Virus record (IMG/VR): IMGVR_UViG_3300044644_000945
Span: 24,325 to 88,324 of that record
DNA from: a virus
Reading direction: 5' to 3' (one strand)
Length of the DNA stretch: 64,000 nucleotides
Shown: piece by piece, positions 1-64,000 of the stretch
Layout: every line of letters begins with the position of its first letter
Position numbering within the stretch: position 1 is the first letter of the stretch
Translations under genes and position numbers: made by a program
Notes under the pieces: model-generated
Databases searched by the model: none
Told to the model about the DNA's origin: nothing
Seen by the model: the letters and a program-made list of their open reading frames with translations, nothing else

Positions 1-1011
1 TGGGTATGGTAAATCAAAATTTCTATTCTCAAAATGATAGATTGCTTCATGAAGTTTAGAGTTTGTATCTCTAATCCACATTTTTAGAGTATCAGCAGAT
101 ATTTTGATTGCTCCAACTTGCATGTATTGATCTATAACAATGAATCTAAATTCAAAATCATAGTCAGCATATTTTGGACTATCCAAATATACACTTTTTA
201 CTAATATATAATACATTGAAGCTTGAATCCAGTATCTATAATACTCAATTGTGTCTTGAAAAGAATTAATATCTTTACTAGTTTTCTTTAAGTCATTGAC
301 TCTGATTACTTTATTAGTATGATCAAACACAAGATTGTCAATAAAACCTCTTAAACCAAATGGTAATTTCTCTGGAAAAGCAGCAAGCTCAACCTCATTA
401 AACATCTCAACTTCATCAGTAATTTTATCTTTGGTGTAACCCATAATCTTCATTACATGGTCAGAAGCTTTAATAATTTCTACTACATCTTTAGCATTGT
501 CATACATTGCATGATCAACCTTAGTTTTACCTTCACAGTTTTGCATATATTCCCAATAACTTCTATGGTCATCAGTAAGTATTTTATCAATACGCTGTTG
601 ATCAGTCTTTAAAGTCTGATACAAGTTCATGTCTACTAAAATATCTAATATAGCATGTTCAAAATGCTCTAGTAGATATCTAGGATCACCCATTGCTTTA
701 AGTTCTGAGTAATGAACAAAAAGTCTTTCTAGTACTTCTTTTGGATTTGCACTAGGAACACTAGTTGCCATTAGCACAAACTCTTTATCAAAGTCATCAG
801 GATTTAAGAATAAGCAGTGTATCAGCTTACCTTCAATCATGTTCTTGTCAGATGTGTCATCTTTTTGCCCTAATATATAGTGCAAATAAAATAGTTTAGG
901 ACTGTACAATAACTTATTCAAACCTGAATAAGACATCATAAATGTTTTGTCAAAAAATTCTTCTTGTTTTTGCAGCATTTCTGCTTGCGTTGGCATTTTA
1001 AATACTTTCAT
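1..1011 (-). CDS. PD-(D/E)XK exonuclease (RecB/ExoVIII-like), 3' end outside window
   Basis: Hand-translated open frame from ATG 1011 (MKVFKMPTQ...SYSGLNKLLYSPKLFY...GKLIHC...LRGFIDNL...VNDLKKT...YWIQASMY); not in ORF track because it runs off the edge. Confidence 0.8.
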   Translation of the reverse strand, partial: MKVFKMPTQAEMLQKQEEFFDKTFMMSYSGLNKLLYSPKLFYLHYILGQKDDTSDKNMIEGKLIHCLFLNPDDFDKEFVLMATSVPSANPKEVLERLFVHYSELKAMGDPRYLLEHFEHAILDILVDMNLYQTLKTDQQRIDKILTDDHRSYWEYMQNCEGKTKVDHAMYDNAKDVVEIIKASDHVMKIMGYTKDKITDEVEMFNEVELAAFPEKLPFGLRGFIDNLVFDHTNKVIRVNDLKKTSKDINSFQDTIEYYRYWIQASMYYILVKSVYLDSPKYADYDFEFRFIVIDQYMQVGAIKISADTLKMWIRDTNSKLHEAIYHFENRNFDLPYP

Positions 1012-1465
1012 TTTTACAATTTTGCATATCTCTTAGAAAATATCTTCCTAATATATTACCATTATAACTATTGCTGGTCAGCACATCAGCTTTAATTTGA
1101 TGTGCCAACTCACAATAGTTGAGGTATTTTTTAGTACAACATAATTCTAAAATCTCTCTTTTATACATTAATTTTCCTTCTGTTTTAATCTCTGCAGTAA
1201 GTTCTTTACAACTACCATAGTAATCTAACCAGTTGGACTCTTTAGAAACTCTTTTGATTTTCTTTCTAGTACCTGTTTCTAACTTTTCTTTTTTTGTAAC
1301 TGCAGTCTTTTTGGTAAACTGCAAACTTTTTTTGCCAATGTAAAATTTACCTGTTTTAATGTGGGTAATTCTGTATACAAAACCTATAAGGTTCTGATAA
1401 TCAGGCAGATCTTCAATTTGTGTAATTACTTTGTTCTTACATGAAGGTAGTATCCAATTGCTCAT
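998..1465 (-). CDS. GIY-YIG family endonuclease
   Basis: GFVYRIT...KFYIGKK, YYGS, REILE, YNGNI motifs. Confidence 0.75.
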   Translation of the reverse strand: MSNWILPSCKNKVITQIEDLPDYQNLIGFVYRITHIKTGKFYIGKKSLQFTKKTAVTKKEKLETGTRKKIKRVSKESNWLDYYGSCKELTAEIKTEGKLMYKREILELCCTKKYLNYCELAHQIKADVLTSNSYNGNILGRYFLRDMQNCKNESI

Positions 1466-1486
1466 AATGAAATGTTTGTAACAAAA

Positions 1487-2497
1487 CTACAAAATAATTT
1501 CATTTAAAACATTATACTTTGCAACTGCTTTATCTAAAACAGGAATAAAAATATATGCAGCTTTTTTTATACCATGGTCTTTTACCATATCACTAAAATC
1601 TTTACTTAGTGGTATGTAACAGAATGGTATATTAAACCTATCTAAATAGTACTGCATGCTATCAATACCTGCTTTGTCACTGTCCATATAAGTAACAACA
1701 GCTTTATACTCTAATTTGAATCTATTGATTATCTTATCAGAAAGTTTTGTATTCTCACTATCAGGAGCTATTACATCTACATCTAGTCCAGGAATACTTT
1801 TGATTGCCATACAATCTTTTAAAGAAGATGTGATTATTAAAAACTTTTTACCTTCTATTTGGTCAATACCTTGAACATGTTGTCCAAGTTTCAAAAACTT
1901 CTTTTTGCTATTTATTGGCTGATACAGTTTATACAGTTCATTATTACTATTAAAGTAACCATATACATTCTCTTTTGCTACAGTAAATAATTCATCAACA
2001 AGATCATCATCTATTTTTTTACACATAGTGTAACTAGCAATAGGAACAACATTGTACTTGTTTAGTAAATCACTTCCTATATTATACTGTAACCAATATT
2101 TAGCATCATTTGTGTTCCATTCTCTTGTTATGTAATCTGATACAATCCATTGAGATATTTGAAAATCTTTTTTAGGAATAGTTTTGCCACCATTTAAGTA
2201 ATCACTATAATCTTTCATTATAGTATTTATGGTATATGCATAATCTTTTTTCCATATGTGCATCATTAACTCAATAGCTGAACCACCTTTACCTGTAGAA
2301 AAACACTTGTACTTATACTGACCACCTTCTTCATAATAATATATATACATAGAAGGAGTTTTTTCATCAGGATTAAATACACTATGAATTCTTACTCTTT
2401 GACCTCTAAGAGGTTCTGGTAATTGCAAATAGTTTTCAAATATCCAGTCACTTGGAACTTCTTTGATATCACATACAAAATTCTTTAAACTAAACAT
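1487..2497 (-). CDS. dnaG: DNA primase (crAss-type, TOPRIM)
   Basis: N-terminal degenerate Zn-binding region (SVFNPDEKTPS...KCFSTGKGG); TOPRIM ITSSLKD, APDSE, DSDKAG, KDFSD. Confidence 0.85.
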   Translation of the reverse strand: MFSLKNFVCDIKEVPSDWIFENYLQLPEPLRGQRVRIHSVFNPDEKTPSMYIYYYEEGGQYKYKCFSTGKGGSAIELMMHIWKKDYAYTINTIMKDYSDYLNGGKTIPKKDFQISQWIVSDYITREWNTNDAKYWLQYNIGSDLLNKYNVVPIASYTMCKKIDDDLVDELFTVAKENVYGYFNSNNELYKLYQPINSKKKFLKLGQHVQGIDQIEGKKFLIITSSLKDCMAIKSIPGLDVDVIAPDSENTKLSDKIINRFKLEYKAVVTYMDSDKAGIDSMQYYLDRFNIPFCYIPLSKDFSDMVKDHGIKKAAYIFIPVLDKAVAKYNVLNEIIL

Positions 2498-2516
2498 AAC
2501 TTGTTGGTTTTAAATG

Positions 2517-2543
2517 AAAAGGGTAGACATTACATCTACCCTT
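2517..2543 (-). terminator. Intrinsic terminator hairpin with GUAA-containing loop
   Basis: aagggtaga/tctaccctt stem followed by T-run on minus strand. Confidence 0.65.
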
Positions 2544-2569
2544 ATCTTAAAAAATAAAACACATTTTAA

Positions 2570-3301
2570 TTATGGAAGCTGTAAGTCATTTATATTATTT
2601 TCAAATACAGGAGCTGAAAATACTTCAGAAGCTGGAGCAAAACCTGCTGTTAATGATTCATTACCATCTGTTTGAGGAGTTTCTGCTGTCTTTTTAAGAA
2701 CAATATGCGCATCTTCATTGAATGGAATTAACTTAGCATCATCTGCAGTGTTTGCATATGCAAATTTACCCTCAGTTCTTTTTGGTAAATATAATGCATA
2801 ACTTGGATATTCAGAACCTTCTTTGAAATATTTTTGTGCAGCAATTGTAAAATAGATTTTATAACCACCTTTAATAAGAAAAGCTCTTACCTCAGCTACA
2901 AGATCTTCAATAGTTGGTGCATCAATGTTCATACCTTGAAATTGATCTAACAAGTTCAATTGTTTTAAGAATGTACCTAAGAAATTTGTAATTGACTCAT
3001 CTCTTGTGATAGTCTTACCTTTGTATTCCCAGTCTTTAAAGCCATATTGATTAGCTTTTACATTACTAGTTTGACCTTTATAGTTACCTTTAGAAGGATC
3101 TAATCTATTGATTTGAAAACCTTCAAAATCATCACCTAACTCAGGACCCATTAAGCTAAATATCAAGTTGTATTGATTTGCATCATAAGGAGGTCTTTCT
3201 AATTTCAGATCTAATACTGTACATTGGTGTGTACCTGGTTGTAAACCTTTTTGAACATATGTACTTTCTGCTGCTGTAAAATTGTTTAAACTAAAACTCA
3301 T
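2570..3301 (-). CDS. Putative single-stranded DNA-binding protein
   Basis: Lies between primase and AAA ATPase; acidic flexible C-tail ending DLQLP. Confidence 0.5.
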   Translation of the reverse strand: MSFSLNNFTAAESTYVQKGLQPGTHQCTVLDLKLERPPYDANQYNLIFSLMGPELGDDFEGFQINRLDPSKGNYKGQTSNVKANQYGFKDWEYKGKTITRDESITNFLGTFLKQLNLLDQFQGMNIDAPTIEDLVAEVRAFLIKGGYKIYFTIAAQKYFKEGSEYPSYALYLPKRTEGKFAYANTADDAKLIPFNEDAHIVLKKTAETPQTDGNESLTAGFAPASEVFSAPVFENNINDLQLP

Positions 3302-3326
3302 TTTTTCTAATTTTTAATGTTATTAA

Positions 3327-4118
3327 TTAATCTATAAATACTTGATCCCAGTGTGTTGTTACTGTTCCATCTTCTGCAATTTCAGAGATAACAATCTCTT
3401 TATTTCTCAGATGTTCTGGTCTTGCACCACATAGGATATCATCTTGTGTCTTAAAACTCAAGATATTTTTGTTACCTTTTCTCACTAAGTATCCAATAGC
3501 ATCTGCTTTGGATGTAGTGAATATTTTTAACTTGCCTGTAAGATTTAAATCTAAAGCTTCAAAGCTGTTACCATTTTTCTCTAACATAGTGTCTTTTACG
3601 TGACCTAGTAAGATTAAATGAGGTGTAAGTGCTTTAAATCTTTTGATAATATCTTCAAAAGCTTGTCTTAACCATGGATATCCAGCACCATTTGCCATAT
3701 TAAGGATGGTTCCATGTTTAGCTTTACCACCTGTTGTGGCTGTAAACCAGTTTGCACCCATAGGAGATTTTGAATACAAAAACTCTGCATAAGATACACA
3801 CATGTTTTCTAAAGCTGATATTGTGTCAATAGCAATATACTTGTATGGCTTACCAGCATTTATAATTGCCTGTTCAAGATTGAACAAATCTTGTATAGTA
3901 GTAATTTTAATCTTTACTGCTGATACATAGTCAGAACCATCTTCTAAGTCAATCAATAAACTATCTTTCAGTTGTGACAACAATGTTGTTTTACCTACTT
4001 TAGGTTTACTAAAGATTACAAGATTTTTAGGACTTTTTGTAACTGCTCCTACTATACCAGTAGGTAATGAAATACCTGGTACTACAGCTGTCTCTGCTGT
4101 CTTTTTTACTTCTGCCAT
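3327..4118 (-). CDS. AAA_24 / Sak4-like ATPase (recombinase-like)
   Basis: Walker A SKPKVGKTT, LLIDLEDG, Walker B IAIDT, ILLGH, ADAIGY. Confidence 0.8.
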   Translation of the reverse strand: MAEVKKTAETAVVPGISLPTGIVGAVTKSPKNLVIFSKPKVGKTTLLSQLKDSLLIDLEDGSDYVSAVKIKITTIQDLFNLEQAIINAGKPYKYIAIDTISALENMCVSYAEFLYSKSPMGANWFTATTGGKAKHGTILNMANGAGYPWLRQAFEDIIKRFKALTPHLILLGHVKDTMLEKNGNSFEALDLNLTGKLKIFTTSKADAIGYLVRKGNKNILSFKTQDDILCGARPEHLRNKEIVISEIAEDGTVTTHWDQVFID

Positions 4119-4753
4119 TTTTTACCTTCTTCAATTAAAGTATTTAACCATTTTTTATTTGATAAGGGCACTTTGTTCACAATACAATAGATATCTCTAA
4201 TTGTCATTTGTGCATAGTGATTATCTTCTTTTTCTGTAAAAGGTTCTTCTTCTAAAGAATCAAAATCAACTGTATCAAGGTTTAAGTCTAAACTTTGTTG
4301 TGGTGTTGATGTTTTTGTCATTTCTGGATAAGCTGTCTCAATCTTATTTCTACTAATTAGCTCTAATTCTGTCAATCTTACAGAGTATGTAGGTGCAGGT
4401 AAAGGAGTGCCATCATTTCTATGTGTTACTTCTACACTGAAGTTAGGAATACTTCTCCAATCAGGTCTGTTTTTCATTTTGTATAGGTTTCTATAACCTT
4501 CTTCATAAGGTTTATCAAACCAATCAAATAGTTCAACAAATACATCCTGATTTTTTGAAATTTCACTTGCATAAAATCTAATACACTCTGATTTTTTACC
4601 ATCAACTCCTTCAAACTCACTACCTTGGTAGCATAGTTTAGCATAGAATAATGGATTCTCAATTCCTGAATCTGCAAATAGTTGTTCCCAGTAAGGTTTA
4701 AACTCTGCTGTAATTACATTAATGTGCTTCTTTTTTCTTAATAGTTCTGCCAT
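4106..4753 (-). CDS. Hypothetical replication-module protein
   Basis: 215-aa ORF coupled to neighbours. Confidence 0.6.
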   Translation of the reverse strand: MAELLRKKKHINVITAEFKPYWEQLFADSGIENPLFYAKLCYQGSEFEGVDGKKSECIRFYASEISKNQDVFVELFDWFDKPYEEGYRNLYKMKNRPDWRSIPNFSVEVTHRNDGTPLPAPTYSVRLTELELISRNKIETAYPEMTKTSTPQQSLDLNLDTVDFDSLEEEPFTEKEDNHYAQMTIRDIYCIVNKVPLSNKKWLNTLIEEGKKWQK

Positions 4754-4770
4754 CTTTAACTAATTTAAAT

Positions 4771-5754
4771 TTATATTACTTTTCTAATTATTCTACAGGT
4801 TGGTTCTATAGCTTCTTCAACAAGCATTTGAGCATAGTTTGCTCTATACCATTGAATGCCTACTTCACCATACCTGTTTTTTAATACATGCATTGCCAAA
4901 AGATATTTATCACTTGGTCCAATTACATACTGTGTTGGTCCATAGTACATCAGATTATACTTTGCAGGTCTGTTATAAGCAATCATAACATCAGCACATT
5001 GTAATAAACTGTCACTACCATAAACATCTTTTTCTGTAGGGTAATTTCCTTGTTGCCCTGGTTTTTGTCTTTCAGCATCATCTATCTCTCTATTCAACTG
5101 AGTCAGTATAAGAAATACAACAGGTAACTTATTTTTCATCTCTGCTAACATAACAGCAAGATTATTTAAAGTTTCTTGTTTGTTTTTCTCACTACCACTT
5201 TGTTTTATCAAAAGAGTGTGATCTAGTGTTACAACAAATGGTTTCCCAACCTTTTTGTAAAACTGCATTAATGCTGATTGCATTTCATTAACAGTAAGAG
5301 CTTTGTCAATAATGAACTCTTCTCTGCCTTTGTTTGCGTGTGCATACGCTTTCAACTTGTCAAAATCTGATTTAGACAATGGAGGCATTCCATCATCTTT
5401 AGCAGATTGAAGGTATCTAATATTCATGTTGTTTGCAGATGAGAACTCACGTAGTGCCATGTTCCTACCTAGCATCTCAAACTGAAAATGTAAAGTTGCA
5501 AAATCCTGCTCAGGATTTAAGTTCTGTAGCTCTCTTGTTAAGGAGCTTGCTATCAATGTTTTACCAACACCAGGTCTTGCACCAATTACATACAAAGAAT
5601 TCCATTCTATACCATTAAGTCCAATAGCATTAAACTGTTTCCATTGAGTCTTTAATGATTTAGAATGCCCTGTTGCTCTATTATGAATATAGACCAAACC
5701 TTCATTCATTACGTCATAGTAATGTTTCCATAAATCTGTGCTAGTTGCACTCAT
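4771..5754 (-). CDS. dnaB: Replicative DnaB-like helicase
   Basis: GARPGVGKT, FQFEM, LDH, LTQLNR, GSDSLLQCAD, LKNRYG. Confidence 0.92.
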   Translation of the reverse strand: MSATSTDLWKHYYDVMNEGLVYIHNRATGHSKSLKTQWKQFNAIGLNGIEWNSLYVIGARPGVGKTLIASSLTRELQNLNPEQDFATLHFQFEMLGRNMALREFSSANNMNIRYLQSAKDDGMPPLSKSDFDKLKAYAHANKGREEFIIDKALTVNEMQSALMQFYKKVGKPFVVTLDHTLLIKQSGSEKNKQETLNNLAVMLAEMKNKLPVVFLILTQLNREIDDAERQKPGQQGNYPTEKDVYGSDSLLQCADVMIAYNRPAKYNLMYYGPTQYVIGPSDKYLLAMHVLKNRYGEVGIQWYRANYAQMLVEEAIEPTCRIIRKVI

Positions 5755-5810
5755 AAATGTTTGCGATTTAGATTGTAAAAATACTAAACTTTTGAGAGTT
5801 AAACAAATTT

Positions 5811-6548
5811 TTACCAGATTATTTCAGGTAATTTTTTTTGTTCTTTAAGATGTTGATTTACAGCATTGAATATATTATTACAATCCCAACTAGCAGATTT
5901 TGCATATGCTGCTGAGGCAGGATGTGAACACTGGAGAAGTAAAGTGTTATTTAATATACCATCTACTAAATCTTCATAATGTTGTGCTTTTTTACCCATG
6001 AACACCCACACATAGTCGTTGTAGGAAGCATTCAACATGTCTACTAAATATGCAATAAAAGGTTGCCAAATGTCAAGATGTTTGCCAATCTTATTGATTT
6101 CAGTAGTAAGTGCAGTGTTGAGTAATAAAACACCTTGATTTGACCAGCGTCTCAAATCTGGATCAAATGTCTTTACATCTTTTTTGCCTTGGTACACTGT
6201 GTCATTAACAGCATGTAACATATAGCGCAAAGATAATTCTGGTTTTTTTGTATTTCCACAAGAAAATGCTATACCATCAGCTACACCTAATTGAGGATAA
6301 GGATCTTGTCCTAGCATTATTACTCTTGTTTTATCATATGGACATTCCATAAATGCATTAAACACTTGTTTAAGAGGTGGTGTAAATCTTTGATTTTCAG
6401 CCACACACTTTTCTAGTGTTGTCATTATTGTCACAAAATCTTCTGATAAAAGAAAACCTTTTAATACATCATGCCAACCAGATGGCTTGAGCATCTCATA
6501 TAATTTTCTTGCATATTCTTCTGATGTAGTTTTTTGTATGTTAGACAT
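5811..6548 (-). CDS. ung: Uracil-DNA glycosylase family 1
   Basis: GQDPYP, GIAFS, GVLLLN, HPAS motifs. Confidence 0.95.
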   Translation of the reverse strand: MSNIQKTTSEEYARKLYEMLKPSGWHDVLKGFLLSEDFVTIMTTLEKCVAENQRFTPPLKQVFNAFMECPYDKTRVIMLGQDPYPQLGVADGIAFSCGNTKKPELSLRYMLHAVNDTVYQGKKDVKTFDPDLRRWSNQGVLLLNTALTTEINKIGKHLDIWQPFIAYLVDMLNASYNDYVWVFMGKKAQHYEDLVDGILNNTLLLQCSHPASAAYAKSASWDCNNIFNAVNQHLKEQKKLPEIIW

Positions 6549-6563
6549 TTTGTTATATATTTG
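6533..6563 (+). promoter_or_regulatory. Bacteroidota sigma-A type promoter
   Basis: TTTG (6533-6536), 19-nt spacer, TATATTTG (6556-6563), just upstream of ATG 6583. Confidence 0.7.
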
Positions 6564-6582
6564 TTACTTAAAAATATTAATT

Positions 6583-6909
6583 ATGGAAAACACAGAACCT
6601 AAATTAGATCCTAACTTCAAGTTTAAAGTTTTAAAAAGTGATGCATTAACTACTATCAAAATTAGTACTGCTTTTTATTTAAATATTAAAGAAGCACTTT
6701 ATTTTTTAGTAAAAGATAAATCTAAAAAAGAAGTAGATGATGCAATTAAACAAATCAATGAACAAAAAATCACTGAAGAATGGGTATATCACTATAAAAC
6801 TTTATTTATTCTTTCTGCTGAAATTGAAAAGAAAGCAGATGAAGCTGGTGATATGGAAGAAAAAACTAAAGAAGAAGTTGAAGAATATCTTAAAAAGTTT
6901 GCTGGTTAA
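6583..6909 (+). CDS. Hypothetical protein, lone plus-strand gene in the replication arm
   Basis: ATG 6583 (MENTEPKLD...) after the promoter; fills the gap between ung and the next gene; stop overlaps a convergent stop at 6906-6909. Confidence 0.7.
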   Translation: MENTEPKLDPNFKFKVLKSDALTTIKISTAFYLNIKEALYFLVKDKSKKEVDDAIKQINEQKITEEWVYHYKTLFILSAEIEKKADEAGDMEEKTKEEVEEYLKKFAG

Positions 6910-7283
6910 AAATAATAACCTATTATAGCACCAAGCTCTACACAATTTTGTATAGCATCAGATAACTCTTTTTTATTACAATCAGCAAAACTCTTATACT
7001 CTTTAGAAGCAGGATCATAAAGTCCTGCTTTTTCTTTTACAATCTCTTTCATTTCTTCAAATGTATGTCCTGTTTCTCTAGCCAATTCTCTTATACATGC
7101 ATGTACTTTAGCTAATTGTCCAGAGGTTTTGTCATCTTCATCAACTATTTTAGTGATATATACTTCAACAATTTCTTCTTCAGCTAAATCTTTTTCAAAT
7201 TGAAAGTATTTTGCTGCATCTTCACTTGTTAATAGTTTTAATTTACCACCATGTTTACCAAATCTAACTGTTATATTTTGCAT
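6906..7283 (-). CDS. NinB/Orf-like recombination accessory protein
   Basis: QLAKVHACIRELARETGH..EEMK..VK...KSFADC pattern. Confidence 0.5.
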   Translation of the reverse strand: MQNITVRFGKHGGKLKLLTSEDAAKYFQFEKDLAEEEIVEVYITKIVDEDDKTSGQLAKVHACIRELARETGHTFEEMKEIVKEKAGLYDPASKEYKSFADCNKKELSDAIQNCVELGAIIGYYF

Positions 7284-8373
7284 CTTGCCAGGTTATTTTT
7301 GATTGATCTAAATCACTTAATGCACTGATTACCCATTCTGTATCTACAGTATCTGCATATGCAAGAATATGTATTACAGATTGTTCTTCAGGACTTAATC
7401 TAAGTAATCTACCAATGCGTTGGTTACTTTTTCTCTCATTACTGTATGCATGAAGTATGATACCATACTTTAAATTTGGAATATTTACACCTTCATTAAG
7501 TTGCTGCACTGCAGATAGACATTTAAATACTCCTTGTTTAAATGCTTCAAGGTTATCTTCACTATTTGGATTTTTACTATGATAGCTGTTTTTACATACT
7601 CTATCAGCCTGATCAGTATTATTACAAAAGATTATACACTTATCATCTACATTCTTGAGTAAGACGTTTTTAGCATAGTTTTCTTTTGTTTTATACTGCA
7701 TTAAACCTTGCATGCGCATAATACGCATCTTCTGTTTATTACCTAAAGAGAATGTTTTCTCTATCTGATTAGTCCAATATGCATAATGTTCTCTTTCAGA
7801 AGTCACAAAGCCACCAGTTTTTGTAGCAACTTTATGTGTCCTGTAATTGTTAAGAGGTAACAGGTGCACTATTATTCTATAGTCATTAAGAATCTTATCA
7901 TCAACAGCATCATCTGTAATGTACTCATATACTATAGGACAAAATCTATCTACCATAATACCTTTTTCTGATGTAGCATGGCGTGGTGGTGTACCAGAAA
8001 GTCCTAGTATGTCACCATGGTAAAACAATAAGTAGTTCTCATGTGTATACAACAAGTTATGACACTCATCAAGGTATATACAATCATATTCTACATGCTG
8101 TTTTGTAATAGATAAATAAGTTGTAAAAGTTACATGCTCTAGTAAATGTTCAAGTTTAAACTTTGCAGCTTCTTCTTTCCAAGATGTAAATATAGAAAGT
8201 TTAGGAGCTACTACTAGAAATTTGCGATCACCATTGAGATATCTTTCTTGCATATGGCGTAAGCCAATGAGAGTTTTACCAACTCCCATGCTTACACCTA
8301 GACTACATCTAGTCTTGTTTTTTGTTGATTGTAGAGCTAGGTTTTGTATTTCTTCTCTCTTTGACTGCTCCAT
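7264..8373 (-). CDS. Superfamily 2 DExH helicase
   Basis: GVGKT, DECH, LSGT, LNEGVNIP, QRIGRLLR. Confidence 0.9.
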   Translation of the reverse strand: MEQSKREEIQNLALQSTKNKTRCSLGVSMGVGKTLIGLRHMQERYLNGDRKFLVVAPKLSIFTSWKEEAAKFKLEHLLEHVTFTTYLSITKQHVEYDCIYLDECHNLLYTHENYLLFYHGDILGLSGTPPRHATSEKGIMVDRFCPIVYEYITDDAVDDKILNDYRIIVHLLPLNNYRTHKVATKTGGFVTSEREHYAYWTNQIEKTFSLGNKQKMRIMRMQGLMQYKTKENYAKNVLLKNVDDKCIIFCNNTDQADRVCKNSYHSKNPNSEDNLEAFKQGVFKCLSAVQQLNEGVNIPNLKYGIILHAYSNERKSNQRIGRLLRLSPEEQSVIHILAYADTVDTEWVISALSDLDQSKITWQDAKYNS

Positions 8374-8635
8374 CTGTTTTCTTTTTATAAGATCTTTGTT
8401 TAGGCATTTCTACTTTAGTAGTTTCTTCTTCTTCTTTGAATTTTGCATCTATTTTAGCAAAATCATAGTCAATTTTATCTACCCATCTAATACCTAATAA
8501 CAATTTGTTACAAAATCTAATAAATAATGTTGGCTTTTTTTGCATCCACAGCATCAAGCCTTTACCTAATACTGCTTCTTCTTGTGTCTTTGTTCCTATT
8601 ATCAGGAACCCAATAAACTTACTGTTACTGCTCAT
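8309..8635 (-). CDS. Hypothetical protein
   Basis: ORF in operon orientation. Confidence 0.5.
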   Translation of the reverse strand: MSSNSKFIGFLIIGTKTQEEAVLGKGLMLWMQKKPTLFIRFCNKLLLGIRWVDKIDYDFAKIDAKFKEEEETTKVEMPKQRSYKKKTDGAVKERRNTKPSSTINKKQD

Positions 8636-9041
8636 TTTCTAATCTGTTAAGTGAAAAATTTAATTCTTTAGCTTCTTTAGGATGAAGCTCAATCCATGTA
8701 TGGCAGGATCTACATACTGACAACCATGTAGGTTTGTCAAGATAATGTAATCCTCTGCCTTTTTTGTGATGTACATCTGTACTTTGAAGTGTACAATCTT
8801 TTAACCTAGCTTGACATCCAGGATGTAAAGATAAGAAATCTTTTCTCATTATAAAATATAATTTATCAAGAGGATCCTGTTTATCTGCTTTAGGTTTTAT
8901 TGGCTTTGGAAGTTTTTTTGGAAGTGGAGTTGAGTTATCCTTTAACCAACATTGTTTGCAATACTTATTGCCATTGTGGTTTTTCCATATAAGTTGTTCA
9001 CTCTCACAACCATTGCAAATTTTCTTTTTTGCTTGTATCAT
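8625..9041 (-). CDS. HNH-like nuclease with Zn-finger
   Basis: CNGC...CKQC; C..R...CT..STDVHHKKGRG...VCRSCHTWIE. Confidence 0.7.
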   Translation of the reverse strand: MIQAKKKICNGCESEQLIWKNHNGNKYCKQCWLKDNSTPLPKKLPKPIKPKADKQDPLDKLYFIMRKDFLSLHPGCQARLKDCTLQSTDVHHKKGRGLHYLDKPTWLSVCRSCHTWIELHPKEAKELNFSLNRLENEQ

Positions 9042-9703
9042 AAAATTTTTATTGCATGTGGTAATAAGTAATCATTAAATATAGTCTCAAGTGTACCATC
9101 TAAAAGTATTCCTTCACCTTGATATTTTTCATGACCTTTTTTTAGATTTTTTAAAGAAAAGTTTTCTCTTTTATAATGTAACAGGTTAAAAACATCATCT
9201 GAAAATACAGGATTAGGTAAAGGATTTGCTACATGTGCACCAGCTAAATAATTTATTTCACTTATGCTTTTATTTTTAAACATCACTAATTTGCTGTAAC
9301 CTTCTGAAGGAGCACCATATGTTAATTGTTCAATTGGTAAATCATCATGTGTAACATCAATCATGTTATAACCTTGTGTTTTAATAACATTTACATCTTC
9401 TTGTAAACTTAGTAAATCAGTCATTGATATGTCAAGTAATTCATCAATATCACAAACAATAATCCAATCTGCATCAGAGTTTTTCCAAATGTTGTTCTTC
9501 CAATCTTTTAACAATTCTTCTGTATATACTGGAAAAATACCAATATTGCAACTAGCATCTTTACAAATTTGTATACTGTTGTCTGTAGAACCATTGTCAT
9601 AAACATTAATTGTACAATCAGAAAATCTATCTTGATAGTGTTTTAAATAAAAAGGAAGCATTAGTTCCTCATTTTTCATTATGCTAAATATTTCAACTTT
9701 CAT
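9038..9703 (-). CDS. Glycosyltransferase family 2-like (GT-A fold)
   Basis: KNEELMLPFYLKHY, YDNGSTDNS, WIIVCDIDE (DxD), LLHYK. Confidence 0.8.
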   Translation of the reverse strand: MKVEIFSIMKNEELMLPFYLKHYQDRFSDCTINVYDNGSTDNSIQICKDASCNIGIFPVYTEELLKDWKNNIWKNSDADWIIVCDIDELLDISMTDLLSLQEDVNVIKTQGYNMIDVTHDDLPIEQLTYGAPSEGYSKLVMFKNKSISEINYLAGAHVANPLPNPVFSDDVFNLLHYKRENFSLKNLKKGHEKYQGEGILLDGTLETIFNDYLLPHAIKIL

Positions 9704-10289
9704 TTTTTTTAAATATCAATAGTGTATGTTTAAAGTAATCAATTTCTCCAAAAGAACAGTTTCTTATATCTTCTGTTAAATCTTTTTGATATACAAAATC
9801 TTTTTCTTCAAACAGTTTAATGACTTCATCATTGTTTTTACAATTTACATGTCCAATTCCCATTTGACCTACTATTGCCCAGGAAAGTATTAGATAACTA
9901 TCACAAAGTTTAGTTATATTATCAACAAATGCATCTTGATATTTTTGTGGAATATGTTCACCTACTTCAAGTGATATGACAATACCTTTTTTTGTTAAAG
10001 GTAAATCAAATGCAAGATTATGAGGTAGTATTTGAAAAGGTGTGTTTTTTACAGGACATTCTGGTTCAATACCTATTAGATTTTTAAAATCATTGTCATG
10101 TAGTTTTTGTAAGTAGTAAGCATTACCACAACCAAAATCATAGATAATATGTTCTTTATGTTGTGATAAAAAGGTGACAAACCATCTTGCTAAATCTGGA
10201 AAGTCTAGATGAACTGGCAATGCTGTTGTAAATGATGAATACCAATAACCAGTTTCATGAACTGTGTTTTCTATGATATCATTATTCAT
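9693..10289 (-). CDS. Class I SAM-dependent methyltransferase
   Basis: DFGCGNA, ISLEVGEHI, LSWA..GQ.G.GHVN. Confidence 0.85.
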   Translation of the reverse strand: MNNDIIENTVHETGYWYSSFTTALPVHLDFPDLARWFVTFLSQHKEHIIYDFGCGNAYYLQKLHDNDFKNLIGIEPECPVKNTPFQILPHNLAFDLPLTKKGIVISLEVGEHIPQKYQDAFVDNITKLCDSYLILSWAIVGQMGIGHVNCKNNDEVIKLFEEKDFVYQKDLTEDIRNCSFGEIDYFKHTLLIFKKNES

Positions 10290-10573
10290 TACTGCTCTAA
10301 ATTGTCATAATCAATATAGTCATCATCAAAGATTTTATCTTCTGGAGCAACATCTAATAGATCTTCTATGTCTTCTTCTGTAAAGTCATCTTCTAAATCA
10401 TCTTCTATGTCTTCACGTGCTGGACCATGTCTAAGCACACTGTGTATAAAAGGGTCATTAAATTCTTCACCATGGTTGTAAGCTAAAAGATTTTTTAGAT
10501 CTTGATCAGTCATCTTTAGAAACTGTTCTATTGACATTTCAATACATTTACCATTTGGTAACTGATAGATCAT
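10289..10573 (-). CDS. Hypothetical acidic protein
   Basis: 94-aa ORF, MIYQLPNGK..., acidic tail. Confidence 0.65.
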   Translation of the reverse strand: MIYQLPNGKCIEMSIEQFLKMTDQDLKNLLAYNHGEEFNDPFIHSVLRHGPAREDIEDDLEDDFTEEDIEDLLDVAPEDKIFDDDYIDYDNLEQ

Positions 10574-10658
10574 TTTGTTATAATTTATAAAATATGTACT
10601 AAAGTACTACATATTTTTCACTATAATCAGCAATGTATTGAGGTTACTAAAATATTTT

Positions 10659-10673
10659 ACACTATAACGCTAT
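10659..10673 (-). promoter_or_regulatory. 15-bp motif ATAGCGTTATAGTGT (copy 1)
   Basis: Exact match to 39829-39843, both in transcriptional orientation. Confidence 0.5.
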
Positions 10674-11047
10674 AAGTTAGCTCCATTTGTAAAGTTTTCT
10701 ATAAACTTATCAAACTCATAATGTAAACTTCTACCATAAGCACCATCCATTTCAAAGTTTGTAATGATTATTCTTTTTGACACTGTGTCTATAGTTATCA
10801 AAAGTTTAATATCATAGTACATTTGTGTACCTATTCCAAACCCTTTGTCAGAATTCCAAGATTCTGGTGGTACAAGTTTACAAAATAACATTCTTGCAAG
10901 ATAATCAGGATCTTCCCACTTAACTTTTCTATTAAGCACATCATATACTATGTGAAGTATGTTATGTGCTAAGTCATGTGTATATAAAAACACACTACCA
11001 TAAGGACCTCTAATTTCTATTTGACCACTGTTGACGTTTGTTTCCAT
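10670..11047 (-). CDS. Hypothetical protein
   Basis: 125-aa ORF. Confidence 0.65.
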   Translation of the reverse strand: METNVNSGQIEIRGPYGSVFLYTHDLAHNILHIVYDVLNRKVKWEDPDYLARMLFCKLVPPESWNSDKGFGIGTQMYYDIKLLITIDTVSKRIIITNFEMDGAYGRSLHYEFDKFIENFTNGANL

Positions 11048-11223
11048 AAGCTACTTTTATTCCAAACTTAAACCATAACAGCTTTAAATACAAAGAATAA
11101 TTCCATGAAGAAAGAGTAGATTCTTTTTTTACAAATACGCCTGCTCCAAATTCCTTACTGTTGACTATTGCTATTACTTGAACTTTCATATATTTTTGTG
11201 TTAATTTACAATATTACAAAAAA

Positions 11224-11790
11224 TTATTTATTATCTTTGTTTTCTTGTCTTTTTTCCATGTAAGTTTTAAAAATATTTCCAAATCTACCTTGTACTGTAC
11301 CATCAGCCATATTTAGCTCTGGATCTTTTTCAAGAGATATACAATCAATTAAGTCACCATCTTCATCTGCCATTTTACCTTCTCTTTTGATAACATGTAT
11401 ATCCATAACAGAAGAGTCTTTAGTTTCAAATGTAGTCATAAGTACTTCAATCTTTGGAAGATCTTGCCAATCAACAGGAATACCTTCATCTTTATTACCT
11501 TTTCTTAACCATGCTTCTGAAGACCATGAATAACAAAGAGGTTCTAGATCATTCTTAAACATTTCATCAAATAACATTGGAATTATTTCTGCAAAAGCTT
11601 CTTTGTTACCAACATTTTTTAATGCATCTCCAGGTATTGGCACTATAATAACAGTAAATTCTTTTTCTACTGTATTTTTTGCAAGAACATTTATCATAGG
11701 ATCTACCCCACCATTTCTTGCTAAAGACATTGTCATGTTATGAATTACATCTGATTTAAATGCATCAATAAATTCTGAATCACTTTTCAT
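11224..11790 (-). CDS. Hypothetical protein
   Basis: 188-aa ORF with SEAW motif. Confidence 0.65.
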   Translation of the reverse strand: MKSDSEFIDAFKSDVIHNMTMSLARNGGVDPMINVLAKNTVEKEFTVIIVPIPGDALKNVGNKEAFAEIIPMLFDEMFKNDLEPLCYSWSSEAWLRKGNKDEGIPVDWQDLPKIEVLMTTFETKDSSVMDIHVIKREGKMADEDGDLIDCISLEKDPELNMADGTVQGRFGNIFKTYMEKRQENKDNK

Positions 11791-11802
11791 ATTTTCTATT
11801 TT

Positions 11803-12285
11803 TTAAAATGGTAATGTGTCATCTTCTTCTTCAACTACTTCATACTCTTCAACTAGAATGTCTTCAGGTAAAACTGTTACTGGACCAGCTGTAACTGATA
11901 AATCATTTAACATCATGTTTTTTACATGTTCTGTAAGTTGAACACTTAACCAGTCTTTAGGTAATTCTACAGACGCTGCAGGCTCTACTTCAACCACATC
12001 AGTTAATTGTTCTATCCACCATGCAGCAGGCATTAAAGTCATTTTAGCAAATTTGTCTGGAGAATTAGTAGGACACCATTTTAGTGTCTTACCTACTTTA
12101 GAAATAAAATAATTAACTCTAAAAGGTCTTTTGTCAGAGTAAGCAGCTAGTTTATCTCTTGTAGAACCAGATACTTGCATTCCTGCATCTTCCATTAGCC
12201 GATGAATTCTAATCATTTGACTAACATTGCCATCATATTGTAAGCCATAGTAATGACCAAATATTTTACTATAATCTTTTTTCAT
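11803..12285 (-). CDS. Hypothetical protein with SSB-like DDTLPF tail
   Basis: 160-aa ORF; acidic C-terminus ending LPF. Confidence 0.6.
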   Translation of the reverse strand: MKKDYSKIFGHYYGLQYDGNVSQMIRIHRLMEDAGMQVSGSTRDKLAAYSDKRPFRVNYFISKVGKTLKWCPTNSPDKFAKMTLMPAAWWIEQLTDVVEVEPAASVELPKDWLSVQLTEHVKNMMLNDLSVTAGPVTVLPEDILVEEYEVVEEEDDTLPF

Positions 12286-12287
12286 AG

Positions 12288-12491
12288 TTATTCTTCTTTA
12301 GGTTTTAATATTTGTAATTTGTCTTTAGATGCACCTAGTCTTAGGATTGTTATATCTCTAAGTCTAGCTGCTTCTCGTGGATCATCAGATAATCCACATT
12401 CATGTGTAACATTTTTATATGTAAAGGTAGCTCTGAATTTTTTATACCTTTTATTATAGTGTACACCTTGATACTCATTTTTATTGTTCAT
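12288..12491 (-). CDS. Stand-alone AP2-domain DNA-binding protein
   Basis: YQGVHYNKRYKKFRA...G...DPREAARLRD matches the AP2 pattern. Confidence 0.65.
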   Translation of the reverse strand: MNNKNEYQGVHYNKRYKKFRATFTYKNVTHECGLSDDPREAARLRDITILRLGASKDKLQILKPKEE

Positions 12492-13206
12492 TTTCTTTTA
12501 CTTTTAACTCTTCCTCCCATTCATTAGACAAGACATCTAACATGTTTTGAACTTTTTTAGCAAGTCCTTCCATGGTAAGATGTTTAAGATGAGTTTTAAT
12601 TTCTTCTAACTCATCTATTATTTCTTGTTTACTTAATGTTTTTAGTTCTCTGAATTGTTTCATTAATGTATCCATTTCTTCATCTGAACATTCATGTATA
12701 CCCATTGCATCTATAAAAGCTTGTGATGAACTATAGTTTTCTAAACAATTTTCATCATATAGATATTCTTCTATTAAAGCATCCATACCTCCCTCATCAT
12801 ATACATGTTGAGAATATGATTGGTCAAGTCTATCTATACATTCACCATTTTCCCATATACGCTTACCTGCAAAGTCCATCCCACTTTCTGCAAATGTTAT
12901 TTCACATTTAACCTCATAGTGTTCTGATATCATTCTTATAAGTTCTTCAGGTGGTCCCCATGCACTATCACCAGATATCTGTAATGTTTCATCAGATATC
13001 ATGGTGCAGTCAAATTCCCACCATCTAGTACCATAAAAAAGATATTCACTTCCATTGGTTGGTAAACCTTCTTTATTAGGAAAGAAGCTGTTACCCCAGT
13101 CTACAAAATAATTATGATTTTCATAGTTATTAAATAGTACTTGTAGTTTTGCCAGTACATCTGGTTTACCTTCTATTGTTACATTATTCCAACAATGATT
13201 TGCCAT
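12481..13206 (-). CDS. DUF1281/YubB ferredoxin-like domain protein
   Basis: MANHCWN...YGTRW...SAWGPP...FAESGMDFAG. Confidence 0.7.
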   Translation of the reverse strand: MANHCWNNVTIEGKPDVLAKLQVLFNNYENHNYFVDWGNSFFPNKEGLPTNGSEYLFYGTRWWEFDCTMISDETLQISGDSAWGPPEELIRMISEHYEVKCEITFAESGMDFAGKRIWENGECIDRLDQSYSQHVYDEGGMDALIEEYLYDENCLENYSSSQAFIDAMGIHECSDEEMDTLMKQFRELKTLSKQEIIDELEEIKTHLKHLTMEGLAKKVQNMLDVLSNEWEEELKVKENEQ

Positions 13207-13325
13207 ATACTTTTATTTTAAGATTTCTGCTATTATAATTGCTGCAGCAAATAGTATTACTATACCTATTGCAACTTTAAATAGTGTTTCTATCACAAAG
13301 TCTAATTCCTTTTTTTCTTGTGGTG

Positions 13326-13532
13326 TCATAGTTTCTCTAATTCTTGTTTAACTAGTTTATAATCCTCAATAATGTGTCTGTTTTGCCACTGATGTTCTTC
13401 TAATGCTTCAATTGTGTTATTAACATCTATCAAAGCACATTCTTTAGCTCTTATTAAACAGTCTTCTTGCCCCATCTTCCATCTAACATGGGGCATATAA
13501 CTATCTATTAATTTTTGTGCTGTTATACCCAT
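13326..13532 (-). CDS. Hypothetical protein
   Basis: AKECALIDV...VKQELEKL small phage protein pattern. Confidence 0.6.
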   Translation of the reverse strand: MGITAQKLIDSYMPHVRWKMGQEDCLIRAKECALIDVNNTIEALEEHQWQNRHIIEDYKLVKQELEKL

Positions 13533-14128
13533 TTCTTTTTTAGAATTAAGTTGTAGTAATCTGTAGTTTCTTTTTTACCTTCACTATGGCTAATCCAAGT
13601 GCATGGTGCTTTTTTTCTACATTGTGCAATTCTATCTGCTATTGGTGCAGATTTATCTGTTTCTCTTGTATAATACAACCAGCTTTCCCAATAATGATCA
13701 GCATATGGTGCTACAAATGTTACAGCTATTTGCCATTTAAAGAATACAAAAGAAATCATGGGACTCCATTCATATCTGTATGAGTCCCATTTAGTCTTCC
13801 ATCCTAATGATACAAAGTCAAATCCTATCTTTTTAGGTACTGCATGTAGATGTTTCATTTTTTCATCATACAATTCTCTAAATGGTTTTTCTCTTCTTGC
13901 ATAGGTAGGATTATTTTTGTTCCATTGTCTTGTTTCTCTTATACCTTTAACAGCTGATTTTATAGCTAATGCAGGTGTTGCTTTAACCCATTTTCTAGGA
14001 AAGAAGTATGGTGTACCTAATGCAACCTTGCCACAGTAAAACTGTAACTTCAAAGGTTTGAATGGAGAGTTATATGCTCTTAAGAAATTAAGGTCATTTA
14101 TGAAATACTTAATTTTATTTTTTATCAT
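13523..14128 (-). CDS. Hypothetical protein (Trp-rich)
   Basis: 201-aa ORF. Confidence 0.65.
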   Translation of the reverse strand: MIKNKIKYFINDLNFLRAYNSPFKPLKLQFYCGKVALGTPYFFPRKWVKATPALAIKSAVKGIRETRQWNKNNPTYARREKPFRELYDEKMKHLHAVPKKIGFDFVSLGWKTKWDSYRYEWSPMISFVFFKWQIAVTFVAPYADHYWESWLYYTRETDKSAPIADRIAQCRKKAPCTWISHSEGKKETTDYYNLILKKKWV

Positions 14129-14129
14129 A

Positions 14130-14510
14130 CTAATTTTTATGAAATTCTACATAATAACCTTTAGCAATAATCACTCTAAGACAGGTGTCATCTTCAAATA
14201 ATTGAATAGCTACTCTATCTCCTGATTCATCTAAACATTCTATAATTTGATATGCGTCACCATTGGTTGTAACATCTTTGGTCATACCTACAATTTGATG
14301 GAATGTTCTTATATTTCCATTTGGATAATAGAATACAATATCTCTAACACCATTTGCATTAAATACAACAGTGATATCTGCACTTTGCCATTCACCTTTA
14401 ACATTATTGCTTACAGGAATTAATGATGTATATTTTTTAACAAATGTGTCTTGTGCAATGCACACAAAGCTGCTCAATAATAGTAGAGCTGCTAATAATA
14501 GTTTTTTCAT
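14130..14510 (-). CDS. Hypothetical exported protein
   Basis: MKKLLLAALLLLSSFVCIA-Q signal peptide, with Gln at +1 as typical of Bacteroidota. Confidence 0.65.
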   Translation of the reverse strand: MKKLLLAALLLLSSFVCIAQDTFVKKYTSLIPVSNNVKGEWQSADITVVFNANGVRDIVFYYPNGNIRTFHQIVGMTKDVTTNGDAYQIIECLDESGDRVAIQLFEDDTCLRVIIAKGYYVEFHKN

Positions 14511-14626
14511 TTTTTTACAGGTTTAGGATTACACGTATGACCATCACTCCATTTAATTCCTGGAGGTGGTGTTGTTTCTGGTGAGCTGTATATTGTACCA
14601 CACTCATTACATACAAATTTGTTCAT
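14507..14626 (-). CDS. Small putative Zn-binding peptide (39 aa)
   Basis: Hand-translated MNKFVCNECG...DGHTCNPKPVKK; ATGA overlap with next gene. Confidence 0.5.
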   Translation of the reverse strand: MNKFVCNECGTIYSSPETTPPPGIKWSDGHTCNPKPVKK

Positions 14627-14724
14627 TAGCTTATTTCTTCTTAAATATAAGGTATAAACCTATTATAAATCCAGCTATTACAAAACTAGCTGCTATTATT
14701 CCAACTATAAAATGTATCATAATG

Positions 14725-15114
14725 TTATTTCTTTTTAAATTTGTTAAACAATTCTAACAATTCATGAAGATTGTAATATCTTCTTGTAAGAGCTGTATGT
14801 TTATCTTCATTATAATAAAGACTGTTATACGTATTGCGTGCATAATACAAACCACGATTTTTATTACCATGATATATACTAAAATGATTTTGTCTCCATT
14901 CAAGAAATTCTATAACATGTTTGTTTAAATCTTCCTCACTATACATTCTTTCTGATTGCCATTTAGCACCTTCAATAAATGATTTTTCTGAATCATCTCT
15001 TATAGTTTGATTGCTGTGATTTTTAGCAGCATCTATAAGCGCTTGGTTTGGTTCAGCAGGATTTACTATACCATCAATAAAGATTTCAATGTCTTGTTTA
15101 GGTTCTTGTTTCAT
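14725..15114 (-). CDS. Hypothetical protein
   Basis: FIEGAKWQ..RMYSEED motif seen in Bacteroidota phage small proteins. Confidence 0.6.
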   Translation of the reverse strand: MKQEPKQDIEIFIDGIVNPAEPNQALIDAAKNHSNQTIRDDSEKSFIEGAKWQSERMYSEEDLNKHVIEFLEWRQNHFSIYHGNKNRGLYYARNTYNSLYYNEDKHTALTRRYYNLHELLELFNKFKKK

Positions 15115-15298
15115 AATAAAAATTTGGTGTATAATTAGTATTAGTTATTTCACTAACACTTGTTATTCTTTTTAAAATTCTTTTTCCTTTTGTAAAGTTT
15201 CTAACAGCTTCCATAATATTGGTAGCTTCTACAATTTCTTCAAGGTCTGTGGCTTCATCATTACGTTCTGCCCAGTAACATACTAAATATTTTTTCAT
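15098..15298 (-). CDS. Hypothetical protein
   Basis: 66-aa ORF. Confidence 0.55.
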   Translation of the reverse strand: MKKYLVCYWAERNDEATDLEEIVEATNIMEAVRNFTKGKRILKRITSVSEITNTNYTPNFYYETRT

Positions 15299-15315
15299 TG
15301 TTTTTTTGTATTAAT

Positions 15316-15498
15316 AACACATGCTAACTCATACCAAGGAATTCAACCTTGAGTCTTACTACTTCTGTCTTGGTCATTGTCCTCGTATCTTGCTAATACT
15401 AAAATATCATAGATATTGTTCTTAGTGTCGTTCCTGTCCTAGCGCGTTGCAGGCAAGCGATGTTTTAGCAACCTAAACTATATGAGTCAGCATGTGTT
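15316..15498 (-). ncRNA. Candidate tRNA-like structured RNA
   Basis: 18-bp terminal inverted repeat, D-arm-like TAGTTT..AAAC and T-arm-like CAAGG-TTGAATT-CCTTG. Confidence 0.45.
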
Positions 15499-15503
15499 TA
15501 ATT

Positions 15504-17333
15504 TTACATAATTGTCTTTGATTTTATAAGCTTATCTACTCTTTTAGATACATAAGCTATAATATCATTTGGAAGATTTTTGATATCAGTCATCTTAATG
15601 TGATAATCAAACATTTCTTCACAAGGAACATGTTCTTCTATGGCAATCTGAATTACTTGAAAACCAAGTGATTGCGCCATAGTAACTTTCTTTCTGGTAT
15701 CATCAATGGCTTTTTGACCATCATAACCACTTGCATATGGAGCACCATCAGAGATAACAAACAACAAACAAGGATCTTGATTCATAGATCTTATCTTTTT
15801 AGCAACAGCATATATGGCATGACCATCTCTGTTGTTATGTCTTGCAGATATATCACCTAGTGTATAACCATTGATACCTTTACCATGTTCTACATATGTA
15901 CGTATCATGGTATCACCATATGATCCTCCACCACCTCCATCTGCAGTATGACCATATACATATATTCTTGCATCTGGTACTTTTCTAAATACCTCATACA
16001 AGAATATAGCAGCTTGTCTTGCTTTCTTGATTTTGTGACCATCCATAGAACCAGACTCATCTACTAACACACCTATGTTAAGCTTGTTAGTCTTAACTTC
16101 ACCAAATCTTTCATAGATGGTAGGTACATTTTGCTTAGCTTCTGCAATCTTGTTAGTATCAAGTCTACCAGAACGCATAGATTTCATAGCAAACTGATAA
16201 TCTTTACATTTTCTAGCAAACAATTGTGCTAACACAGATGCTTTACATGTATCTATTTCTTTAAGTTCTCTTTGATATCTAGCTTTATCTACTTCTGGCT
16301 TAATAAACTTAATAGTACTATCGTCTGAATTACCATCAGAATCATAGTTATGTTTCTTAGGTGGAGCATTTTTCTCATCCATGTCTTCAGTAAAATCCTG
16401 AAATTCTTTCATAGACTCTTCATCTTCTTCTACTGGAGCACCACTCATCATCTGTTCCATCAAAGATTTAGCAAGGTCATTCATATCATCAGCTGTAGGA
16501 CCAGGATTTGGACAAGAACCATCTGGTTCAGGTTCTTCTTCATTATCTTTGATGTACTTTTTAACTACACCATGCATGTAAGAAGCTTGTTGTTCACATT
16601 CTTGAGAAGTACTAGGAAAACCATGTTTTTTTACATAGCTTTCAATTTGTTTGATAGGTTTCTCAAACTCTTGCATCTCTTCTTCAGTAATATGTGCAGG
16701 ATATCTTAGAAACTTAGTAATAAGCTCTAACAATCTTTTACCTTCATGTTCTTCAGAAGACAATGGTTCATATGTTTCATCAAACTTATGTTGCTTATAC
16801 TTTTGCACAAACTTACTATATCCTGGAAATCTTTCTGCAAGCTTTTTATTTACACGCTCTGTGTTTAAGATTGTAAATAACAAATCTTTAGGTGTAGTCC
16901 TAGTATCAGGAGACATAGCATTCATAGTACGTACATAATCACCTTTACCTTGCATTGTTGCAAGAGCTGCATTTTGTATAGCTGCACCATAAAATGCATC
17001 TAGCAATTTTGTGTCATGATTTTTATACTTTCCATCTTCACCTTTTAGCATAGTAAGTGGTACATGTATAGTTGGTGCAGTAGTAGCTCTTACATCTTGT
17101 CTTTGCAACTTAGATGTAAGTTTCATGTCTTTTGTGACATTCATAACTTTAAACATACTACCAATCATGTTAGCAGCTGTTTTAAGATTTTGTGTATCTC
17201 TTACAAAATATGAAGAGTAACCACTTCTAGGTGCATCATCCCAGTCAAACAACTCATTTCTTTTGTCATAAAAAGAATATGCATCTTCTTCTTTTCTTCT
17301 AAACCAATCTCTATTAAAACCTATTTTACTCAT
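15504..17333 (-). CDS. vWA-domain protein (CobT/NorD-like partner of MoxR ATPase)
   Basis: SGRLD, MIDAS LVDESGSM, NRDGHAI, VISDGAP. Confidence 0.85.
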   Translation of the reverse strand: MSKIGFNRDWFRRKEEDAYSFYDKRNELFDWDDAPRSGYSSYFVRDTQNLKTAANMIGSMFKVMNVTKDMKLTSKLQRQDVRATTAPTIHVPLTMLKGEDGKYKNHDTKLLDAFYGAAIQNAALATMQGKGDYVRTMNAMSPDTRTTPKDLLFTILNTERVNKKLAERFPGYSKFVQKYKQHKFDETYEPLSSEEHEGKRLLELITKFLRYPAHITEEEMQEFEKPIKQIESYVKKHGFPSTSQECEQQASYMHGVVKKYIKDNEEEPEPDGSCPNPGPTADDMNDLAKSLMEQMMSGAPVEEDEESMKEFQDFTEDMDEKNAPPKKHNYDSDGNSDDSTIKFIKPEVDKARYQRELKEIDTCKASVLAQLFARKCKDYQFAMKSMRSGRLDTNKIAEAKQNVPTIYERFGEVKTNKLNIGVLVDESGSMDGHKIKKARQAAIFLYEVFRKVPDARIYVYGHTADGGGGGSYGDTMIRTYVEHGKGINGYTLGDISARHNNRDGHAIYAVAKKIRSMNQDPCLLFVISDGAPYASGYDGQKAIDDTRKKVTMAQSLGFQVIQIAIEEHVPCEEMFDYHIKMTDIKNLPNDIIAYVSKRVDKLIKSKTIM

Positions 17334-17349
17334 AGTGTTTTTGTATTAT

Positions 17350-17376
17350 AAAAAAGGGAGACTGTTACATCTCCCT
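17350..17376 (-). terminator. Intrinsic terminator/attenuator between ATPase and vWA genes
   Basis: agggaga/tctccct stem, GTAA loop, T-run on minus strand. Confidence 0.6.
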
Positions 17377-17390
17377 GTTTTAGGTTATTA

Positions 17391-18674
17391 TTAAAATGCA
17401 GAAATTATAGATTTAACCTTAGCACGCTCAGATGCACCTATGCTATCCTCAAATAGAGGCATAACAACACATTCTATAGCATTGATCAAGTCAAATCCAT
17501 CTACTACTAAACCAGCAGTTTGAAGAGTATGTCTAACAGATATGCTAGTAGACAACTCTTGGTCTTTGTATTGCTTTCTAACCTCATTAGCTACTTTTAC
17601 AATAGCTTTTGCAGGTTTCTCTTCAATACCAGTTCTAATCATAAGAACTTTAATTTCGTCTTTCTCCTGTGGATACTGTGTCTCAATAGGGAAAAATCTA
17701 TCTAGTAATGCTCTATCTAATGCATTAGTACCTGAATACTCAGAACCAATATTAGCAGTTGCAATAAACACAGTATCAGGATGAACTTCAATCTTTTGAT
17801 CTGCTTCATCATGAGCCACATCTACAGGCAAATATCTTCTACCATCTAAACATGGGAACAAGATATTATTAGCTGCCAGTGGAGCTCTAGAAAGCTCGTC
17901 TAAGAGCACAATTCCACCTGACTGGATATGAGATACAAATGGAGCTGTTTTGAACTCAGAAATGCCTTCTTTATTAAGTGTATGAACACCTAGTAAAGCA
18001 GACTGAGCATCTTGAACAGTACCCATATCTTGTATAAACATTTCTTTACCCAAAGCTTTAGCCAAGTGTTTAACAATTTCTGTTTTACCAGTACCAGTGT
18101 CGCCTATTAACATGATATTTTCACCACGTAATACATTGCGTACAAGTAAATACCACATGTCAGGTTCAATATGGAAACCTATGTCTTCTCTTGTAGGTAC
18201 AGGATACTTAGCTGCAATAGTTCTTTTAAGACTTGCACCTGATGATGCTGTAGCACCTGCTGCAGGCATGGCAAACTTAGCATCCCAGTCAATTGTATAT
18301 CCATAAGGAGTAAACAACTCAGACATCTTTTTGGCATTTTCTATACCACACCACTCAATGGTTGGATTATCAATCATATAGTCCATTAGATAATCAATAA
18401 TAGGATTAGCTTCTGGACACTGTTGCTTGTATGCAGTGTTATTATATGTCAATGCAACAATATCTTCTTTGCGAAAGTGCAAGTGATCAGCTTCTGGGAA
18501 GTCATATTTATGTGCTGCAAACACAGTACCTAAAGGAAATGCTACAATCTCAGCAATAGGAGCAGTTATTTTGATGTCCTGTACTGCAATTGGTAATGTT
18601 TTCTCAAAGGATTGACCTGGCAATGTTTCAATTTGAAAACTTGTTCCTTCTAAAAATGCTCTAAATAAAATCAT
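17391..18674 (-). CDS. MoxR/CbbQ/NorQ-type AAA+ ATPase
   Basis: GDTGTGKT, LLDELSR, ATAN, ALLDRF, ISVR. Confidence 0.9.
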   Translation of the reverse strand: MILFRAFLEGTSFQIETLPGQSFEKTLPIAVQDIKITAPIAEIVAFPLGTVFAAHKYDFPEADHLHFRKEDIVALTYNNTAYKQQCPEANPIIDYLMDYMIDNPTIEWCGIENAKKMSELFTPYGYTIDWDAKFAMPAAGATASSGASLKRTIAAKYPVPTREDIGFHIEPDMWYLLVRNVLRGENIMLIGDTGTGKTEIVKHLAKALGKEMFIQDMGTVQDAQSALLGVHTLNKEGISEFKTAPFVSHIQSGGIVLLDELSRAPLAANNILFPCLDGRRYLPVDVAHDEADQKIEVHPDTVFIATANIGSEYSGTNALDRALLDRFFPIETQYPQEKDEIKVLMIRTGIEEKPAKAIVKVANEVRKQYKDQELSTSISVRHTLQTAGLVVDGFDLINAIECVVMPLFEDSIGASERAKVKSIISAF

Positions 18675-18756
18675 AATTTGATGTATAAATAATTAATAAT
18701 GTTTGAATTTTTCTTAAAAAAGTAAATACTTTTAATTTGTCATATATAAAAAAAGT

Positions 18757-18783
18757 AAAAAGGTGCCATTTTTGACACCTTTT
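18757..18783 (-). terminator. Intrinsic terminator
   Basis: aaaaggtg/cacctttt stem with A/T runs on both sides. Confidence 0.55.
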
Positions 18784-18787
18784 ATTA

Positions 18788-19267
18788 TTATGCTAAACCT
18801 CCCTTGAAGTCTGTGATGTTGAAATTACTATCATCATCATCACTATCAGGTCCTAGTTCATCAAGCTTAAGTTGTTCAAGTTCAATTCTAATTTTAGCTA
18901 TTGATTCTTCATCTTGTTCTTCAAAAGCTTTGTCTAATCTTCTCTTGATGTCAATCACTTTATCTTTGATATGTTTAGGTAAACTATTTAAAGCATTTTC
19001 AATTTGATTAGAAATTTTACTGATTGTTTTTGTATTGTTCTTTTGTGACAACTCTGAAACAATTTCTTCTTTAGTATCTTGAAGATTCTGAATAAGAATA
19101 TCAATCATACCTATAGTCTCAAAGGGTTTACCTTTTGATATCATCATAGATGCATGAGGTACACCATCTTCAGTTACATCAACACCTACAAGGAAATGAG
19201 AGTTAAATCCTGGTTGATCAATTTCTTTTTTAAAATCTTGCAATTTGTCTAATACACTTTTTTTCAT
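18788..19267 (-). CDS. Hypothetical coiled-coil protein
   Basis: 159-aa ORF. Confidence 0.6.
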   Translation of the reverse strand: MKKSVLDKLQDFKKEIDQPGFNSHFLVGVDVTEDGVPHASMMISKGKPFETIGMIDILIQNLQDTKEEIVSELSQKNNTKTISKISNQIENALNSLPKHIKDKVIDIKRRLDKAFEEQDEESIAKIRIELEQLKLDELGPDSDDDDSNFNITDFKGGLA

Positions 19268-19276
19268 GTTTTTTAT

Positions 19277-19597
19277 TTATTTGAATTGTTCTAATAATTT
19301 TGTCACTGAGTCATCACATTGTTCTATAATGTTTACTACAGGTGTTAATTTATCAATTATATCACATGCAGTTTTGTAGTATTCTGTCTCTTTGAACTTT
19401 GCTACATACTCTGGTTTAACTTCTTTAATAGCTGTTGCTATTCCCAATGGTGTTTCTACTTGTTTACTCACCACATTCTTGTCAAGGTTCTTATCAAGAA
19501 CTGTTTTATAGTTTTTAAGTCTATAATACATGAATATTATCTCTGCATTATTTAGACCTGCAAATCTATTTTCTTCTGAAACTTTTTTCTTAGCCAT
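19277..19597 (-). CDS. Hypothetical protein
   Basis: 106-aa ORF. Confidence 0.6.
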   Translation of the reverse strand: MAKKKVSEENRFAGLNNAEIIFMYYRLKNYKTVLDKNLDKNVVSKQVETPLGIATAIKEVKPEYVAKFKETEYYKTACDIIDKLTPVVNIIEQCDDSVTKLLEQFK

Positions 19598-20117
19598 TTA
19601 AATCAATGTTTTCAGGTGTAATAAATAAAAAGTTTTTTGGTAATAACCTTCTCTTAATGAACTCATTAACTATATCTACAGTAGATATACCTAATTTTTT
19701 AAGAGTTGCATTTTTAGGTAATGTCATTAACCAATCAAAATCTCTTTCTCCAATTTTAGCATGTGGAAAAATAGACTTAACAAGATTTGTTTCATTTCTA
19801 TAAAAGACTTTTGCTTTCATAACATGTAAAATCTTTGATGCTTTTTGATAGTCATTTACCACCTGTGTAATAGTACTAGGTGTCATAGCAGCAATCTGCT
19901 CTGGACTATACTCTTTTAAACCATACATCAATCTTCTGTACATTTGTCTTTGTACTAAGTTAAGATGCAAGTTATCAGCAGTTTTTTGAACATTTTTGTT
20001 CTTATACTCTGATTTTGCCTGATAAGTATCTGCATATTTTAGCAAATTTGTTTTACCAGCTTTGTCATACACAATAATTCCTTGAGAATTAGCTGTAATA
20101 ATTGTTTTATTTTTCAT
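19590..20117 (-). CDS. Hypothetical protein
   Basis: 175-aa ORF. Confidence 0.65.
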   Translation of the reverse strand: MKNKTIITANSQGIIVYDKAGKTNLLKYADTYQAKSEYKNKNVQKTADNLHLNLVQRQMYRRLMYGLKEYSPEQIAAMTPSTITQVVNDYQKASKILHVMKAKVFYRNETNLVKSIFPHAKIGERDFDWLMTLPKNATLKKLGISTVDIVNEFIKRRLLPKNFLFITPENIDLNG

Positions 20118-20339
20118 TTTATAAAACTTTTAGTTAATAATACTTTAACTTCAACAGATTTAACTCTGTTATATTTGACATTTATTCTTATTCTAAGCTT
20201 TTCATAATAGCTTTTATCTGCTCGCTTAAAGGTTCTTGTACTGATTGAATTGCTTCAACCCATATACATTTAGCCACTGATTCAGTTACACCAGCTAAAG
20301 TATATAAATCTTTGTTCTTAGACCACCATGTTTCAAAAC

Positions 20340-20627
20340 TCATAATATATCTGTATAATCATCTGTTTCTTTAACTATCTTGATAAATCTTGCATCTAAA
20401 AACTCTGTGAGTACTATTTTGTCAAGACTTGTATCTGGTACATTTTCATCATACAATGATAAATCAATAGTTTCTAAATACTCATCTGTATCTGTATTAA
20501 AGATATCTACAGACAGACTGTCTAAATTATACTCTAGCATGAGAGCATTAATAGCAGCAGGTTCTACATAGTACATTTTTTGTACCTTGTTACCTAGGTT
20601 AATAACTTCTGTTAAGGTTGCTTCCAT
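20340..20627 (-). CDS. Hypothetical acidic protein
   Basis: 95-aa ORF. Confidence 0.55.
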   Translation of the reverse strand: MEATLTEVINLGNKVQKMYYVEPAAINALMLEYNLDSLSVDIFNTDTDEYLETIDLSLYDENVPDTSLDKIVLTEFLDARFIKIVKETDDYTDIL

Positions 20628-20629
20628 AA

Positions 20630-21385
20630 TTACATGATAGATTTAATAAGTTTGTTATATTCTTCAGGATCTTGTGTAACCATTTTAAACTTGTCTTTAT
20701 TAAGTTTAAGATTTGCTATAAATTTAGCATGACCATATGAATTACAAGTATTAATAAAATTAACATATGATGCAATAAAGAGTTTATTACTCATTCTATC
20801 CATTCTTTTAACAACTTTTAAAGCATCTGTAATACAATCAAGTAAAAATACACCTCTAGATTCATCATTAATTCTAAATTCTCCTTTTTTAATACAAGAT
20901 GAAATTGAACTACCACCTGAACTAAATCTACATTGTTGATTCATAAGTACATCAGCAACTTGAGATAATTCAATATCATAAATATTAAAATACTTGTTTA
21001 ACTTGATGTAATCTTTTTCAACACATGCCCATACTTTGATATAATCACGCATTGACCATGATTTAGAACTATTGTTTAACAATGCTAATTTTTCAGCAAG
21101 ATCTACTGAATCTGCTATATCAATTTCTACATAAGGTACATCATAACCTAATCTCATGCACGCATGATATAAATGTTGACCATCAATGATATAATTTTCT
21201 GGTGTACCACAAATAAAGTCTAATTGAGATATTACAATAGGTCTTATTATACCCATCTTTTCAATTGATTCTGCCATTTTAGTAACATGTTGTGGAATCA
21301 CTGATCTATTAACTGCTGCTAATAATGCAAATCCTTTACTACCTGAAAGACTTAAATGTTTAATTTCTAATTTTTTGTGTTTCAT
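20630..21385 (-). CDS. ParB/Srx N-terminal domain protein
   Basis: NRSV...HV.KM..SI...GIIRPIVI...IIDGQH; probable start ATG 21385. Confidence 0.75.
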   Translation of the reverse strand: MKHKKLEIKHLSLSGSKGFALLAAVNRSVIPQHVTKMAESIEKMGIIRPIVISQLDFICGTPENYIIDGQHLYHACMRLGYDVPYVEIDIADSVDLAEKLALLNNSSKSWSMRDYIKVWACVEKDYIKLNKYFNIYDIELSQVADVLMNQQCRFSSGGSSISSCIKKGEFRINDESRGVFLLDCITDALKVVKRMDRMSNKLFIASYVNFINTCNSYGHAKFIANLKLNKDKFKMVTQDPEEYNKLIKSIM

Positions 21386-21422
21386 AATTACTTGTTTTGT
21401 GAAGATGACACATTTTCGTGCT

Positions 21423-21614
21423 TTAATCTTCAATTAATGTTTTTGTATTGTATTTGAGTAACAATATCTTTTCTACTTTGCCAAATCTTACTTTGATAGC
21501 CTCGCCAGGTATAACATTGATGACTTCACCTGTACCAAACTTGGTATGTTTGATAAAATCACCAATATTATATGCTCTTTCACCATTCTCTGGTGTACTT
21601 TTACTTTTCGCCAT
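21423..21614 (-). CDS. Stand-alone PcrA/UvrD C-terminal Tudor-like domain protein
   Basis: IGDFIKHTKFGTGEVINV...IKVRFGKVEKILLLKY. Confidence 0.6.
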   Translation of the reverse strand: MAKSKSTPENGERAYNIGDFIKHTKFGTGEVINVIPGEAIKVRFGKVEKILLLKYNTKTLIED

Positions 21615-21924
21615 TTTCTTTTTTTATTAAATCTATTGCTCTTTGATGTCCTTCAAGAGCATCTTCATAAGATGAGTATCTCTCCTGATATTGGTCATTT
21701 ATTCCTCCAAATATCATGGTTTCCCATAATATAAGACCTTTGTTATCCCAAGAATGATCTAATCCAAGAAATACTGTTGATACACTTATTTCATTGCCAT
21801 TTTCATCTTCTAAGATATCAAATCCAATTTGTTTTTTAGTTGGATTTTCTTCTATCCATTTTGATGCTTCTCTTACAGATACAGCAACAGGCTGATTATC
21901 AGCAGTTAATATATACCAGCTCAT
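21601..21924 (-). CDS. Conserved phage hypothetical protein
   Basis: VSTVFLGLDH...WETMIFGG...RYSSYEDALEGH. Confidence 0.7.
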   Translation of the reverse strand: MSWYILTADNQPVAVSVREASKWIEENPTKKQIGFDILEDENGNEISVSTVFLGLDHSWDNKGLILWETMIFGGINDQYQERYSSYEDALEGHQRAIDLIKKENGEK

Positions 21925-22280
21925 GATTTTTCTTTATTATGTTTATGTACTTTCTTAGCTACACCTATCATAGACTTCTGATCTATAAAATATGCATCTA
22001 TTAAATCTTTGACATTTTGCATTTCCCACAAAGGAACCTGTGCCATTACATGTACGTATGCATCAAATGTTTCATACAAATTAACAGTTTCTTCTTCTTT
22101 CTGGTCAAAATATAAATCAAAGAACTTACTTTCTAACTTCTTAAATTGTAATAAAAAGTTATTTACAAAGTTTTTAAAAACTCCTGTAAACCAATTTTCT
22201 GCTTTCATATCTACTATGTAGTTCTGAAGCACCTGTGCAGCTATAGCTGTGTGTAATACTTTTAGTTCTCTAGGTATCAT
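21921..22280 (-). CDS. Hypothetical protein
   Basis: 119-aa ORF, ATGA-coupled. Confidence 0.6.
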   Translation of the reverse strand: MIPRELKVLHTAIAAQVLQNYIVDMKAENWFTGVFKNFVNNFLLQFKKLESKFFDLYFDQKEEETVNLYETFDAYVHVMAQVPLWEMQNVKDLIDAYFIDQKSMIGVAKKVHKHNKEKS

Positions 22281-22582
22281 CTCTTAATTTTTTGTTTAGA
22301 TGTATGTAATATTTTAAAGCATGAAGGGTCAAAATTTACATGATATCTATTATTTTCAATAGTTACTGCAAATTCAAAGCCTTCTCCTTCTTTTAAAACA
22401 GGTATGTTGTCTATAATATTATATTGCCATGGTCTTATTCTACACCAAGTTACTGCACCTACAGGTACATCATCACACCAAACACAATTTTTTACATTAT
22501 TATGCCAATGCAGAGGTTTAATAACTTCTAAGAACAAAATATCTTTAGTATCTTCAGGTATTGGATTATACTTATAGCTCAT
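22277..22582 (-). CDS. Hypothetical protein
   Basis: 101-aa ORF, coupled. Confidence 0.55.
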   Translation of the reverse strand: MSYKYNPIPEDTKDILFLEVIKPLHWHNNVKNCVWCDDVPVGAVTWCRIRPWQYNIIDNIPVLKEGEGFEFAVTIENNRYHVNFDPSCFKILHTSKQKIKR

Positions 22583-22584
22583 GA

Positions 22585-23208
22585 TTATCTTGTTAAATTT
22601 AAACTATTTAAACCTCCTGCTAGACATTTAATATCTTCTATCAACACTTGTTTATTAGGCTTGCCTAATTGTTGCCACTTGTTACAACTAATAGTAACAT
22701 ACTTGTGGTCCATGGCAATAATCTTGTACATACCTTCAAATGTTTTTAAGTGTATTCTATTACCTATCTTGTACTGATATCTGTTTTTCAACAGCATGTA
22801 CAGTCCTATCAATTTATGATATGAGTAATCATCATTTGATGCAAGATATAACAGCTGAATGTTGTTTATTTTATTGATAGAATACTGTTCAGCTTTATAG
22901 TCATCACAAATTGTGACATCTTGTGCTACTGTAATAGGTAATATGTGCTCTTGTATTTTTATAAGAACACAACCATTTGGATCTAACTTCTTAGAGTGTT
23001 GAACAGTTGATAAGTTGATTGCAGAAACATTTTCTTCTTTTAAGAATTCATTTCTATAATCTCTTAGCTTTTTAAGAACACTTGCTATGTTATCTAGTTC
23101 TTTATGAACTAAATCTATAGCAAATGTTCTATCATCAATCTGTTTACAGCTAAGAATGCACTTATATAAAGATGTCCTTAACTGCTTTGGAAACTCCAGA
23201 TTCACCAT
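22585..23208 (-). CDS. Hypothetical protein
   Basis: 207-aa ORF. Confidence 0.6.
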   Translation of the reverse strand: MVNLEFPKQLRTSLYKCILSCKQIDDRTFAIDLVHKELDNIASVLKKLRDYRNEFLKEENVSAINLSTVQHSKKLDPNGCVLIKIQEHILPITVAQDVTICDDYKAEQYSINKINNIQLLYLASNDDYSYHKLIGLYMLLKNRYQYKIGNRIHLKTFEGMYKIIAMDHKYVTISCNKWQQLGKPNKQVLIEDIKCLAGGLNSLNLTR

Positions 23209-23356
23209 ATTTTTCCATTATTTCTATATACTGAGCTTCTTGCTCATAATAGTTTTGCAAGTCTGATTTCTCTTCTTGTGTAAGACGATCATAACTTTTG
23301 TTGTACATCACTTCTGCGTAATGTTGTTTTTCTTCAGGACTAATTTCTAGTGCCAT
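23162..23356 (-). CDS. Hypothetical protein
   Basis: 64-aa ORF. Confidence 0.5.
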   Translation of the reverse strand: MALEISPEEKQHYAEVMYNKSYDRLTQEEKSDLQNYYEQEAQYIEIMEKYGESGVSKAVKDIFI

Positions 23357-23804
23357 AATCTTAATTTTGTTTGAGTTGGTTAATAATCTTTTTTTTGCAC
23401 ATATCTTGCAATTCTTTTACAGTTTCTACATCTGTACTTGTGTATTATTGTCAATACTTTAATGCAACTATACTGAACAGGGTCAGTTGATGCAACTAAC
23501 AAACCTTCAGAGGTCTGTAATCTTCTACGTTTTTCTTTACGCGCCATGTTATAAAGAGATTAGAGTTAATAACAGAAACACCTTCATAGAATTTTCTCTA
23601 CAAAGGTGTTCTGTTACATAAAACATTATGACAAATTGCAGTCTTTCCTGCTGTCACCTATATACAAATTATACTTAAATGAAATAATATTTGAATGTAA
23701 GTTAAGTATTTAACTAATTAAAGCATTTGTACGACCAACATTTCAAGGTTTGAAAGGATTAATATCACCTACATTCATAAGTACTCTTCCGTCAAAGAGC
23801 AATA

Positions 23805-24062
23805 CTAAAATGATATAGCACTTTTAAGATGCAAAGCATCTTTTTGCAGTATATCATAAGCTTTTGCCATGTCTATCATGTCTTTATCTCTAAGATCTGC
23901 TAGTTTTTTAGTGATAGACTGGATAATTTCATTTTGTTCTGTAGTAGTAAAATCTCTTCTAAGAAGAAATACAACTTTATCTACATACTCATTTTTAATT
24001 TCTGGCTCTGGAGTAAGAAAAGCTAACAGCTTTACTCTCCAATTTTGTACTAGTTTTTTCAT
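23805..24062 (-). CDS. Hypothetical protein
   Basis: Probable start ATG 24062 (MKKLVQ) after an A-rich leader. Confidence 0.55.
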   Translation of the reverse strand: MKKLVQNWRVKLLAFLTPEPEIKNEYVDKVVFLLRRDFTTTEQNEIIQSITKKLADLRDKDMIDMAKAYDILQKDALHLKSAISF

Positions 24063-24174
24063 AATATTTAATGATTTGTTTGTTAATTTTTTATTAGCAC
24101 CCTCTTTCTTACACTGGGAAGTGATAGCAGCCTCACTGTTCGTATTCACTGTTCTGAAATAAGAGTAGGGTCAA

Positions 24175-24301
24175 GCTGAGAACTCATTTGTGTTGCTTTT
24201 TGGAAACCTCAGAGTATTTCATCATCATGGGTAATATTTACAAGCTTCTTAACCTATTCCTTTCTCAAGGGAACAACACATCTACCATTACTGATAGTAT
24301 C
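24175..24301 (-). ncRNA. Candidate pseudoknotted RNA
   Basis: GUGUUG/CAACAC stem enclosing a hairpin whose UGAGAA loop is complementary to downstream UUCUCA; GUAA hairpin at 5' end. Confidence 0.45.
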
Positions 24302-24657
24302 TTTATGTAAAACCACGCCAATTTGGCTAACTTTTTACAAAGGTTTCAATGTTTAACCTGTTTTGTACACTATATTATACAAATATGCAAAAAAGCATGT
24401 AAAATGTATAATATAATGTACAGTTATTGTTACTAAAAGCGTGCTTTACAGGATGTCGCTTTTTGCCTGTGAAAATATAACAATATTATTACTTAGCTAC
24501 TTCAAAGTAACCACAGAAGTAGCCATTTATTAATGTTTTATAAAACCTGACTGTTCTGTACCTGTTTTTTAGCAATGTGTATGCTACAATGATTTCTTGA
24601 TAAGTTCTTCTGATAAAATTGATAATTTTTGTTTTCATTTGATTTGTATAAGAGTTA

Positions 24658-24876
24658 TTAAAGTTCAGTTACTACATCATTTACATATGCTGATGCTCCA
24701 AACCAACCTATTATTGTTACTATCCAAAAAGGAATGCTGGTGGTGCAATCTACAAAAGTCGCAGGTGTTAATATGCTAATAAAAACACTAATAATAAGAG
24801 GTATAAATATACCTAAGCATACTATGCTAAAAAGTATAACCATTGTATGCAATATTTTGTTTACTAAATTTTTCAT
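24658..24876 (-). CDS. Small membrane protein (2 TM)
   Basis: Two hydrophobic stretches. Confidence 0.55.
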   Translation of the reverse strand: MKNLVNKILHTMVILFSIVCLGIFIPLIISVFISILTPATFVDCTTSIPFWIVTIIGWFGASAYVNDVVTEL

Positions 24877-25135
24877 TTGTTTGTTATTTGAGATTAAAAA
24901 ATATGTGTTGCTCTCTTAGGTAAATTTTAACGTGCCAAACCTACATATAAGGCACAGGTGATTTTTCATCTATCAGTCTTAGAGCATTGACTGGTGACTA
25001 CTTTCTTTCATAAAAAGCGGGTGGAAATAAAAATCATCATACTACATATAGTAATGATAATAGAGAATAAACATATATACTTACATACATAGTTTATGAT
25101 AAAAGAACTAATTTTATGTTCTATTTACTGACTAT

Positions 25136-25313
25136 CAGCTGTGTAGCTATATAGTCGCTGAATTTTTGTTGTTTTTGAGAAGATTTTTTGAGAGTTATAA
25201 TAGTAGGAGAGTGGTTTTGTCATCATCTTAACCACTCTCTTGAACTATCATCTCAAACAAATAATGTTTCTCTTAACTATCTCAGCTACAGAGAGTTAAC
25301 TACTTATCAGTTG
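25136..25313. ncRNA. Candidate rod-like structured element (about 180 nt)
   Basis: Nested inverted repeats around aggagagtggtt/aaccactctctt. Confidence 0.35.
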
Positions 25314-25546
25314 TGTTATTTATAGTAGTTACCATTGAAAAGAACTCTCACTGTTCTGTTGCATTATTCGCAATTGACCCTCGTGCTGAGACAAAATTCT
25401 TTGCAGTATCTCTAACACATTCTACATATTACTGAGAATAGTGCAAGAAACAGTGTTGTTATCTTGTGAAAGAATTGTTTTTGTCTTATGTTGGAAAGAA
25501 CTACACCCTTTTTCAGGGTGTGTTCTAACCTAATCAACTCAACTTA

Positions 25547-26101
25547 CTATGATGGTAAGTTGGCTGTTAACTGCTCTTGGGCAATTCTAAACGCATTCAC
25601 TTCTTCAACATTGTTGTATTGCAACAATTTGTCTTTAGCTACACCTGTTGGGTCGTAGCTTGTGAAGCGCAGAATTCTGTTACCATTGTGTCTAAGCTCA
25701 ATGCCTTCAGCACCTGTACGTTTAACAAACTTGGCAATAGCTGTTTCATATTCAGCTACTTCTTCAGCTGTATAATCACTAACAGGAATTGCTTTCAATT
25801 CCTTTTTAATGTTCAGCCTGTTTTTAAGTTCAGGTCTGTTGTCAATATCAGCCTCAGAGATTTCTTCAATGTGAAGACAACCCTGCATTTGATATTTCAT
25901 TTTTGCAAGACTTGTTTCAAGCTTGCTAATCTCGCCACTAAACAACATAGATTTAGTGTTAGTGACGTGAAGACCATTTGCTGTGAAACTTTCAGAAGTT
26001 TCTTCAACACGAAAATAACCACGTGGCTTGCTTGCGTCACGTTGAGTTTTGCTTGGTGTTACGTAGTCAACACCATTCTTTGATTTACATACTGTAATCA
26101 T
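25547..26101 (-). CDS. Hypothetical protein (putative early gene)
   Basis: 184-aa ORF with CGT/GCT-rich codons; preceded by a cassette motif and followed by a hairpin at about 25498-25526. Confidence 0.7.
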   Translation of the reverse strand: MITVCKSKNGVDYVTPSKTQRDASKPRGYFRVEETSESFTANGLHVTNTKSMLFSGEISKLETSLAKMKYQMQGCLHIEEISEADIDNRPELKNRLNIKKELKAIPVSDYTAEEVAEYETAIAKFVKRTGAEGIELRHNGNRILRFTSYDPTGVAKDKLLQYNNVEEVNAFRIAQEQLTANLPS

Positions 26102-26200
26102 AATAAGGATTTGTTTTAAAGTTATACTGAGCCTTTTGGGGGTGTGGTGGTGGTGTGTTGTTTTGCGCTCTGTTTGGTGGCGGTGTGGTGGTGTTTGTCT
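26102..26200 (-). promoter_or_regulatory. C-rich repeated upstream element, copy A (tandem CACCACCA tracts + TATAACTTTAAAACAAAT)
   Basis: Shared with 4 other intergenic regions. Confidence 0.6.
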
Positions 26201-26202
26201 TT

Positions 26203-26233
26203 AAAAAGAGTGCTGTTGTTACACAGCACTCTT
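26203..26233 (-). terminator. Intrinsic terminator
   Basis: aagagtgctgt/acagcactctt stem, GTAA loop, T-run. Confidence 0.7.
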
Positions 26234-26237
26234 ATTA

Positions 26238-26561
26238 TTACCATACAACAAGTACATCATTTTCAATTAGAAAATGTACTGTGTGACTTGGTACATAGTG
26301 ATGGTTCTTTTTACCACGTACTGTAAATGTACCTCTGTCTACATCAAACCATTTGATTAGAGTTGTAAAATCTAATAGTTTGATATCAAACAGTATTTGC
26401 CAAGAGTCATTTATCTTTCTTGTGGTAACTGTTTCAGATTGTTTGTTAAGTCTATCATGTAAGATAGATGCACCTTGTGAGCAACTTCCTGTTCTCACAA
26501 AGTTTACATTTTCAAAAGGGTTGATGATTTCTTTTGTACCAATGTTAAAATGCTGTGTCAT
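26238..26561 (-). CDS. Hypothetical protein (cassette gene)
   Basis: 107-aa ORF. Confidence 0.6.
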   Translation of the reverse strand: MTQHFNIGTKEIINPFENVNFVRTGSCSQGASILHDRLNKQSETVTTRKINDSWQILFDIKLLDFTTLIKWFDVDRGTFTVRGKKNHHYVPSHTVHFLIENDVLVVW

Positions 26562-26615
26562 AATGATTATTTATTTAAAGTTATATATGTTGGGTGTTTG
26601 GTGGTTTGTGTTTAA
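26562..26615 (-). promoter_or_regulatory. C-rich repeated upstream element, copy B
   Basis: AAACCACCAAACACCCAACATATATAACTTTAAATAAAT before ATG. Confidence 0.55.
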
Positions 26616-26619
26616 AAAT

Positions 26620-26645
26620 AAAGAGATGCTTTTACACATCTCTTT
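26620..26645 (-). terminator. Intrinsic terminator
   Basis: aaagagatg/catctcttt stem, GTAA loop. Confidence 0.65.
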
Positions 26646-26649
26646 ATCA

Positions 26650-27006
26650 TTACTCAGCTAATGCATAAGCTTTACTATTCTCAGAATACTGTTCCCACTC
26701 ATGTATGTTATATCCATTCATTATAAAGCGACTGAACTCAGCAATATTATATTCTTCATCAGATTTATATTTAAAATCAGTTCTTGCTTCATTGTAGTAT
26801 CTAAACTCAGCTGTTTTTACATTAACAATTTTATCCCAATGATTGTAAGATACAAACTTATACAGTTTGTCTTTGATTACAGCTTCTTGGGATATTGCAG
26901 GTTCTGTATAAGTTCCATACAATACTTGCAAAGCAAGTTCAGGATTACCTGTTTGGTTAACTACTTGTAATAGTCCATTTAAGTTTACTTCAATTGTTGT
27001 TTTCAT
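26650..27006 (-). CDS. Hypothetical protein (cassette gene)
   Basis: Probable start ATG 27006 (MKTTIEV) directly after the repeated element. Confidence 0.6.
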   Translation of the reverse strand: MKTTIEVNLNGLLQVVNQTGNPELALQVLYGTYTEPAISQEAVIKDKLYKFVSYNHWDKIVNVKTAEFRYYNEARTDFKYKSDEEYNIAEFSRFIMNGYNIHEWEQYSENSKAYALAE

Positions 27007-27060
27007 AATATTATTTGTTTTAAAGTTATACATATTGGTGGTGAGGAGGTTGTTGTGTAC
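27007..27060 (-). promoter_or_regulatory. C-rich repeated upstream element, copy C
   Basis: CTCACCACCAATATGTATAACTTTAAAACAAAT before ATG. Confidence 0.6.
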
Positions 27061-27073
27061 AATAAAAGTGTTG

Positions 27074-27304
27074 TTAAACAACACCTTTATGTACTACATT
27101 TTCTATTATACTAATGTTTAATAAATCAATGTTTTCTGATAGTAACCAATTGTTACCTGCAATTAGTTTTCCTACAACAATTCTATGTTGTGCAATTAAC
27201 CCATATATTTGTTCTTCTTCATTGATTATATCAATGATTACAAATTCTACTTTTACAATACCAAAAGGGGTGTTTTTTTCAATAATGACTGTTTCGTGTA
27301 ACAT
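27074..27304 (-). CDS. Hypothetical protein (cassette gene)
   Basis: 76-aa ORF. Confidence 0.55.
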   Translation of the reverse strand: MLHETVIIEKNTPFGIVKVEFVIIDIINEEEQIYGLIAQHRIVVGKLIAGNNWLLSENIDLLNISIIENVVHKGVV

Positions 27305-27356
27305 AATTTATTTATTTAAGAGTTATATACTTTGGTGGTGTTGGGGTGCTGTCTTT
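27305..27356 (-). promoter_or_regulatory. C-rich repeated upstream element, copy D
   Basis: CACCCCAACACCACCAAAGTATATAACTCTTAAATAAAT before ATG. Confidence 0.6.
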
Positions 27357-27360
27357 AATG

Positions 27361-27389
27361 AAAAAGCAGGTTGTTACACCTGCTGTTTT
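27361..27389 (-). terminator. Intrinsic terminator
   Basis: agcaggt/acctgct stem, GTAA loop, T-run. Confidence 0.65.
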
Positions 27390-27390
27390 A

Positions 27391-27684
27391 TTAACAACCA
27401 TAATGAGGATGTTCATCAAATGTTGGTTCATGTTCTTCAGGTTCTTCTAATTTTTGAAAACCTATGCCACAAACCATGTAGAAGTCTTCATCATCTTGAA
27501 TGACATCACCTACACATGTTGAACGAACTTCATTCATTGCCCAATCTACATGGTCATTTTGAGCATATTCAAACGCTTTCTCTAATGATGAAGCATTTAC
27601 AAAACCTGCATAAACTCTTGGTTGACATTCAACTTCTTCAAATTTGTTGATACCTGTTGAATGAAAAATGTGATACTGTTTCAT
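27391..27684 (-). CDS. YodL-like domain protein
   Basis: LEKAFEYAQ...RSTCVGDVI...FYMVCGIGF resembles YodL RSLSVGDVV...YYVDSFGF. Confidence 0.55.
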   Translation of the reverse strand: MKQYHIFHSTGINKFEEVECQPRVYAGFVNASSLEKAFEYAQNDHVDWAMNEVRSTCVGDVIQDDEDFYMVCGIGFQKLEEPEEHEPTFDEHPHYGC

Positions 27685-27735
27685 GATAATATTTGTTTAA
27701 AGTTATTTTTAATGGTGGTGTTGTGGTTGTTGTAA
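27685..27735 (-). promoter_or_regulatory. C-rich repeated upstream element, copy E
   Basis: CCACAACACCACCATTAAAAATAACTTTAAACAAAT before ATG. Confidence 0.6.
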
Positions 27736-28090
27736 TAACAATAAAGCACACCTGAGGGTACAGTGTGCTTTATGTTATAATAAATGATAATGCTTTGCTA
27801 AAGCTCCTTTTTGGTATTACATGTCAAAGCAATAAGACAACACCTTTAGTTAGTTAAGTACAATGCTCTTCAGCTACATGTTAAATAATACTACACACTA
27901 CAAGCACAGTCTGGGGGGAGCGACTATGCCTATAGTATATAATATTCTGCATTGCATCTGTACACAATACAATGGAACAATGAAGCAGATTATTTTCTAC
28001 TAAGCTATATTACTTAGTGTACTAACTCTCACCTGAGAAAGTTGGCTTCATAACATAATAACATTCTATACAGAAACTTTTCCCAAAGTT
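27736..28090. repeat. Tandem series of stem-loops in non-coding DNA
   Basis: At least six inverted repeats, e.g. ataaagcacac/gtgtgctttat and actacaagcacagtc/gactatgcctatagt. Confidence 0.55.
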
Positions 28091-28237
28091 ATTCTATATT
28101 TTATATTATCATGCTGTATCAAGTGGGGGTATGGTGGTGCTTGTCTTTTGGCGTGGGGTGGTTTTGGTATACAGTACTCACTTTCTCTTCCTCAGAAGTC
28201 CTGAAAAATACCAAAAATTTTTTTTGAAACACCAAGT

Positions 28238-28267
28238 AAAAAAACCCCAGCAGCACTGCCAGGGTTT
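28238..28267 (-). terminator. Intrinsic terminator
   Basis: aaaccctggcag/ctgctggggttt stem + T-run on minus strand. Confidence 0.65.
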
Positions 28268-28359
28268 CAAAGTCACTGAGAGATTCAAACTCTCATCCAT
28301 CAACTTTAGTTGACATGTTTATCTACTGTGGTATTTATTCCCACTTACACCAAATGACT

Positions 28360-28569
28360 TTAGTTATTCATTGTTAGCATTATGTCTTTCTCTTCTGTTA
28401 TTTCACATTCATAGTGCCAGCTTGCATCGCCATCTATGGTAAGTTTTATAAGCATCCCACCATCAGCTGTACCTTGTACTCCTATGACTTGTCTTGGATC
28501 TTGATTTATATCTGTTTTAACATAGACTACTTGCCCATAGTTAAACTTGCATCTTACTAATATTCCCAT
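28360..28569 (-). CDS. Small SH3-like hypothetical protein
   Basis: KFNYGQVVYVKTD.NQ.PR...WHYECEI. Confidence 0.6.
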   Translation of the reverse strand: MGILVRCKFNYGQVVYVKTDINQDPRQVIGVQGTADGGMLIKLTIDGDASWHYECEITEEKDIMLTMNN

Positions 28570-28874
28570 TATTCTTCTGTATCAGGTTTTACAATTTCTG
28601 CTGTAACTTCTATGTTGTCTACATCTTTTTCATCACTGATCTCATTTAGTATAAGGTTGTACTCATAGTTTGTTATAAGACCTGTAGTTCTATGAACTTC
28701 AACCCCATCTTTTAAAAAGACAAGAACAGGAATTGTTCTTACTCTATACTTAACAGCTGTTTCATGATCTTTGTCTACATTGATCTCTATTAATTTTTCA
28801 CCTTCTAATCTTTGAGAAAGTGCTCTACATGGTCCACACCAATCAGCGTAGAATTTTAAAACTTCTATTTTCAT
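28569..28874 (-). CDS. Thioredoxin
   Basis: FYADWCGPC, VRTIPVL, GVEVHR. Confidence 0.92.
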   Translation of the reverse strand: MKIEVLKFYADWCGPCRALSQRLEGEKLIEINVDKDHETAVKYRVRTIPVLVFLKDGVEVHRTTGLITNYEYNLILNEISDEKDVDNIEVTAEIVKPDTEE

Positions 28875-29034
28875 AATGTTGTATTTAATGCTTGTGTTAA
28901 TGTATAAGTGTTTGATGTAGTTGTGCCACCATAAAGTCTGTCATCTATAGTACTACCTGAACTGCTGTGCCCAAAAATACTTCCTTTATTACGAGTAGTA
29001 GGATACTTACTTGTATTGGACAACAAAGGAAGAT

Positions 29035-29235
29035 TTAAAAATTTCTTACTACAATTTCTATGTTATCTGGATTCTCAGCGTGTGCATCAGGAATGTCTCT
29101 TGTGATTTTAAAGATTAGATCTTTCTCAGATTTAGCTAATGCTGTTGATACAGGGATGATTAGTTTACTATCCTCATACTTACCTTCTTTGTCATATGTG
29201 TGTAGCAACACAGCATATTGAAATAACTTCTTCAT
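29035..29235 (-). CDS. Hypothetical protein, probably extended by a -1 frameshift to stop at 28871
   Basis: Ends A_AAT_TTT_TAA, followed by an 11-bp stem and a 55-codon open -1 frame. Confidence 0.7.
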   Translation of the reverse strand: MKKLFQYAVLLHTYDKEGKYEDSKLIIPVSTALAKSEKDLIFKITRDIPDAHAENPDNIEIVVRNF

Positions 29236-29256
29236 GTGTTTTTTGTTTTAAAATTA

Positions 29257-29309
29257 TTTTACAAATATATAATAAATTTGTAAAAGTTAAACTTTTCTTT
29301 ATATATTTG
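29257..29309. promoter_or_regulatory. Divergent Bacteroidota-type promoters at the arm switch
   Basis: Plus strand TTTG 29277-29280 + 21 nt + TATATTTG 29302-29309; minus strand TATATTTG 29262-29269; inverted repeat ttttacaaat/atttgtaaaa. Confidence 0.7.
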
Positions 29310-29336
29310 TAGTGTTAATTTAAATAAACAAAAAAC

Positions 29337-29741
29337 ATGAGCACACAAACAGAAGAAAAAAAGACACCTACTAAAGCAGAGGTGTTAAATTTTTACAAAG
29401 AACAAATTGAAGTTGCAAAACTTAGAAGAGATCTTGCAGAGATTGTATGTATAACTGCTGAGTTTGATGCAAGAAGAGTTGAAGCTATTGCTAAGCAAGC
29501 ACACTTTTCTAGACCAGCACAACAACAACCACCACAACAAGAAGGTATGCCAGAGGGAGTGATTCCTCATACTGTAACACAAGAGGACTTGGATGCAAAT
29601 CCTGAGTTAGCAGAACAAGGCATTAAGGTGGGTGATGTAGTTGGTATTTCAGAAAGACCACAACCTGAAGAACAAATGATGTCTGAAATTGATCCAGCTG
29701 CAGAAGATGAAGCTCCAGTAAGAAAACTAAAAAAAGACTAA
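29337..29741 (+). CDS. Hypothetical protein
   Basis: Coiled-coil N-terminus, HTVTQEDLDANPEL..QGIKVGD motif. Confidence 0.7.
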   Translation: MSTQTEEKKTPTKAEVLNFYKEQIEVAKLRRDLAEIVCITAEFDARRVEAIAKQAHFSRPAQQQPPQQEGMPEGVIPHTVTQEDLDANPELAEQGIKVGDVVGISERPQPEEQMMSEIDPAAEDEAPVRKLKKD

Positions 29742-30035
29742 ATGCAACCATTTGAAGAATTAACAGGAAGAAGAGTATTACTTACTAAACCTGTAAGAAA
29801 AGAAAGTTCTATTGAATTATCTGATGAGACTAAAGCTGCTCTAGATGCTGAAGCTATGAAAGATTGGACTGCATTAGAAGTGTATGCAATAGGAACAGAT
29901 GTTACTAAACCTAATTTAGTACCAGGTAAAAAAGTATATGTTCCTACATATAGTTTACAATCATCAGAAATTCTTGAAGTTGAAGGAGCTTTAAGAATGA
30001 TGATAAATGAAGGTGATGTAGCAATCATCTGGTAA
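29742..30035 (+). CDS. groES: GroES/Cpn10-like co-chaperonin
   Basis: GRRVLL...LEVYAIG..V...PGKKVYV...MINEGDV; 97 aa. Confidence 0.65.
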   Translation: MQPFEELTGRRVLLTKPVRKESSIELSDETKAALDAEAMKDWTALEVYAIGTDVTKPNLVPGKKVYVPTYSLQSSEILEVEGALRMMINEGDVAIIW

Positions 30036-30146
30036 TAATCCATGCTATAAAAAACAAGTGAAATCCTGTCGCTACTGGGGTGTCCCCAAGTAGTTCTGAG
30101 TCACAAGGGCGTTTAGGTACAGGTGCATATAGCTAAAAACAACAAC

Positions 30147-30797
30147 ATGCAAGAACCAAATAGAACAAGAAAGAATGACATTAAATATAATGTTACTCTC
30201 AACGAAGAACAAAAGCTTGCCAAACAATTAATACTAGATAATCAGATTACTATTATAACAGGTAGAGCTGGTTCAGGAAAAAGTTTAGTAGGTGTTGTTA
30301 CTGCATTAGATTTTTTAAATAAGAAACAAATCAGTAAGATACTTGTAACAAGAAGTGCAATTGAGGTTGGTAAATCTTTAGGGTTCTTGCCAGGATCATT
30401 AGATGAAAAGTTCAATCCTTACATGGAAGCTCTAATAGAAAATGCATACAAGTGTATGGATAAATCTAAGGTTGATATGTTTGTAAAGGATGATAAAATT
30501 TCAGCTACTCCTGTACAGTTTATTAGAGGTAAAACTATAGATGATGTACTTATTGTAGAAGAAGCACAAAACTTAACCAAAGCTGAGATGCTTGCTTTAT
30601 TAACAAGACTAGGTAAAACTGGTAAGATTATTATCAATGGTGATAATGAACAAAAAGATATTAGAGATGAGTACAATGGCTTATCATATGTTATTGAACT
30701 CTCTAAAAAGATTAAAGAAATACAATGGATTAAGCTTAAAGAAAATCATAGATCTGACTTAGTAGGTAAGATACTTGATTATGAGTATTCAAAATAA
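30147..30797 (+). CDS. phoH: PhoH-family ATPase
   Basis: GRAGSGKS, LGFLPG, FIRGKT, EEAQN, LTRLG, GDNEQKD, HRS. Confidence 0.93.
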   Translation: MQEPNRTRKNDIKYNVTLNEEQKLAKQLILDNQITIITGRAGSGKSLVGVVTALDFLNKKQISKILVTRSAIEVGKSLGFLPGSLDEKFNPYMEALIENAYKCMDKSKVDMFVKDDKISATPVQFIRGKTIDDVLIVEEAQNLTKAEMLALLTRLGKTGKIIINGDNEQKDIRDEYNGLSYVIELSKKIKEIQWIKLKENHRSDLVGKILDYEYSK

Positions 30798-30974
30798 AAA
30801 GACCTCTGCTGGTGCACCAGTAAGTATCGAAGACAGGAATTACAGATCATAATGTCAAACATAATGATGTTGGCGTGGAGGTCCTCTAAATCGTAGGTTA
30901 GCACAGTTGTAACTCTGGGGGTATTCAAAAGTTACTGAAGGCTTAGTCAGTTGTGCCATAAACAACTGTTTTAT

Positions 30975-31045
30975 AGTGTGGTAGAGTAATGGTAACTTGC
31001 TGGACTCATATTCCAGAGCTGAGGGTTCGACTCCCTCCCACGCAA
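30975..31045 (+). tRNA. tRNA-Met(CAT), initiator-like; CCA not encoded
   Basis: Cloverleaf AGTGTGG/CCACGCA, D-arm GAGT/ACTT, anticodon CTGGA-CTCATAT-TCCAG, T-arm GAGGG-TTCGACT-CCCTC; 1:72 mismatch and A11:U24. Confidence 0.9.
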
Positions 31046-31059
31046 CTAAAGATAAAAGT

Positions 31060-31254
31060 ATGATGTTACAATTAGAACCAATGATACCTATTAAAAGAGT
31101 ATCTGACAACATGGAAGGTTATGCTTTTTTAGTTATTGATTATAGCCAAGAGCATGACTTGTTGTTTACATGTGCAATGGATGATGGTGAGATTTGGACA
31201 TTGAATAATAAAGAAATAAGATTTTGCAAAAACATATCATTAGATAGAAAATAA
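31060..31254 (+). CDS. Small conserved phage protein
   Basis: MMLQLEPMIP...GYAFLVIDYSQEHDLLF...GEIWT. Confidence 0.65.
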   Translation: MMLQLEPMIPIKRVSDNMEGYAFLVIDYSQEHDLLFTCAMDDGEIWTLNNKEIRFCKNISLDRK

Positions 31255-31259
31255 ATACT

Positions 31260-31578
31260 GGGGGTGACTGGTTTTGACAGGTCATTAGTAGGTAGTACAA
31301 TCAGCCAGAGAGATAACTGTAAACTAAGGTGAATTTAATAAATGGCAAAAACACAATCAGTGTAGTATCTCTAGGAGACAACGCACAAGTAGAAGCTAAC
31401 ATGAACAAAGTATTCTCTTTATTAGGAGAAGAAGTTGCTGTAGCAGCCTAGATTAAAAAGATTTCTCTGTTAGATTAAACAGAGTGGTGGATTGCTCAAG
31501 CCAAGCTTGACCCTATAAGCTGTATAAATTGTATTATTGATCATGGTTTGGACAGGGGTTCGACTCCCCTCACCTCCA
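31260..31578 (+). ncRNA. ssrA: tmRNA
   Basis: GGGGGTGACTGGTTTTGAC 5' end; GGTTCGACTCCCCTCACCTCCA 3' end with G3:U70; tag ORF 31344-31451 ending AVAA-stop. Confidence 0.92.
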
Positions 31579-31644
31579 CAAAATGTACAGTATTCTGTAC
31601 AAAATTGCACATTATGTGTGAAATAACCAACATTGAGAGAAGAA

Positions 31645-32040
31645 ATGGAAGTAAAAAAAGTAAATAAAAAACTAAGATTATCTACACAAGACATAGTGAG
31701 ATATCAACTTATAACAGAAGTATCATTCTTTAGAAAAGAATATTTGATACCTTCTGATTTAGAGATACTTACACTACTTGTAATGTGGGGACCTATTGAC
31801 TTAGGAGGATTTTGTGCATCTGCTGCTAGAGTTATATATCCAGAATCTTTACCAGAAGAGTTATCTACACGCGCGCAGAACATTAGAAACAGAATTGTTA
31901 AGCTTGAAAAAAGAAAGATAATTGTAAAATCAAAAACAGGTAGAAAAGTAATTGTACTTAATCCTGATATTGATATACAATCTAAAGGTAATATATTGTT
32001 AGACTATAATTATTTAGCAGTTGAATCCAATAAAGCGTAA
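31645..32040 (+). CDS. Putative winged-HTH DNA-binding protein
   Basis: AQNIRNRIVKLEKRKIIVK helix-wing pattern; probable start 31645. Confidence 0.5.
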   Translation: MEVKKVNKKLRLSTQDIVRYQLITEVSFFRKEYLIPSDLEILTLLVMWGPIDLGGFCASAARVIYPESLPEELSTRAQNIRNRIVKLEKRKIIVKSKTGRKVIVLNPDIDIQSKGNILLDYNYLAVESNKA

Positions 32041-32413
32041 AAGCATAGTAGAAATGACTGCAAAAGATTTAGATTTTGCAGTGGATATGGTAGATGATAT
32101 TGTATCACATTATTATCTAACACTACAAAGAAAGTTATCTAGTGCAGATCATCCATATATTGCAGTTCCCAGATTGGGAACTTTTGTAGTTAAAAAGAAA
32201 TCTTTAGTAGACATGATAACAAAGCATCAAAACTTTGTAAACAAGATTGAAAAAGATGAGCATATAACAGTGCATACATATGAGTTAATCATAAAGAAAC
32301 GCGCTGAAATACAAAGACTTACAAAACTACAAGAAAGAATGCAACAAGAACAAGAAAGAAGAGAAGAAGTTAAACTTAAAAAACAAATATACAAAGATGG
32401 AAAATCTAATTAA
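32021..32413 (+). CDS. HU/IHF-like DNA-binding protein
   Basis: IVEMTAKDL...VDDIVSHY...IAVPRLGTFVVK. Confidence 0.6.
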   Translation: MNPIKRKSIVEMTAKDLDFAVDMVDDIVSHYYLTLQRKLSSADHPYIAVPRLGTFVVKKKSLVDMITKHQNFVNKIEKDEHITVHTYELIIKKRAEIQRLTKLQERMQQEQERREEVKLKKQIYKDGKSN

Positions 32414-32708
32414 AATTTGGAAATCACGCAATCAAATTGCAGAAGGTGTAAAGAATAATATCTTTAAAACTAAACATGTAGAAGACATTGCATTTTTTAG
32501 AAATGAAATATGTAGGTCTTGTGAGTTTATAGACACAAAAGGTTCTAAGTGTGCAGTACCTGGTACACAACCATGTTGTGGAGAGTGTGGATGTTCTTTA
32601 AAATTAAAGACTAGATCTTTATCTTCTGATTGTCCAAGAGGTTTTTGGAAAGCAGAACTTACTGAAGAAGAAGAAGCTATTGTAAATCAGCAACTAAAAA
32701 TTAACTAA
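32397..32708 (+). CDS. Cys-rich Zn-binding protein
   Basis: CRSC, C, CCGECGC, CPRGFW. Confidence 0.65.
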   Translation: MENLIKIWKSRNQIAEGVKNNIFKTKHVEDIAFFRNEICRSCEFIDTKGSKCAVPGTQPCCGECGCSLKLKTRSLSSDCPRGFWKAELTEEEEAIVNQQLKIN

Positions 32709-32710
32709 TC

Positions 32711-33556
32711 ATGGCAATAGTATTTGAAGCACAAACACATTCTTATATATCAGTAGATCCACAAGATAAAACTAAATGGGTGTCAGTAACAACATTACTT
32801 GGTGCTTTGAAACAACCATTTGATTCTGAAGCAATTGCACTTAAATGTTCTCAAAATCAAAAGAAAACAAATAAGTGGCGTGGTATGTCACCAGCAATGA
32901 TTCAAGCTACTTGGAAAAAAGAATCAGAAAGAGCATGTACATTAGGTAACTGGTATCATGATCAAAGAGAACAAGACATTGTAGGTTGCAATACTATTGT
33001 AAGACATGAGGTAGAACTCCCAGTTATCAAACCTCTTTTAGATGGTACAGGAAAAAAGTTAGCTCCTTTACAGAAGTTAATCAATGGTATATACCCTGAG
33101 CATATGGTGTATCTAAAGTCTGCAGGTATATGTGGACAATCTGACTTAGTTGAGGTTGTAAATGATACTGTGCATATAACTGATTATAAGACTAATAAAA
33201 AGATTGACAAAACTTCTTTTGTTAATTGGGAAGGTGTTTCTAAAAAAATGTTAGGTCCTGTAGCACACTTAGATGACTGTAATTTAAATCATTATAATCT
33301 ACAGTTAAGTATTTATATGTATATTATACTGAAGCATAATCCTAATTTAAAAGCAGGTAAGCTTATTATTCATCATATTACTTTTGAAGAGGAAGAACAA
33401 ACAGATGAGTTTGGTTATCCAATAACAAAGTTATCTGATCAAGGTGAGCCAATAATCAGAGATATAGAAATATATGAACTGCCATATCTTAAAAGTGAAG
33501 TTATTGCATTGCTTAAATGGTATGAGAATAATAAAGACAAAGTAAAAAAGAAATAA
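32711..33556 (+). CDS. PD-(D/E)XK nuclease
   Basis: SVTTL, G..YH, EHMVY, CGQSDLV, ITDYKTN, YNLQLSIY. Confidence 0.85.
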   Translation: MAIVFEAQTHSYISVDPQDKTKWVSVTTLLGALKQPFDSEAIALKCSQNQKKTNKWRGMSPAMIQATWKKESERACTLGNWYHDQREQDIVGCNTIVRHEVELPVIKPLLDGTGKKLAPLQKLINGIYPEHMVYLKSAGICGQSDLVEVVNDTVHITDYKTNKKIDKTSFVNWEGVSKKMLGPVAHLDDCNLNHYNLQLSIYMYIILKHNPNLKAGKLIIHHITFEEEEQTDEFGYPITKLSDQGEPIIRDIEIYELPYLKSEVIALLKWYENNKDKVKKK

Positions 33557-34179
33557 TGCTAAACTCAAATATACCATCATTTAAATGTCTTGTTAGACTT
33601 TCTCATTTTACAAAAGATGAAAAAGATAAGAATACATATCATAATGGGTATGCTTTTGCAATACAATCTGTAGAAGGCAAGATATTAACATTTCACATAA
33701 TGACAGATTATGGGATGCTTAGAAGTAGAGTTCCTATATCAGAAATATTTTTAAAGGTTCCTACTAAAGATATACCTTCACATTATAAACAACTGTGGGA
33801 TTGTTTTTCTCAAAATGTAACAGCTACAAAGTTTGATTACTTAAATGGAAAAAGATGCCAAGTAGTTTTAAAGAATAATGAAAAGGTTTGGGCAACATAT
33901 ATGTTTACTATAGATTGGTTTAACAATCCATATAGTGATGAACCAAGTGATTATAAATGTGGACATATATTAGTTTCTGATGATGGATATTTATTGTGTC
34001 AACCAAATAATAGAATATACTGGAAAGACAGTAACTGGGTAACACAAGATTTTCCTATAGAAAAGAAAAATATAAAAGTAGATAATAATCTTGAATCTGT
34101 AGAATCTTACTCAGATAGATGGGTAAGTGAAGATGGAGATTCTTTTTATTATAACATAAATTTAGAAAAGAATGATTAG
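33556..34179 (+). CDS. Conserved phage hypothetical protein
   Basis: QLWDCFS, YMFTIDW, KCGH, QPNNRIYW. Confidence 0.7.
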   Translation: MLNSNIPSFKCLVRLSHFTKDEKDKNTYHNGYAFAIQSVEGKILTFHIMTDYGMLRSRVPISEIFLKVPTKDIPSHYKQLWDCFSQNVTATKFDYLNGKRCQVVLKNNEKVWATYMFTIDWFNNPYSDEPSDYKCGHILVSDDGYLLCQPNNRIYWKDSNWVTQDFPIEKKNIKVDNNLESVESYSDRWVSEDGDSFYYNINLEKND

Positions 34180-34687
34180 ATTATTTGACATAAATAATGG
34201 ACAAGTTGTACCATCAGAACATTGCTACACATTAAGAGATTTAAGGACAATCATGGATGAATATCCTGATGACTATCATAATGTATATGCATATCTGTTT
34301 TATATGACATGTCCTAACCCAGATTTAAATCCATATTTTGATACACCAGAACATGAAAAAGAAGAACTTATACTTTCGCAGCTTACTGTTAATTTTAGTT
34401 TGGAAGATGACACTATCATTACTGCTAGACAGTTTTGTGAAAAGCTTTACCAAACACCTACGTTTCGTGCGTACATGGGTATCAAAACTATGTTAGATAA
34501 ACTAGCTACTTACATGGAAACAAGTGAAATTACTGCTGGTAGAGATGGTAATATAAACTCTATTGTAAATGCAGCAGCAAAATTTGAACAAATAAGACTC
34601 TCATTTAGAGGAGCTTATAAAGATTTAATGGAAGAACAAAAAAGCTCTGTAAGAGGAGGGCAAAACTTAGGATACGATCAAATGTAA
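34172..34687 (+). CDS. Putative terminase small subunit
   Basis: Position upstream of terL; helical; ends VRGGQNLGYDQ. Confidence 0.5.
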   Translation: MIRLFDINNGQVVPSEHCYTLRDLRTIMDEYPDDYHNVYAYLFYMTCPNPDLNPYFDTPEHEKEELILSQLTVNFSLEDDTIITARQFCEKLYQTPTFRAYMGIKTMLDKLATYMETSEITAGRDGNINSIVNAAAKFEQIRLSFRGAYKDLMEEQKSSVRGGQNLGYDQM

Positions 34688-34692
34688 ACATT

Positions 34693-34884
34693 ATGGAAAA
34701 ACAAAAATTATACAACTGGTTATTTCATTATAACCATCATGAAGAACTTTGGACAGCTTTTCATAGAGAAGATCATTCAGCATATTGGAATGGTACTCAA
34801 CCAACACACAGAATATATAGAGACCCTTCTTTTGAAAGTCTATTGATACAACTTTTTGATTTTGAATTTCCAAACAAATCATAA
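34693..34884 (+). CDS. Hypothetical protein
   Basis: 63-aa ORF, YNWLFHYN...WTAF.R. Confidence 0.55.
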   Translation: MEKQKLYNWLFHYNHHEELWTAFHREDHSAYWNGTQPTHRIYRDPSFESLLIQLFDFEFPNKS

Positions 34885-34886
34885 GA

Positions 34887-37088
34887 ATGTATATATCTGT
34901 ACCAACATATGATGATACAACTGATGTATGGTCACACACAGATTTTGAAACAAAAGAAGAATTTGTAAAGTTTATGTGGTCCTTGTTTAAGGAACCAGGT
35001 AAATATGCATTTGATGAAACATCATATAAGTTTAATGAGCAGGCAAAAAACTTTGAAAAAAATAACAAGGTATATTGTTATGCACCTATGCGTTCAAAGG
35101 ACTATATTAACTATTGGGAAACTGAAAAAGATAAATGTAGAAATGGTGTAATATTTAAGAATGCAAAAAACACATGGTATCTTACTAGAGATTATTACAT
35201 GTGGTTAAACTTTCTACCTATATATAACAAAGAGATATCTAAGTTTGGATTTGCTAGTGTCAGAGATGCTCAGTATCATATGGCAATGTATGAAGAGATT
35301 GGCAGACATAGTTCTAAGCATGCTGTTATATTAAAGAAACGTCAGATAGCATCTAGTTATTATCATGGTGCAAAAATGATAAACTACTTTTGGTTTGAAG
35401 AAGGTTCTATCAATAAGATAGCAGGATCTTTAAAAGACTATATTGGTGAGAAAGGTACATGGCGTTTTCTTGAAGAATACAGAAACTTTCTTAATACATA
35501 TACAGGTTGGTATAGACCTTGTACTCCAGATAAGATATTTAACTGGGAACAAAAGATTGAAATAAATCAAGGTGGTAGAAAAAGAGATATAGGTTTAAAA
35601 TCTGTATTATTAGGACTTATATTAGACAAAGATCCTACAAATGGTGTAGGAGGTCCTTGTACTTTTTTCTTTCACGAGGAGGCAGGTATTGCCCCTAAAA
35701 TGAATCAAACCTTAGAGTACTTACTTCCTGCAATGAAGTCTGGTATGGTATATACTGGACAATTTGTAGCTGCAGGATCTGTTGGAGATTTAGATCAATG
35801 TGAACCTTTAAGAGAAATATTAATGATGCCAAACAGTAAAGATGTACTTGCTGTTGAAACTGATTTACTAGATGATAAAGGTACAAAAGGTCAGTGTGCT
35901 TTATTCATACCTCAGCAATGGTCAATGATTCCATGTATAGATGAGTATGGTAACTCTCTAGTAGAGAAGGCATTAGACATGATTAAGGAAGAAAGATTGC
36001 AATGGAAGAAAGATCTTAAACCTGATGATTATCAACTACGTATATCTCAGCATCCTATAACTATTGAAGAAGCATTTGCAAGTAGAAAAGCTGCTAAGTT
36101 TAATCCTTCATTAGTTGTATCACAGATAAGAAGAATTGAAGATGGTGAATATTATAAAGAGTTTCTAGAATTATCTAGAGGTGAAAATAATGTTATCACT
36201 GCAAAAGAATCTAAAAAGATTCCTATATCAGAATTTCCTATATCAGCAAAAACAGAAAACAAAGAAGGTGTACTTGTTGTATGGGAAAGACCTGCAAAAG
36301 ATCCAACCTTTGGAATGTACTACGCATCTATTGACCCTGTTGCAGAAGGAAAGACAACTACCTCAGACTCATTGTGTTCTATATTTGTATATAAGACATC
36401 ACAAGAAATTACCAAACATAAGGCTGATGGTACAATAGATTCATACATAGAAAGAGACAAGATTGTTGCAGCATGGTGTGGCAGGTTTGATGACCTTAAC
36501 AAAACACATGAAAGACTAGAGCTTATTATTGAATGGTATAATGCCTGGACAATAGTAGAAAATAACATATCTTTGTTTATTCAGTATATGATTGCTAAAA
36601 GAAAACAAAAGTATCTAGTGCCTAAAAGTCAAATATTATTCTTGAAAGAATTGCAAAGTAATACAAATGTGTTTCAAGAATATGGCTGGAGAAATGTTAG
36701 CACATTATTCAAGACTAATCTTGTATCATATGCACAACAATTTATTGAAGAAGAGTTAGATCATGAAACAAAACCTGATGGTACAATTGTAAAAACAACA
36801 TATGGTATTGAAAGAATACCTGATATAATGTTGTTGAAAGAAATGCAAGCATACAGAGATGGACTAAACGTGGATAGATTGGTTGCATTTTGTGCTATGG
36901 TTGCATTTGCACAAGTACAACAATCCAACAGAGGATATGTAAAACGCACTGAAAGAGAGGATGATAATTTGCAAAAGTCAAATAATTATGCTAAATTACA
37001 AGTGAGTCCTTTTCGTCATATAGGAAAAAATAAAAGCATAAATAGTGGTATGACAAAACCACGCAATCCATTTAGAAATTTTAAATAA
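34887..37088 (+). CDS. terL: Terminase large subunit (crAss-type)
   Basis: LKKRQIASSY (Walker A variant), FFHEEAG (Walker B), ASIDPV RNase H-like nuclease, VENN, NVDRL. Confidence 0.92.
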   Translation: MYISVPTYDDTTDVWSHTDFETKEEFVKFMWSLFKEPGKYAFDETSYKFNEQAKNFEKNNKVYCYAPMRSKDYINYWETEKDKCRNGVIFKNAKNTWYLTRDYYMWLNFLPIYNKEISKFGFASVRDAQYHMAMYEEIGRHSSKHAVILKKRQIASSYYHGAKMINYFWFEEGSINKIAGSLKDYIGEKGTWRFLEEYRNFLNTYTGWYRPCTPDKIFNWEQKIEINQGGRKRDIGLKSVLLGLILDKDPTNGVGGPCTFFFHEEAGIAPKMNQTLEYLLPAMKSGMVYTGQFVAAGSVGDLDQCEPLREILMMPNSKDVLAVETDLLDDKGTKGQCALFIPQQWSMIPCIDEYGNSLVEKALDMIKEERLQWKKDLKPDDYQLRISQHPITIEEAFASRKAAKFNPSLVVSQIRRIEDGEYYKEFLELSRGENNVITAKESKKIPISEFPISAKTENKEGVLVVWERPAKDPTFGMYYASIDPVAEGKTTTSDSLCSIFVYKTSQEITKHKADGTIDSYIERDKIVAAWCGRFDDLNKTHERLELIIEWYNAWTIVENNISLFIQYMIAKRKQKYLVPKSQILFLKELQSNTNVFQEYGWRNVSTLFKTNLVSYAQQFIEEELDHETKPDGTIVKTTYGIERIPDIMLLKEMQAYRDGLNVDRLVAFCAMVAFAQVQQSNRGYVKRTEREDDNLQKSNNYAKLQVSPFRHIGKNKSINSGMTKPRNPFRNFK

Positions 37089-37096
37089 CATACAAC

Positions 37097-39832
37097 ATGC
37101 CAAAATTATATAATGCTCTTCAGCTTAAAGGAGGTGCTACTACAGAATATAATAGAATGGGTACACTTACCCAGCCTATTCAGTTTTTGCTTGCTTCACA
37201 AAAAAATGAGCAATGGGCAGCATGGAATCTAGATTGGTTAGAAATGCAAGGTCTTAAACAGTTAAGACGTAATGCAAGACGCTTGTTAAAAAATTATAAA
37301 CTTGCAAATGGTATCATAGATAAAACAGACTATATAGTAGAAGAAGATAATGAGTATGCAGAACTAATAGATACTCTTACAAAAGAAGATTTATCTGCAT
37401 TTGAATTAAAGTTCTTTCCTATTATACCTAATGTAATCAATGTACTTACTGGTGAATTTGCTAAAAGAAATGATAAGATTACATACAGAGCTGTAGATGA
37501 TACTTCTTTTAATGAGATGCTTGATGCTAAAAGAGGAATGATTGAAGAAACTCTTATGGCATATGGTGAGCAAAAAATGCAAGAGAACATTGCTAAGATG
37601 GGATTAGACCCAAACAATCAAGAGCAAGCTCAACAAGCTCAACAGATGATGTCTCCAGAAAGCATTAAGACTTTACCAGAAATAGAACAGTTCTTTAAAA
37701 AAGATTATAGATCTATGGTAGAACAATGGGCAGCTCACCAGCACTCAGTAGATACTGAAAGATTCTATATGAAAGAATTAGAGAACATGGCTTTCAGAGA
37801 TATGCTTATTACTGATAGAGAGTTTTGGCATTTTAAATTGAATGAAGATGATTATGATATTGAGATATGGAACCCTGTTCTTACATTCTATCATAAATCA
37901 CCTGAAGCAAGATACATATCACAATCTAACTGGGTAGGAAGAGTAGACTTAATGACCATATCTGATATCATAGATAGATATGGATACATGATGACTAAAG
38001 ATCAAATGCAACAGTTAGAAGCTATATATCCTGTTAAATCTGCAGGATATGCATTACCAGGCGTACAAAATGATGGTTCATTCTATGACTCTACAAGATC
38101 ACATGACTGGAATGTTGAGGGTCCATCATTAGGTATGCGTCAGTTCTTAGCACATAGAGATGCAGTACTTAATACTGGTGATGACATTATATATAGAATA
38201 CTTAATGAGTCTGAAGATTTAATGGACTTTAGTAATTACTCTTTGTTACGTGTTACTACAGCATATTGGAAATCTCAAAGAATGTTAGGACATCTTACAA
38301 GAATGGATGATGAAGGAATAATGCATCAAATGATTGTAGATGAAAACTTTAAAGTAACAGAAAAACCTATATATGACAATTCTGTTATAAAAGGTAAATC
38401 AAGAGACACTCTTATATTTGGAGATCATGTTGATTGGATATGGATTAACCAAGTATGGGGTGGTGTAAAGATAGGTCCTAACAGACCATCATTCTATGGT
38501 AACAATGATAACATGGGATTCAAACCTTTGTATCTAAATTGTCATCCATTGAAGTTTCAGTTTAAAGGTGATAACAGTTTATATGGTTGCAAGTTACCTG
38601 TTGAAGGTTCTGTATTCCATGATAGAAACTCACGCTCGCGCGCGCTTGTAGACAAGATGAAACCATTTCAAATTGGATATAATCTTACTAATAATCAGAT
38701 TGCAGATATCTTAGTAGATGAGTTAGGTACAGTTATTATGCTTGATCAGAATGCATTACCACGTCACTCAATGGGTGAAGACTGGGGTAAGAACAATTTG
38801 GCTAAAGCATATGTAGCAATGAAAGATTTTCAAATGTTACCTTTAGATACATCTATTACAAATACTGAGAATGGATTAAACTTCCAACATTATCAAGTAC
38901 TTAACCTTGAACAAACTCAAAGGTTAATGTCTAGAATACAGTTATCTAATTACTTTAAGCAACAAGCATTTGAAGTTATTGGTCTTACACCTCAGCGTAT
39001 GGGTGCAGTAAATGCACAAGAAACTGCTACAGGTATAGAGCAAGCTATCAACATGAGTTACTCACAAACAGAAATGTACTTTGTAAATCACTCAGAATAC
39101 TTAATGCCAAGAGTACATCAGATGCGTACAGACTTAGCTCAATACTATCATAGTACAAAACCTAGTATAAGATTACAATATGTAACATCTCTTGATGAAA
39201 AAATAAACTTCCAAATTAATGGTACAGATTTATTAGCAAGAGAGTTGAACATATTTACATCTACAAAAGTAAATCAAAAACAAATCACAGAACAAATTAG
39301 ATCATTAGCATTATCTAACAATACTGCTGGTGCATCTATATATGATTTAGGTAATCTTATCAAAGCTGATTCACTTGCTGAAATTGATCATACTCTTAAA
39401 AACATTGAAGAGAAAGTTAATGCTCAACGTCAACAAGATCAACAAGCACAACAAGAACAAATTCAAATGCAAGAACAAGCTGCTGCTGAAAGACAAGAAT
39501 CTCAACAAAGATTTATAGCAGAACAAAATCAACTTAATAGAGAATCTAATGAGCGTGTTGCTGAAGTTAGAGCATCTGTTAATACTGCAACACAAGATCT
39601 TAATGCAAATGAACAATCAGATTATATAGATACATTAGAATATCTTGATAAGAAAAATGCAAAACAAGTTGACCAATCACTGGCTAGAACACGTGAAGTT
39701 AATCAACAAATAAATGATCAAGAAAAGAATGCATTAAAAAACAAAGAGTTACAAGTGCGTCAAAGTATAGCTGATAAACAAGTACAAGTTGCATCAATAA
39801 ATAAAAACAAATATGACAAAAAGAAGTCATAG
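37097..39832 (+). CDS. Portal protein
   Basis: Follows terL; 911 aa; FPIIPNVINVLTGEF, long Gln-rich coiled-coil C-terminal barrel. Confidence 0.88.
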   Translation: MPKLYNALQLKGGATTEYNRMGTLTQPIQFLLASQKNEQWAAWNLDWLEMQGLKQLRRNARRLLKNYKLANGIIDKTDYIVEEDNEYAELIDTLTKEDLSAFELKFFPIIPNVINVLTGEFAKRNDKITYRAVDDTSFNEMLDAKRGMIEETLMAYGEQKMQENIAKMGLDPNNQEQAQQAQQMMSPESIKTLPEIEQFFKKDYRSMVEQWAAHQHSVDTERFYMKELENMAFRDMLITDREFWHFKLNEDDYDIEIWNPVLTFYHKSPEARYISQSNWVGRVDLMTISDIIDRYGYMMTKDQMQQLEAIYPVKSAGYALPGVQNDGSFYDSTRSHDWNVEGPSLGMRQFLAHRDAVLNTGDDIIYRILNESEDLMDFSNYSLLRVTTAYWKSQRMLGHLTRMDDEGIMHQMIVDENFKVTEKPIYDNSVIKGKSRDTLIFGDHVDWIWINQVWGGVKIGPNRPSFYGNNDNMGFKPLYLNCHPLKFQFKGDNSLYGCKLPVEGSVFHDRNSRSRALVDKMKPFQIGYNLTNNQIADILVDELGTVIMLDQNALPRHSMGEDWGKNNLAKAYVAMKDFQMLPLDTSITNTENGLNFQHYQVLNLEQTQRLMSRIQLSNYFKQQAFEVIGLTPQRMGAVNAQETATGIEQAINMSYSQTEMYFVNHSEYLMPRVHQMRTDLAQYYHSTKPSIRLQYVTSLDEKINFQINGTDLLARELNIFTSTKVNQKQITEQIRSLALSNNTAGASIYDLGNLIKADSLAEIDHTLKNIEEKVNAQRQQDQQAQQEQIQMQEQAAAERQESQQRFIAEQNQLNRESNERVAEVRASVNTATQDLNANEQSDYIDTLEYLDKKNAKQVDQSLARTREVNQQINDQEKNALKNKELQVRQSIADKQVQVASINKNKYDKKKS

Positions 39833-39843
39833 CGTTATAGTGT
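39829..39843 (+). promoter_or_regulatory. 15-bp motif ATAGCGTTATAGTGT (copy 2)
   Basis: Exact match to 10659-10673 (minus). Confidence 0.5.
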
Positions 39844-39941
39844 TAAAAATGTAAAAATAAAAATAGCTTACTGTTAAATCTTTCAGATTTAATTGGTAGA
39901 TTATATATGAAGAAGAATAAGAACTAATAATTATTAAACAG

Positions 39942-41201
39942 ATGAATACAGAAAACAACAAATCTCAGGTAGAAGACGTAATTATTGAAAACATTGATGA
40001 TTTTTTACCAATGCCTGGTGCAGATAGTGTGGTAACTTCAGATGATGAAGATGAAAAACCAAACTTATTTACTGCAAAAAACAAAGCTGTTAATCTTGAT
40101 TTCTTAGATAAGAATGATAATGATCAGCAAGATGATAAAGAAATTGTAGATTCTGCTCTTGATGAATTAGATACAACACTTAAAACAGGTGATGAATTTG
40201 ATGATGAAGATGAACCTAAGAAAAAAGGTGGCAGAACTAAAACAGACAAAAGTGGATTAGTTTCATTCTTAAAGAAAAGAATTGAAAATAATGAAATGTT
40301 TGCTTTTGATGATTATGATGAAACTAAACAATCATTAGATGATTACTTAGGAAGTCTATCAGAAAAAGATGTTGAGGAATTGTGGACAGCAAATGTTGAT
40401 AGTATCAAACAAGATGTTGCTGCAAAAACTCCAAAAGAGTTCTTTGAAAGTTTACCTGAAGAATTACAATATGCTGCAGAGTATGTTGCTAAAGGTGGAC
40501 AAGATTTAAAAGGTTTATTTAAAGCACTAGCATATGTTGAAGAAGTTCGTGAATTAGATGTAAGACAACCAGAGCATCAAGAGATGATTGTTAGACAATA
40601 TTTACAAGCTACAGGATTTGGAAATGGTGATCAAGAATTAATTGAAGATCAGATTCAAGAATGGTTTGAAGCTGGTAACTTATCTAAAAAAGCAAATCAG
40701 TTTAAACCTAAGTTGGATGATTTGCAAGAAGAAATGTTACAAGCTAAGTTAGCTCAACAAGAACATTTTAAAAGACAACAGCAAGCTAAAAAAGAAGCAT
40801 ATATGCACAACATATATGAGACTTTAAAACCAGGTGAATTGAATGGTGTAAAGATTGATGGTAAAAGACAAAAAATGCTATGGGATGAATTGACTACTGT
40901 AAAGTATGAAAGCATTTCAGGAAGACCTACAAACATGTTAGGTAAATTGTTGGAAGAATATCAGTTTGGTGAAAAACCAAGATATGATTTAATTGCTGAA
41001 ACTTTATGGTTACTTTCTGATCCAGAAGATTATAAAGAGAATGTAAGAAAGCAAGCAAAGAATGAGGTGGTTGCAGATACAGTTAGAAAACTTAAAACAG
41101 AAGAAGCAAGAAAGATTTCTTCTTATACAAGAGATGATGATGATGATCAAAGACCAGCTGCAAGAAAGATTACAAGACAAACAAATATATTTAAAAGATA
41201 A
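39942..41201 (+). CDS. Putative capsid scaffolding/assembly protein
   Basis: Very acidic N-terminus, coiled coils, between portal and capsid genes. Confidence 0.6.
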   Translation: MNTENNKSQVEDVIIENIDDFLPMPGADSVVTSDDEDEKPNLFTAKNKAVNLDFLDKNDNDQQDDKEIVDSALDELDTTLKTGDEFDDEDEPKKKGGRTKTDKSGLVSFLKKRIENNEMFAFDDYDETKQSLDDYLGSLSEKDVEELWTANVDSIKQDVAAKTPKEFFESLPEELQYAAEYVAKGGQDLKGLFKALAYVEEVRELDVRQPEHQEMIVRQYLQATGFGNGDQELIEDQIQEWFEAGNLSKKANQFKPKLDDLQEEMLQAKLAQQEHFKRQQQAKKEAYMHNIYETLKPGELNGVKIDGKRQKMLWDELTTVKYESISGRPTNMLGKLLEEYQFGEKPRYDLIAETLWLLSDPEDYKENVRKQAKNEVVADTVRKLKTEEARKISSYTRDDDDDQRPAARKITRQTNIFKR

Positions 41202-41226
41202 CATTAACCTTAATTAATTATTACAA

Positions 41227-42876
41227 ATGAGTACTCCAGTTTTAAACAATGGTCTCTTTTTGCGTGACACTACCTATAAGGTAAGCTCGCATGTAGATTC
41301 TTACCATTTGCAAAATATGCTTAAGACTTCAGAGCCTATGGATTTAGGACCTGTTGACTTATGGGCAATGACGCAAAAGGTAGAAATGCCTCTTTATCAG
41401 ATGGCATCTTTTGGTGGTAAAAACACCATTATGGTAGACAATGCTCGTGGAGAGTACAAATGGCAAACACCAATTGTACAAGATCTTCCTTACATTGTAG
41501 AAGATGTTGAACCTACACAAACAGCTTTAGGAGCTGATGGTACACTCTTCAAAATCAAAATTAACAGACGTATATTTGGATCAGGTGATATCATCACTTA
41601 TGACAAATATAAAGGTCTAGAACTTTACATTGTACCTAGTGAAGACATCCTTCCTTCAGGAGATGGTTTCATCTATACAGTACAATTAGTAAACAACAAC
41701 AACACAGCTACCTTAGACAAAAAGTATCTTAAACCAGGTACTAAATTCTTCAGAAAAGGTTCTGCTCGTGGTGAGTATGGAGAAAGATTCTCTGACATAG
41801 GAGAATTACAAAATGGTTTCAGAGAGTACTACAACTTTGTAGGAGGTGCTGAAGCTCACGTACACTATTCTATTTCATCTCGTGCTGACATGATGATGAA
41901 AGGTGGTCTTAATGCAGATGGTACAGTTCCTGTAACTGAAATCTGGAGATCATTTGATAAAAACCTTGATCCATCTATCACTAAGATTGATGACATGGTA
42001 AAATCAATGGGTAAAGATTGGATCAAAAAATCTTATGACAATGGAAATTTAACAAGATCTTTTGTTACTAATCTTGAAGCAGCTCACTTATCTAAAGTAG
42101 CTAATGACATTGAAACTTACTTAATGTGGGGACAAGGTGGTAGAATTAAACAAGATGGTCCAGATGATATCAGATTATCAGTAGGACTTTGGTCTCAATT
42201 AGATAACTCTTACAAAAGAATCTACAACAAAGGTTCTTTCAACTTAGAGTTGTTCAGATCAGAAATCTTTAACTTCTACAATGGTAAAGTTGAATTTAAA
42301 GGACCAGATCCAAATAGACAAATTATTGTTCAAACTGGTATGGCTGGTATGAGAATGGTTAATGAGGCTATCAAAAAAGAAGCATTCTCAGGAACTATTG
42401 GAGGTACTACTGGATTAATTGCTAACATGGATCAGTCTGGTGTTGGTGCTATCTCTGGTAAAAATGCAATGGACTTGAACTTTGGATTTGCTTTCACAAG
42501 CTATACAATTCCATTCTTGGCAAATGTTAAGTTTGTATTGAACCCAGCATTTGACAATGTTCACACTAATGATATTGAGAATCCAATCATTGATGGATAC
42601 CCATTATCATCTTACAACTTCATTGTATTTGATATCACTGACAACACTAATGACAACATCTTCTTGTTGAAATTAAGCTGGGATAATCAATTGAAATGGT
42701 TCTACCAAAATGGTACTATGGACTATATGGGTAGATCTCAAGGATTTGCATCTTCTGGAAACTTCAATGGTTATAGAGTATTTATGACTCAAACTATGCC
42801 AAGTATCTGGGTTAAAGATCCAACCAAAGTATTAAAAATTGTTATGAGAAACCCTGTAACTGGTGGATCATTCTAA
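41227..42876 (+). CDS. Major capsid protein
   Basis: 549 aa, crAss-type gene order, strongly biased codons, terminator follows. Confidence 0.85.
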   Translation: MSTPVLNNGLFLRDTTYKVSSHVDSYHLQNMLKTSEPMDLGPVDLWAMTQKVEMPLYQMASFGGKNTIMVDNARGEYKWQTPIVQDLPYIVEDVEPTQTALGADGTLFKIKINRRIFGSGDIITYDKYKGLELYIVPSEDILPSGDGFIYTVQLVNNNNTATLDKKYLKPGTKFFRKGSARGEYGERFSDIGELQNGFREYYNFVGGAEAHVHYSISSRADMMMKGGLNADGTVPVTEIWRSFDKNLDPSITKIDDMVKSMGKDWIKKSYDNGNLTRSFVTNLEAAHLSKVANDIETYLMWGQGGRIKQDGPDDIRLSVGLWSQLDNSYKRIYNKGSFNLELFRSEIFNFYNGKVEFKGPDPNRQIIVQTGMAGMRMVNEAIKKEAFSGTIGGTTGLIANMDQSGVGAISGKNAMDLNFGFAFTSYTIPFLANVKFVLNPAFDNVHTNDIENPIIDGYPLSSYNFIVFDITDNTNDNIFLLKLSWDNQLKWFYQNGTMDYMGRSQGFASSGNFNGYRVFMTQTMPSIWVKDPTKVLKIVMRNPVTGGSF

Positions 42877-42889
42877 TAAATAAAAATGT

Positions 42890-42931
42890 ACTTGGGTGCT
42901 TACCATAAGAACAGCACCCAGGTCTTTTTTT
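42890..42931 (+). terminator. Intrinsic terminator after capsid gene
   Basis: cttgggtgct/agcacccagg stem + T7. Confidence 0.75.
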
Positions 42932-42944
42932 AAAACCAAAAGTT

Positions 42945-43169
42945 ATGAGTGCAAAAGTTGTTAAAGGAAGATTGATATCTGTAGAGAATATAGATAGAAA
43001 ATTTGGTTCTTCTGAAAGTTATATTGCTGTTCAAGTAGAAGATGCAGATGGAGGAAACGAAAGATGCATTCTATTTACTAGTGCAGAAATTGCAAAAGCA
43101 GAAGAAAGAGCAAAAAGAAATCCTGAAGATCTTACAGAAAAAGGATTCTTTACAAACTTATTTGATTAA
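42945..43169 (+). CDS. Hypothetical protein
   Basis: 74-aa ORF. Confidence 0.65.
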   Translation: MSAKVVKGRLISVENIDRKFGSSESYIAVQVEDADGGNERCILFTSAEIAKAEERAKRNPEDLTEKGFFTNLFD

Positions 43170-43186
43170 TTATAAACAATAAAGAA

Positions 43187-43312
43187 ATGGCAACAGGTAA
43201 AAATAAAGCAGTAATGGGGAACAACATTGTAGTAAAGAAAGCTACAAATCCTCAATCTGTAAAGAAAAGTGCTAAAGCTACTGTGTCACCAACAAAGTAC
43301 AAAAAAGCATAA
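43187..43312 (+). CDS. Small basic peptide (41 aa)
   Basis: Hand-translated MATGKNKAV...PTKYKKA. Confidence 0.45.
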   Translation: MATGKNKAVMGNNIVVKKATNPQSVKKSAKATVSPTKYKKA

Positions 43313-43507
43313 ATTTGTAACTTGTACATAGTATGGCAAGTTAAAGAGATACCCTCTCTCCCCGAAGTTGACATGGTCTACTTCTGTACCTGTAGAAATA
43401 CAGGTGCTACTCCTAAGATGTAACAACCTTGACGTGGTTTAGGAGCTTTAAACTAGTAGTTACAAAAAACAGAGAAAAGAAAAAAACAACAACTTAAATT
43501 ATTACAG

Positions 43508-44524
43508 ATGGAAATCACAATGATAGACAAGCATCAGTCTTTAAAAAGAGGCAGCAGTGTTACAATTAGACCTTTTGTTGACAACATAAATGAAAACATG
43601 GGTTTAGAAAAATACAACATGGTATTATTTGAAGGTATTTTTCATGAAGAACAAATCATATGTCTTGAAAATAATGGTATCAAAAGATATGTTACAGGAC
43701 TTAATGAGTTTGCTCCAGAGGTAAAAAACTTACCTGAAGAAGAAAGAGAAGCGTTTATCAAAGACATTAGAAACACTGTTGCTCAATTAGAAAAAGAATT
43801 AGCAGCAAATGTTATTGATCCTAAAGATCCTGATTTTTGGAATAAAGTAAAATTACTTAGACCAAACAATGATGAGTTTTGGAGTAAGATTGCATTAAGA
43901 TGTAGTAATGATCCAGTGTATTTAGATGCTGCAAATGATCCTTATGATCTTATTAAGTTAAGAGCTATTGAGCATGGAGGATTCAGTATCATTGCAAAAT
44001 CATTACAACATGCTAGAGCTGAGGCTCCTAGATATAAGTTTTATTTAGATAAGTTTGAAGAAACTGCATCTATCAAAACAGAACTTAAGAAACTTAAAAA
44101 CAAAGCATTTTCTGAGTTACAAAAAATGTTTGATAAGAATACAAATAAGTTATTCTATGTATGTAAAGTAGTTGATCCAAATTCAACACAATACAAAAAA
44201 TCTACACCACTTGATGTGTTGTATGATAACATGGATAAGTATATAAGTGGTGAAACTGTAGAAGTTAATAAGCGTCAAACTGCACAAAAATTCTTGGATA
44301 TATGTGCATTAGATATGGAAACTCTAAAATTAAGAGCTGTTATTAAAGATGCTAATTTCTATAAGTTAATTGCAACAAGAGGTGATGGTAACATCTATCA
44401 TATGAAGTCAGGTTCTATGTTAGGTAAAAATCCTTCTGACATTTTAATGTATCTTAAGAATCCTTTGAATGAAGAAATTCTTTTAGATGTTATTACAAAT
44501 ACAGAAAAGTATTGGAATTCATAA
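43508..44524 (+). CDS. Conserved crAss-like morphogenesis-module protein
   Basis: 338-aa ORF downstream of capsid gene. Confidence 0.6.
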   Translation: MEITMIDKHQSLKRGSSVTIRPFVDNINENMGLEKYNMVLFEGIFHEEQIICLENNGIKRYVTGLNEFAPEVKNLPEEEREAFIKDIRNTVAQLEKELAANVIDPKDPDFWNKVKLLRPNNDEFWSKIALRCSNDPVYLDAANDPYDLIKLRAIEHGGFSIIAKSLQHARAEAPRYKFYLDKFEETASIKTELKKLKNKAFSELQKMFDKNTNKLFYVCKVVDPNSTQYKKSTPLDVLYDNMDKYISGETVEVNKRQTAQKFLDICALDMETLKLRAVIKDANFYKLIATRGDGNIYHMKSGSMLGKNPSDILMYLKNPLNEEILLDVITNTEKYWNS

Positions 44525-44541
44525 TTTAAAACATATATACC

Positions 44542-44697
44542 ATGTCATTCAATAAAAAACAATTAGATGCAGATTCAAAATTTGCTAAAAAACAAGTAAA
44601 TAAACCACAACCTATTATACCTGTTTCAAAAAGTATTGCTACACCAAATGTAAAAAAGATGGGTGGTAGTATTAAAAAAAGTGGTAGAGGTTGTTAA
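44542..44697 (+). CDS. Small basic peptide with KMGG motif (51 aa)
   Basis: Hand-translated MSFNKK...VKKMGGSIKKSGRGC. Confidence 0.45.
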   Translation: MSFNKKQLDADSKFAKKQVNKPQPIIPVSKSIATPNVKKMGGSIKKSGRGC

Positions 44698-44709
44698 TAA
44701 GCATAAGTC

Positions 44710-44856
44710 ATGGCAAAGCAAATGATTAAACGCGCAGATGGTTCTACTTCTCAAAGAGGTCTTTGGGATAATATTAGAGCTAACAAAGGTTCTGGAAAGA
44801 AACCTACAGCTGAGATGCTTAAACAAGAGAAAAAAATAAAGTCTAAAAAGAAATAA
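44710..44856 (+). CDS. Small basic phage protein (48 aa)
   Basis: Hand-translated MAKQMIKRADG...GLWDNIRANKGSGKKPT. Confidence 0.55.
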   Translation: MAKQMIKRADGSTSQRGLWDNIRANKGSGKKPTAEMLKQEKKIKSKKK

Positions 44857-44858
44857 AC

Positions 44859-45572
44859 ATGACAAATGCTTTATTACAAATAAAGATAAAAGAACGCTTA
44901 AACAAACTTGCTAGTTTAGACTATGATAACATAGAGTGCTGGCAAGTTAGTGAGGCATTTAATAAAGCACAATTAGAGTGGGTGCGCAGACAAGTTCATG
45001 GTGCAAACCAGTTTAAAGAAGGTGATGAATCTTCTAAGATGAATATAGATGACATTCAAATACTACTTACAGATACTTTAGCAAATCCTGTAGTATTAAC
45101 CAAACGTGATCTTTATTATGAAACTGGTAATTTACCAGTTAATTATTTATATTTTAAAAGGTTTGCAGTAAACTCTATATCAGATTGTTGTATTGAACCT
45201 AGAAGAATGACTGTATATCTTGCACAAGTTGCAGATGTAGATAATCTTCTTACAGATAATTTTAGACAACCAAGTGCTGAATGGGGTGAAACCTTTTGCA
45301 CATTGTCTAGTAATAAAATAAAAGTATACACAAATGATGAGTTTGAATTAGCAAATGCTGTGTTATACTATTATAGAAAACCAAGAGAAGTAGCATTTCT
45401 AAACTGTGTAAATCCTTCAACAGGAGTTCCAGCAATTGCAGATGTTACTTGTGAATTTAAAGATGACATTGCAGAAATGTTAGTAGATGAAGCTGCTGCA
45501 ATACTGGCTGGTGATATTGAGTCAATAATGCAATATCAAAGAAACAAACAAAACTCAACAACTAATACTTAA
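44859..45572 (+). CDS. Putative head-tail ring/adaptor protein
   Basis: AFNKAQ..W, YYRKP, EMLVDEAA pattern of adaptor proteins. Confidence 0.65.
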   Translation: MTNALLQIKIKERLNKLASLDYDNIECWQVSEAFNKAQLEWVRRQVHGANQFKEGDESSKMNIDDIQILLTDTLANPVVLTKRDLYYETGNLPVNYLYFKRFAVNSISDCCIEPRRMTVYLAQVADVDNLLTDNFRQPSAEWGETFCTLSSNKIKVYTNDEFELANAVLYYYRKPREVAFLNCVNPSTGVPAIADVTCEFKDDIAEMLVDEAAAILAGDIESIMQYQRNKQNSTTNT

Positions 45573-45577
45573 ACACT

Positions 45578-46015
45578 ATGGACTTTACATCAGGATCATA
45601 TAAATTAAAAAGACCAGCAAGTTCAGCTGGATCTTCACTTGAATCACAAACTGCTGCTTGTGTTACTGAGTTAATGAATGCAGCAACAAGTTTTCATAAA
45701 ATGCACTTAAAGATTACAGGTCTTGGATCATATGCAGGACACAAAGCTTTGAATGAATTATATGATGCATTACCAGGACATGCTGATACTTTAGCAGAAG
45801 GATTCCAAGGTGCTGCAGAAAAATTATTAAATTATGAAGATTCTGCTCCAAGAGTTTTGAATTCTGTAGAAGAATCATTATCTTATATAAGAGAATTGTG
45901 TCAACAAGTTTGTTCATTGCAGGCAGTTATGCCATACAGTGAAATTGTAAATGACCTTGATATGATCAAAAGTACAATGAATAGTGTTAAATATAAATTA
46001 CTATTCCTTAAATAA
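45578..46015 (+). CDS. Ferritin/Dps-like four-helix-bundle protein
   Basis: FHKMHL...SYAGHKALNELYD...DTLAE.FQG...YKLLFLK. Confidence 0.7.
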   Translation: MDFTSGSYKLKRPASSAGSSLESQTAACVTELMNAATSFHKMHLKITGLGSYAGHKALNELYDALPGHADTLAEGFQGAAEKLLNYEDSAPRVLNSVEESLSYIRELCQQVCSLQAVMPYSEIVNDLDMIKSTMNSVKYKLLFLK

Positions 46016-46048
46016 TAAATGTATTATTAACCTTAAATATTTTATAAA

Positions 46049-47668
46049 ATGGCTTATTTTCCACATGCATTTCAAAAAATGCTCGTAGCAGGAAGCTTCC
46101 AGACAACAACTGGTATTGCTAGTTCTGCTTTAACTGCTGGACAAGTAGGTGTATTTAATGCTAACACCAACTTGACTGTTGATGCAACATTAACTACAAA
46201 TGCTTATCAAGTAAATCCTTTAGTGTATATTGCACAAGGAAGTTATCACACTGTTGATAAATTGGGACCTTATCATGGAGGTTACAAAGAATCAGTAAAA
46301 TCAAAAGGGATCAACCCTAAGTACATTAGTGCATACTATGTAACTGAACCATCTAATCCAGTACAAGATATTGTACAAATAGCTGCTACTGCTGGATGTG
46401 CTGTTACTTGTAACACTACTTACAGATTAAGACTTGATCTTAAAGGTTCTCCTGCATTGCGTTTCTTAACTCACAATGCTTACTTTACATTAGATGCTGA
46501 CACAGGATGCTGTGATTCATCTAACAACAACGTAGATCCAAACATTGTATTGTTAGGATGGGCAGACAGATTGGCTTTATACCCAACTGTTAAAGATTTT
46601 GTACAAGGTAGAGTATGGAACAGAGTATTATTGTCTACAGGTCTTGGTGCTACAGCTACAGCTACTGCTGCAAATGCATTGACAGTATCTGATAGAACAG
46701 GTATTGCTGCTGGTGATAGAGTTGTGTTTACTCCAACTACTGCTACTTCTGCAACTGGTTCTACTATTGCAGGTAACTTGTTTACTGTAGGTACTGCAAC
46801 TAACACAATCTTCTCTGTAGGTCAAGTACTTACTGGAACTGGTGTTGCTGCTGGTACAACTATTGTATCTCGTGTATCTGGTGGTGGTGGTACAGGTTCA
46901 ACTTTCTTAGTTAACATTTCACAAACTGTTGCATCTACTCCTATTAGTTCTACATCTCCTGTAATTGCTTATGTAATTTCAAGTTACACTGCTGCTACTG
47001 GTTCTGGTGCTGTTGCTTTAGTTGCTGCTGATACTATTCAAACTCCAAGTTCAACTGCTATAAGTAATGTTACAACTACTATTATAACTCCAAAAATTTA
47101 TGATGTAATTAGCTCTGCAACTTATGTTCCTTTAACAGGTGCTACTGCTCCTGACACAGTTGAGTCTTTCTTAGAAATTGTTGGTGCTTATGTAGATACT
47201 GTATTTGGTGACTGTTCTTTTGCTCCAAGAGATCACGTAGAATTACAACCAATTGAAATCTACGCTTCTCTTACTGCATTAGATCCATTAGGAAACCAAT
47301 GTTTAGCTCAATGTTTTGTTCCTACTGAAACTCAACAAGCTATCCAAGGTAGAGGTTTTGGTGAAACTCTTATCAGAGAGTTAATCTTAGCTAAGAGATA
47401 CCAACAAGAACCATGGATCCAAGATCCACGTTTAAGAGAGGTTCTTGATTATAATCCTTTCACTGAGATTACACGTGGTAACAAATATGTTGTTTACAAC
47501 ATCTTACACAGTGTTCCACGTAAAGCTAATCCAACAGGAATGATGGATAATGATCAATACTTGGTAAGAATTGTTACTGCAACACGTAATGCTACTTTTG
47601 AAGGTATCTTTACAAACTTGTTAGACTCTGCAAACAATCATGATGTAAATCTTGTATTGCAACCATAA
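46049..47668 (+). CDS. Virion structural protein with Thr/Ala/Gly-rich insertion
   Basis: High-expression codon bias, own terminator, central GQVLTGTGVAAGTTI-type segment. Confidence 0.6.
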   Translation: MAYFPHAFQKMLVAGSFQTTTGIASSALTAGQVGVFNANTNLTVDATLTTNAYQVNPLVYIAQGSYHTVDKLGPYHGGYKESVKSKGINPKYISAYYVTEPSNPVQDIVQIAATAGCAVTCNTTYRLRLDLKGSPALRFLTHNAYFTLDADTGCCDSSNNNVDPNIVLLGWADRLALYPTVKDFVQGRVWNRVLLSTGLGATATATAANALTVSDRTGIAAGDRVVFTPTTATSATGSTIAGNLFTVGTATNTIFSVGQVLTGTGVAAGTTIVSRVSGGGGTGSTFLVNISQTVASTPISSTSPVIAYVISSYTAATGSGAVALVAADTIQTPSSTAISNVTTTIITPKIYDVISSATYVPLTGATAPDTVESFLEIVGAYVDTVFGDCSFAPRDHVELQPIEIYASLTALDPLGNQCLAQCFVPTETQQAIQGRGFGETLIRELILAKRYQQEPWIQDPRLREVLDYNPFTEITRGNKYVVYNILHSVPRKANPTGMMDNDQYLVRIVTATRNATFEGIFTNLLDSANNHDVNLVLQP

Positions 47669-47689
47669 TACTGCAAAGTATATAAATAT

Positions 47690-47722
47690 AAAAGAGGAAG
47701 TATTAATTTGCTTCCTCTTTTT
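47690..47722 (+). terminator. Intrinsic terminator
   Basis: aaaagaggaag/cttcctctttt. Confidence 0.75.
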
Positions 47723-47742
47723 GTTTTATTAAAATATTTTTT

Positions 47743-47758
47743 GTAAATTCTTATTGTA
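47743..47758 (+). promoter_or_regulatory. Repeated motif GTAAATTCTTAWTGTA (copy 1)
   Basis: 15/16 match to 56240-56255; both intergenic. Confidence 0.45.
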
Positions 47759-47781
47759 ATGATACTTATAATAAACCAGTT

Positions 47782-48348
47782 ATGGCAATTAAACACACCC
47801 TTGCATTAGACATTCCAGATACAGCTTGTGAAAATATTATAAGAATATTAGATGCATCTGTATATGGAGAAGGACTTGATATTGATTGTCCTAGACTTGA
47901 CATATATTTACCAGGATTTTCTATTCCAATTTATTATACTGAAGATGATGGTTTAGCACCAAATTTTATATTAAATTTGTCTACATCAGATTTAGGTATA
48001 ACAGCAGCAAATACTGATCCTGGAACATTTCCTGATGGACTATATACAATAAGATACAGTGTATCACCAAATGATTTAGTGTATGTACAATATTATCATT
48101 TAAGAGTAACGCATTTAATGAATACTTACTATAGAGAGGTATGTAAAATTCAATTGCAAGCGTGTGAACCTACTGCAGAACAACATCAAAAAATGCATGA
48201 TTTGAGATATATCAAGATGTATATTGATGCAGCAAAAGCAAAGGCAGAATATTGCCATGCTCCAACACAAGCAGTAGAGATGTATACATATGCAGAAAAG
48301 CTTCTCGCCAAGTATTTAACAGGATGTTGCGTAACATGTAATCATTAA
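47782..48348 (+). CDS. Putative virion structural protein
   Basis: FPDGLYTIRYSVSPN motif; Cys-rich C-terminus. Confidence 0.6.
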   Translation: MAIKHTLALDIPDTACENIIRILDASVYGEGLDIDCPRLDIYLPGFSIPIYYTEDDGLAPNFILNLSTSDLGITAANTDPGTFPDGLYTIRYSVSPNDLVYVQYYHLRVTHLMNTYYREVCKIQLQACEPTAEQHQKMHDLRYIKMYIDAAKAKAEYCHAPTQAVEMYTYAEKLLAKYLTGCCVTCNH

Positions 48349-48370
48349 TAACCTTTAAATATTAAACCAA

Positions 48371-48535
48371 ATGGCACAATGTAGTAACTGTCAAGCACAA
48401 CTAGGTTGTGGTTGTCAAACAAGAAAAGCATCAAATGGTGCATCAGTATGTGTAAATTGTTTAAGCACATATGAACAAGCATTAGTTGTTAATAGCAACA
48501 ATCAAAGATTACAAGATCATAAAACAAACAAGTAG
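48371..48535 (+). CDS. Small Cys-rich protein (54 aa)
   Basis: Hand-translated MAQCSNCQAQLGCGCQ...CVNC. Confidence 0.6.
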   Translation: MAQCSNCQAQLGCGCQTRKASNGASVCVNCLSTYEQALVVNSNNQRLQDHKTNK

Positions 48536-48760
48536 ATGGATGCTCTTATACGTATAAATGAAGTATTTGCTGAATCTGTATACGCATCTTATAAAAGAAA
48601 GCGTTATGGATTAAAAACTTGTTCTGCACTTATTGATGAAGAATTTGCAGATGACTTACGCAATCTTCTTATACGTGGAAGAGAAATGGAATTGTGTGCA
48701 TGCGTAATGCCTGCTGCGTGTAGTTTATCAAAACTTGAAGAAAAAATAAATACAATATAA
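48536..48760 (+). CDS. Hypothetical protein
   Basis: 74-aa ORF, coupled. Confidence 0.55.
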   Translation: MDALIRINEVFAESVYASYKRKRYGLKTCSALIDEEFADDLRNLLIRGREMELCACVMPAACSLSKLEEKINTI

Positions 48761-50382
48761 TGGCAACACCAATAACTACTCCAGGATCTAATAGAGATAA
48801 CTGTCCTAAAATATCTACATCATGTGTGATATGGCAGGGTCCAAATATTCCTTGTATAGATTTATGTGCTGGAGATTCTATAGATGAAGTTGTATTTAAA
48901 CTTGCAACATTATTATGCGATGTTACTGAAAATATACTTGATGTTACAACACTAGAATTTGCTTGTTTTATACAAGCAGGTGTTGAAGAACCTCAAACTT
49001 TAAAGCAACTATTACAACTTATTATAAATAAAGTTTGTTATTTAGAAGCTAATGGAGGAGGTTCAGGTTCTGGTTCAGGAAATGAAGCAAGAGGTGGAGG
49101 TAATGCAGAATCAAATACATATGTAGACTTACCTCCATGTTTATATTTTACAAATGAAGATGGAGATCTTGTAACTACAATGCTTTTTACAGATTATCTT
49201 TTATATTTAGCAAATACTATATGTACAGTCATATTAGATATTAATAATATTAACTCTAATGTATCAATACTTGCAAGTAATGTGGCAACTTTACAACTTC
49301 AAGTTGCTAACTTACAATCATATACATATGAGATATTTGTAACTTCTCAATGTGCAAGTGCTCCTACACCAGGACAAACATTATTAATACAAGATGCTTT
49401 TGCAAATTTAGAAGCATCTTATTGCAATTTACAAAGCAGCGTAGGTTTATCTACACAATTAATTGCAGCAATAAATGCACAATGCCCTTCATTACCAGGT
49501 TTGCCTGTATTATTTGGTACAGGAACAATGGGTAGTATACCAGGATGGGTTGATACACCTATAACAGTTGCAGATACTATAAACAATTTATGGTTAACTG
49601 TATGTGATATGAGAAATAAACTTGTAAATTATTTTTCATTACCTCCTGTATTACCATGTGTATTAGCTGTACCAGAAAATGTTACAGTGTTAACAGTAGG
49701 TACAGCATATTCAACAATTACTTGGACTGCACCTAGTTTATCTGGAATTGAAGTACCTACAGGATATAGAATAGAAGTGTTTGAATGGACAGGTACAGCA
49801 CCAACTGGACCATCAGTATTTGATAATACTTATTCAGCTACTACTTTTACTACAAATATAGCATCAACAAGTATTGTTTTAGGTACAGAATATGTGGTGT
49901 ATGTTCATGCAATATATTCTTGTGGTGAATCAAATGGTGCACCTGTAGTTAGTGATTTATTAGTACCTGCTGTATTATTTTATGTTAATGTTGGACAAAC
50001 AAACCTGCCAACTGGTACTACATATTGTATTGAAAGTGGTTTACCAGTTGCATATACAACTCAAAACATAACAACAGATGTTGAATTAGTAAATGCTACT
50101 ACAGGACTTCCAGTAACAAATACATATACTTATAATATTGAAGTTACATTAAGATATGCAGTTTTAAGTTGTTCATTTTATGGAACAGCTTATATAGATG
50201 TAGTAATACCTATAACTCCTGGTAATTCAATAGGAACTTATACATATGAATCTGAAACTTATAATAATTGTGGTACTGCTTTATGTACTGTAGTAAATAC
50301 AACACTAGATTGTGGAGTATCAATTAATGATATGAATACAGAGTTTAATCCTTTAAGTAGTTTTCCAGTTTGTGGAGTATAA
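48760..50382 (+). CDS. Cys-rich fibre-like protein with coiled coil and FN3 domain
   Basis: N-terminal CVIWQGPNIPC; heptad segment; PENVTV...ITWTAP...GYRIEV...YVVYVHA FN3 pattern. Confidence 0.65.
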   Translation: MATPITTPGSNRDNCPKISTSCVIWQGPNIPCIDLCAGDSIDEVVFKLATLLCDVTENILDVTTLEFACFIQAGVEEPQTLKQLLQLIINKVCYLEANGGGSGSGSGNEARGGGNAESNTYVDLPPCLYFTNEDGDLVTTMLFTDYLLYLANTICTVILDINNINSNVSILASNVATLQLQVANLQSYTYEIFVTSQCASAPTPGQTLLIQDAFANLEASYCNLQSSVGLSTQLIAAINAQCPSLPGLPVLFGTGTMGSIPGWVDTPITVADTINNLWLTVCDMRNKLVNYFSLPPVLPCVLAVPENVTVLTVGTAYSTITWTAPSLSGIEVPTGYRIEVFEWTGTAPTGPSVFDNTYSATTFTTNIASTSIVLGTEYVVYVHAIYSCGESNGAPVVSDLLVPAVLFYVNVGQTNLPTGTTYCIESGLPVAYTTQNITTDVELVNATTGLPVTNTYTYNIEVTLRYAVLSCSFYGTAYIDVVIPITPGNSIGTYTYESETYNNCGTALCTVVNTTLDCGVSINDMNTEFNPLSSFPVCGV

Positions 50383-50410
50383 TAAAAAATAATAAATAAA
50401 TAATAAATAT

Positions 50411-51058
50411 ATGTCTTGTACTAACCCTAATTGTAATCCTGGATGTGGCTGTAATAATTGCTGTCCTCCAGTTCCACCACCAGTTCCACCTACACCTCCT
50501 ATATGTATAGGTGAAAATTGTGTTGAACATTATGATGGTGCTTGTGTAATATATACAGGTCCAAGCATTACTTGTGTAGGTATTCAAACTAACAATAGTA
50601 TAAATACTATTATACAAACTTTAGCAACTAGAATTTGTAATTGTTGTTTAAATGATATTTTAATAATTGAAAAATCAGCAAGCAATTTAACTCCAGTTGT
50701 TAATTCTGAATTGACATTTACAATTGTTGTAACTAATACAACTAATGTAAATGTTACAAATGTTATTGTTACAGATGTATTAGATGAATGTTTTGAATTG
50801 GTAAGTCATACTGTTACAAATGGTACATGGAATGCACCTACTTGGACAATTGGTACAATGGCAGCTTTACAAGTTTCTACATTAACAATAGTTGTAAAAC
50901 CTACATGTTATGGTTCATATGAAAATGTTGCAACATTAACTTCTGATCAAACAGAAGAATTAGAATCAAGTGTTACTGTTTGTACAAATTGTTGTCAAAA
51001 TCCATTAACAGAATTATTAAATAGAAGTCTGTTACCAACAACTGAATTTTATGAGTAA
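50411..51058 (+). CDS. Cys-rich protein with DUF11 Ig-like domain
   Basis: CVIYTG N-terminal motif; IEKSAS..PVV...TFTIVVTN...NVIVTDVL...WTIG. Confidence 0.7.
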   Translation: MSCTNPNCNPGCGCNNCCPPVPPPVPPTPPICIGENCVEHYDGACVIYTGPSITCVGIQTNNSINTIIQTLATRICNCCLNDILIIEKSASNLTPVVNSELTFTIVVTNTTNVNVTNVIVTDVLDECFELVSHTVTNGTWNAPTWTIGTMAALQVSTLTIVVKPTCYGSYENVATLTSDQTEELESSVTVCTNCCQNPLTELLNRSLLPTTEFYE

Positions 51059-51116
51059 AAAGGATGGTAGAGAAGAAATATCTAAATGATTATTAACAAT
51101 TAAAAAAATAAATAAA

Positions 51117-51197
51117 ATGAGCAATCCAGTATCAACTTGTGTGAATCCTTTAATAGCATTATTAAACAGATCACTTTTACCAAGTACAACACCTTAA
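51117..51197 (+). CDS. 26-aa mini-ORF repeating the C-terminal motif of the upstream gene
   Basis: MSNPVSTCVNPLIALLNRSLLPSTTP with an A-rich leader. Confidence 0.45.
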   Translation: MSNPVSTCVNPLIALLNRSLLPSTTP

Positions 51198-51222
51198 TAT
51201 TAATTATAAAAATAAAAATAAA

Positions 51223-51816
51223 ATGGCTGATTTAAACACTATTAAAGCTAACATAGAAACATACCTTGATGCAGGGTTTTTTGATGTAGAATGTAACACA
51301 TGTTGTCCTGAATGTGGAAACATTTATGTATTTGCAAATGCAGAAATATTTTTAACATGGGCAGAAGCTGTAGGAGCAACAGTTAATCCTGGAGATGATC
51401 CTATTATTTCAGAAACTCCATGTTGCTATGAAAGATGTATTACAGAATTATACGAGTATGTAGGTTCTGCAGAAAACATTGAAAGAATATTAGATACTGG
51501 AATTGCAGAATATTCTACAATACAAGGAAAATCTTTTGTATGTCTTTTATTAGATTTTGCTGATGAAAATGATTTATCTGGAGATGATTTAACAGAATTA
51601 CTTTTGTCTATTCTTGATTTAGGTATTGTTGTTAGTTGCATTAATGGTAACACAGTAGTATCTAGTGTATCAGAGTGGACTAAATGGGCACAAGCAGCAT
51701 TAGAAAGTCCTATTATTACGTGTAAAAATGCTTGTTGTTTAACTACAACAGGTGGCTTACTAAAAAATTTACAACTTGCTGAGGCATTAGGATGGCTTCC
51801 TAATAATGGAGGATAA
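51223..51816 (+). CDS. Acidic Cys-rich protein with internal LDxG repeats
   Basis: YLDAG / ILDTG / ILDLG repeats, CC pairs. Confidence 0.6.
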   Translation: MADLNTIKANIETYLDAGFFDVECNTCCPECGNIYVFANAEIFLTWAEAVGATVNPGDDPIISETPCCYERCITELYEYVGSAENIERILDTGIAEYSTIQGKSFVCLLLDFADENDLSGDDLTELLLSILDLGIVVSCINGNTVVSSVSEWTKWAQAALESPIITCKNACCLTTTGGLLKNLQLAEALGWLPNNGG

Positions 51817-51846
51817 TTAATATCAAACTAACAATATAAAACTAGC

Positions 51847-54813
51847 ATGTATCCAAATAATAACTGCAATGATTGTCCTGATTGTCCTGGTACTATAACA
51901 CCATTACCACTTCCAGATTTATCTGGACTTTGTGGTGATGAGTATAATGCTGCTTGTGTAATATATACAGGTGAAGATATAGATTGTTTGGGTATAGAAT
52001 CAGGAATGACTTTCTTAGAAGTATTAAACATTTTTAATAATGCATTGCCTATATGTGATTGTTGTGAAAAAATACCACAAAATTGTGTAGTTAGTGGATG
52101 GGGACCATGGGGTCCATGTGAATGTTATTATGAAGATGAGTTATTAGTATGTGGTAGAAGAAAACGTGAAAAAACTATTATCACTCCTCCTGCAAATGGT
52201 GGTACTCCTTGTCCACCTTTAGTTGAATATGAACCATGTGATGTTCCAGATGTATGTTTTACTTTTGGTAGTTATATATGTGACACAGATCCTAACTCTA
52301 CACAAATATTAGAATCTCCTGCAGGTTTGTTTAATGGTAAACCATATTATTTGTTAGAATTTGATTGTGAAGCTTCTGATCTTTATGTTTGGTATAACAG
52401 TACTACATTATTATGGCATATAACACCTGTTTTGGGTACTACTAATGCTTTATATCAAACATTAAATAATGGTGGTAACTATTTACCAATAAGTAATAAT
52501 ACTACACAAAGATGGAGTTTTGTTGAAGGAGGTAATAATTATTTAATTACTACACAGACAACAACATGTCCTGATGTAAATATTTGTTTTGAATTTTATT
52601 GGGCAGATGAAAATTTTGGAGATTTAACTTTTTATGCAAACATTGCGCCTATAAATTTAGGTGAAGGAAGTTATCCTATTTATAATTGGTCATATGAAGT
52701 ACCAGAACCAGGTGGTCCAATAGTATTAGATATTACTGTTTCATACGATCTTACTGAACAAAAATGGGTTTTTATAGTTCAAGATAATATGGGTGGAGAT
52801 CCTTTAATATGGAGCACTTTAGATACAAATACTTTTTATCCTTTTAGTACAACAACTATTGAGTGGCAATCAGTTGAAAACATAGAAGTTTATTATCTTG
52901 AAATGGTATCATCAACACAAGATGCTTGTGTTCAACCACCAGATGTTGATTGTGTATGGACTTGTACAGCTTGGAGTGCTTGTAATGCAGGTTGTACACA
53001 AACGCGTGTTTGTACTATAACTACACAAGCTTCAGGTAATGGTGTATGTTTACCATCACCTCCTACACAGCAATCATGTTGTGAACCAAGTTGTCCTCAA
53101 CCTCTTTCTCCTACTGTAGTTATATCTGGTACTAATGTACTTGTAACATTTACAGCTGTACCTGGCGCAGTAGGTTATACTTTAACATATAGTGCTACAG
53201 GTGGTAATCCTACATCATTATCAAGTTCATTACCATCATTTAGTTTTCCATGGGTGTGTGGTGTAACTTACAATGGTTCTATTACTACAAATTGTGGAAC
53301 TTTAACTAGTGACCCTACAAATTTTATTATTGAAATACCACCATGTCCTCAACCTCAGTTGTGTAATGGCGATCCTTTAAGATTTGTTTTAGGTAATGTA
53401 AATACTCCACGATCAGGTATAATAAAAATAGAAAGTGCTGCTGGGGATCTTAATCCAGCATTTCCTGTTTTAAATAATTCTAGTGGTACACAACCTAATA
53501 ATCCAACTTTTTATACTTCTGAACTTGCACAAGATGGTATTTTTATTGGTACTCTAGTAAACATTAATGTATCTGATCAAAATGGTGCATACTCATCACC
53601 TGCTATAATAAAATTAAATTGTAGTTCTACATCTTCAATATTTCTTGGTGAAATAAATAGAACTTTTAATGCAGGAGGCTCTTTTCAAGCATTTGGACCA
53701 GCTACAGGAGCAACATATGTTCCAATAGTACGTGCAATAAAATATCATAAACCTACAAATACTATATATGTAGGAGGATTGTTTGGTAAATATAAAGGTG
53801 TCTCATGTTCAAGAAATCTTGTATGTTTAGATGCTACTACAGGTGCAATTAAACCAACAAGTTATTTTAAATTAGGGATTCCAGGAATAGGTGAATTTAA
53901 TCCAGTCATTAATCCTGAACCTCGTGTATATGATATTCAATTTGATGAATCAGATCCTTTAAGTACAAAATTAGTAATAGCAGGAGCATTTAATGCTCAT
54001 ACAAGTTCTACTAATGTAGTTACTCTAGTACACAACATAGTAAGAATTAATTTAGATGGAACAATTGATCCAACATTTGCTATTACAAATACAAGTTTTT
54101 CTGCACAACAATCTCAACGTGATACTAGTTCTGGACTCATAATAGCTCCTTCATTTGTAAAAACAATATATGTTGATGCAATAGGTGACATATATGCAGG
54201 TGGAGCTTTTTATACTTATAAGGGATCACCTGCATATAATATTGTTAAAATTAAAAAGAATGGAAATAAAGCTCCAAGTTCAGAATTTTTAACTGGATCA
54301 GGATTTGCAACAATAACAAGTTTAGGTGCTATTACTAATTCAGGTTGGTTTAGACCATGGCTAGATGGAACAATAAATTATGGCACACCTACAACAACAC
54401 AACATGGAGTATCTGTAGATAAAATAGTACCTCATATAAATGGAATATTAGTAACAGGTAATTTTGCAATGTATAATAGTTTTGATGTTCCTGTTGATAG
54501 AGCAAATGGTTTAATTAAACTTAACATTGATGGATCAAAAGATACATCTTTTACTATTGATGATACAACAGTTTTACCAACTTTTTCTCTTAATACAACA
54601 GGTAGATGTGGGTATGATGTACGTGTTCTCAATGACAATAGCATTTTATTTGCAGGATATTTAACAACTTATCTAGGAACGCCAGGTGGTTCAAAAGGAT
54701 ATTATATTCTTAACTCTGATGGAACTGTCAATGGTACTTATTCATTTACTGCAACACCTCCTTCTGGTGGATTACCTATATTTTTTAATCATATTGCATC
54801 ATATTTTTATTAA
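51847..54813 (+). CDS. Fibre/receptor-binding-like protein: TSP1 repeats, FN3-like domain, Delta-60-type beta-propeller repeats
   Basis: CVVSGWGPWGPC...PPANGGTPCP; WSACNAGC; IVRINLDGTIDPTF, LIKLNIDGSKDTSF. Confidence 0.7.
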   Translation: MYPNNNCNDCPDCPGTITPLPLPDLSGLCGDEYNAACVIYTGEDIDCLGIESGMTFLEVLNIFNNALPICDCCEKIPQNCVVSGWGPWGPCECYYEDELLVCGRRKREKTIITPPANGGTPCPPLVEYEPCDVPDVCFTFGSYICDTDPNSTQILESPAGLFNGKPYYLLEFDCEASDLYVWYNSTTLLWHITPVLGTTNALYQTLNNGGNYLPISNNTTQRWSFVEGGNNYLITTQTTTCPDVNICFEFYWADENFGDLTFYANIAPINLGEGSYPIYNWSYEVPEPGGPIVLDITVSYDLTEQKWVFIVQDNMGGDPLIWSTLDTNTFYPFSTTTIEWQSVENIEVYYLEMVSSTQDACVQPPDVDCVWTCTAWSACNAGCTQTRVCTITTQASGNGVCLPSPPTQQSCCEPSCPQPLSPTVVISGTNVLVTFTAVPGAVGYTLTYSATGGNPTSLSSSLPSFSFPWVCGVTYNGSITTNCGTLTSDPTNFIIEIPPCPQPQLCNGDPLRFVLGNVNTPRSGIIKIESAAGDLNPAFPVLNNSSGTQPNNPTFYTSELAQDGIFIGTLVNINVSDQNGAYSSPAIIKLNCSSTSSIFLGEINRTFNAGGSFQAFGPATGATYVPIVRAIKYHKPTNTIYVGGLFGKYKGVSCSRNLVCLDATTGAIKPTSYFKLGIPGIGEFNPVINPEPRVYDIQFDESDPLSTKLVIAGAFNAHTSSTNVVTLVHNIVRINLDGTIDPTFAITNTSFSAQQSQRDTSSGLIIAPSFVKTIYVDAIGDIYAGGAFYTYKGSPAYNIVKIKKNGNKAPSSEFLTGSGFATITSLGAITNSGWFRPWLDGTINYGTPTTTQHGVSVDKIVPHINGILVTGNFAMYNSFDVPVDRANGLIKLNIDGSKDTSFTIDDTTVLPTFSLNTTGRCGYDVRVLNDNSILFAGYLTTYLGTPGGSKGYYILNSDGTVNGTYSFTATPPSGGLPIFFNHIASYFY

Positions 54814-54853
54814 TATTATCAGAAATGGTTTGTTGGTTTTCCATATTCTGAGG

Positions 54854-54888
54854 AACTTCCCTCGCTGTTATGCGAGGGTTGTTTTTTT
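54854..54888 (+). terminator. Intrinsic terminator
   Basis: ccctcgc/gcgaggg stem + T-run. Confidence 0.75.
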
Positions 54889-54903
54889 ATAAAAACTTTT
54901 TAC

Positions 54904-54911
54904 TACATTTG
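54904..54911 (+). promoter_or_regulatory. Bacteroidota -7 element TACATTTG
   Basis: TAnnTTTG 20 nt before ATG 54932. Confidence 0.5.
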
Positions 54912-54931
54912 TATAACTCTAAATAATTGAT

Positions 54932-56200
54932 ATGAAAATCATTAGCAAATTAGTTTACCAAGGATTAATAAGAAAAAAGTCTAATCAAGAAGAAGCAGAC
55001 AGACTAGGTTTATCTTTTCATGATTACATGTGGTTTAAGAAAAGAACATTAGATGTTATAAAAAATATAGCAGATGATCAAGTACTAGATGATAATTTTT
55101 TTAAAAATATTGATAGTAAAATATTAAAAGAAAAAAATGAAGAATCTAAAGTAATTGAAACACATCAGAACTTAGATACTGGTACAAGTAAGATAACAGG
55201 TATATCTAGTACAGAACCAAAAACACCTGATGAGATAATTAAAATACTAGGCATTGATACTAGGATATGGAAGTTGTCACAGTTTTGGAACAAAGAACAA
55301 AATAATAAATGGTTAGTATCAGCATTAATAACAAGACTTCCACAAGAACAAGTAGCTCAAAATTCTTTTATAGAAGAGTTGTCTAAATATGAACTACCAA
55401 CCTATGATAAAATAAACCCTGCACACTTAAATGAAACATCTTCAGAAAAAGTATGTGGGGTTATTTCTTTACAAGACTTACACTTTGGTAAACCTGGTAA
55501 TGAAAACATGGGTGTAGTTATGGATAAAGCCATATGCTACTTAATAGGTAAAGCATATTCAAATTATAATCTTGAAAAAATAGTATTTGTAATAGGTCCA
55601 GATACACTTAACATGGACACATTTGATGGTACTACTACAAAAGGAACTCCTGTAGAAAATTCAGAAACAGCTACTAAAGCATACATGAAAGCATTTGATG
55701 CTATATGTCTAGCAATAGGTAAGATAAAACACTTTTGTGATAATCTTGAAGTTGTATTTATTCCAGGCAATCATGATAGATTATCCTCTTTTCATTTGAT
55801 ACATGCAGTGTCACAAGTGTTTAAACTTACTCCAGAAATAGTATTTAACACAACATACAAAGAAAGAAAAGTTGTAATGTACTATGACAACATGATTGCT
55901 ATTGAGCATGGTGATGTATCTTCTAAAAATAATCCTTTAGTATTTGCTACTGAATTTCCAAAAGAGTGGGGATCTTCTAAACATAGATTCTTATATACAG
56001 GACATTATCATGGTAGAAAAACAAAAGAAGTAATTACTGAGAATGAAGAACAAGGATTTATTACTAGAATAATTCCTGCACTAACTTCATCAGATTATTA
56101 TCATTATCATAACAAATGGACAGGTAATCAACGCGCAGCTATCATACATATACATGAAGCAAACAAAGGTTTGATATCTGAATTTGTATTCACAATATAA
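54932..56200 (+). CDS. Calcineurin-like metallophosphoesterase
   Basis: DLHFG, GPD..N.D, PGNHD, EHGD, GHYH. Confidence 0.85.
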   Translation: MKIISKLVYQGLIRKKSNQEEADRLGLSFHDYMWFKKRTLDVIKNIADDQVLDDNFFKNIDSKILKEKNEESKVIETHQNLDTGTSKITGISSTEPKTPDEIIKILGIDTRIWKLSQFWNKEQNNKWLVSALITRLPQEQVAQNSFIEELSKYELPTYDKINPAHLNETSSEKVCGVISLQDLHFGKPGNENMGVVMDKAICYLIGKAYSNYNLEKIVFVIGPDTLNMDTFDGTTTKGTPVENSETATKAYMKAFDAICLAIGKIKHFCDNLEVVFIPGNHDRLSSFHLIHAVSQVFKLTPEIVFNTTYKERKVVMYYDNMIAIEHGDVSSKNNPLVFATEFPKEWGSSKHRFLYTGHYHGRKTKEVITENEEQGFITRIIPALTSSDYYHYHNKWTGNQRAAIIHIHEANKGLISEFVFTI

Positions 56201-56239
56201 GATACTTTCAAAAATCCTTTAATATCTACATAATTTTTA

Positions 56240-56255
56240 GTAAATTCTTAATGTA
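56240..56255 (+). promoter_or_regulatory. Repeated motif GTAAATTCTTAWTGTA (copy 2)
   Basis: Match to 47743-47758. Confidence 0.45.
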
Positions 56256-56261
56256 TACTGT

Positions 56262-56846
56262 ATGAATGAAATAAGAAAACCAGATTTAAATGCACCTAGG
56301 TTTAGAAAAACAAGTTGTAATATACTGAATGCTGAGTTCATAGAAAATTTAAAATTGAAATTTCCTCAGTATGAGCATCTTACATCAGATGAAATAAAAA
56401 ACATCATACACTGTTTTAATGATAATGTTTGGAAAACAGTAATTGAAGAAAGAGATGGTGTAGAATTACCATCACAAATTGGTCATATGTTTATTGGTAC
56501 ATGTCCTGCTGCTAAAAAGAGATACAACATGGACATGAAAACAAGTCTAGAATATATGCAAAAAATAAAGCATAGAAACTGGGAAAGTGATCAACATATA
56601 GCAAAGATATTTTTTACAACCTTTGCTAATAAGTATAGGTTTAAGAATCATGAACTGTGGGCATTTGATGCTACTAGAGATTTTAGCAGAACAGTAAGTG
56701 CAACATATCCAACTAACTGGAAAAAATATGTAGAAGTTGATCCTCGCATGAAAATCTCAAAAGTCTTTAATAGAGATAACTATTACAGAGAAAGAGAAGA
56801 ATCAGCAAAAGACCTTTTACAAGATTATAATGAATTTGACATATAA
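56262..56846 (+). CDS. IHF-like protein of the crAss tail module
   Basis: IIHCFND...GVELPSQIGHMFI; position before ring genes. Confidence 0.55.
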   Translation: MNEIRKPDLNAPRFRKTSCNILNAEFIENLKLKFPQYEHLTSDEIKNIIHCFNDNVWKTVIEERDGVELPSQIGHMFIGTCPAAKKRYNMDMKTSLEYMQKIKHRNWESDQHIAKIFFTTFANKYRFKNHELWAFDATRDFSRTVSATYPTNWKKYVEVDPRMKISKVFNRDNYYREREESAKDLLQDYNEFDI

Positions 56847-56851
56847 AGATT

Positions 56852-57523
56852 ATGATAGCAATAGGTGAAGTTTTATCAAGAGTACGTAATCAAGTTAAGG
56901 GATCCAAACAAGATGCATTCCTTACTGATAGATACTTGTATTCTTTAGTTATGAAGCATGCAAAAATGCTCATAAGAAGACAAGACATACAAAATAAAAT
57001 CATGAAGTTTAATGCTGTATTTCAAGTATTAAACTTTGTTGAATTGATAGAAGTAGATAGAGCTGAATCTCAATGTCATTGCATTACTACAGGTTGTACA
57101 TTCAAGCGTACAAAAGAAAGAGTGCCTCGCGCATTTGAAGGCATATTTGGACCACTATTTAGATCAGTGACCTCAATAGACCTTTCAGAAGAAGTAGTTC
57201 CTACATTCCCTTCTGTGTTCCAAAAAATGGTAAATCAAAAAACATTCAAGTATAATAAAAAGAAATACTATTGGTATCTTGATGGATATGTATATTTTCC
57301 TAACTTAGAATGGGATGCAGTAAGAATAGAAGGATTATTTGAAGGAGATATAAGTCGTTATAATTGTGATACTACAGATGACTGTGCTTACATACAAGAT
57401 ACTATGTTTACAATACCAGAATACTTATATTCAGAAATAGAACAGCTTGTTGTAAAAGACTTATATGGAATGATGAATGTACCACAAGACAATCAACAAG
57501 ATAATAAAAACATTGTAAAATAA
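56852..57523 (+). CDS. Putative tail ring protein
   Basis: YYWYLDGYVYFPN...IEGLFE...FTIPEYL; crAss-type gene order. Confidence 0.65.
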   Translation: MIAIGEVLSRVRNQVKGSKQDAFLTDRYLYSLVMKHAKMLIRRQDIQNKIMKFNAVFQVLNFVELIEVDRAESQCHCITTGCTFKRTKERVPRAFEGIFGPLFRSVTSIDLSEEVVPTFPSVFQKMVNQKTFKYNKKKYYWYLDGYVYFPNLEWDAVRIEGLFEGDISRYNCDTTDDCAYIQDTMFTIPEYLYSEIEQLVVKDLYGMMNVPQDNQQDNKNIVK

Positions 57524-57529
57524 TATATC

Positions 57530-58675
57530 ATGCCATTAACTGAACCTAAATATAGAACCTTTGATGATTTAATGGACAGTGTTAAAATTGATTTATACAC
57601 TTATGATCTTGAAGGTCTTTTAAATCCTCAACAAATGATCAAAGTTGCAATGCGTTGTAACTATGATTTAGGATTGCGCATTAACATGCAAAAGTCTAGA
57701 ATAATAGATATACGTAAAGGAAAGGGTAAAGTTCCAGAAGACATGGATGTGTTAAACTTTGCTTTAGTATGTGAAGATAGATTAGTATCTGAAATTCCTA
57801 GTTATAATAAAACATATACTGAAGGTATTCTTGAAGGAGTTATATTAGCTCAAAACTTTTTAGAGCCAAGGTTTGTTAATCAATCTACAATATACACAGA
57901 TGTTACATTAGGTATGAATGTGATTAATCATCAGTTACATACTATGAATGTAGTAATACAAGCTTTTGCAACTGATGGTAGTTTACTAGATTTTGATGTT
58001 ACTGTTTTAGATATGGACAATGTAAGACTATACTCTGAATCAGTTCAAACAATAATAGGTGTTAAGATTGTTGTAATGGGTGCTAAAATAAGTACTGTTG
58101 GTACTGGTTCAGGAACTTGTCCTGCATTACTTGACTGTGCTGCAGATGGTACACCTAGAGTTTATTACACAACAAATGGTAGAAGAAATGAAAGCAGAAA
58201 TCCTGTAAGACTTCATATATACAAAACTGAATCATTATCTCCTGAATGTAGAGAAGATTATGATGCAAGAATGGATGATAGTTTTATAACAGGATTAGGT
58301 AGAAAAAAAGGTAACTACTATGATGCATATTTAAAGAATGGATTCTTACATGTTAACTTTGATGAAGGAGTTGTATTTTTAAATTACCAATCAGTTATGG
58401 AAGATGATGATGGTAATTTACTTGTATTAGATAATCCATATACAAATGAGTATTATGAGTATGCATTAAAGCAACGTATATTTGAAAACTTATTTATGGC
58501 AGGTGAACCTGTACAAAATCATTTACAACTAATGAGTGGTCAATTAAGAGCTGCAAGAAACAATGCTTTGTCTTTTGTTAATACTCCTGATTTTGCTGAG
58601 ATGAAAAAACTACATGATATGAACAGAAAAGCTCAATATCATAATTATTATAATATGTTCAAAAATTATTTATAA
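57530..58675 (+). CDS. Putative tail ring/tubular protein with inserted beta-domain
   Basis: LHVNFDEGVVFLNYQ...DDDGN pattern; gene order. Confidence 0.65.
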   Translation: MPLTEPKYRTFDDLMDSVKIDLYTYDLEGLLNPQQMIKVAMRCNYDLGLRINMQKSRIIDIRKGKGKVPEDMDVLNFALVCEDRLVSEIPSYNKTYTEGILEGVILAQNFLEPRFVNQSTIYTDVTLGMNVINHQLHTMNVVIQAFATDGSLLDFDVTVLDMDNVRLYSESVQTIIGVKIVVMGAKISTVGTGSGTCPALLDCAADGTPRVYYTTNGRRNESRNPVRLHIYKTESLSPECREDYDARMDDSFITGLGRKKGNYYDAYLKNGFLHVNFDEGVVFLNYQSVMEDDDGNLLVLDNPYTNEYYEYALKQRIFENLFMAGEPVQNHLQLMSGQLRAARNNALSFVNTPDFAEMKKLHDMNRKAQYHNYYNMFKNYL

Positions 58676-61600
58676 TGGCTGAAGATACAACAAACCAAGA
58701 TAGCTTACCAACTAAAGGTTCAAGTACAGGAAAAACAAATAGTTTTATAAAAGGCATGGTCAAAGATTTTTCAGAAATCTTTGTGCCTGAAGGAGTATGG
58801 ACTAATGCTATCAATGCTATTAATACATCACATAAAGGTGATGAAGGTAATCTTGGTAATGAACAGTCTAATAAATATTGTACATCTGCAACTTATACTA
58901 TTATAGGTTTATTACACAAGTATAGAACTGAATGGGTTGTATTTACTACTGATGATACAAATTCTGAAATAGGAATATTTGATGAAGCAGATTGTTCATA
59001 TACAGTAATAGTAAATGACAGATGTTTAAATTTTAAAAAGAAATATATAATTACAGGAGCTGTAAAGTATAATGCAGATTGTACTTATTCTGTGTACTGG
59101 CAAGATAATAATAATCCAGATAGAACATTAAATCTTGATCCTTCACGTATACCTTACATATGTACACCTATTCCAAATAGTTGTGGTGAAGAAAATTGTA
59201 CTAATGAATTAGACTGTGAACAACTTAGATTACATCCATATGTACAACAACCTTGCATTACTGTAGAAACAGCTGTAGGTTCAGGTCAATTACAAAATGG
59301 TAGTTATCAAGCAGTTATAGCATATTCTAATAATGGAATCAGACTTACAGATTATACCACTCCTTCAACTCCACAAGCATTATGGGACCATTCATCTTTT
59401 GGAGGATCAATAGATATTAATATTTCTAACTTAGATCCAAACTTTGAAGAGTATGAATTAGTTATTGTATCAGTTATTGCAAATCAAACTGTTGCAAAAA
59501 AAGTTGGCAATTATGATATTTCTCAAACTAAAGTACATTTAGATCAATACTTAGCAAGTTTAGAAACAATACCATTATCACTAATTCCTTTAAGATCACA
59601 GATATATGAGAAAAGTAAAAAGATGTTTTCTCTTAACAACTATCTTATAAGAACTAGTGTAACTACACAACCTTATTTTAATTATCAACCTTTTGCTAAT
59701 AAAATAAGAACAGAATGGGTTGCTGTACAATATCCTGCTGATTATTACTGGAAAGGTGGTAACAAAACAGGATACATGCGTGATGAAGTATATGCATTCT
59801 TTATTAGATGGGTATACAAAACAGGTGCAAAATCTGCATCTTATCATATTCCTGGTAGAGCTTCTCTTCCATCTGATGTTGTTATATTATCATCAGGTAA
59901 TTCAGATGTATTGCCAGGTAAAGATAAAGTATGGCAAACATATGATACATCTACAATTGCAGGTTTATCTGGTACATTGTCTGATGGTGGAGTTATAATT
60001 AATAAAGGTGACATGGCTTATTGGGAGTCAGGAGATGGAAGTGGAAATTCATGTTATAGTGTTAGCAATCCTAATACTGGTAATTGTTATCCTGATAATC
60101 ATCCTGAAATATGGGGCGATCTTTGTGGTAAACCAATAAGACATCACAAGATGCCATCTAATGAAACTATACATATTCATGATACAACAGGTAATTTTAT
60201 AAATATACTTGGTGTTCAGTTTAATAATATAGTACATCCTATAGATAATCAAGGTAATCCTATTAAAGATATTGCAGGATATGAAATATTAAGAGGTTCA
60301 AGAGAAGGTAACAGAACAGTTGTTGCTAAAGGTTTATTTAATAACATGCTTCAATATGATATACCAGGATCTACTGCTGGTGGTAGAAAAGGACTTGTTC
60401 AAAATTATCCTTATAATGATTTACGCCCTGATCCTTTTTTAAGTTCTAACATAACACCAGTAAGAGATTATTTTTCTTTTAACTCACCTGAAACAGCATT
60501 TGTTAAACCATATTTAGGTAGAGGTGTGTATGCTAGGATATATAAAGAACAATATGGTGTTGCTGCAGGTGCATATGAATTACCATATAGACATCCTAAG
60601 TTTAAAGTTTTAAGTGATACAGCATTTGGTTTTGCTTCTGTAGTAGGTTTAGGAATAGCTCTTTTATCAATAGTAGGTAAATCAAGTACTACTACAAGTA
60701 ATACTGGACATACTACTTTACCTGGGGCTCCTACACCTTTTTCAGCTGGAGAAAATATTAATAATGTGCTTCCATGGAAAATTCTTCCTACTAGTATTTA
60801 TCTAGGTTCTGCTGGAAGTAATGCAGGTGAAGTTAATCAAGTAACAAGAAATCCTCAATTTAATTTTGATACTAGTACAACAATAACTTCTGATGGTGGT
60901 CCAGGATCACTAGCTAGCAGTATTGCAAATTTTTCATTACAATTAGGTGCAAATGCAGGTACTTCAGGAAATACACTTCAAGTAGCTTCTACAATAGCAC
61001 AAATAGTGGCTATAGCTACTGCAATAGGAACAGGTACATTTTATTTTTATCAGGCAACACAACAAATGATTGAGATTATTAGAAAAATGGTTCCTTTTAG
61101 AAATTATGTGTTGCAATATAATAGTCATGGATTTTATAATAGTCATGGTAATGTTACAAATACAAATGTACCAAGTGGAGTACGACCTTCATTTAATAGA
61201 ACACTAACATCAGGTGGTGTTAAATATATAGGAACAGGTATACAAGATTTTAATACAAGTTATAGAATAAATAATCTTTTTAGAGGTAAATATGTTTGTA
61301 TTAATTTAACTAATAATACTAGTTTACCAGATATAACAGGTACTAATGCAGATATTTCAAAAATACATGTTACTCCAAGTAATCCTTTTAATATTAAGAA
61401 TACAAAGATAGCATCATATTATGGAGCTTTAAAACTTGATTATGAAAATCAATATGGTCAATTAAGTTCTATTGTACAAATACCAACTGATTCATGCATA
61501 TATCCTACTGCACCAGAATTAAATACAACACATTTTACTGCACCTATATTTGGTGGTGATGTTTATATAAATAGATATACAGATAAAAATCCATATTTCT

Positions 61601-63228
61601 TTTTTAATACATGGTTAATAAATGAACCTGATGGTATAGAATATAATTATGGAAATTATTTTAATGGACCTGAACCACAATATTATGCAAATTTTGAAGA
61701 CTATGATATATATAAAGACTTCACTATTGATATAGGTTTTGTATATTTTAATTTAGGCACTCCTAGTGATAAATATACTTTATATCCTTCTGGTCCTAAT
61801 GGCATACTTGCTTTTTCAGTTAGTGGAAAATGGATGTATTTGTTTAACAATGGAGTAAAAGATTTCTTTGTTGAATCAGAATTAAACATGGCATTTAGAG
61901 ACTATGGTGAAAATGATTGGGAAAAGTTCTATGATGTATATGGAAATACTTTTAATGATGTTTCTACAATGTTTAGATCAGACTTAATAACTAGACCAGT
62001 ATTTTATAAATATGACTTATCACTTAGCACAGCAAAACTGTACAACAATTTCATATCTTGGGGATTACTGTTACCAGCAGACTATGACCCAGTGTTATAT
62101 GAAACATGTTATGAATACTTTCCATACAGAGGTATCTATTCATTACAACAACAAGATGGACTTAAAAGAGACAACTGGAGAAACTTCTTACCACTTAACT
62201 ACTATACCTTTGAAGGAATAGTAACAAATATAAAAGCAGTTAACTCTAGTGGTGCTTTAGTTCTTTATGAAGATTTTAGTCCTTCACAATTTGTAGGTGT
62301 TGATACACTTAAAACAGATACAGGTGGTACTAAAATTACTATTGGTGATGGTGGATTATTTGCTAATAATATACAATCTCTTGTTAATGCAGAAGATGTT
62401 ATTGAGTATGGAGCTAGTATTTCAAATAGAGCTACACTTAATACACCTTATGGTTTATTCTTTGTATCACAAAAAGCTGGTAAAGTAATACAGTATGGTT
62501 CTGAAGGTATGAATGAAATATCTAAAGCAGGAATGAAAAACTGGTTTCTTCAAAACTTACCTTCTCCTTTATTAGAAGCATTTCCTGATTTTACAGAATA
62601 TGACAATCCTGTAGCAGGTATTGCTGTACAAGCTGTATATGATGCACAGTATGAATTATTATACATAACTAAAAAAGATTATAAGCCACTTGATTGTGTA
62701 GGATATGATCCTACCTTTGGTTTTTATGACACATGTGCTTGTGGAAATTGTCCTCCTAATTATACTTTAAATGGTACAATTTGTGAAAGAAATTTTGACA
62801 CTTCATTGTGTGATGATCCAACTTATACTTATAATCCAATAACAGGTGATTGTGAAAAAATAACTACTGAAAATGCTATATGTGATCCTCCTGTTCCACT
62901 TAATGTATTTACTTTTTGGTATGAAGCTTTAATAGGATGTGTTAATTATTTAACTAATTTTACACAAGGTACTTTACAATATGCAAAATGTTCATGGTTA
63001 AATAGATTTGACAATAGTGGTTGCAATAATGAGGTTGTTTCTCAAGGTGTTGCTCGTTATATATATGGAACCATAGCTGTTGGCTCTTTAATATATGATG
63101 GTATCAATCCAACTCCAGTTACTACAATGAATGGTAACTATGTGTCTAATAGTAATCAAACTGTGATAACTATTGCAGCAGGAGTTGTAACTGCAATAAC
63201 AAATTTTAGTGATATACCAAATTGTTAA
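58675..63228 (+). CDS. Tail muzzle/stabilization protein, probably N-terminal part
   Basis: F.KGM.KD...W..A.NA..S..GD.G.LGNE, GYMRDEVYAF, IRHHKMP, GGDVYINRY, FFVESE, YITKKDY; ends in Cys-rich repeats. Confidence 0.75.
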   Translation: MAEDTTNQDSLPTKGSSTGKTNSFIKGMVKDFSEIFVPEGVWTNAINAINTSHKGDEGNLGNEQSNKYCTSATYTIIGLLHKYRTEWVVFTTDDTNSEIGIFDEADCSYTVIVNDRCLNFKKKYIITGAVKYNADCTYSVYWQDNNNPDRTLNLDPSRIPYICTPIPNSCGEENCTNELDCEQLRLHPYVQQPCITVETAVGSGQLQNGSYQAVIAYSNNGIRLTDYTTPSTPQALWDHSSFGGSIDINISNLDPNFEEYELVIVSVIANQTVAKKVGNYDISQTKVHLDQYLASLETIPLSLIPLRSQIYEKSKKMFSLNNYLIRTSVTTQPYFNYQPFANKIRTEWVAVQYPADYYWKGGNKTGYMRDEVYAFFIRWVYKTGAKSASYHIPGRASLPSDVVILSSGNSDVLPGKDKVWQTYDTSTIAGLSGTLSDGGVIINKGDMAYWESGDGSGNSCYSVSNPNTGNCYPDNHPEIWGDLCGKPIRHHKMPSNETIHIHDTTGNFINILGVQFNNIVHPIDNQGNPIKDIAGYEILRGSREGNRTVVAKGLFNNMLQYDIPGSTAGGRKGLVQNYPYNDLRPDPFLSSNITPVRDYFSFNSPETAFVKPYLGRGVYARIYKEQYGVAAGAYELPYRHPKFKVLSDTAFGFASVVGLGIALLSIVGKSSTTTSNTGHTTLPGAPTPFSAGENINNVLPWKILPTSIYLGSAGSNAGEVNQVTRNPQFNFDTSTTITSDGGPGSLASSIANFSLQLGANAGTSGNTLQVASTIAQIVAIATAIGTGTFYFYQATQQMIEIIRKMVPFRNYVLQYNSHGFYNSHGNVTNTNVPSGVRPSFNRTLTSGGVKYIGTGIQDFNTSYRINNLFRGKYVCINLTNNTSLPDITGTNADISKIHVTPSNPFNIKNTKIASYYGALKLDYENQYGQLSSIVQIPTDSCIYPTAPELNTTHFTAPIFGGDVYINRYTDKNPYFFFNTWLINEPDGIEYNYGNYFNGPEPQYYANFEDYDIYKDFTIDIGFVYFNLGTPSDKYTLYPSGPNGILAFSVSGKWMYLFNNGVKDFFVESELNMAFRDYGENDWEKFYDVYGNTFNDVSTMFRSDLITRPVFYKYDLSLSTAKLYNNFISWGLLLPADYDPVLYETCYEYFPYRGIYSLQQQDGLKRDNWRNFLPLNYYTFEGIVTNIKAVNSSGALVLYEDFSPSQFVGVDTLKTDTGGTKITIGDGGLFANNIQSLVNAEDVIEYGASISNRATLNTPYGLFFVSQKAGKVIQYGSEGMNEISKAGMKNWFLQNLPSPLLEAFPDFTEYDNPVAGIAVQAVYDAQYELLYITKKDYKPLDCVGYDPTFGFYDTCACGNCPPNYTLNGTICERNFDTSLCDDPTYTYNPITGDCEKITTENAICDPPVPLNVFTFWYEALIGCVNYLTNFTQGTLQYAKCSWLNRFDNSGCNNEVVSQGVARYIYGTIAVGSLIYDGINPTPVTTMNGNYVSNSNQTVITIAAGVVTAITNFSDIPNC

Positions 63229-63246
63229 TTATAAAAAAATAAACTT

Positions 63247-64000
63247 ATGGCTTGCACATGCACTAGCACACCAACAAAAATATGTACACCAATTACAGCT
63301 GGTAGTCAAACAATTTGTAATTGTATAGAATCAAAACCACCAATACCATGTGCAGGAGAAATTATTGATCTTGGAAATAATACATGGATATGTAGAGATA
63401 CTCAAACTGTTGCAACTTCAGAGTGTAGTGAAGTATCTTGTGATGAAGCAAATGGTTTTGTATACAATCCTGTAACAAATAAATGTGAAAAAACTGTAAC
63501 AAGTCCTCCATGTGCAGGTGGTTATGTATTTAATCCTATAACAGAAGAATGTGAACCTCCTGGAGTAGATCCTACACCAATGTGTCCTCCAGGATCTACA
63601 TATAATTTTAGTACAAATACATGTACTACTTCTTCATTAAGTCCTGCTATTGTAAATACTACAACAGCATGTAAAGCTGATATAGTAATACTTGTTAGTC
63701 CATGTTCTGACCCTAATATAACACTTCGTAGAAAAGCTTTTTATGAACAACTTATAACTAATTTAACTCCAGGTTTAAATTCAGGAGATATTAGATTACA
63801 AGTTATGGTTTCATCAGTAGCTGCTCCTCCTTCAGTTGTTCGATTACTTGCAGGAACAGGTACTTTTTCTGGTCAACCTGGTGGAGCTGCAGCATTTTTT
63901 CAAAGTTTAAGTTCAACTTTTAGTTCAGCTACATCTTCTTGTAATGTAGGAAACAGTACTGCTAGAGGAATGATAGCTGCAATGGCTCCACTTTATGTAA
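63247..64000 (+). CDS. Cys-repeat protein with probable vWA-like domain, truncated by window edge
   Basis: Hand-translated from ATG 63247: repeated C..GY.YNP.T..CEK units, then CKADIVILV. Confidence 0.65.
   Translation, partial: MACTCTSTPTKICTPITAGSQTICNCIESKPPIPCAGEIIDLGNNTWICRDTQTVATSECSEVSCDEANGFVYNPVTNKCEKTVTSPPCAGGYVFNPITEECEPPGVDPTPMCPPGSTYNFSTNTCTTSSLSPAIVNTTTACKADIVILVSPCSDPNITLRRKAFYEQLITNLTPGLNSGDIRLQVMVSSVAAPPSVVRLLAGTGTFSGQPGGAAAFFQSLSSTFSSATSSCNVGNSTARGMIAAMAPLYV

Follow-up and report, generated by a model that had tools for sequence, protein, structure and literature searches.

Repeated junctions between exchangeable single-gene cassettes of a lake crAss-like phage: candidate phage-specific promoters

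The crAss-like phages rank with the most abundant of known phages and, to our knowledge, the start signal or consensus of their injected polymerase has not been described. The locus considered here belongs to a lake crAss-like phage whose record is a 70%-complete fragment (G000), and it raises the question of what function might be served by a sequence that is repeated ahead of each gene in a row of small genes. Within the window (the whole stretch of 64,000 nucleotides that was analysed), five consecutive minus-strand ORFan genes at 25547-27684 each lie behind a similar junction of ~90 nt (Table 1). All five gene starts and the motifs that an earlier note had assigned to them were found where that note placed them.

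Table 1. Features of the cassette array and its surroundings (positions in the window)
Feature	Position	Strand	Remarks
Back-to-back host-type promoters	29262..29309	both	-7 boxes TATATTTG at 29262-29269 (-) and 29302-29309 (+)
Junction 6, class II	28111..28168	-	two C-rich tracts, 28153-28168 and 28123-28139
Junction 6, class II core	CCCC 28125-28128, N8, CAGCAT 28111-28116	-	kept in L007 at 2508
Weak AATAACTTTGGG after junction 6	28082-28093	-	
ORF-free structured stretch, candidate small RNA	27745..28085	-	between junctions 6 and 1; 3' hairpin with GUACCCUCA loop
Terminator-like hairpin preceding junction 1	27743..27772	-	-15.0 kcal/mol, U-rich tail
Junction 1, class I	27685..27730	-	C/A tract, CACCACCA 27713-27720, N8, AACTTTAAA 27696-27704, ATG 27684
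Gene 1, 97 aa, no known family	27391..27684	-	97% identical in L181
Junction 2, class I	27305..27390	-	hairpin 27365-27384 (GUAACA loop), CACCACCA 27333-27340, TATAACTCTTAA 27316-27327, ATG 27304
Gene 2, 76 aa, no known family	27074..27304	-	in L181, not in L007
Junction 3, class I	27007..27084	-	hairpin 27068-27084, CACCACCA 27036-27043, TATAACTTTAAA 27019-27030, ATG 27006
Gene 3, 118 aa, no known family	26650..27006	-	L181 has a 156-aa gene instead
Junction 4, class I, degenerate C-box	26562..26649	-	hairpin ~26621-26643 (GUAAAA loop), C/A tract 26588-26610, TATAACTTTAAA 26574-26585, ATG 26561
Gene 4, 107 aa, no known family	26238..26561	-	missing from L007 and L181
Junction 5, class II	26102..26237	-	hairpin ~26208-26232 (GUAACA loop), C/A tract ~65 nt
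Junction 5, boxes	CCCC 26138-26141, N8, CAGTAT 26124-26129, AACTTTAAA 26115-26123, ATG 26101	-	
Gene 5, 184 aa, unassigned protein	25547..26101	-	sole cassette gene retained clade-wide
Array-closing terminator-like hairpin	25503..25521	-	-16.0 kcal/mol
WATAACTYTWAA boxes	27696-27707, 27316-27327, 27019-27030, 26574-26585, 26115-26126	-	ATGs (27684, 27304, 27006, 26561, 26101) 11-13 nt past each box

Read towards the gene, a junction runs from a hairpin with a U-run through a C/A tract with CACCACCA and a box of the TATAACTTTAAA type to the ATG. The claim of one architecture for all five genes stands as a shared layout, with the exceptions that the C-rich box (C-box) of junction 4 is degenerate and that the C-box of junction 5 lies 21 nt, not 8, from the AAC of the following A/T box; the tracts described as C/A-only are C/A-rich, but not strictly so. 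To the five junctions of the earlier note we can add a sixth, related one, which is situated ahead of an ORF-free stretch. Seven hairpins with U-runs (-11 to -18 kcal/mol), predicted terminators, separate the units, and every junction has one; three of them have GUAA(C/A)A loops, in keeping with the GUAA-loop terminators reported for three junctions. Just 55-135 nt separate a hairpin from the next ATG, and the repeated element is the sole conserved sequence in that interval. The hairpin lies 0 to about 75 nt from the C-box, with variable stems and loops.

We consider it probable that these junctions are composite cassettes, which join an intrinsic terminator to a phage-specific promoter and to a leader that is short and unstructured, and which are swapped by recombination. 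The terminator would close the preceding unit, and promoter specificity would reside in the C-box, as AACCAC-NN-CACCACCA placed 8 nt before AAC in junctions 1-4 and as CCCC-N8-CAGYAT in junctions 5 and 6. The leader, with an AAC-N-YTWA box 11-14 nt ahead of the ATG and an A at -3, would provide a general signal for phage expression or translation; transcription might begin at or just before the AAC box, to yield leaders of ~15-25 nt. The signal is not a host sigma-A promoter. A phage-specific promoter is plausible because a strong terminator precedes each gene and the element is the only conserved sequence before the ATG, and because this element lacks the host -33/-7 consensus and varies by lineage, in contrast to the invariant host-type promoter.

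The array-specific part of the repeat is the C-box and not the A/T box. In the window, CACCACCA occurs in 13 copies against 1.28 expected, a count that none of 100 shuffles reached; six copies lie inside the array and a seventh at 28132. The combined pattern CACCACCA-N8-AAC-N-YTWAA is confined to the array, both in G000 and in its closest relative, G001. Of 15 junctions taken from three strains, 11 have precisely 8 nt between C-box and AAC, across a spacer of variable sequence. Junctions 5 and 6 have a second motif in common (class II, CCCC-N8-CAGYAT), which is found across the clade, with 24 matches on the array strand versus 1 on the opposite strand in 210 kb; it is not universal, since the strict pattern, found once each in G001 and G002, was not found in G003 or G004. 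The arrangement of junction 5 is retained in L007 and L181. The sequence of the C-box varies from lineage to lineage, but that of the host-type promoter, TTTG-N21-TATATTTG, is constant; the relative G003 (112 kb, 89% complete) has a C-box of its own, in 8 copies that all lie on one strand within 4 kb. The distances from C-box to AAC differ between classes I and II, a difference that a single recognition mode fails to explain and that speaks against the promoter reading.

The TATAACTTTAAA box, which had been put forward as an array-specific element, lost that status, as AAC-N-YTWA is found ahead of further genes too, the major capsid gene among them, both here and in five relatives. Among 100 non-array genes, 10 have the box no more than 36 nt from the start, against 3.6 expected from composition-matched shuffles. 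This enrichment is moderate (6 of 2000 shuffles reach 10, and a reversed-pattern control gives 6), and comparison with a genome-wide background (17 vs 2.1) overstates it. The non-array boxes lie mostly 9-16 nt from the ATG, and the capsid-gene copy is kept in five relatives. As a 12-mer with at most one mismatch, the box has 12 matches versus 4.5 expected and is not enriched window-wide; 5 of the 12 occur on one strand, within 1.6 kb and at an equal distance to an ATG. In junctions 1, 3, 4 and 5, UAACUUUAA, ending 11-14 nt before the ATG, has 9 of the 10 bases of UUAACUUUAA, the sequence that PMC9590205 cites for the epsilon translational enhancer in the leader of T7 gene 10; it contains the UUAACUUUA(A) motif, in the form given there, in the leader upstream of the AUG, and some relatives carry TTAACTTT exactly. 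In T7, epsilon is located upstream of a Shine-Dalgarno sequence, whereas none is present here, and the likeness is offered as a lead. Because it is found before other genes as well and has this 9/10 match, the A/T box is more likely to be a leader or translation element than a promoter.

The junctions might instead be read by the host RNA polymerase, redirected by an alternative host sigma factor or by an activator or appropriator from the phage (compare the T4 middle promoters), which would place the cassettes among the delayed-early or middle genes rather than among those read by an injected polymerase. We judge this to be unlikely, even though TAACTTTA in the junctions differs from the -7 box TAnnTTTG at the last base only, the hexamers ahead of AAC (CAGTAT, GTATAT) look -10-like, phage phi14:2 relies on the host polymerase for its middle and late genes, and the presence of a host-type promoter on the first leftward operon (29235) implies that the host polymerase is active on this arm. 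A Bacteroidetes sigma-A promoter (TAnnTTTG ~7 nt before the start, with TTTG ~19-21 nt upstream) was not found at the junctions by regex scan and inspection: TAACTTTA is without the final G, and there is neither a -33 TTTG at the right distance nor a full -7 box. The scan returned zero TAnnTTTG within the junctions, and the earlier remark that the array leaders are devoid of this host element was thus correct. Host-type boxes do occur in the genome at 29269 (-), 29302 (+) and 54904 (+). The plus-strand promoter of the back-to-back pair, whose TTTG lies 21 nt upstream, is built like the phi14:2 middle promoters P070 and P075 and is invariant in 10 relatives, whereas the junction motif changes fast by lineage. 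Furthermore, a search in which the positive controls worked detected no sigma-70 region 2 or 4 domains in G000, G001, G002 (99% complete) or G004 (100% complete), although very divergent sigma-like or activator proteins would be missed by such a search.

Rather improbable, in our estimate, is a scenario without any promoter at the junctions, in which RNA would arrive by read-through from upstream, the hairpins would be attenuators or RNA stabilisers, and the C/A tract and AAC box would constitute an RNA landing site or enhancer for ribosomes that initiate without Shine-Dalgarno pairing. Such a scenario can draw on the status of the AAC box as a general pre-ATG element with its epsilon-like bases, on the A at -3 in all five cassette genes, which is a known positive determinant in Flavobacterium, and on the two RNA-library contigs that span the whole of junctions 2 and 1. 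It can also draw on the unstructured stretch between C-box and ATG (leaders fold at 0 to -0.3 kcal/mol), which would suit a role at the RNA level as well and in that respect counts against the promoter reading. However, past six or seven strong U-run hairpins one after another, little RNA would be left for the distal genes, the C-box is missing from other well-placed genes with an AAC box, and between 28 and 44 nt separate C-box and ATG in L020. Moreover, the C-box can stand without a start codon, because ORF-free sequence follows junction 6 and, in relatives, the class II copies. The spanning contigs could reflect either read-through or library DNA. They belong to a set of Logan contigs from three RNA-library runs and one DNA run, which lack starts, strand and level and whose ends at junctions can stem from strain variation.

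The swapping of genes as cassettes, as proposed earlier, is directly supported by the positions of the breakpoints between relatives, which coincide with ATG and stop codon; a comparison of cassette content revealed differences at repeat boundaries in L007, in L181 and in an RNA-library contig. Homology to L007 is restricted to 25450-26241, 27302-27384 and 27681-29500, and L007 thus has one 153-aa gene in place of genes 2-4 and a 32-aa ORF in place of gene 1. Homology blocks end at an ATG (27302, 27681) or at a stop codon or hairpin (26241, 26653). Junction 2 and L007 1886-1966 are 90% identical, junction 4 and L181 2435-2534 are 88% identical, and in each case the genes on either side differ; L181 has seven cassettes, whose junctions are common to the window and some of whose genes are different. 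The RNA-library contig, of 2.2 kb, has a further replacement between 26622 and 27302. The mutual similarity of the ~90-nt junctions would enable recombination between them to add, delete and replace genes. That the repeats are mere leftovers of tandem duplication or recombination, devoid of sequence-specific function, is scarcely credible. The junctions do align over ~90 nt like copies of one ancestor, but the intervening genes are unrelated and the boxes retained, spacer length is fixed while its sequence varies, and relatives down to 62-72% terminase identity have comparable arrays, built on other motifs, at the corresponding location. Two further readings were rejected: a Rho-utilisation tract, as most of the tracts measure just 20-30 nt, and replication or packaging repeats, as all copies are co-oriented with genes and abut ATGs. 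A pattern scan of metagenomes returned 118 loci, approximately the chance number, the relatives among them being L181 and L198 only. Six viral contigs that matched the pattern (L001-L006) were discarded as relatives, since neither an additional copy of the element nor any other hint of kinship turned up in them.

The nearest known system is that of the PeSL (promoter-early stem-loop) cassettes of the T4-type phages RB49, phi1, PST and nt-1 (PMC2839356, PMC4122927). In both cases, a terminator stem-loop, an early promoter (a candidate in the present case) and a translation signal form repeated intergenic composites immediately upstream of ORFans in a variable region, and the breakpoints of insertions, deletions and replacements between close relatives fall within the repeats, as the homology-block ends do here. 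Every junction of the present array has its hairpin and U-run of -11 to -18 kcal/mol, a predicted terminator; the genes are without Pfam or PHROGs matches, and their content differs in L007, L181 and the RNA-library contig. The PeSL promoters conform to the host sigma-70 consensus, and their activity has been demonstrated, whereas the junctions examined here lack the Bacteroidetes consensus and are putative promoters; the PeSL phages are T4-type, and the present phage is of a crAss-like podovirus lineage. The exchange of genes at these repeats would thus carry the PeSL principle over from T4-type phages into a group of phages that is very different.

As for the polymerase that might read the junctions, the likeliest candidate, if a tentative one, is the giant DFDID polymerase encoded in this clade, which is presumably injected; the cassettes would then be early genes. 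The closest relative, G001, has a 3,855-aa ORF with SDFDID, and giant DFD[IV]D ORFs are found in G001-G004. These relatives are the basis for linking the array to a virion polymerase: in the 70%-complete record no RNA polymerase gene was found, its large proteins having neither DFDxD nor a match to gp66, the virion polymerase of phi14:2. Its 1,517-aa and 2,023-aa proteins had zero matches in the PDB, and the former, considered as a polymerase, resembles structural proteins instead. The T7-like polymerase family PF00940 gave no match in a search whose positive controls were silent too. In phi14:2, the only crAss-like phage tested for early transcription, gp66 transcribes the early genes, and no common motif was detected upstream of the early transcripts (bioRxiv 10.1101/2020.03.07.982082), which speaks against the promoter reading. 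The same DFDID/DFDVD catalytic motif is present in the giant protein that relatives of the present phage encode. In both phages the replication arm begins with small ORFans and long stretches free of ORFs, and host-type -33/-7 promoters occur elsewhere. The early transcripts of phi14:2 gave no common motif, in contrast to the sharp repeated motif found here, which is known only from the DNA itself.

Coliphage N4 has few phage-specific early promoters, and their recognition element is a short hairpin at a fixed distance from the start. The present array resembles N4, whose hairpin early promoters are read by an injected polymerase (review PMC4496689), in having a hairpin near each junction. It differs in the terminator-like U-runs and in the conserved part with fixed spacing, which is the linear C-box. 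No hairpin at a fixed distance was found (0 to about 75 nt, with varying stems and loops), and the variable distance led us to reject the hairpin as a promoter of the N4 type.

The array offers a short and sharply defined candidate signal with fixed spacing, set apart from the general leader element, and this separation tells which bases to mutate; the same repeats are sites where strains exchange small, putative early genes. One could go further and propose that the C-boxes are the first defined promoters of an injected crAss-type polymerase (CACCACCA-N8-AAC in this lineage, CCCC-N8-CAGYAT in the clade), that they co-evolve with this polymerase, drive small host-takeover genes and a structured early RNA and double as recombination sites, and that in phages of Bacteroidota AAC-N-YTWA is epsilon-like and takes the place of the Shine-Dalgarno sequence. 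Such an extended proposal is possible, although we regard it as doubtful.

The five cassette proteins had zero matches in Pfam and PHROGs, and Atlas and profile searches for a function were also without result. Residues 1-76 of gene 1 have 45% identity to a stretch of L020. Gene 5 has homologues in L007, L014, L015, L019, L020, L023 and L181 and 49 database relatives, none of which has a name, and a fold search with its predicted model (pLDDT 73) returned no match. The ORF-free stretch between junctions 6 and 1 folds with an MFE of -96.4 kcal/mol (z = -4.15), and the segment 27736-28270 is 92.8% identical to L007, compared with about 85% for the flanking genes. Parts of this stretch are covered by contigs from RNA libraries, which carry no expression level.

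Each of the five minus-strand genes of the cassette array is preceded by the same series of elements, in the order hairpin with U-run, C/A-rich tract, WATAACTYTWAA box, 11-13 nt and ATG, so that the common upstream architecture described in the earlier note is borne out at all five starts. The junctions are alignable with one another across ~90 nt, which begin at the stop codon of one gene and reach the ATG of the next. Folding gives the junction hairpins energies of -11 to -18 kcal/mol (three of them have GUAA(C/A)A loops) and leaves the stretch from the C-rich part of the repeat (the C-box, core CACCACCA) to the ATG completely unstructured, which would suit a leader and a promoter alike. The window has 13 copies of the core, a tenfold excess over the 1.28 expected, and the combined pattern CACCACCA-N8-AAC-N-YTWAA is confined to the array in the genomes of the window phage and its closest relative. 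Neither Pfam nor PHROGs has a family that matches any of the five cassette proteins. From their sequences, the junctions are predicted to be composite cassettes, each of which would unite a terminator, a promoter (the C-box) and a leader and would serve also as a site of recombination.

Features of the array and its surroundings, in window positions
Feature	Position	Strand	Remark
57-nt piece	24255-24311		
Segment absent from contig L181	24886-25111		~227 nt
ORF-free region after gene 5	24931-25536		~600 nt
Starts of cassette genes 1-5	27684, 27304, 27006, 26561, 26101	-	
ORF-free stretch	27745-28085	-	MFE -96.4 kcal/mol, z = -4.15
Motif of the sixth junction	28111-28128		CCCC-N8-CAGCAT
T-arm-like hairpin region	28270-28360	-	between 69-aa gene and strong terminator
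tRNA-Met and tmRNA	30975-31046 and 31260-31579	+	just right of divergent promoters; tmRNA 89 bits (Rfam)
CAACACCTTAAT, then A/T-rich run	51176-51222	+	before 197-aa gene at 51223
1,517-aa protein	58675-63228	+	matches virion structural protein families
Final ORF	63247-64000	+	runs off record end

The idea that genes are swapped as cassettes at these repeats is supported by comparison of cassette content with the related locus L007, the metagenome contig L181 and a 2.2-kb contig from an RNA library; in all three cases one breakpoint is at an ATG and the opposite one at a stop codon or hairpin. Homology to L007 is confined to 25450-26241, 27302-27384 and 27681-29500. That locus carries one 153-aa gene in place of genes 2-4 and a 32-aa ORF in place of gene 1, and the 83 nt of junction 2 are 90% identical although the adjoining genes have been replaced. 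Three of the seven cassettes of L181 contain genes 1, 2 and 5, and a fourth contains a 156-aa relative of the L007 gene; the other three have new genes of 82, 116 and 88 aa. Junction 4 is retained there though its neighbours are unrelated; on the RNA-library contig a further replacement is bounded by 26622 and 27302. The same breakpoint pattern is known from the promoter-early stem-loop (PeSL) cassettes of T4-type phages (PMC2839356, PMC4122927), and by analogy the junction cassettes may be the crAss-like counterpart of PeSL cassettes, in a variant whose putative promoter part is without host consensus.

The proposal that the repeat is a promoter is reasonable for the C-box, which is array-specific and lineage-variable, but doubtful for TATAACTTTAAA, since this A/T box also stands before genes outside the array. 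The consensus pooled from 15 junctions of the window phage, L007 (terminase 95% identical) and L181 reads ACCAC-NN-CACCACCA, 8 nt, AACTYTAAA, and the spacing from C-box to AAC is exactly 8 nt in 11 of the 15, with variable spacer letters. Of 100 genes outside the array, 10 have AAC-N-YTWA no more than 36 nt from their start, mostly 9-16 nt before the ATG (composition-matched shuffles, 3.6 expected; only 6 of 2000 reach 10). Among these are replication genes, the major capsid gene and a 422-aa late gene, where the box is directly 3' of a host-type -7 box. The A/T box is kept before the capsid genes of five relatives (L007, L010, L015, L020 and L023) despite diverged surroundings, and UAACUUUAA within it corresponds to 9 of the 10 bases of the T7 gene 10 epsilon enhancer (motif as cited in PMC9590205). 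In each of the five cassette genes position -3 is A, which in Flavobacterium is known as a positive determinant. On these grounds the A/T box is interpreted, with moderate support, as a leader or translation element of general use, which leaves the C-box as the component specific to the array.

In relatives down to 62-72% terminase identity, the array keeps its location after a conserved 69-aa gene while its C-rich box drifts, to CCAAACACCC in L020 (eight copies, all on the same strand and within 4 kb, in a genome of 112 kb), CAACACCT-N3-CCCC in L014 and L015, and TTCCANCACC in L023. At the divergent point, the host-type promoter (TTTG-N21-TATATTTG) does not vary by a single letter in 10 relatives; its architecture is shared with the middle promoters of phi14:2, which are read by the host polymerase (bioRxiv 10.1101/2020.03.07.982082). 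Such drift of the C-box beside a fixed host signal suggests that the junction signal has a phage-encoded reader. The CAACACCTTAAT element resembles the C-box of L014 and L015; it is present in a single copy and may be due to chance.

No recognisable polymerase gene is present in the record, a linear virus sequence of 88,324 bp that is 70% complete (CheckV) and of which the window covers positions 24,325-88,324. Its terminase is ~25% identical to those of gut and Flavobacterium/Cellulophaga crAss-like phages, a placement with which the portal and capsid families agree; its environmental relatives number in the hundreds, and its DNA is present in lake and freshwater metagenomes. The leftward gene arm begins at 29235 with small genes, followed by replication genes, and has the array 1.5-3.7 kb into it; the rightward arm, from 29337, carries PhoH, tRNA, tmRNA, packaging and structural genes. 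The final ORF is not in frame with the first bases of the genome, and this linear fragment has no terminal repeats. Because relatives span 110-126 kb, ~30 kb, polymerase gene included, appear to be missing. The closest relative has a 3,855-aa ORF with SDFDID, and three further relatives (99%, 89% and 100% complete) have ORFs of 3,788-4,566 aa with DFDVD or DFDID, the catalytic signature of phi14:2 gp66 (bioRxiv 10.1101/2020.03.07.982082); the signature in these giant ORFs argues that the gene most likely lies in the missing 30%. Searches for sigma-70 domains, in which positive controls worked, found none in four genomes, two of them complete, and this absence together with the giant DFDxD ORFs would make a virion polymerase the leading candidate reader of the junctions. 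The 1,517-aa protein was rejected as a polymerase because it has no DxDxD motif; it also matches large structural proteins of Cellulophaga phages phi17:2 and phi4:1, a Leptolyngbya phage and an epsilon crAss-like phage.

Junction 5 has 21 nt, not 8, between CACCACCA and AAC in all three strains (window phage, L007 and L181), and its proximal part reads CCCC-N8-CAGTAT. A sixth junction with a similar motif lies downstream of the first leftward operon, past its strong terminator, and precedes ~340 nt of ORF-free sequence. The loci recovered via relatives of gene 5 (210 kb) contain 24 copies of this class II pattern (CCCC-N8-CAGYAT) on the array strand, against one on the opposite strand. Some lineages (L239, L241, L242) have it as their repeated junction motif, and in L007, L014, L015 and L229-L231 it stands before an ORF-free segment of similar kind; it does not extend to all genomes, with one strict copy each in G001 (the closest relative) and G002 and none in G003 or G004. 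Among the hairpins of the window's ORF-free stretch are one of 25 bp and a 3' one with a GUACCCUCA loop. The stretch shares 92.8% identity with L007, is better kept there than the adjacent genes, and is represented in part in contigs from RNA libraries. As a candidate early small RNA, it occupies a position comparable to that of the early non-coding RNAs of phi14:2. The nearby T-arm-like hairpin (GAGAG-UUUGAAU-CUCUC) lies in a region where neither ARAGORN nor Rfam called a tRNA.

In the published study of phi14:2, no motif common to the early transcripts was reported (bioRxiv 10.1101/2020.03.07.982082), and TTAACAAYTAAAAC, found 5-10 nt before the ATG of early genes g002, g003 and g004 (positions 250-2200 of phi14:2), may therefore deserve a look; the g002 leader (TATAAACAATTAAAACAAATC-ATG) resembles junction 5 of the window phage. 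Parts of the ORF-free region after gene 5 are 76-78% identical in loci L008 and L012. The 57-nt piece recurs with unrelated flanks in several different contigs of three RNA-library runs from two studies, at very high word depth (>500 in two runs), and may be a small conserved RNA element common to phages or hosts.

Follow-up and report, generated by a model that had tools for sequence, protein, structure and literature searches.

The window, by which we mean the whole 64-kb stretch of DNA analysed here, contains a 66-amino acid gene with a possible slippery heptamer at its last two sense codons, and beyond the stop codon of this gene the -1 frame stays open. We asked whether translation always ends at that stop codon, or whether the junction is a programmed frameshift signal at which a share of ribosomes slips back by one nucleotide and adds a tail to the protein. 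The initial annotation of the window had proposed the latter.

The window belongs to an 88-kb IMG/VR virus record, estimated to be 70% complete, and its source is an uncultured freshwater crAss-like phage. Its G+C content is 31%, and its large terminase is 24-26% identical to the terminases of crAss-like phages (Bacteroides, Flavobacterium and Azobacteroides phages) and is followed on the plus strand by a portal gene and a major head gene. Lake-water metagenomes of many studies contain the same DNA, and the hosts of the crAss-like phages considered here are probably Bacteroidota. The 66-amino acid gene is the first in a leftward block, adjoining a thioredoxin gene, with PhoH encoded in the divergent rightward block; the structural genes begin on the opposite strand. 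In relatives, the flanking open reading frames resemble MazG, PhoH, dUTPase, SSB, dNMP kinase and HNH proteins, as judged from their N-terminal sequences, and in some cases thioredoxin, and no structural gene was found among the neighbours. The gene sits among genes of nucleotide metabolism and replication, not among tail genes.

The junction in the window

Checked against the window, the coordinates and sequences in the initial annotation, from the end of the open reading frame through heptamer, spacer and stem to the -1 frame, proved exact to the base (Table 1). Translated in the -1 frame, the extension starts LNLPLLSNTSKYP and ends TYTLTQALNTTL (...QALNTTL). Re-reading the sequence likewise bore out the description of a -1 frame of 55 codons that lacks ATG and whose TGA overlaps the start of the thioredoxin gene; the overlap reads ATGA, with the TGA at 28873..28871 and the ATG at 28874. 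The sole start-like codon of the extension is a TTG at codon 5, within the helix named S1 in Table 1. The stem region, folded as 63 nt, has a minimum free energy of -14.4 kcal/mol (z = -4.79 against dinucleotide shuffles). Two metatranscriptome runs yielded contigs only from a 90-95% relative, and these end at 28881, short of the junction.

Table 1. Features of the junction, with positions in the window.
Feature	Position	Strand	Sequence	Remarks
Zero-frame open reading frame	29235..29035	minus		66 aa and UAA; 3' end reads AGA AAT TTT TAA
Slippery heptamer	29044..29038	minus	A_AAU_UUU	Zero-frame register; P site AAU, A site UUU
Zero-frame stop	29037..29035	minus	UAA	Abuts heptamer; first bases of spacer
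Spacer	29037..29033	minus		5 nt, between heptamer and stem
11-bp stem	29032..29022 paired with 28990..28980	minus	CUUCCUUUGUU / AAUAAAGGAAG	
Helix S1, 5' arm	29023..29032	minus	CUUCCUUUGU	
Helix S1, 3' arm	28980..28989	minus	AUAAAGGAAG	
Helix S2, 5' arm	29016..29022	minus	UGUCCAA	Bulge directly after S1 5' arm
Helix S2, 3' arm	28968..28974	minus	UUGGGCA	5 nt past S1 3' arm
Helix S3, 5' arm	29010..29015	minus	UACAAG	Base of upper hairpin, between S2 5' arm and S1 3' arm
Helix S3, 3' arm	28990..28995	minus	CUCGUA	5/6 pairs form in the window
-1 frame extension	28871..29038	minus		55 codons and TGA
End motif	28886..28912	minus	NTYTLTQAL	Family pattern N-x-Y-[ST]-L-[TS]-x-A-L
Thioredoxin gene	28569..28874	minus		PF00085, E 6.5e-13; neighbour, not part of the conserved element

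Within the window, the slippery sequence is no rarity. There are 34 copies of AAATTTT, below the expected 65.6 +/- 9, and a single AAATTTTTAR, where 3.4 copies are expected. Taken alone, the heptamer is no more than chance would provide; it is the combination of elements that, once relatives are compared, is far beyond chance.

Conservation of the slippery site and of the open frame

By scanning viral and metagenome contigs we obtained 61 loci with 43 distinct junction sequences, which make up a close clade. For the RPF clade, a narrower alignment was used in the locus scan and gave five loci; the more distant set consists of four phage loci of this clade and a 735-kb megaphage (LR756501). Together these make 48 distinct junctions, 47 of which come from assemblies or studies other than the window's.

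All 43 close-clade junctions have a slippery site followed by a stop codon, with A_AAT_TTT in 40, C_CCT_TTT in two and T_CCT_TTT in one. Correspondingly, the last three codons are AGA or CGA followed by AAT TTT (40/43), CGC CCT TTT (2/43) or CGT CCT TTT (1/43). The distant loci read cgC_CCT_TTT and then a stop in five of five cases, and one or other of A_AAT_TTT and C_CCT_TTT is present in 47 of the 48 distinct junctions. Throughout the close clade the stop codon itself is TAA or TAG, and the RPF clade has TGA as well as these two. Both elements that the initial annotation had placed at the junction recur in the homologues of the close clade, the slippery site in 43/43 and a downstream stem in 41/43.

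Part of this conservation is codon bias, as the heptamer is composed of the commonest codons of an AT-rich genome: elsewhere in these open reading frames 76% of Asn codons are AAT and 88% of Phe codons are TTT, compared with 40/40 and 43/43 at the junction. The arginine codons that precede them are more telling. Elsewhere in the same frames CGA and CGC account for 0 of 51 Arg codons; at the junction, CGA is used where the Arg codon is not AGA, keeping the A, and CGC is used solely with CCT, yielding C_CCT_TTT. The heptamer is thus conserved beyond the demands of codon bias and protein sequence, and the change from A_AAT to C_CCT is coordinated. The heptamers reported as most efficient in E. 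coli include those of the class H_HH.U_UU.Y, and U_UU.U ranks in the top three of the tetramers (PMC4066793). A_AAT_TTT and C_CCT_TTT both fall in this class.

In 47 of the 48 junctions the X position follows the P-site codon, being A with AAT and C with CCT, a pattern that only tandem slippage of both tRNAs explains. It weighs against slippage in the P site alone, in which tRNA-Phe would slip by itself on U_UUU while the stop codon stood unread in the A site, in a termination-stimulated event; for such an event the spacer between U_UUU and S1 would be just 2 nt, too short for the usual geometry. Several features nevertheless fit it. The stop is directly adjacent in every junction, U_UUU is among the best E. 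coli tetramers (PMC4066793), and U_UUU_UAR, that is five T and the stop, is the only invariant part of the site in the close clade, although one RPF locus has TGA. The single T_CCT_TTT junction (L062), which is not a strict X_XXY_YYZ site, also fits. We regard slippage of tRNA-Phe alone as improbable, and prefer tandem slippage.

The frame into which tandem slippage would lead is open in all 48 distinct junctions, for 45-108 codons in the 43 of the close clade and for 69-188 codons in the five distant ones. The +1 frame, by comparison, is shut within 1-15 codons in the 43 close-clade junctions. Frame 0 after the stop is closed and unconserved, and in several relatives it reads TAG TAA, which rules out readthrough of the stop codon or its reassignment. 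Reinitiation at the ATG of a TAAATG sequence, present in some relatives, was likewise rejected, as this ATG lies in frame 0 and not in the conserved -1 frame.

What the -1 frame encodes is conserved chiefly at its end. The motif N-x-Y-[ST]-L-[TS]-x-A is present in 43/43 distinct close-clade sequences, whereas the final Leu of the longer pattern in Table 1 is not universal. Its Tyr and Leu are invariant, the Leu being written with five different codons and the Asn with two, and the Tyr lies 7-15 residues before the C-terminus. Between its start and the motif, the tail is variable and predicted to be disordered; the Ser/Thr-rich composition noted in the initial annotation holds, and Asn and Gly are abundant as well. 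Both the domain and the tail are under purifying selection, and within the tail it is the end motif that is selected at the protein level. We considered whether the motif mimics the tag of a phage tmRNA and rejected this, as the tag predicted by ARAGORN, ANMNKVFSLLGEEVAVAA, bears no resemblance to it.

Several homologues, among them P0026, P0027, P0165, P0034 and P0046, carry in a single frame the same domain fused to a tail of similar kind with the motif. P0026 ends ...GTYTLTSAITN; P0027 and P0165, the latter recorded from 17 contigs, contain ...SNSYTLTS.... Given the shared end motif, these natural in-frame fusions and the lack of a conserved start, the domain frame and the extension frame very probably yield one protein.

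That the extension is a gene of its own, with its own and perhaps non-canonical start, would leave codon bias to account for the heptamer and mRNA stability or coupling to account for the RNA structure. AGA, AAT and TTT are indeed preferred codons, the window has its TTG at codon 5, and 21 of the 43 extensions have some ATG, GTG or TTG within their first 24 codons. Yet no start codon is conserved in the -1 frame among the 43 junctions: all three codons are wholly absent from nine extensions, the first of them comes past codon 25 in 13 more, an early ATG is found in just four, and the early candidates are for the most part TTG or GTG codons that lie within S1. Moreover, in every case the extension starts right where the 66-amino acid frame stops, the fusions join both parts, and the heptamer switches as a unit to C_CCT_TTT by way of rare Arg codons. 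Two separately initiated genes are, in our assessment, very unlikely.

The initial annotation had also suggested that the shift rate might set thioredoxin translation through coupling. A thioredoxin gene follows the extension, with the ATGA overlap, in the window's clade and some other relatives, and a different gene follows in most of the rest. Because the overlap is found in just 10 of 43 junctions, such control would at most be specific to certain clades and not a feature of the family.

A predicted three-helix pseudoknot

The initial annotation had described an 11-bp stem after a 5-nt spacer. Both are present, but covariation indicates that the stem is not a plain hairpin: it forms S1 of what is predicted to be a three-helix pseudoknot, in which a bulge on the 5' side of S1 pairs with sequence 3' of S1 (Table 1). 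A search for stems found one 3-9 nt past the heptamer, mostly at 5 nt, in 41 of the 43 close-clade junctions, with no S1 for L014 and L058.

The pairing that makes the fold a pseudoknot, S2, lies between the bulge and a sequence about 5 nt beyond the second arm of S1, and here the paired sequences vary by lineage while their complementarity persists. The window's GUCCAA and UUGGGC are matched by GGUCUA and UAGACC in L003, UUGGUC and GACCAA in L006, UUUCCAA and UUGGAAA in L008, GUGGAU and AUCCAC in L015, UGCCA and UGGCA in L020, and CCAACA and UGUUGG in L021. S2 arms pair at -7.2 kcal/mol with their own partners, against -5.4 +/- 0.4 kcal/mol with those of other lineages, a difference that none of 2000 permutations reached.

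For a quantitative comparison of all three helices we used a MAFFT alignment of 25 sequences chosen among those with a clear S1, counting 8 pairs in S1, 7 in S2 and 6 in S3. On this alignment 87.1% of cells are paired; shuffling lowers the value to 64.5%, and sliding the partners by 1-3 columns lowers it to 30-47%. Compensatory changes on both sides are found in 20 of the 21 pairs. The observed values were reached in 0 of 500 shuffles, a control that overstates significance because the sequences are related. Over S1, S2 and S3 together, pairing amounts to 86-87%. By helix, 93.6-95% of S1 cells are paired and 7/8 counted pairs changed on both sides; for S2 the values are about 80% and 7/7, and for S3 83-84% and 6/6.

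The same structure emerges by other routes. RNAalifold finds S1 (10 bp) unaided. A covariance model built of S1 and S3 only matches the junction and nothing else in 36 of the 48 sources, and has a single match in the 64-kb window (28958-29044, E 3e-10). On the resulting alignment S2, which had been left out of the model, is 79.5% paired, with compensatory changes in 7/7 pairs. The sequences that do not fit the model are L023, L024, L054, L055, L058, L060, L062 and the RPF clade. Among these, L058 lacks S1 and the megaphage (L069) has no clear stem, while the other ten have some stem at a similar distance; the four RPF-clade phage loci each have a stem of 7-10 bp placed 6-7 nt downstream, and the fold of the megaphage sequence has no comparable stem there. 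One feature sits less easily with a classical H-type geometry, for which a 5-nt loop over an S1 of 8-10 bp is short. No Rfam family matches the site, and no upstream stimulator was seen.

The covarying arms encode quite different amino acids, and the pairing pattern is therefore not due to protein constraint. The Pro and Gly conserved near the start of the tail follow from the invariant CC and GG of S1. Over roughly its first 24 codons, the tail sequence serves mainly to encode RNA structure. We conclude, from the comparison of relatives, that the probable stimulator is this three-helix pseudoknot.

A covarying pseudoknot 5 nt past the heptamer is what a ribosomal mechanism needs and would have no role in slippage of RNA polymerase. 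This bears on transcriptional slippage, by which polymerase would add or drop a base in the A3T5 run and some mRNAs would carry a single frame. The site is a pair of homopolymers, and the fusions read RKF-L instead of RNF-stop, as one extra A would give (inferred from the protein). Productive transcriptional slippage, however, usually calls for a run of some 8-9 identical bases or more, whereas the runs here comprise only 3 A and 5 T, and the register of the heptamer relative to the reading frame is conserved. Such an origin, too, seems to us very unlikely. Finally, errors are common in homopolymer runs, and a few relatives have a single frame. Even so, an indel introduced into the T5 run by sequencing or by assembly, the latter named in the initial annotation as a possible source of error, or a split 121-amino acid pseudogene is of negligible probability given the same frame arrangement in 48 distinct junctions, 47 of them from other assemblies or studies, the purifying selection on both parts, and independent contigs, assembled from the DNA of two other lake metagenome runs, that cover the junction gap-free, with 0 differences and 0 indels.

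The protein, the proposed mechanism and known systems

The domain encoded before the shift belongs to a large family of uncharacterised phage proteins. Homologues of the window protein are nearly all 66 amino acids long and end VRNF. An exhaustive profile search gave 274 clusters at 50% identity, most of them 63-74 amino acids long and ending exactly at the end of the domain; RPF is the C-terminus of 86 short representatives and RNF that of 18. Across an alignment of 92 family members, no residue but the C-terminal Phe is invariant. Neither these 92 nor the window protein matched a family in Pfam or PHROG, and a PDB profile search and the ESM Atlas returned nothing on the function of the 66-amino acid protein. 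Among isolated phages, tblastn found the family only in the unannotated 735-kb megaphage, and we found no description in the literature of the protein family or of a frameshift in it.

AlphaFold2 predicts a beta-beta-alpha-beta fold for the 66-amino acid domain (pLDDT 87.8). Fold matches to this model were at chance level (Foldseek against PDB, E >= 0.33; BFVD, E >= 0.08; VIA-align, Z <= 6.5), and the proteins so matched were PurS, the N-domain of ribosomal eL20, PaaB and phi29 p6. For phi29 p6, a histone-like DNA-binding protein, Foldseek gave E = 0.66 with a TM of 0.54-0.57, and VIA-align gave Z = 4.1, where the usual chance level is 7-8. In a model of the fusion P0027, which is weak evidence as its alignment was shallow, the tail is disordered (pLDDT 44-60) and undocked on the domain. 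Two alignments to which tail fragments had been added were misaligned and were excluded from folding, A6 with the front halves of tails under N-domain columns and A7 with the motif on TALAKSEK. By analogy with SSB or dnaX tau, the architecture appears to combine a folded core with a flexible linker that leads to a conserved tip, and the tip motif most likely acts as a short docking peptide or contributes an extra beta-strand.

Taking these lines of evidence together, we put the probability that the last two sense codons of the 66-amino acid gene are a programmed -1 ribosomal frameshift site at roughly 0.88. With its layout kept in 48 of 48 distinct junctions, a share of ribosomes very probably slips by -1 there and, in the window, adds a tail of 55 residues. 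The slip, its rate and the role of the tail we infer from the comparison of relatives. A ribosome would arrive with AAU in the P site, UUU in the A site and UAA next, and the pseudoknot beginning 5 nt downstream would resist unwinding. By default, most ribosomes would terminate at UAA and release the folded 66-amino acid domain. In a fraction of them, tRNA-Asn would re-pair on AAA and tRNA-Phe on UUU; these slipped ribosomes would take UUA next and translate 55 more codons. The long product, of about 121 amino acids, would consist of the same domain, the disordered tail and N-x-Y-x-L-T-x-A-L some 10 residues before its end. The two isoforms that the initial annotation had proposed, of 66 and about 121 amino acids, are in this way supported by the site, open frame, motif, fusions and covariation seen in relatives. 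The likely purpose would be a fixed ratio of untailed to tailed subunits, set by the slip rate.

A wider proposal can be offered only tentatively, and we think it doubtful as a whole. The frameshift might define a large family, of at least 274 clusters at 50% identity, whose members come from crAss-like phages and megaphages as well as further phage contigs, recovered mainly from waters and soils. Untailed and tailed forms might co-assemble, with the N-x-Y-x-L-T-x-A tip recruiting a host or phage partner and the slip rate setting the stoichiometry of a replication or takeover complex, in the manner of dnaX tau/gamma. The pseudoknot might then represent a new class of stimulator in bacterial viruses, with hosts that are probably Bacteroidota.

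To our knowledge, there has been very little work on recoding in the hosts of crAss-like phages. The two interchangeable heptamers and the compact, richly covarying pseudoknot make this junction a good model of frameshifting for these hosts, which are probably Bacteroidota. Nearly every frameshift annotated in a phage concerns a tail assembly chaperone, capsid genes supplying a few more (PRFect paper, PMC10885494). The junction adds to these a deeply conserved candidate in a non-structural gene family absent from Pfam and PHROGs. Gene callers at present report here a 66-amino acid hypothetical protein and then an empty gap of 160 nt, or a spurious small open reading frame, and a joined CDS is warranted in annotation across the whole family. 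The conserved tail motif could in turn be used as a short peptide bait for finding the binding partner.

As a structure, the predicted stimulator has counterparts in insertion sequences and viruses. The IS3 pseudoknot and the IS911 three-way junction are frameshift stimulators (PMC4066793; IS911 as cited there). These, and the three-stem viral pseudoknots of the SARS coronavirus type, share with the junction described here a multi-helix stimulator a few nucleotides past the heptamer. Their sequences are unrelated to it, and the coronavirus fold differs in having its third helix between the 3' arms of S1 and S2, whereas here it lies between the S2 5' arm and the S1 3' arm.

As a gene arrangement, the junction resembles the capsid frameshift of phage T7 gene 10A/10B, reportedly described by Condron, Atkins and Gesteland in 1991. 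In both, a -1 slip on a U-rich site in the last codons of an open reading frame would replace termination with an extension of about 50 residues, and a major short and a minor long form of one protein would result. Gene 10, however, is the gene of the major capsid protein, where the slip takes place on G_GUU_UUC and the 3' stimulator is distant; at the junction studied here, a 66-amino acid domain is encoded in a neighbourhood of replication and nucleotide metabolism, the stop is adjacent and a compact pseudoknot is predicted 5 nt downstream.

The G/GT system of lambda, like its counterparts in long-tailed phages, is similar in that a conserved phage -1 frameshift would fix the ratio of a short to a C-terminally extended protein, and in the type of evidence, namely a conserved slippery site and frame arrangement. 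The likeness does not extend to homology as far as Pfam and PHROG can tell, the window protein and 92 family members having no match there to tail assembly chaperones. G/GT lies between the genes for the tail tube or major tail protein and the tape measure, and the 66-amino acid gene lies elsewhere. G/GT sites usually lack strong downstream structure, whereas the site of the 66-amino acid gene has a covarying pseudoknot.

For function, we adopt dnaX tau/gamma as a working analogy. There, as is proposed here, a core protein is made with and without a C-terminal partner-binding region, in a set ratio, through a -1 slip aided by downstream structure. The two differ in that the dnaX shift truncates the protein, occurs on A_AAA_AAG and has an upstream Shine-Dalgarno-like stimulator, and the proteins show no homology. 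In the phage gene, the shift would extend the protein.

Genomic surroundings and heptamer frequency

The structural genes lie in a rightward block, and the large terminase encoded there shares 24-26% identity with terminases of crAss-like phages, a distant relationship. The phage occurs repeatedly in lake-water metagenomes of many studies. It carries its own tmRNA, whose tag peptide is read by ARAGORN as ANMNKVFSLLGEEVAVAA (18 aa). The neighboring thioredoxin has a short N-terminus, its first residues forming the strand that immediately precedes the CGPC motif. Across the whole window, the heptamer AAATTTT is rarer than expected (34 copies versus 65.6 +/- 9 in dinucleotide shuffles), perhaps because this phage, whose genome is AT-rich, avoids slippery runs.

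Features of the window
Feature	Position	Strand	Remark
Rightward gene block	29337-63228	+	
Large terminase	34887-37088	+	in rightward block
Portal	37097-39832	+	in rightward block
Major head protein	41227-42876	+	in rightward block
tRNA-Met	30975-31046	+	
tmRNA	31260-31581	+	Rfam RF00023, 89.4 bits
Domain segment around STALAKSEKDL	29119-29151	-	paired in A7 with tail motif, 28886-28912 (-)
Thioredoxin	28569-28874	-	Pfam match, positions 21-93 of 103

In-frame fusions and the tail motif

Two natural in-frame fusions of domain and tail, P0165 and P0027, read R/K-K-F-L at the position where their close 70-aa relatives (P0166-P0209) have R-N-F-stop. Judging from the protein sequences, this change would result if the slippery site's run of A were longer by one base. 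MAFFT aligned the tail motif SNTYTLTQAL onto the domain segment around STALAKSEKDL (alignment A7, with tail fragments added), a pairing that may reflect internal mimicry or a mere alignment artefact.

Tails of relatives

A family member in a 735-kb megaphage (LR756501.1, 259665-262265, reversed) ends in cgC_CCT_TTT TAA, and its -1 extension of 188 codons has collagen-like G-T-S / G-S-S triplet repeats and the motif IGLGTTNP. The -1 extensions at four other loci of relatives (L015, L018, L019 and L037) contain GN[VI]GIGT[ST]. This is a motif of fibre-like proteins in Bacteroidota and their phages, which points tentatively to a fibrous and not simply disordered structure in some of the tails.
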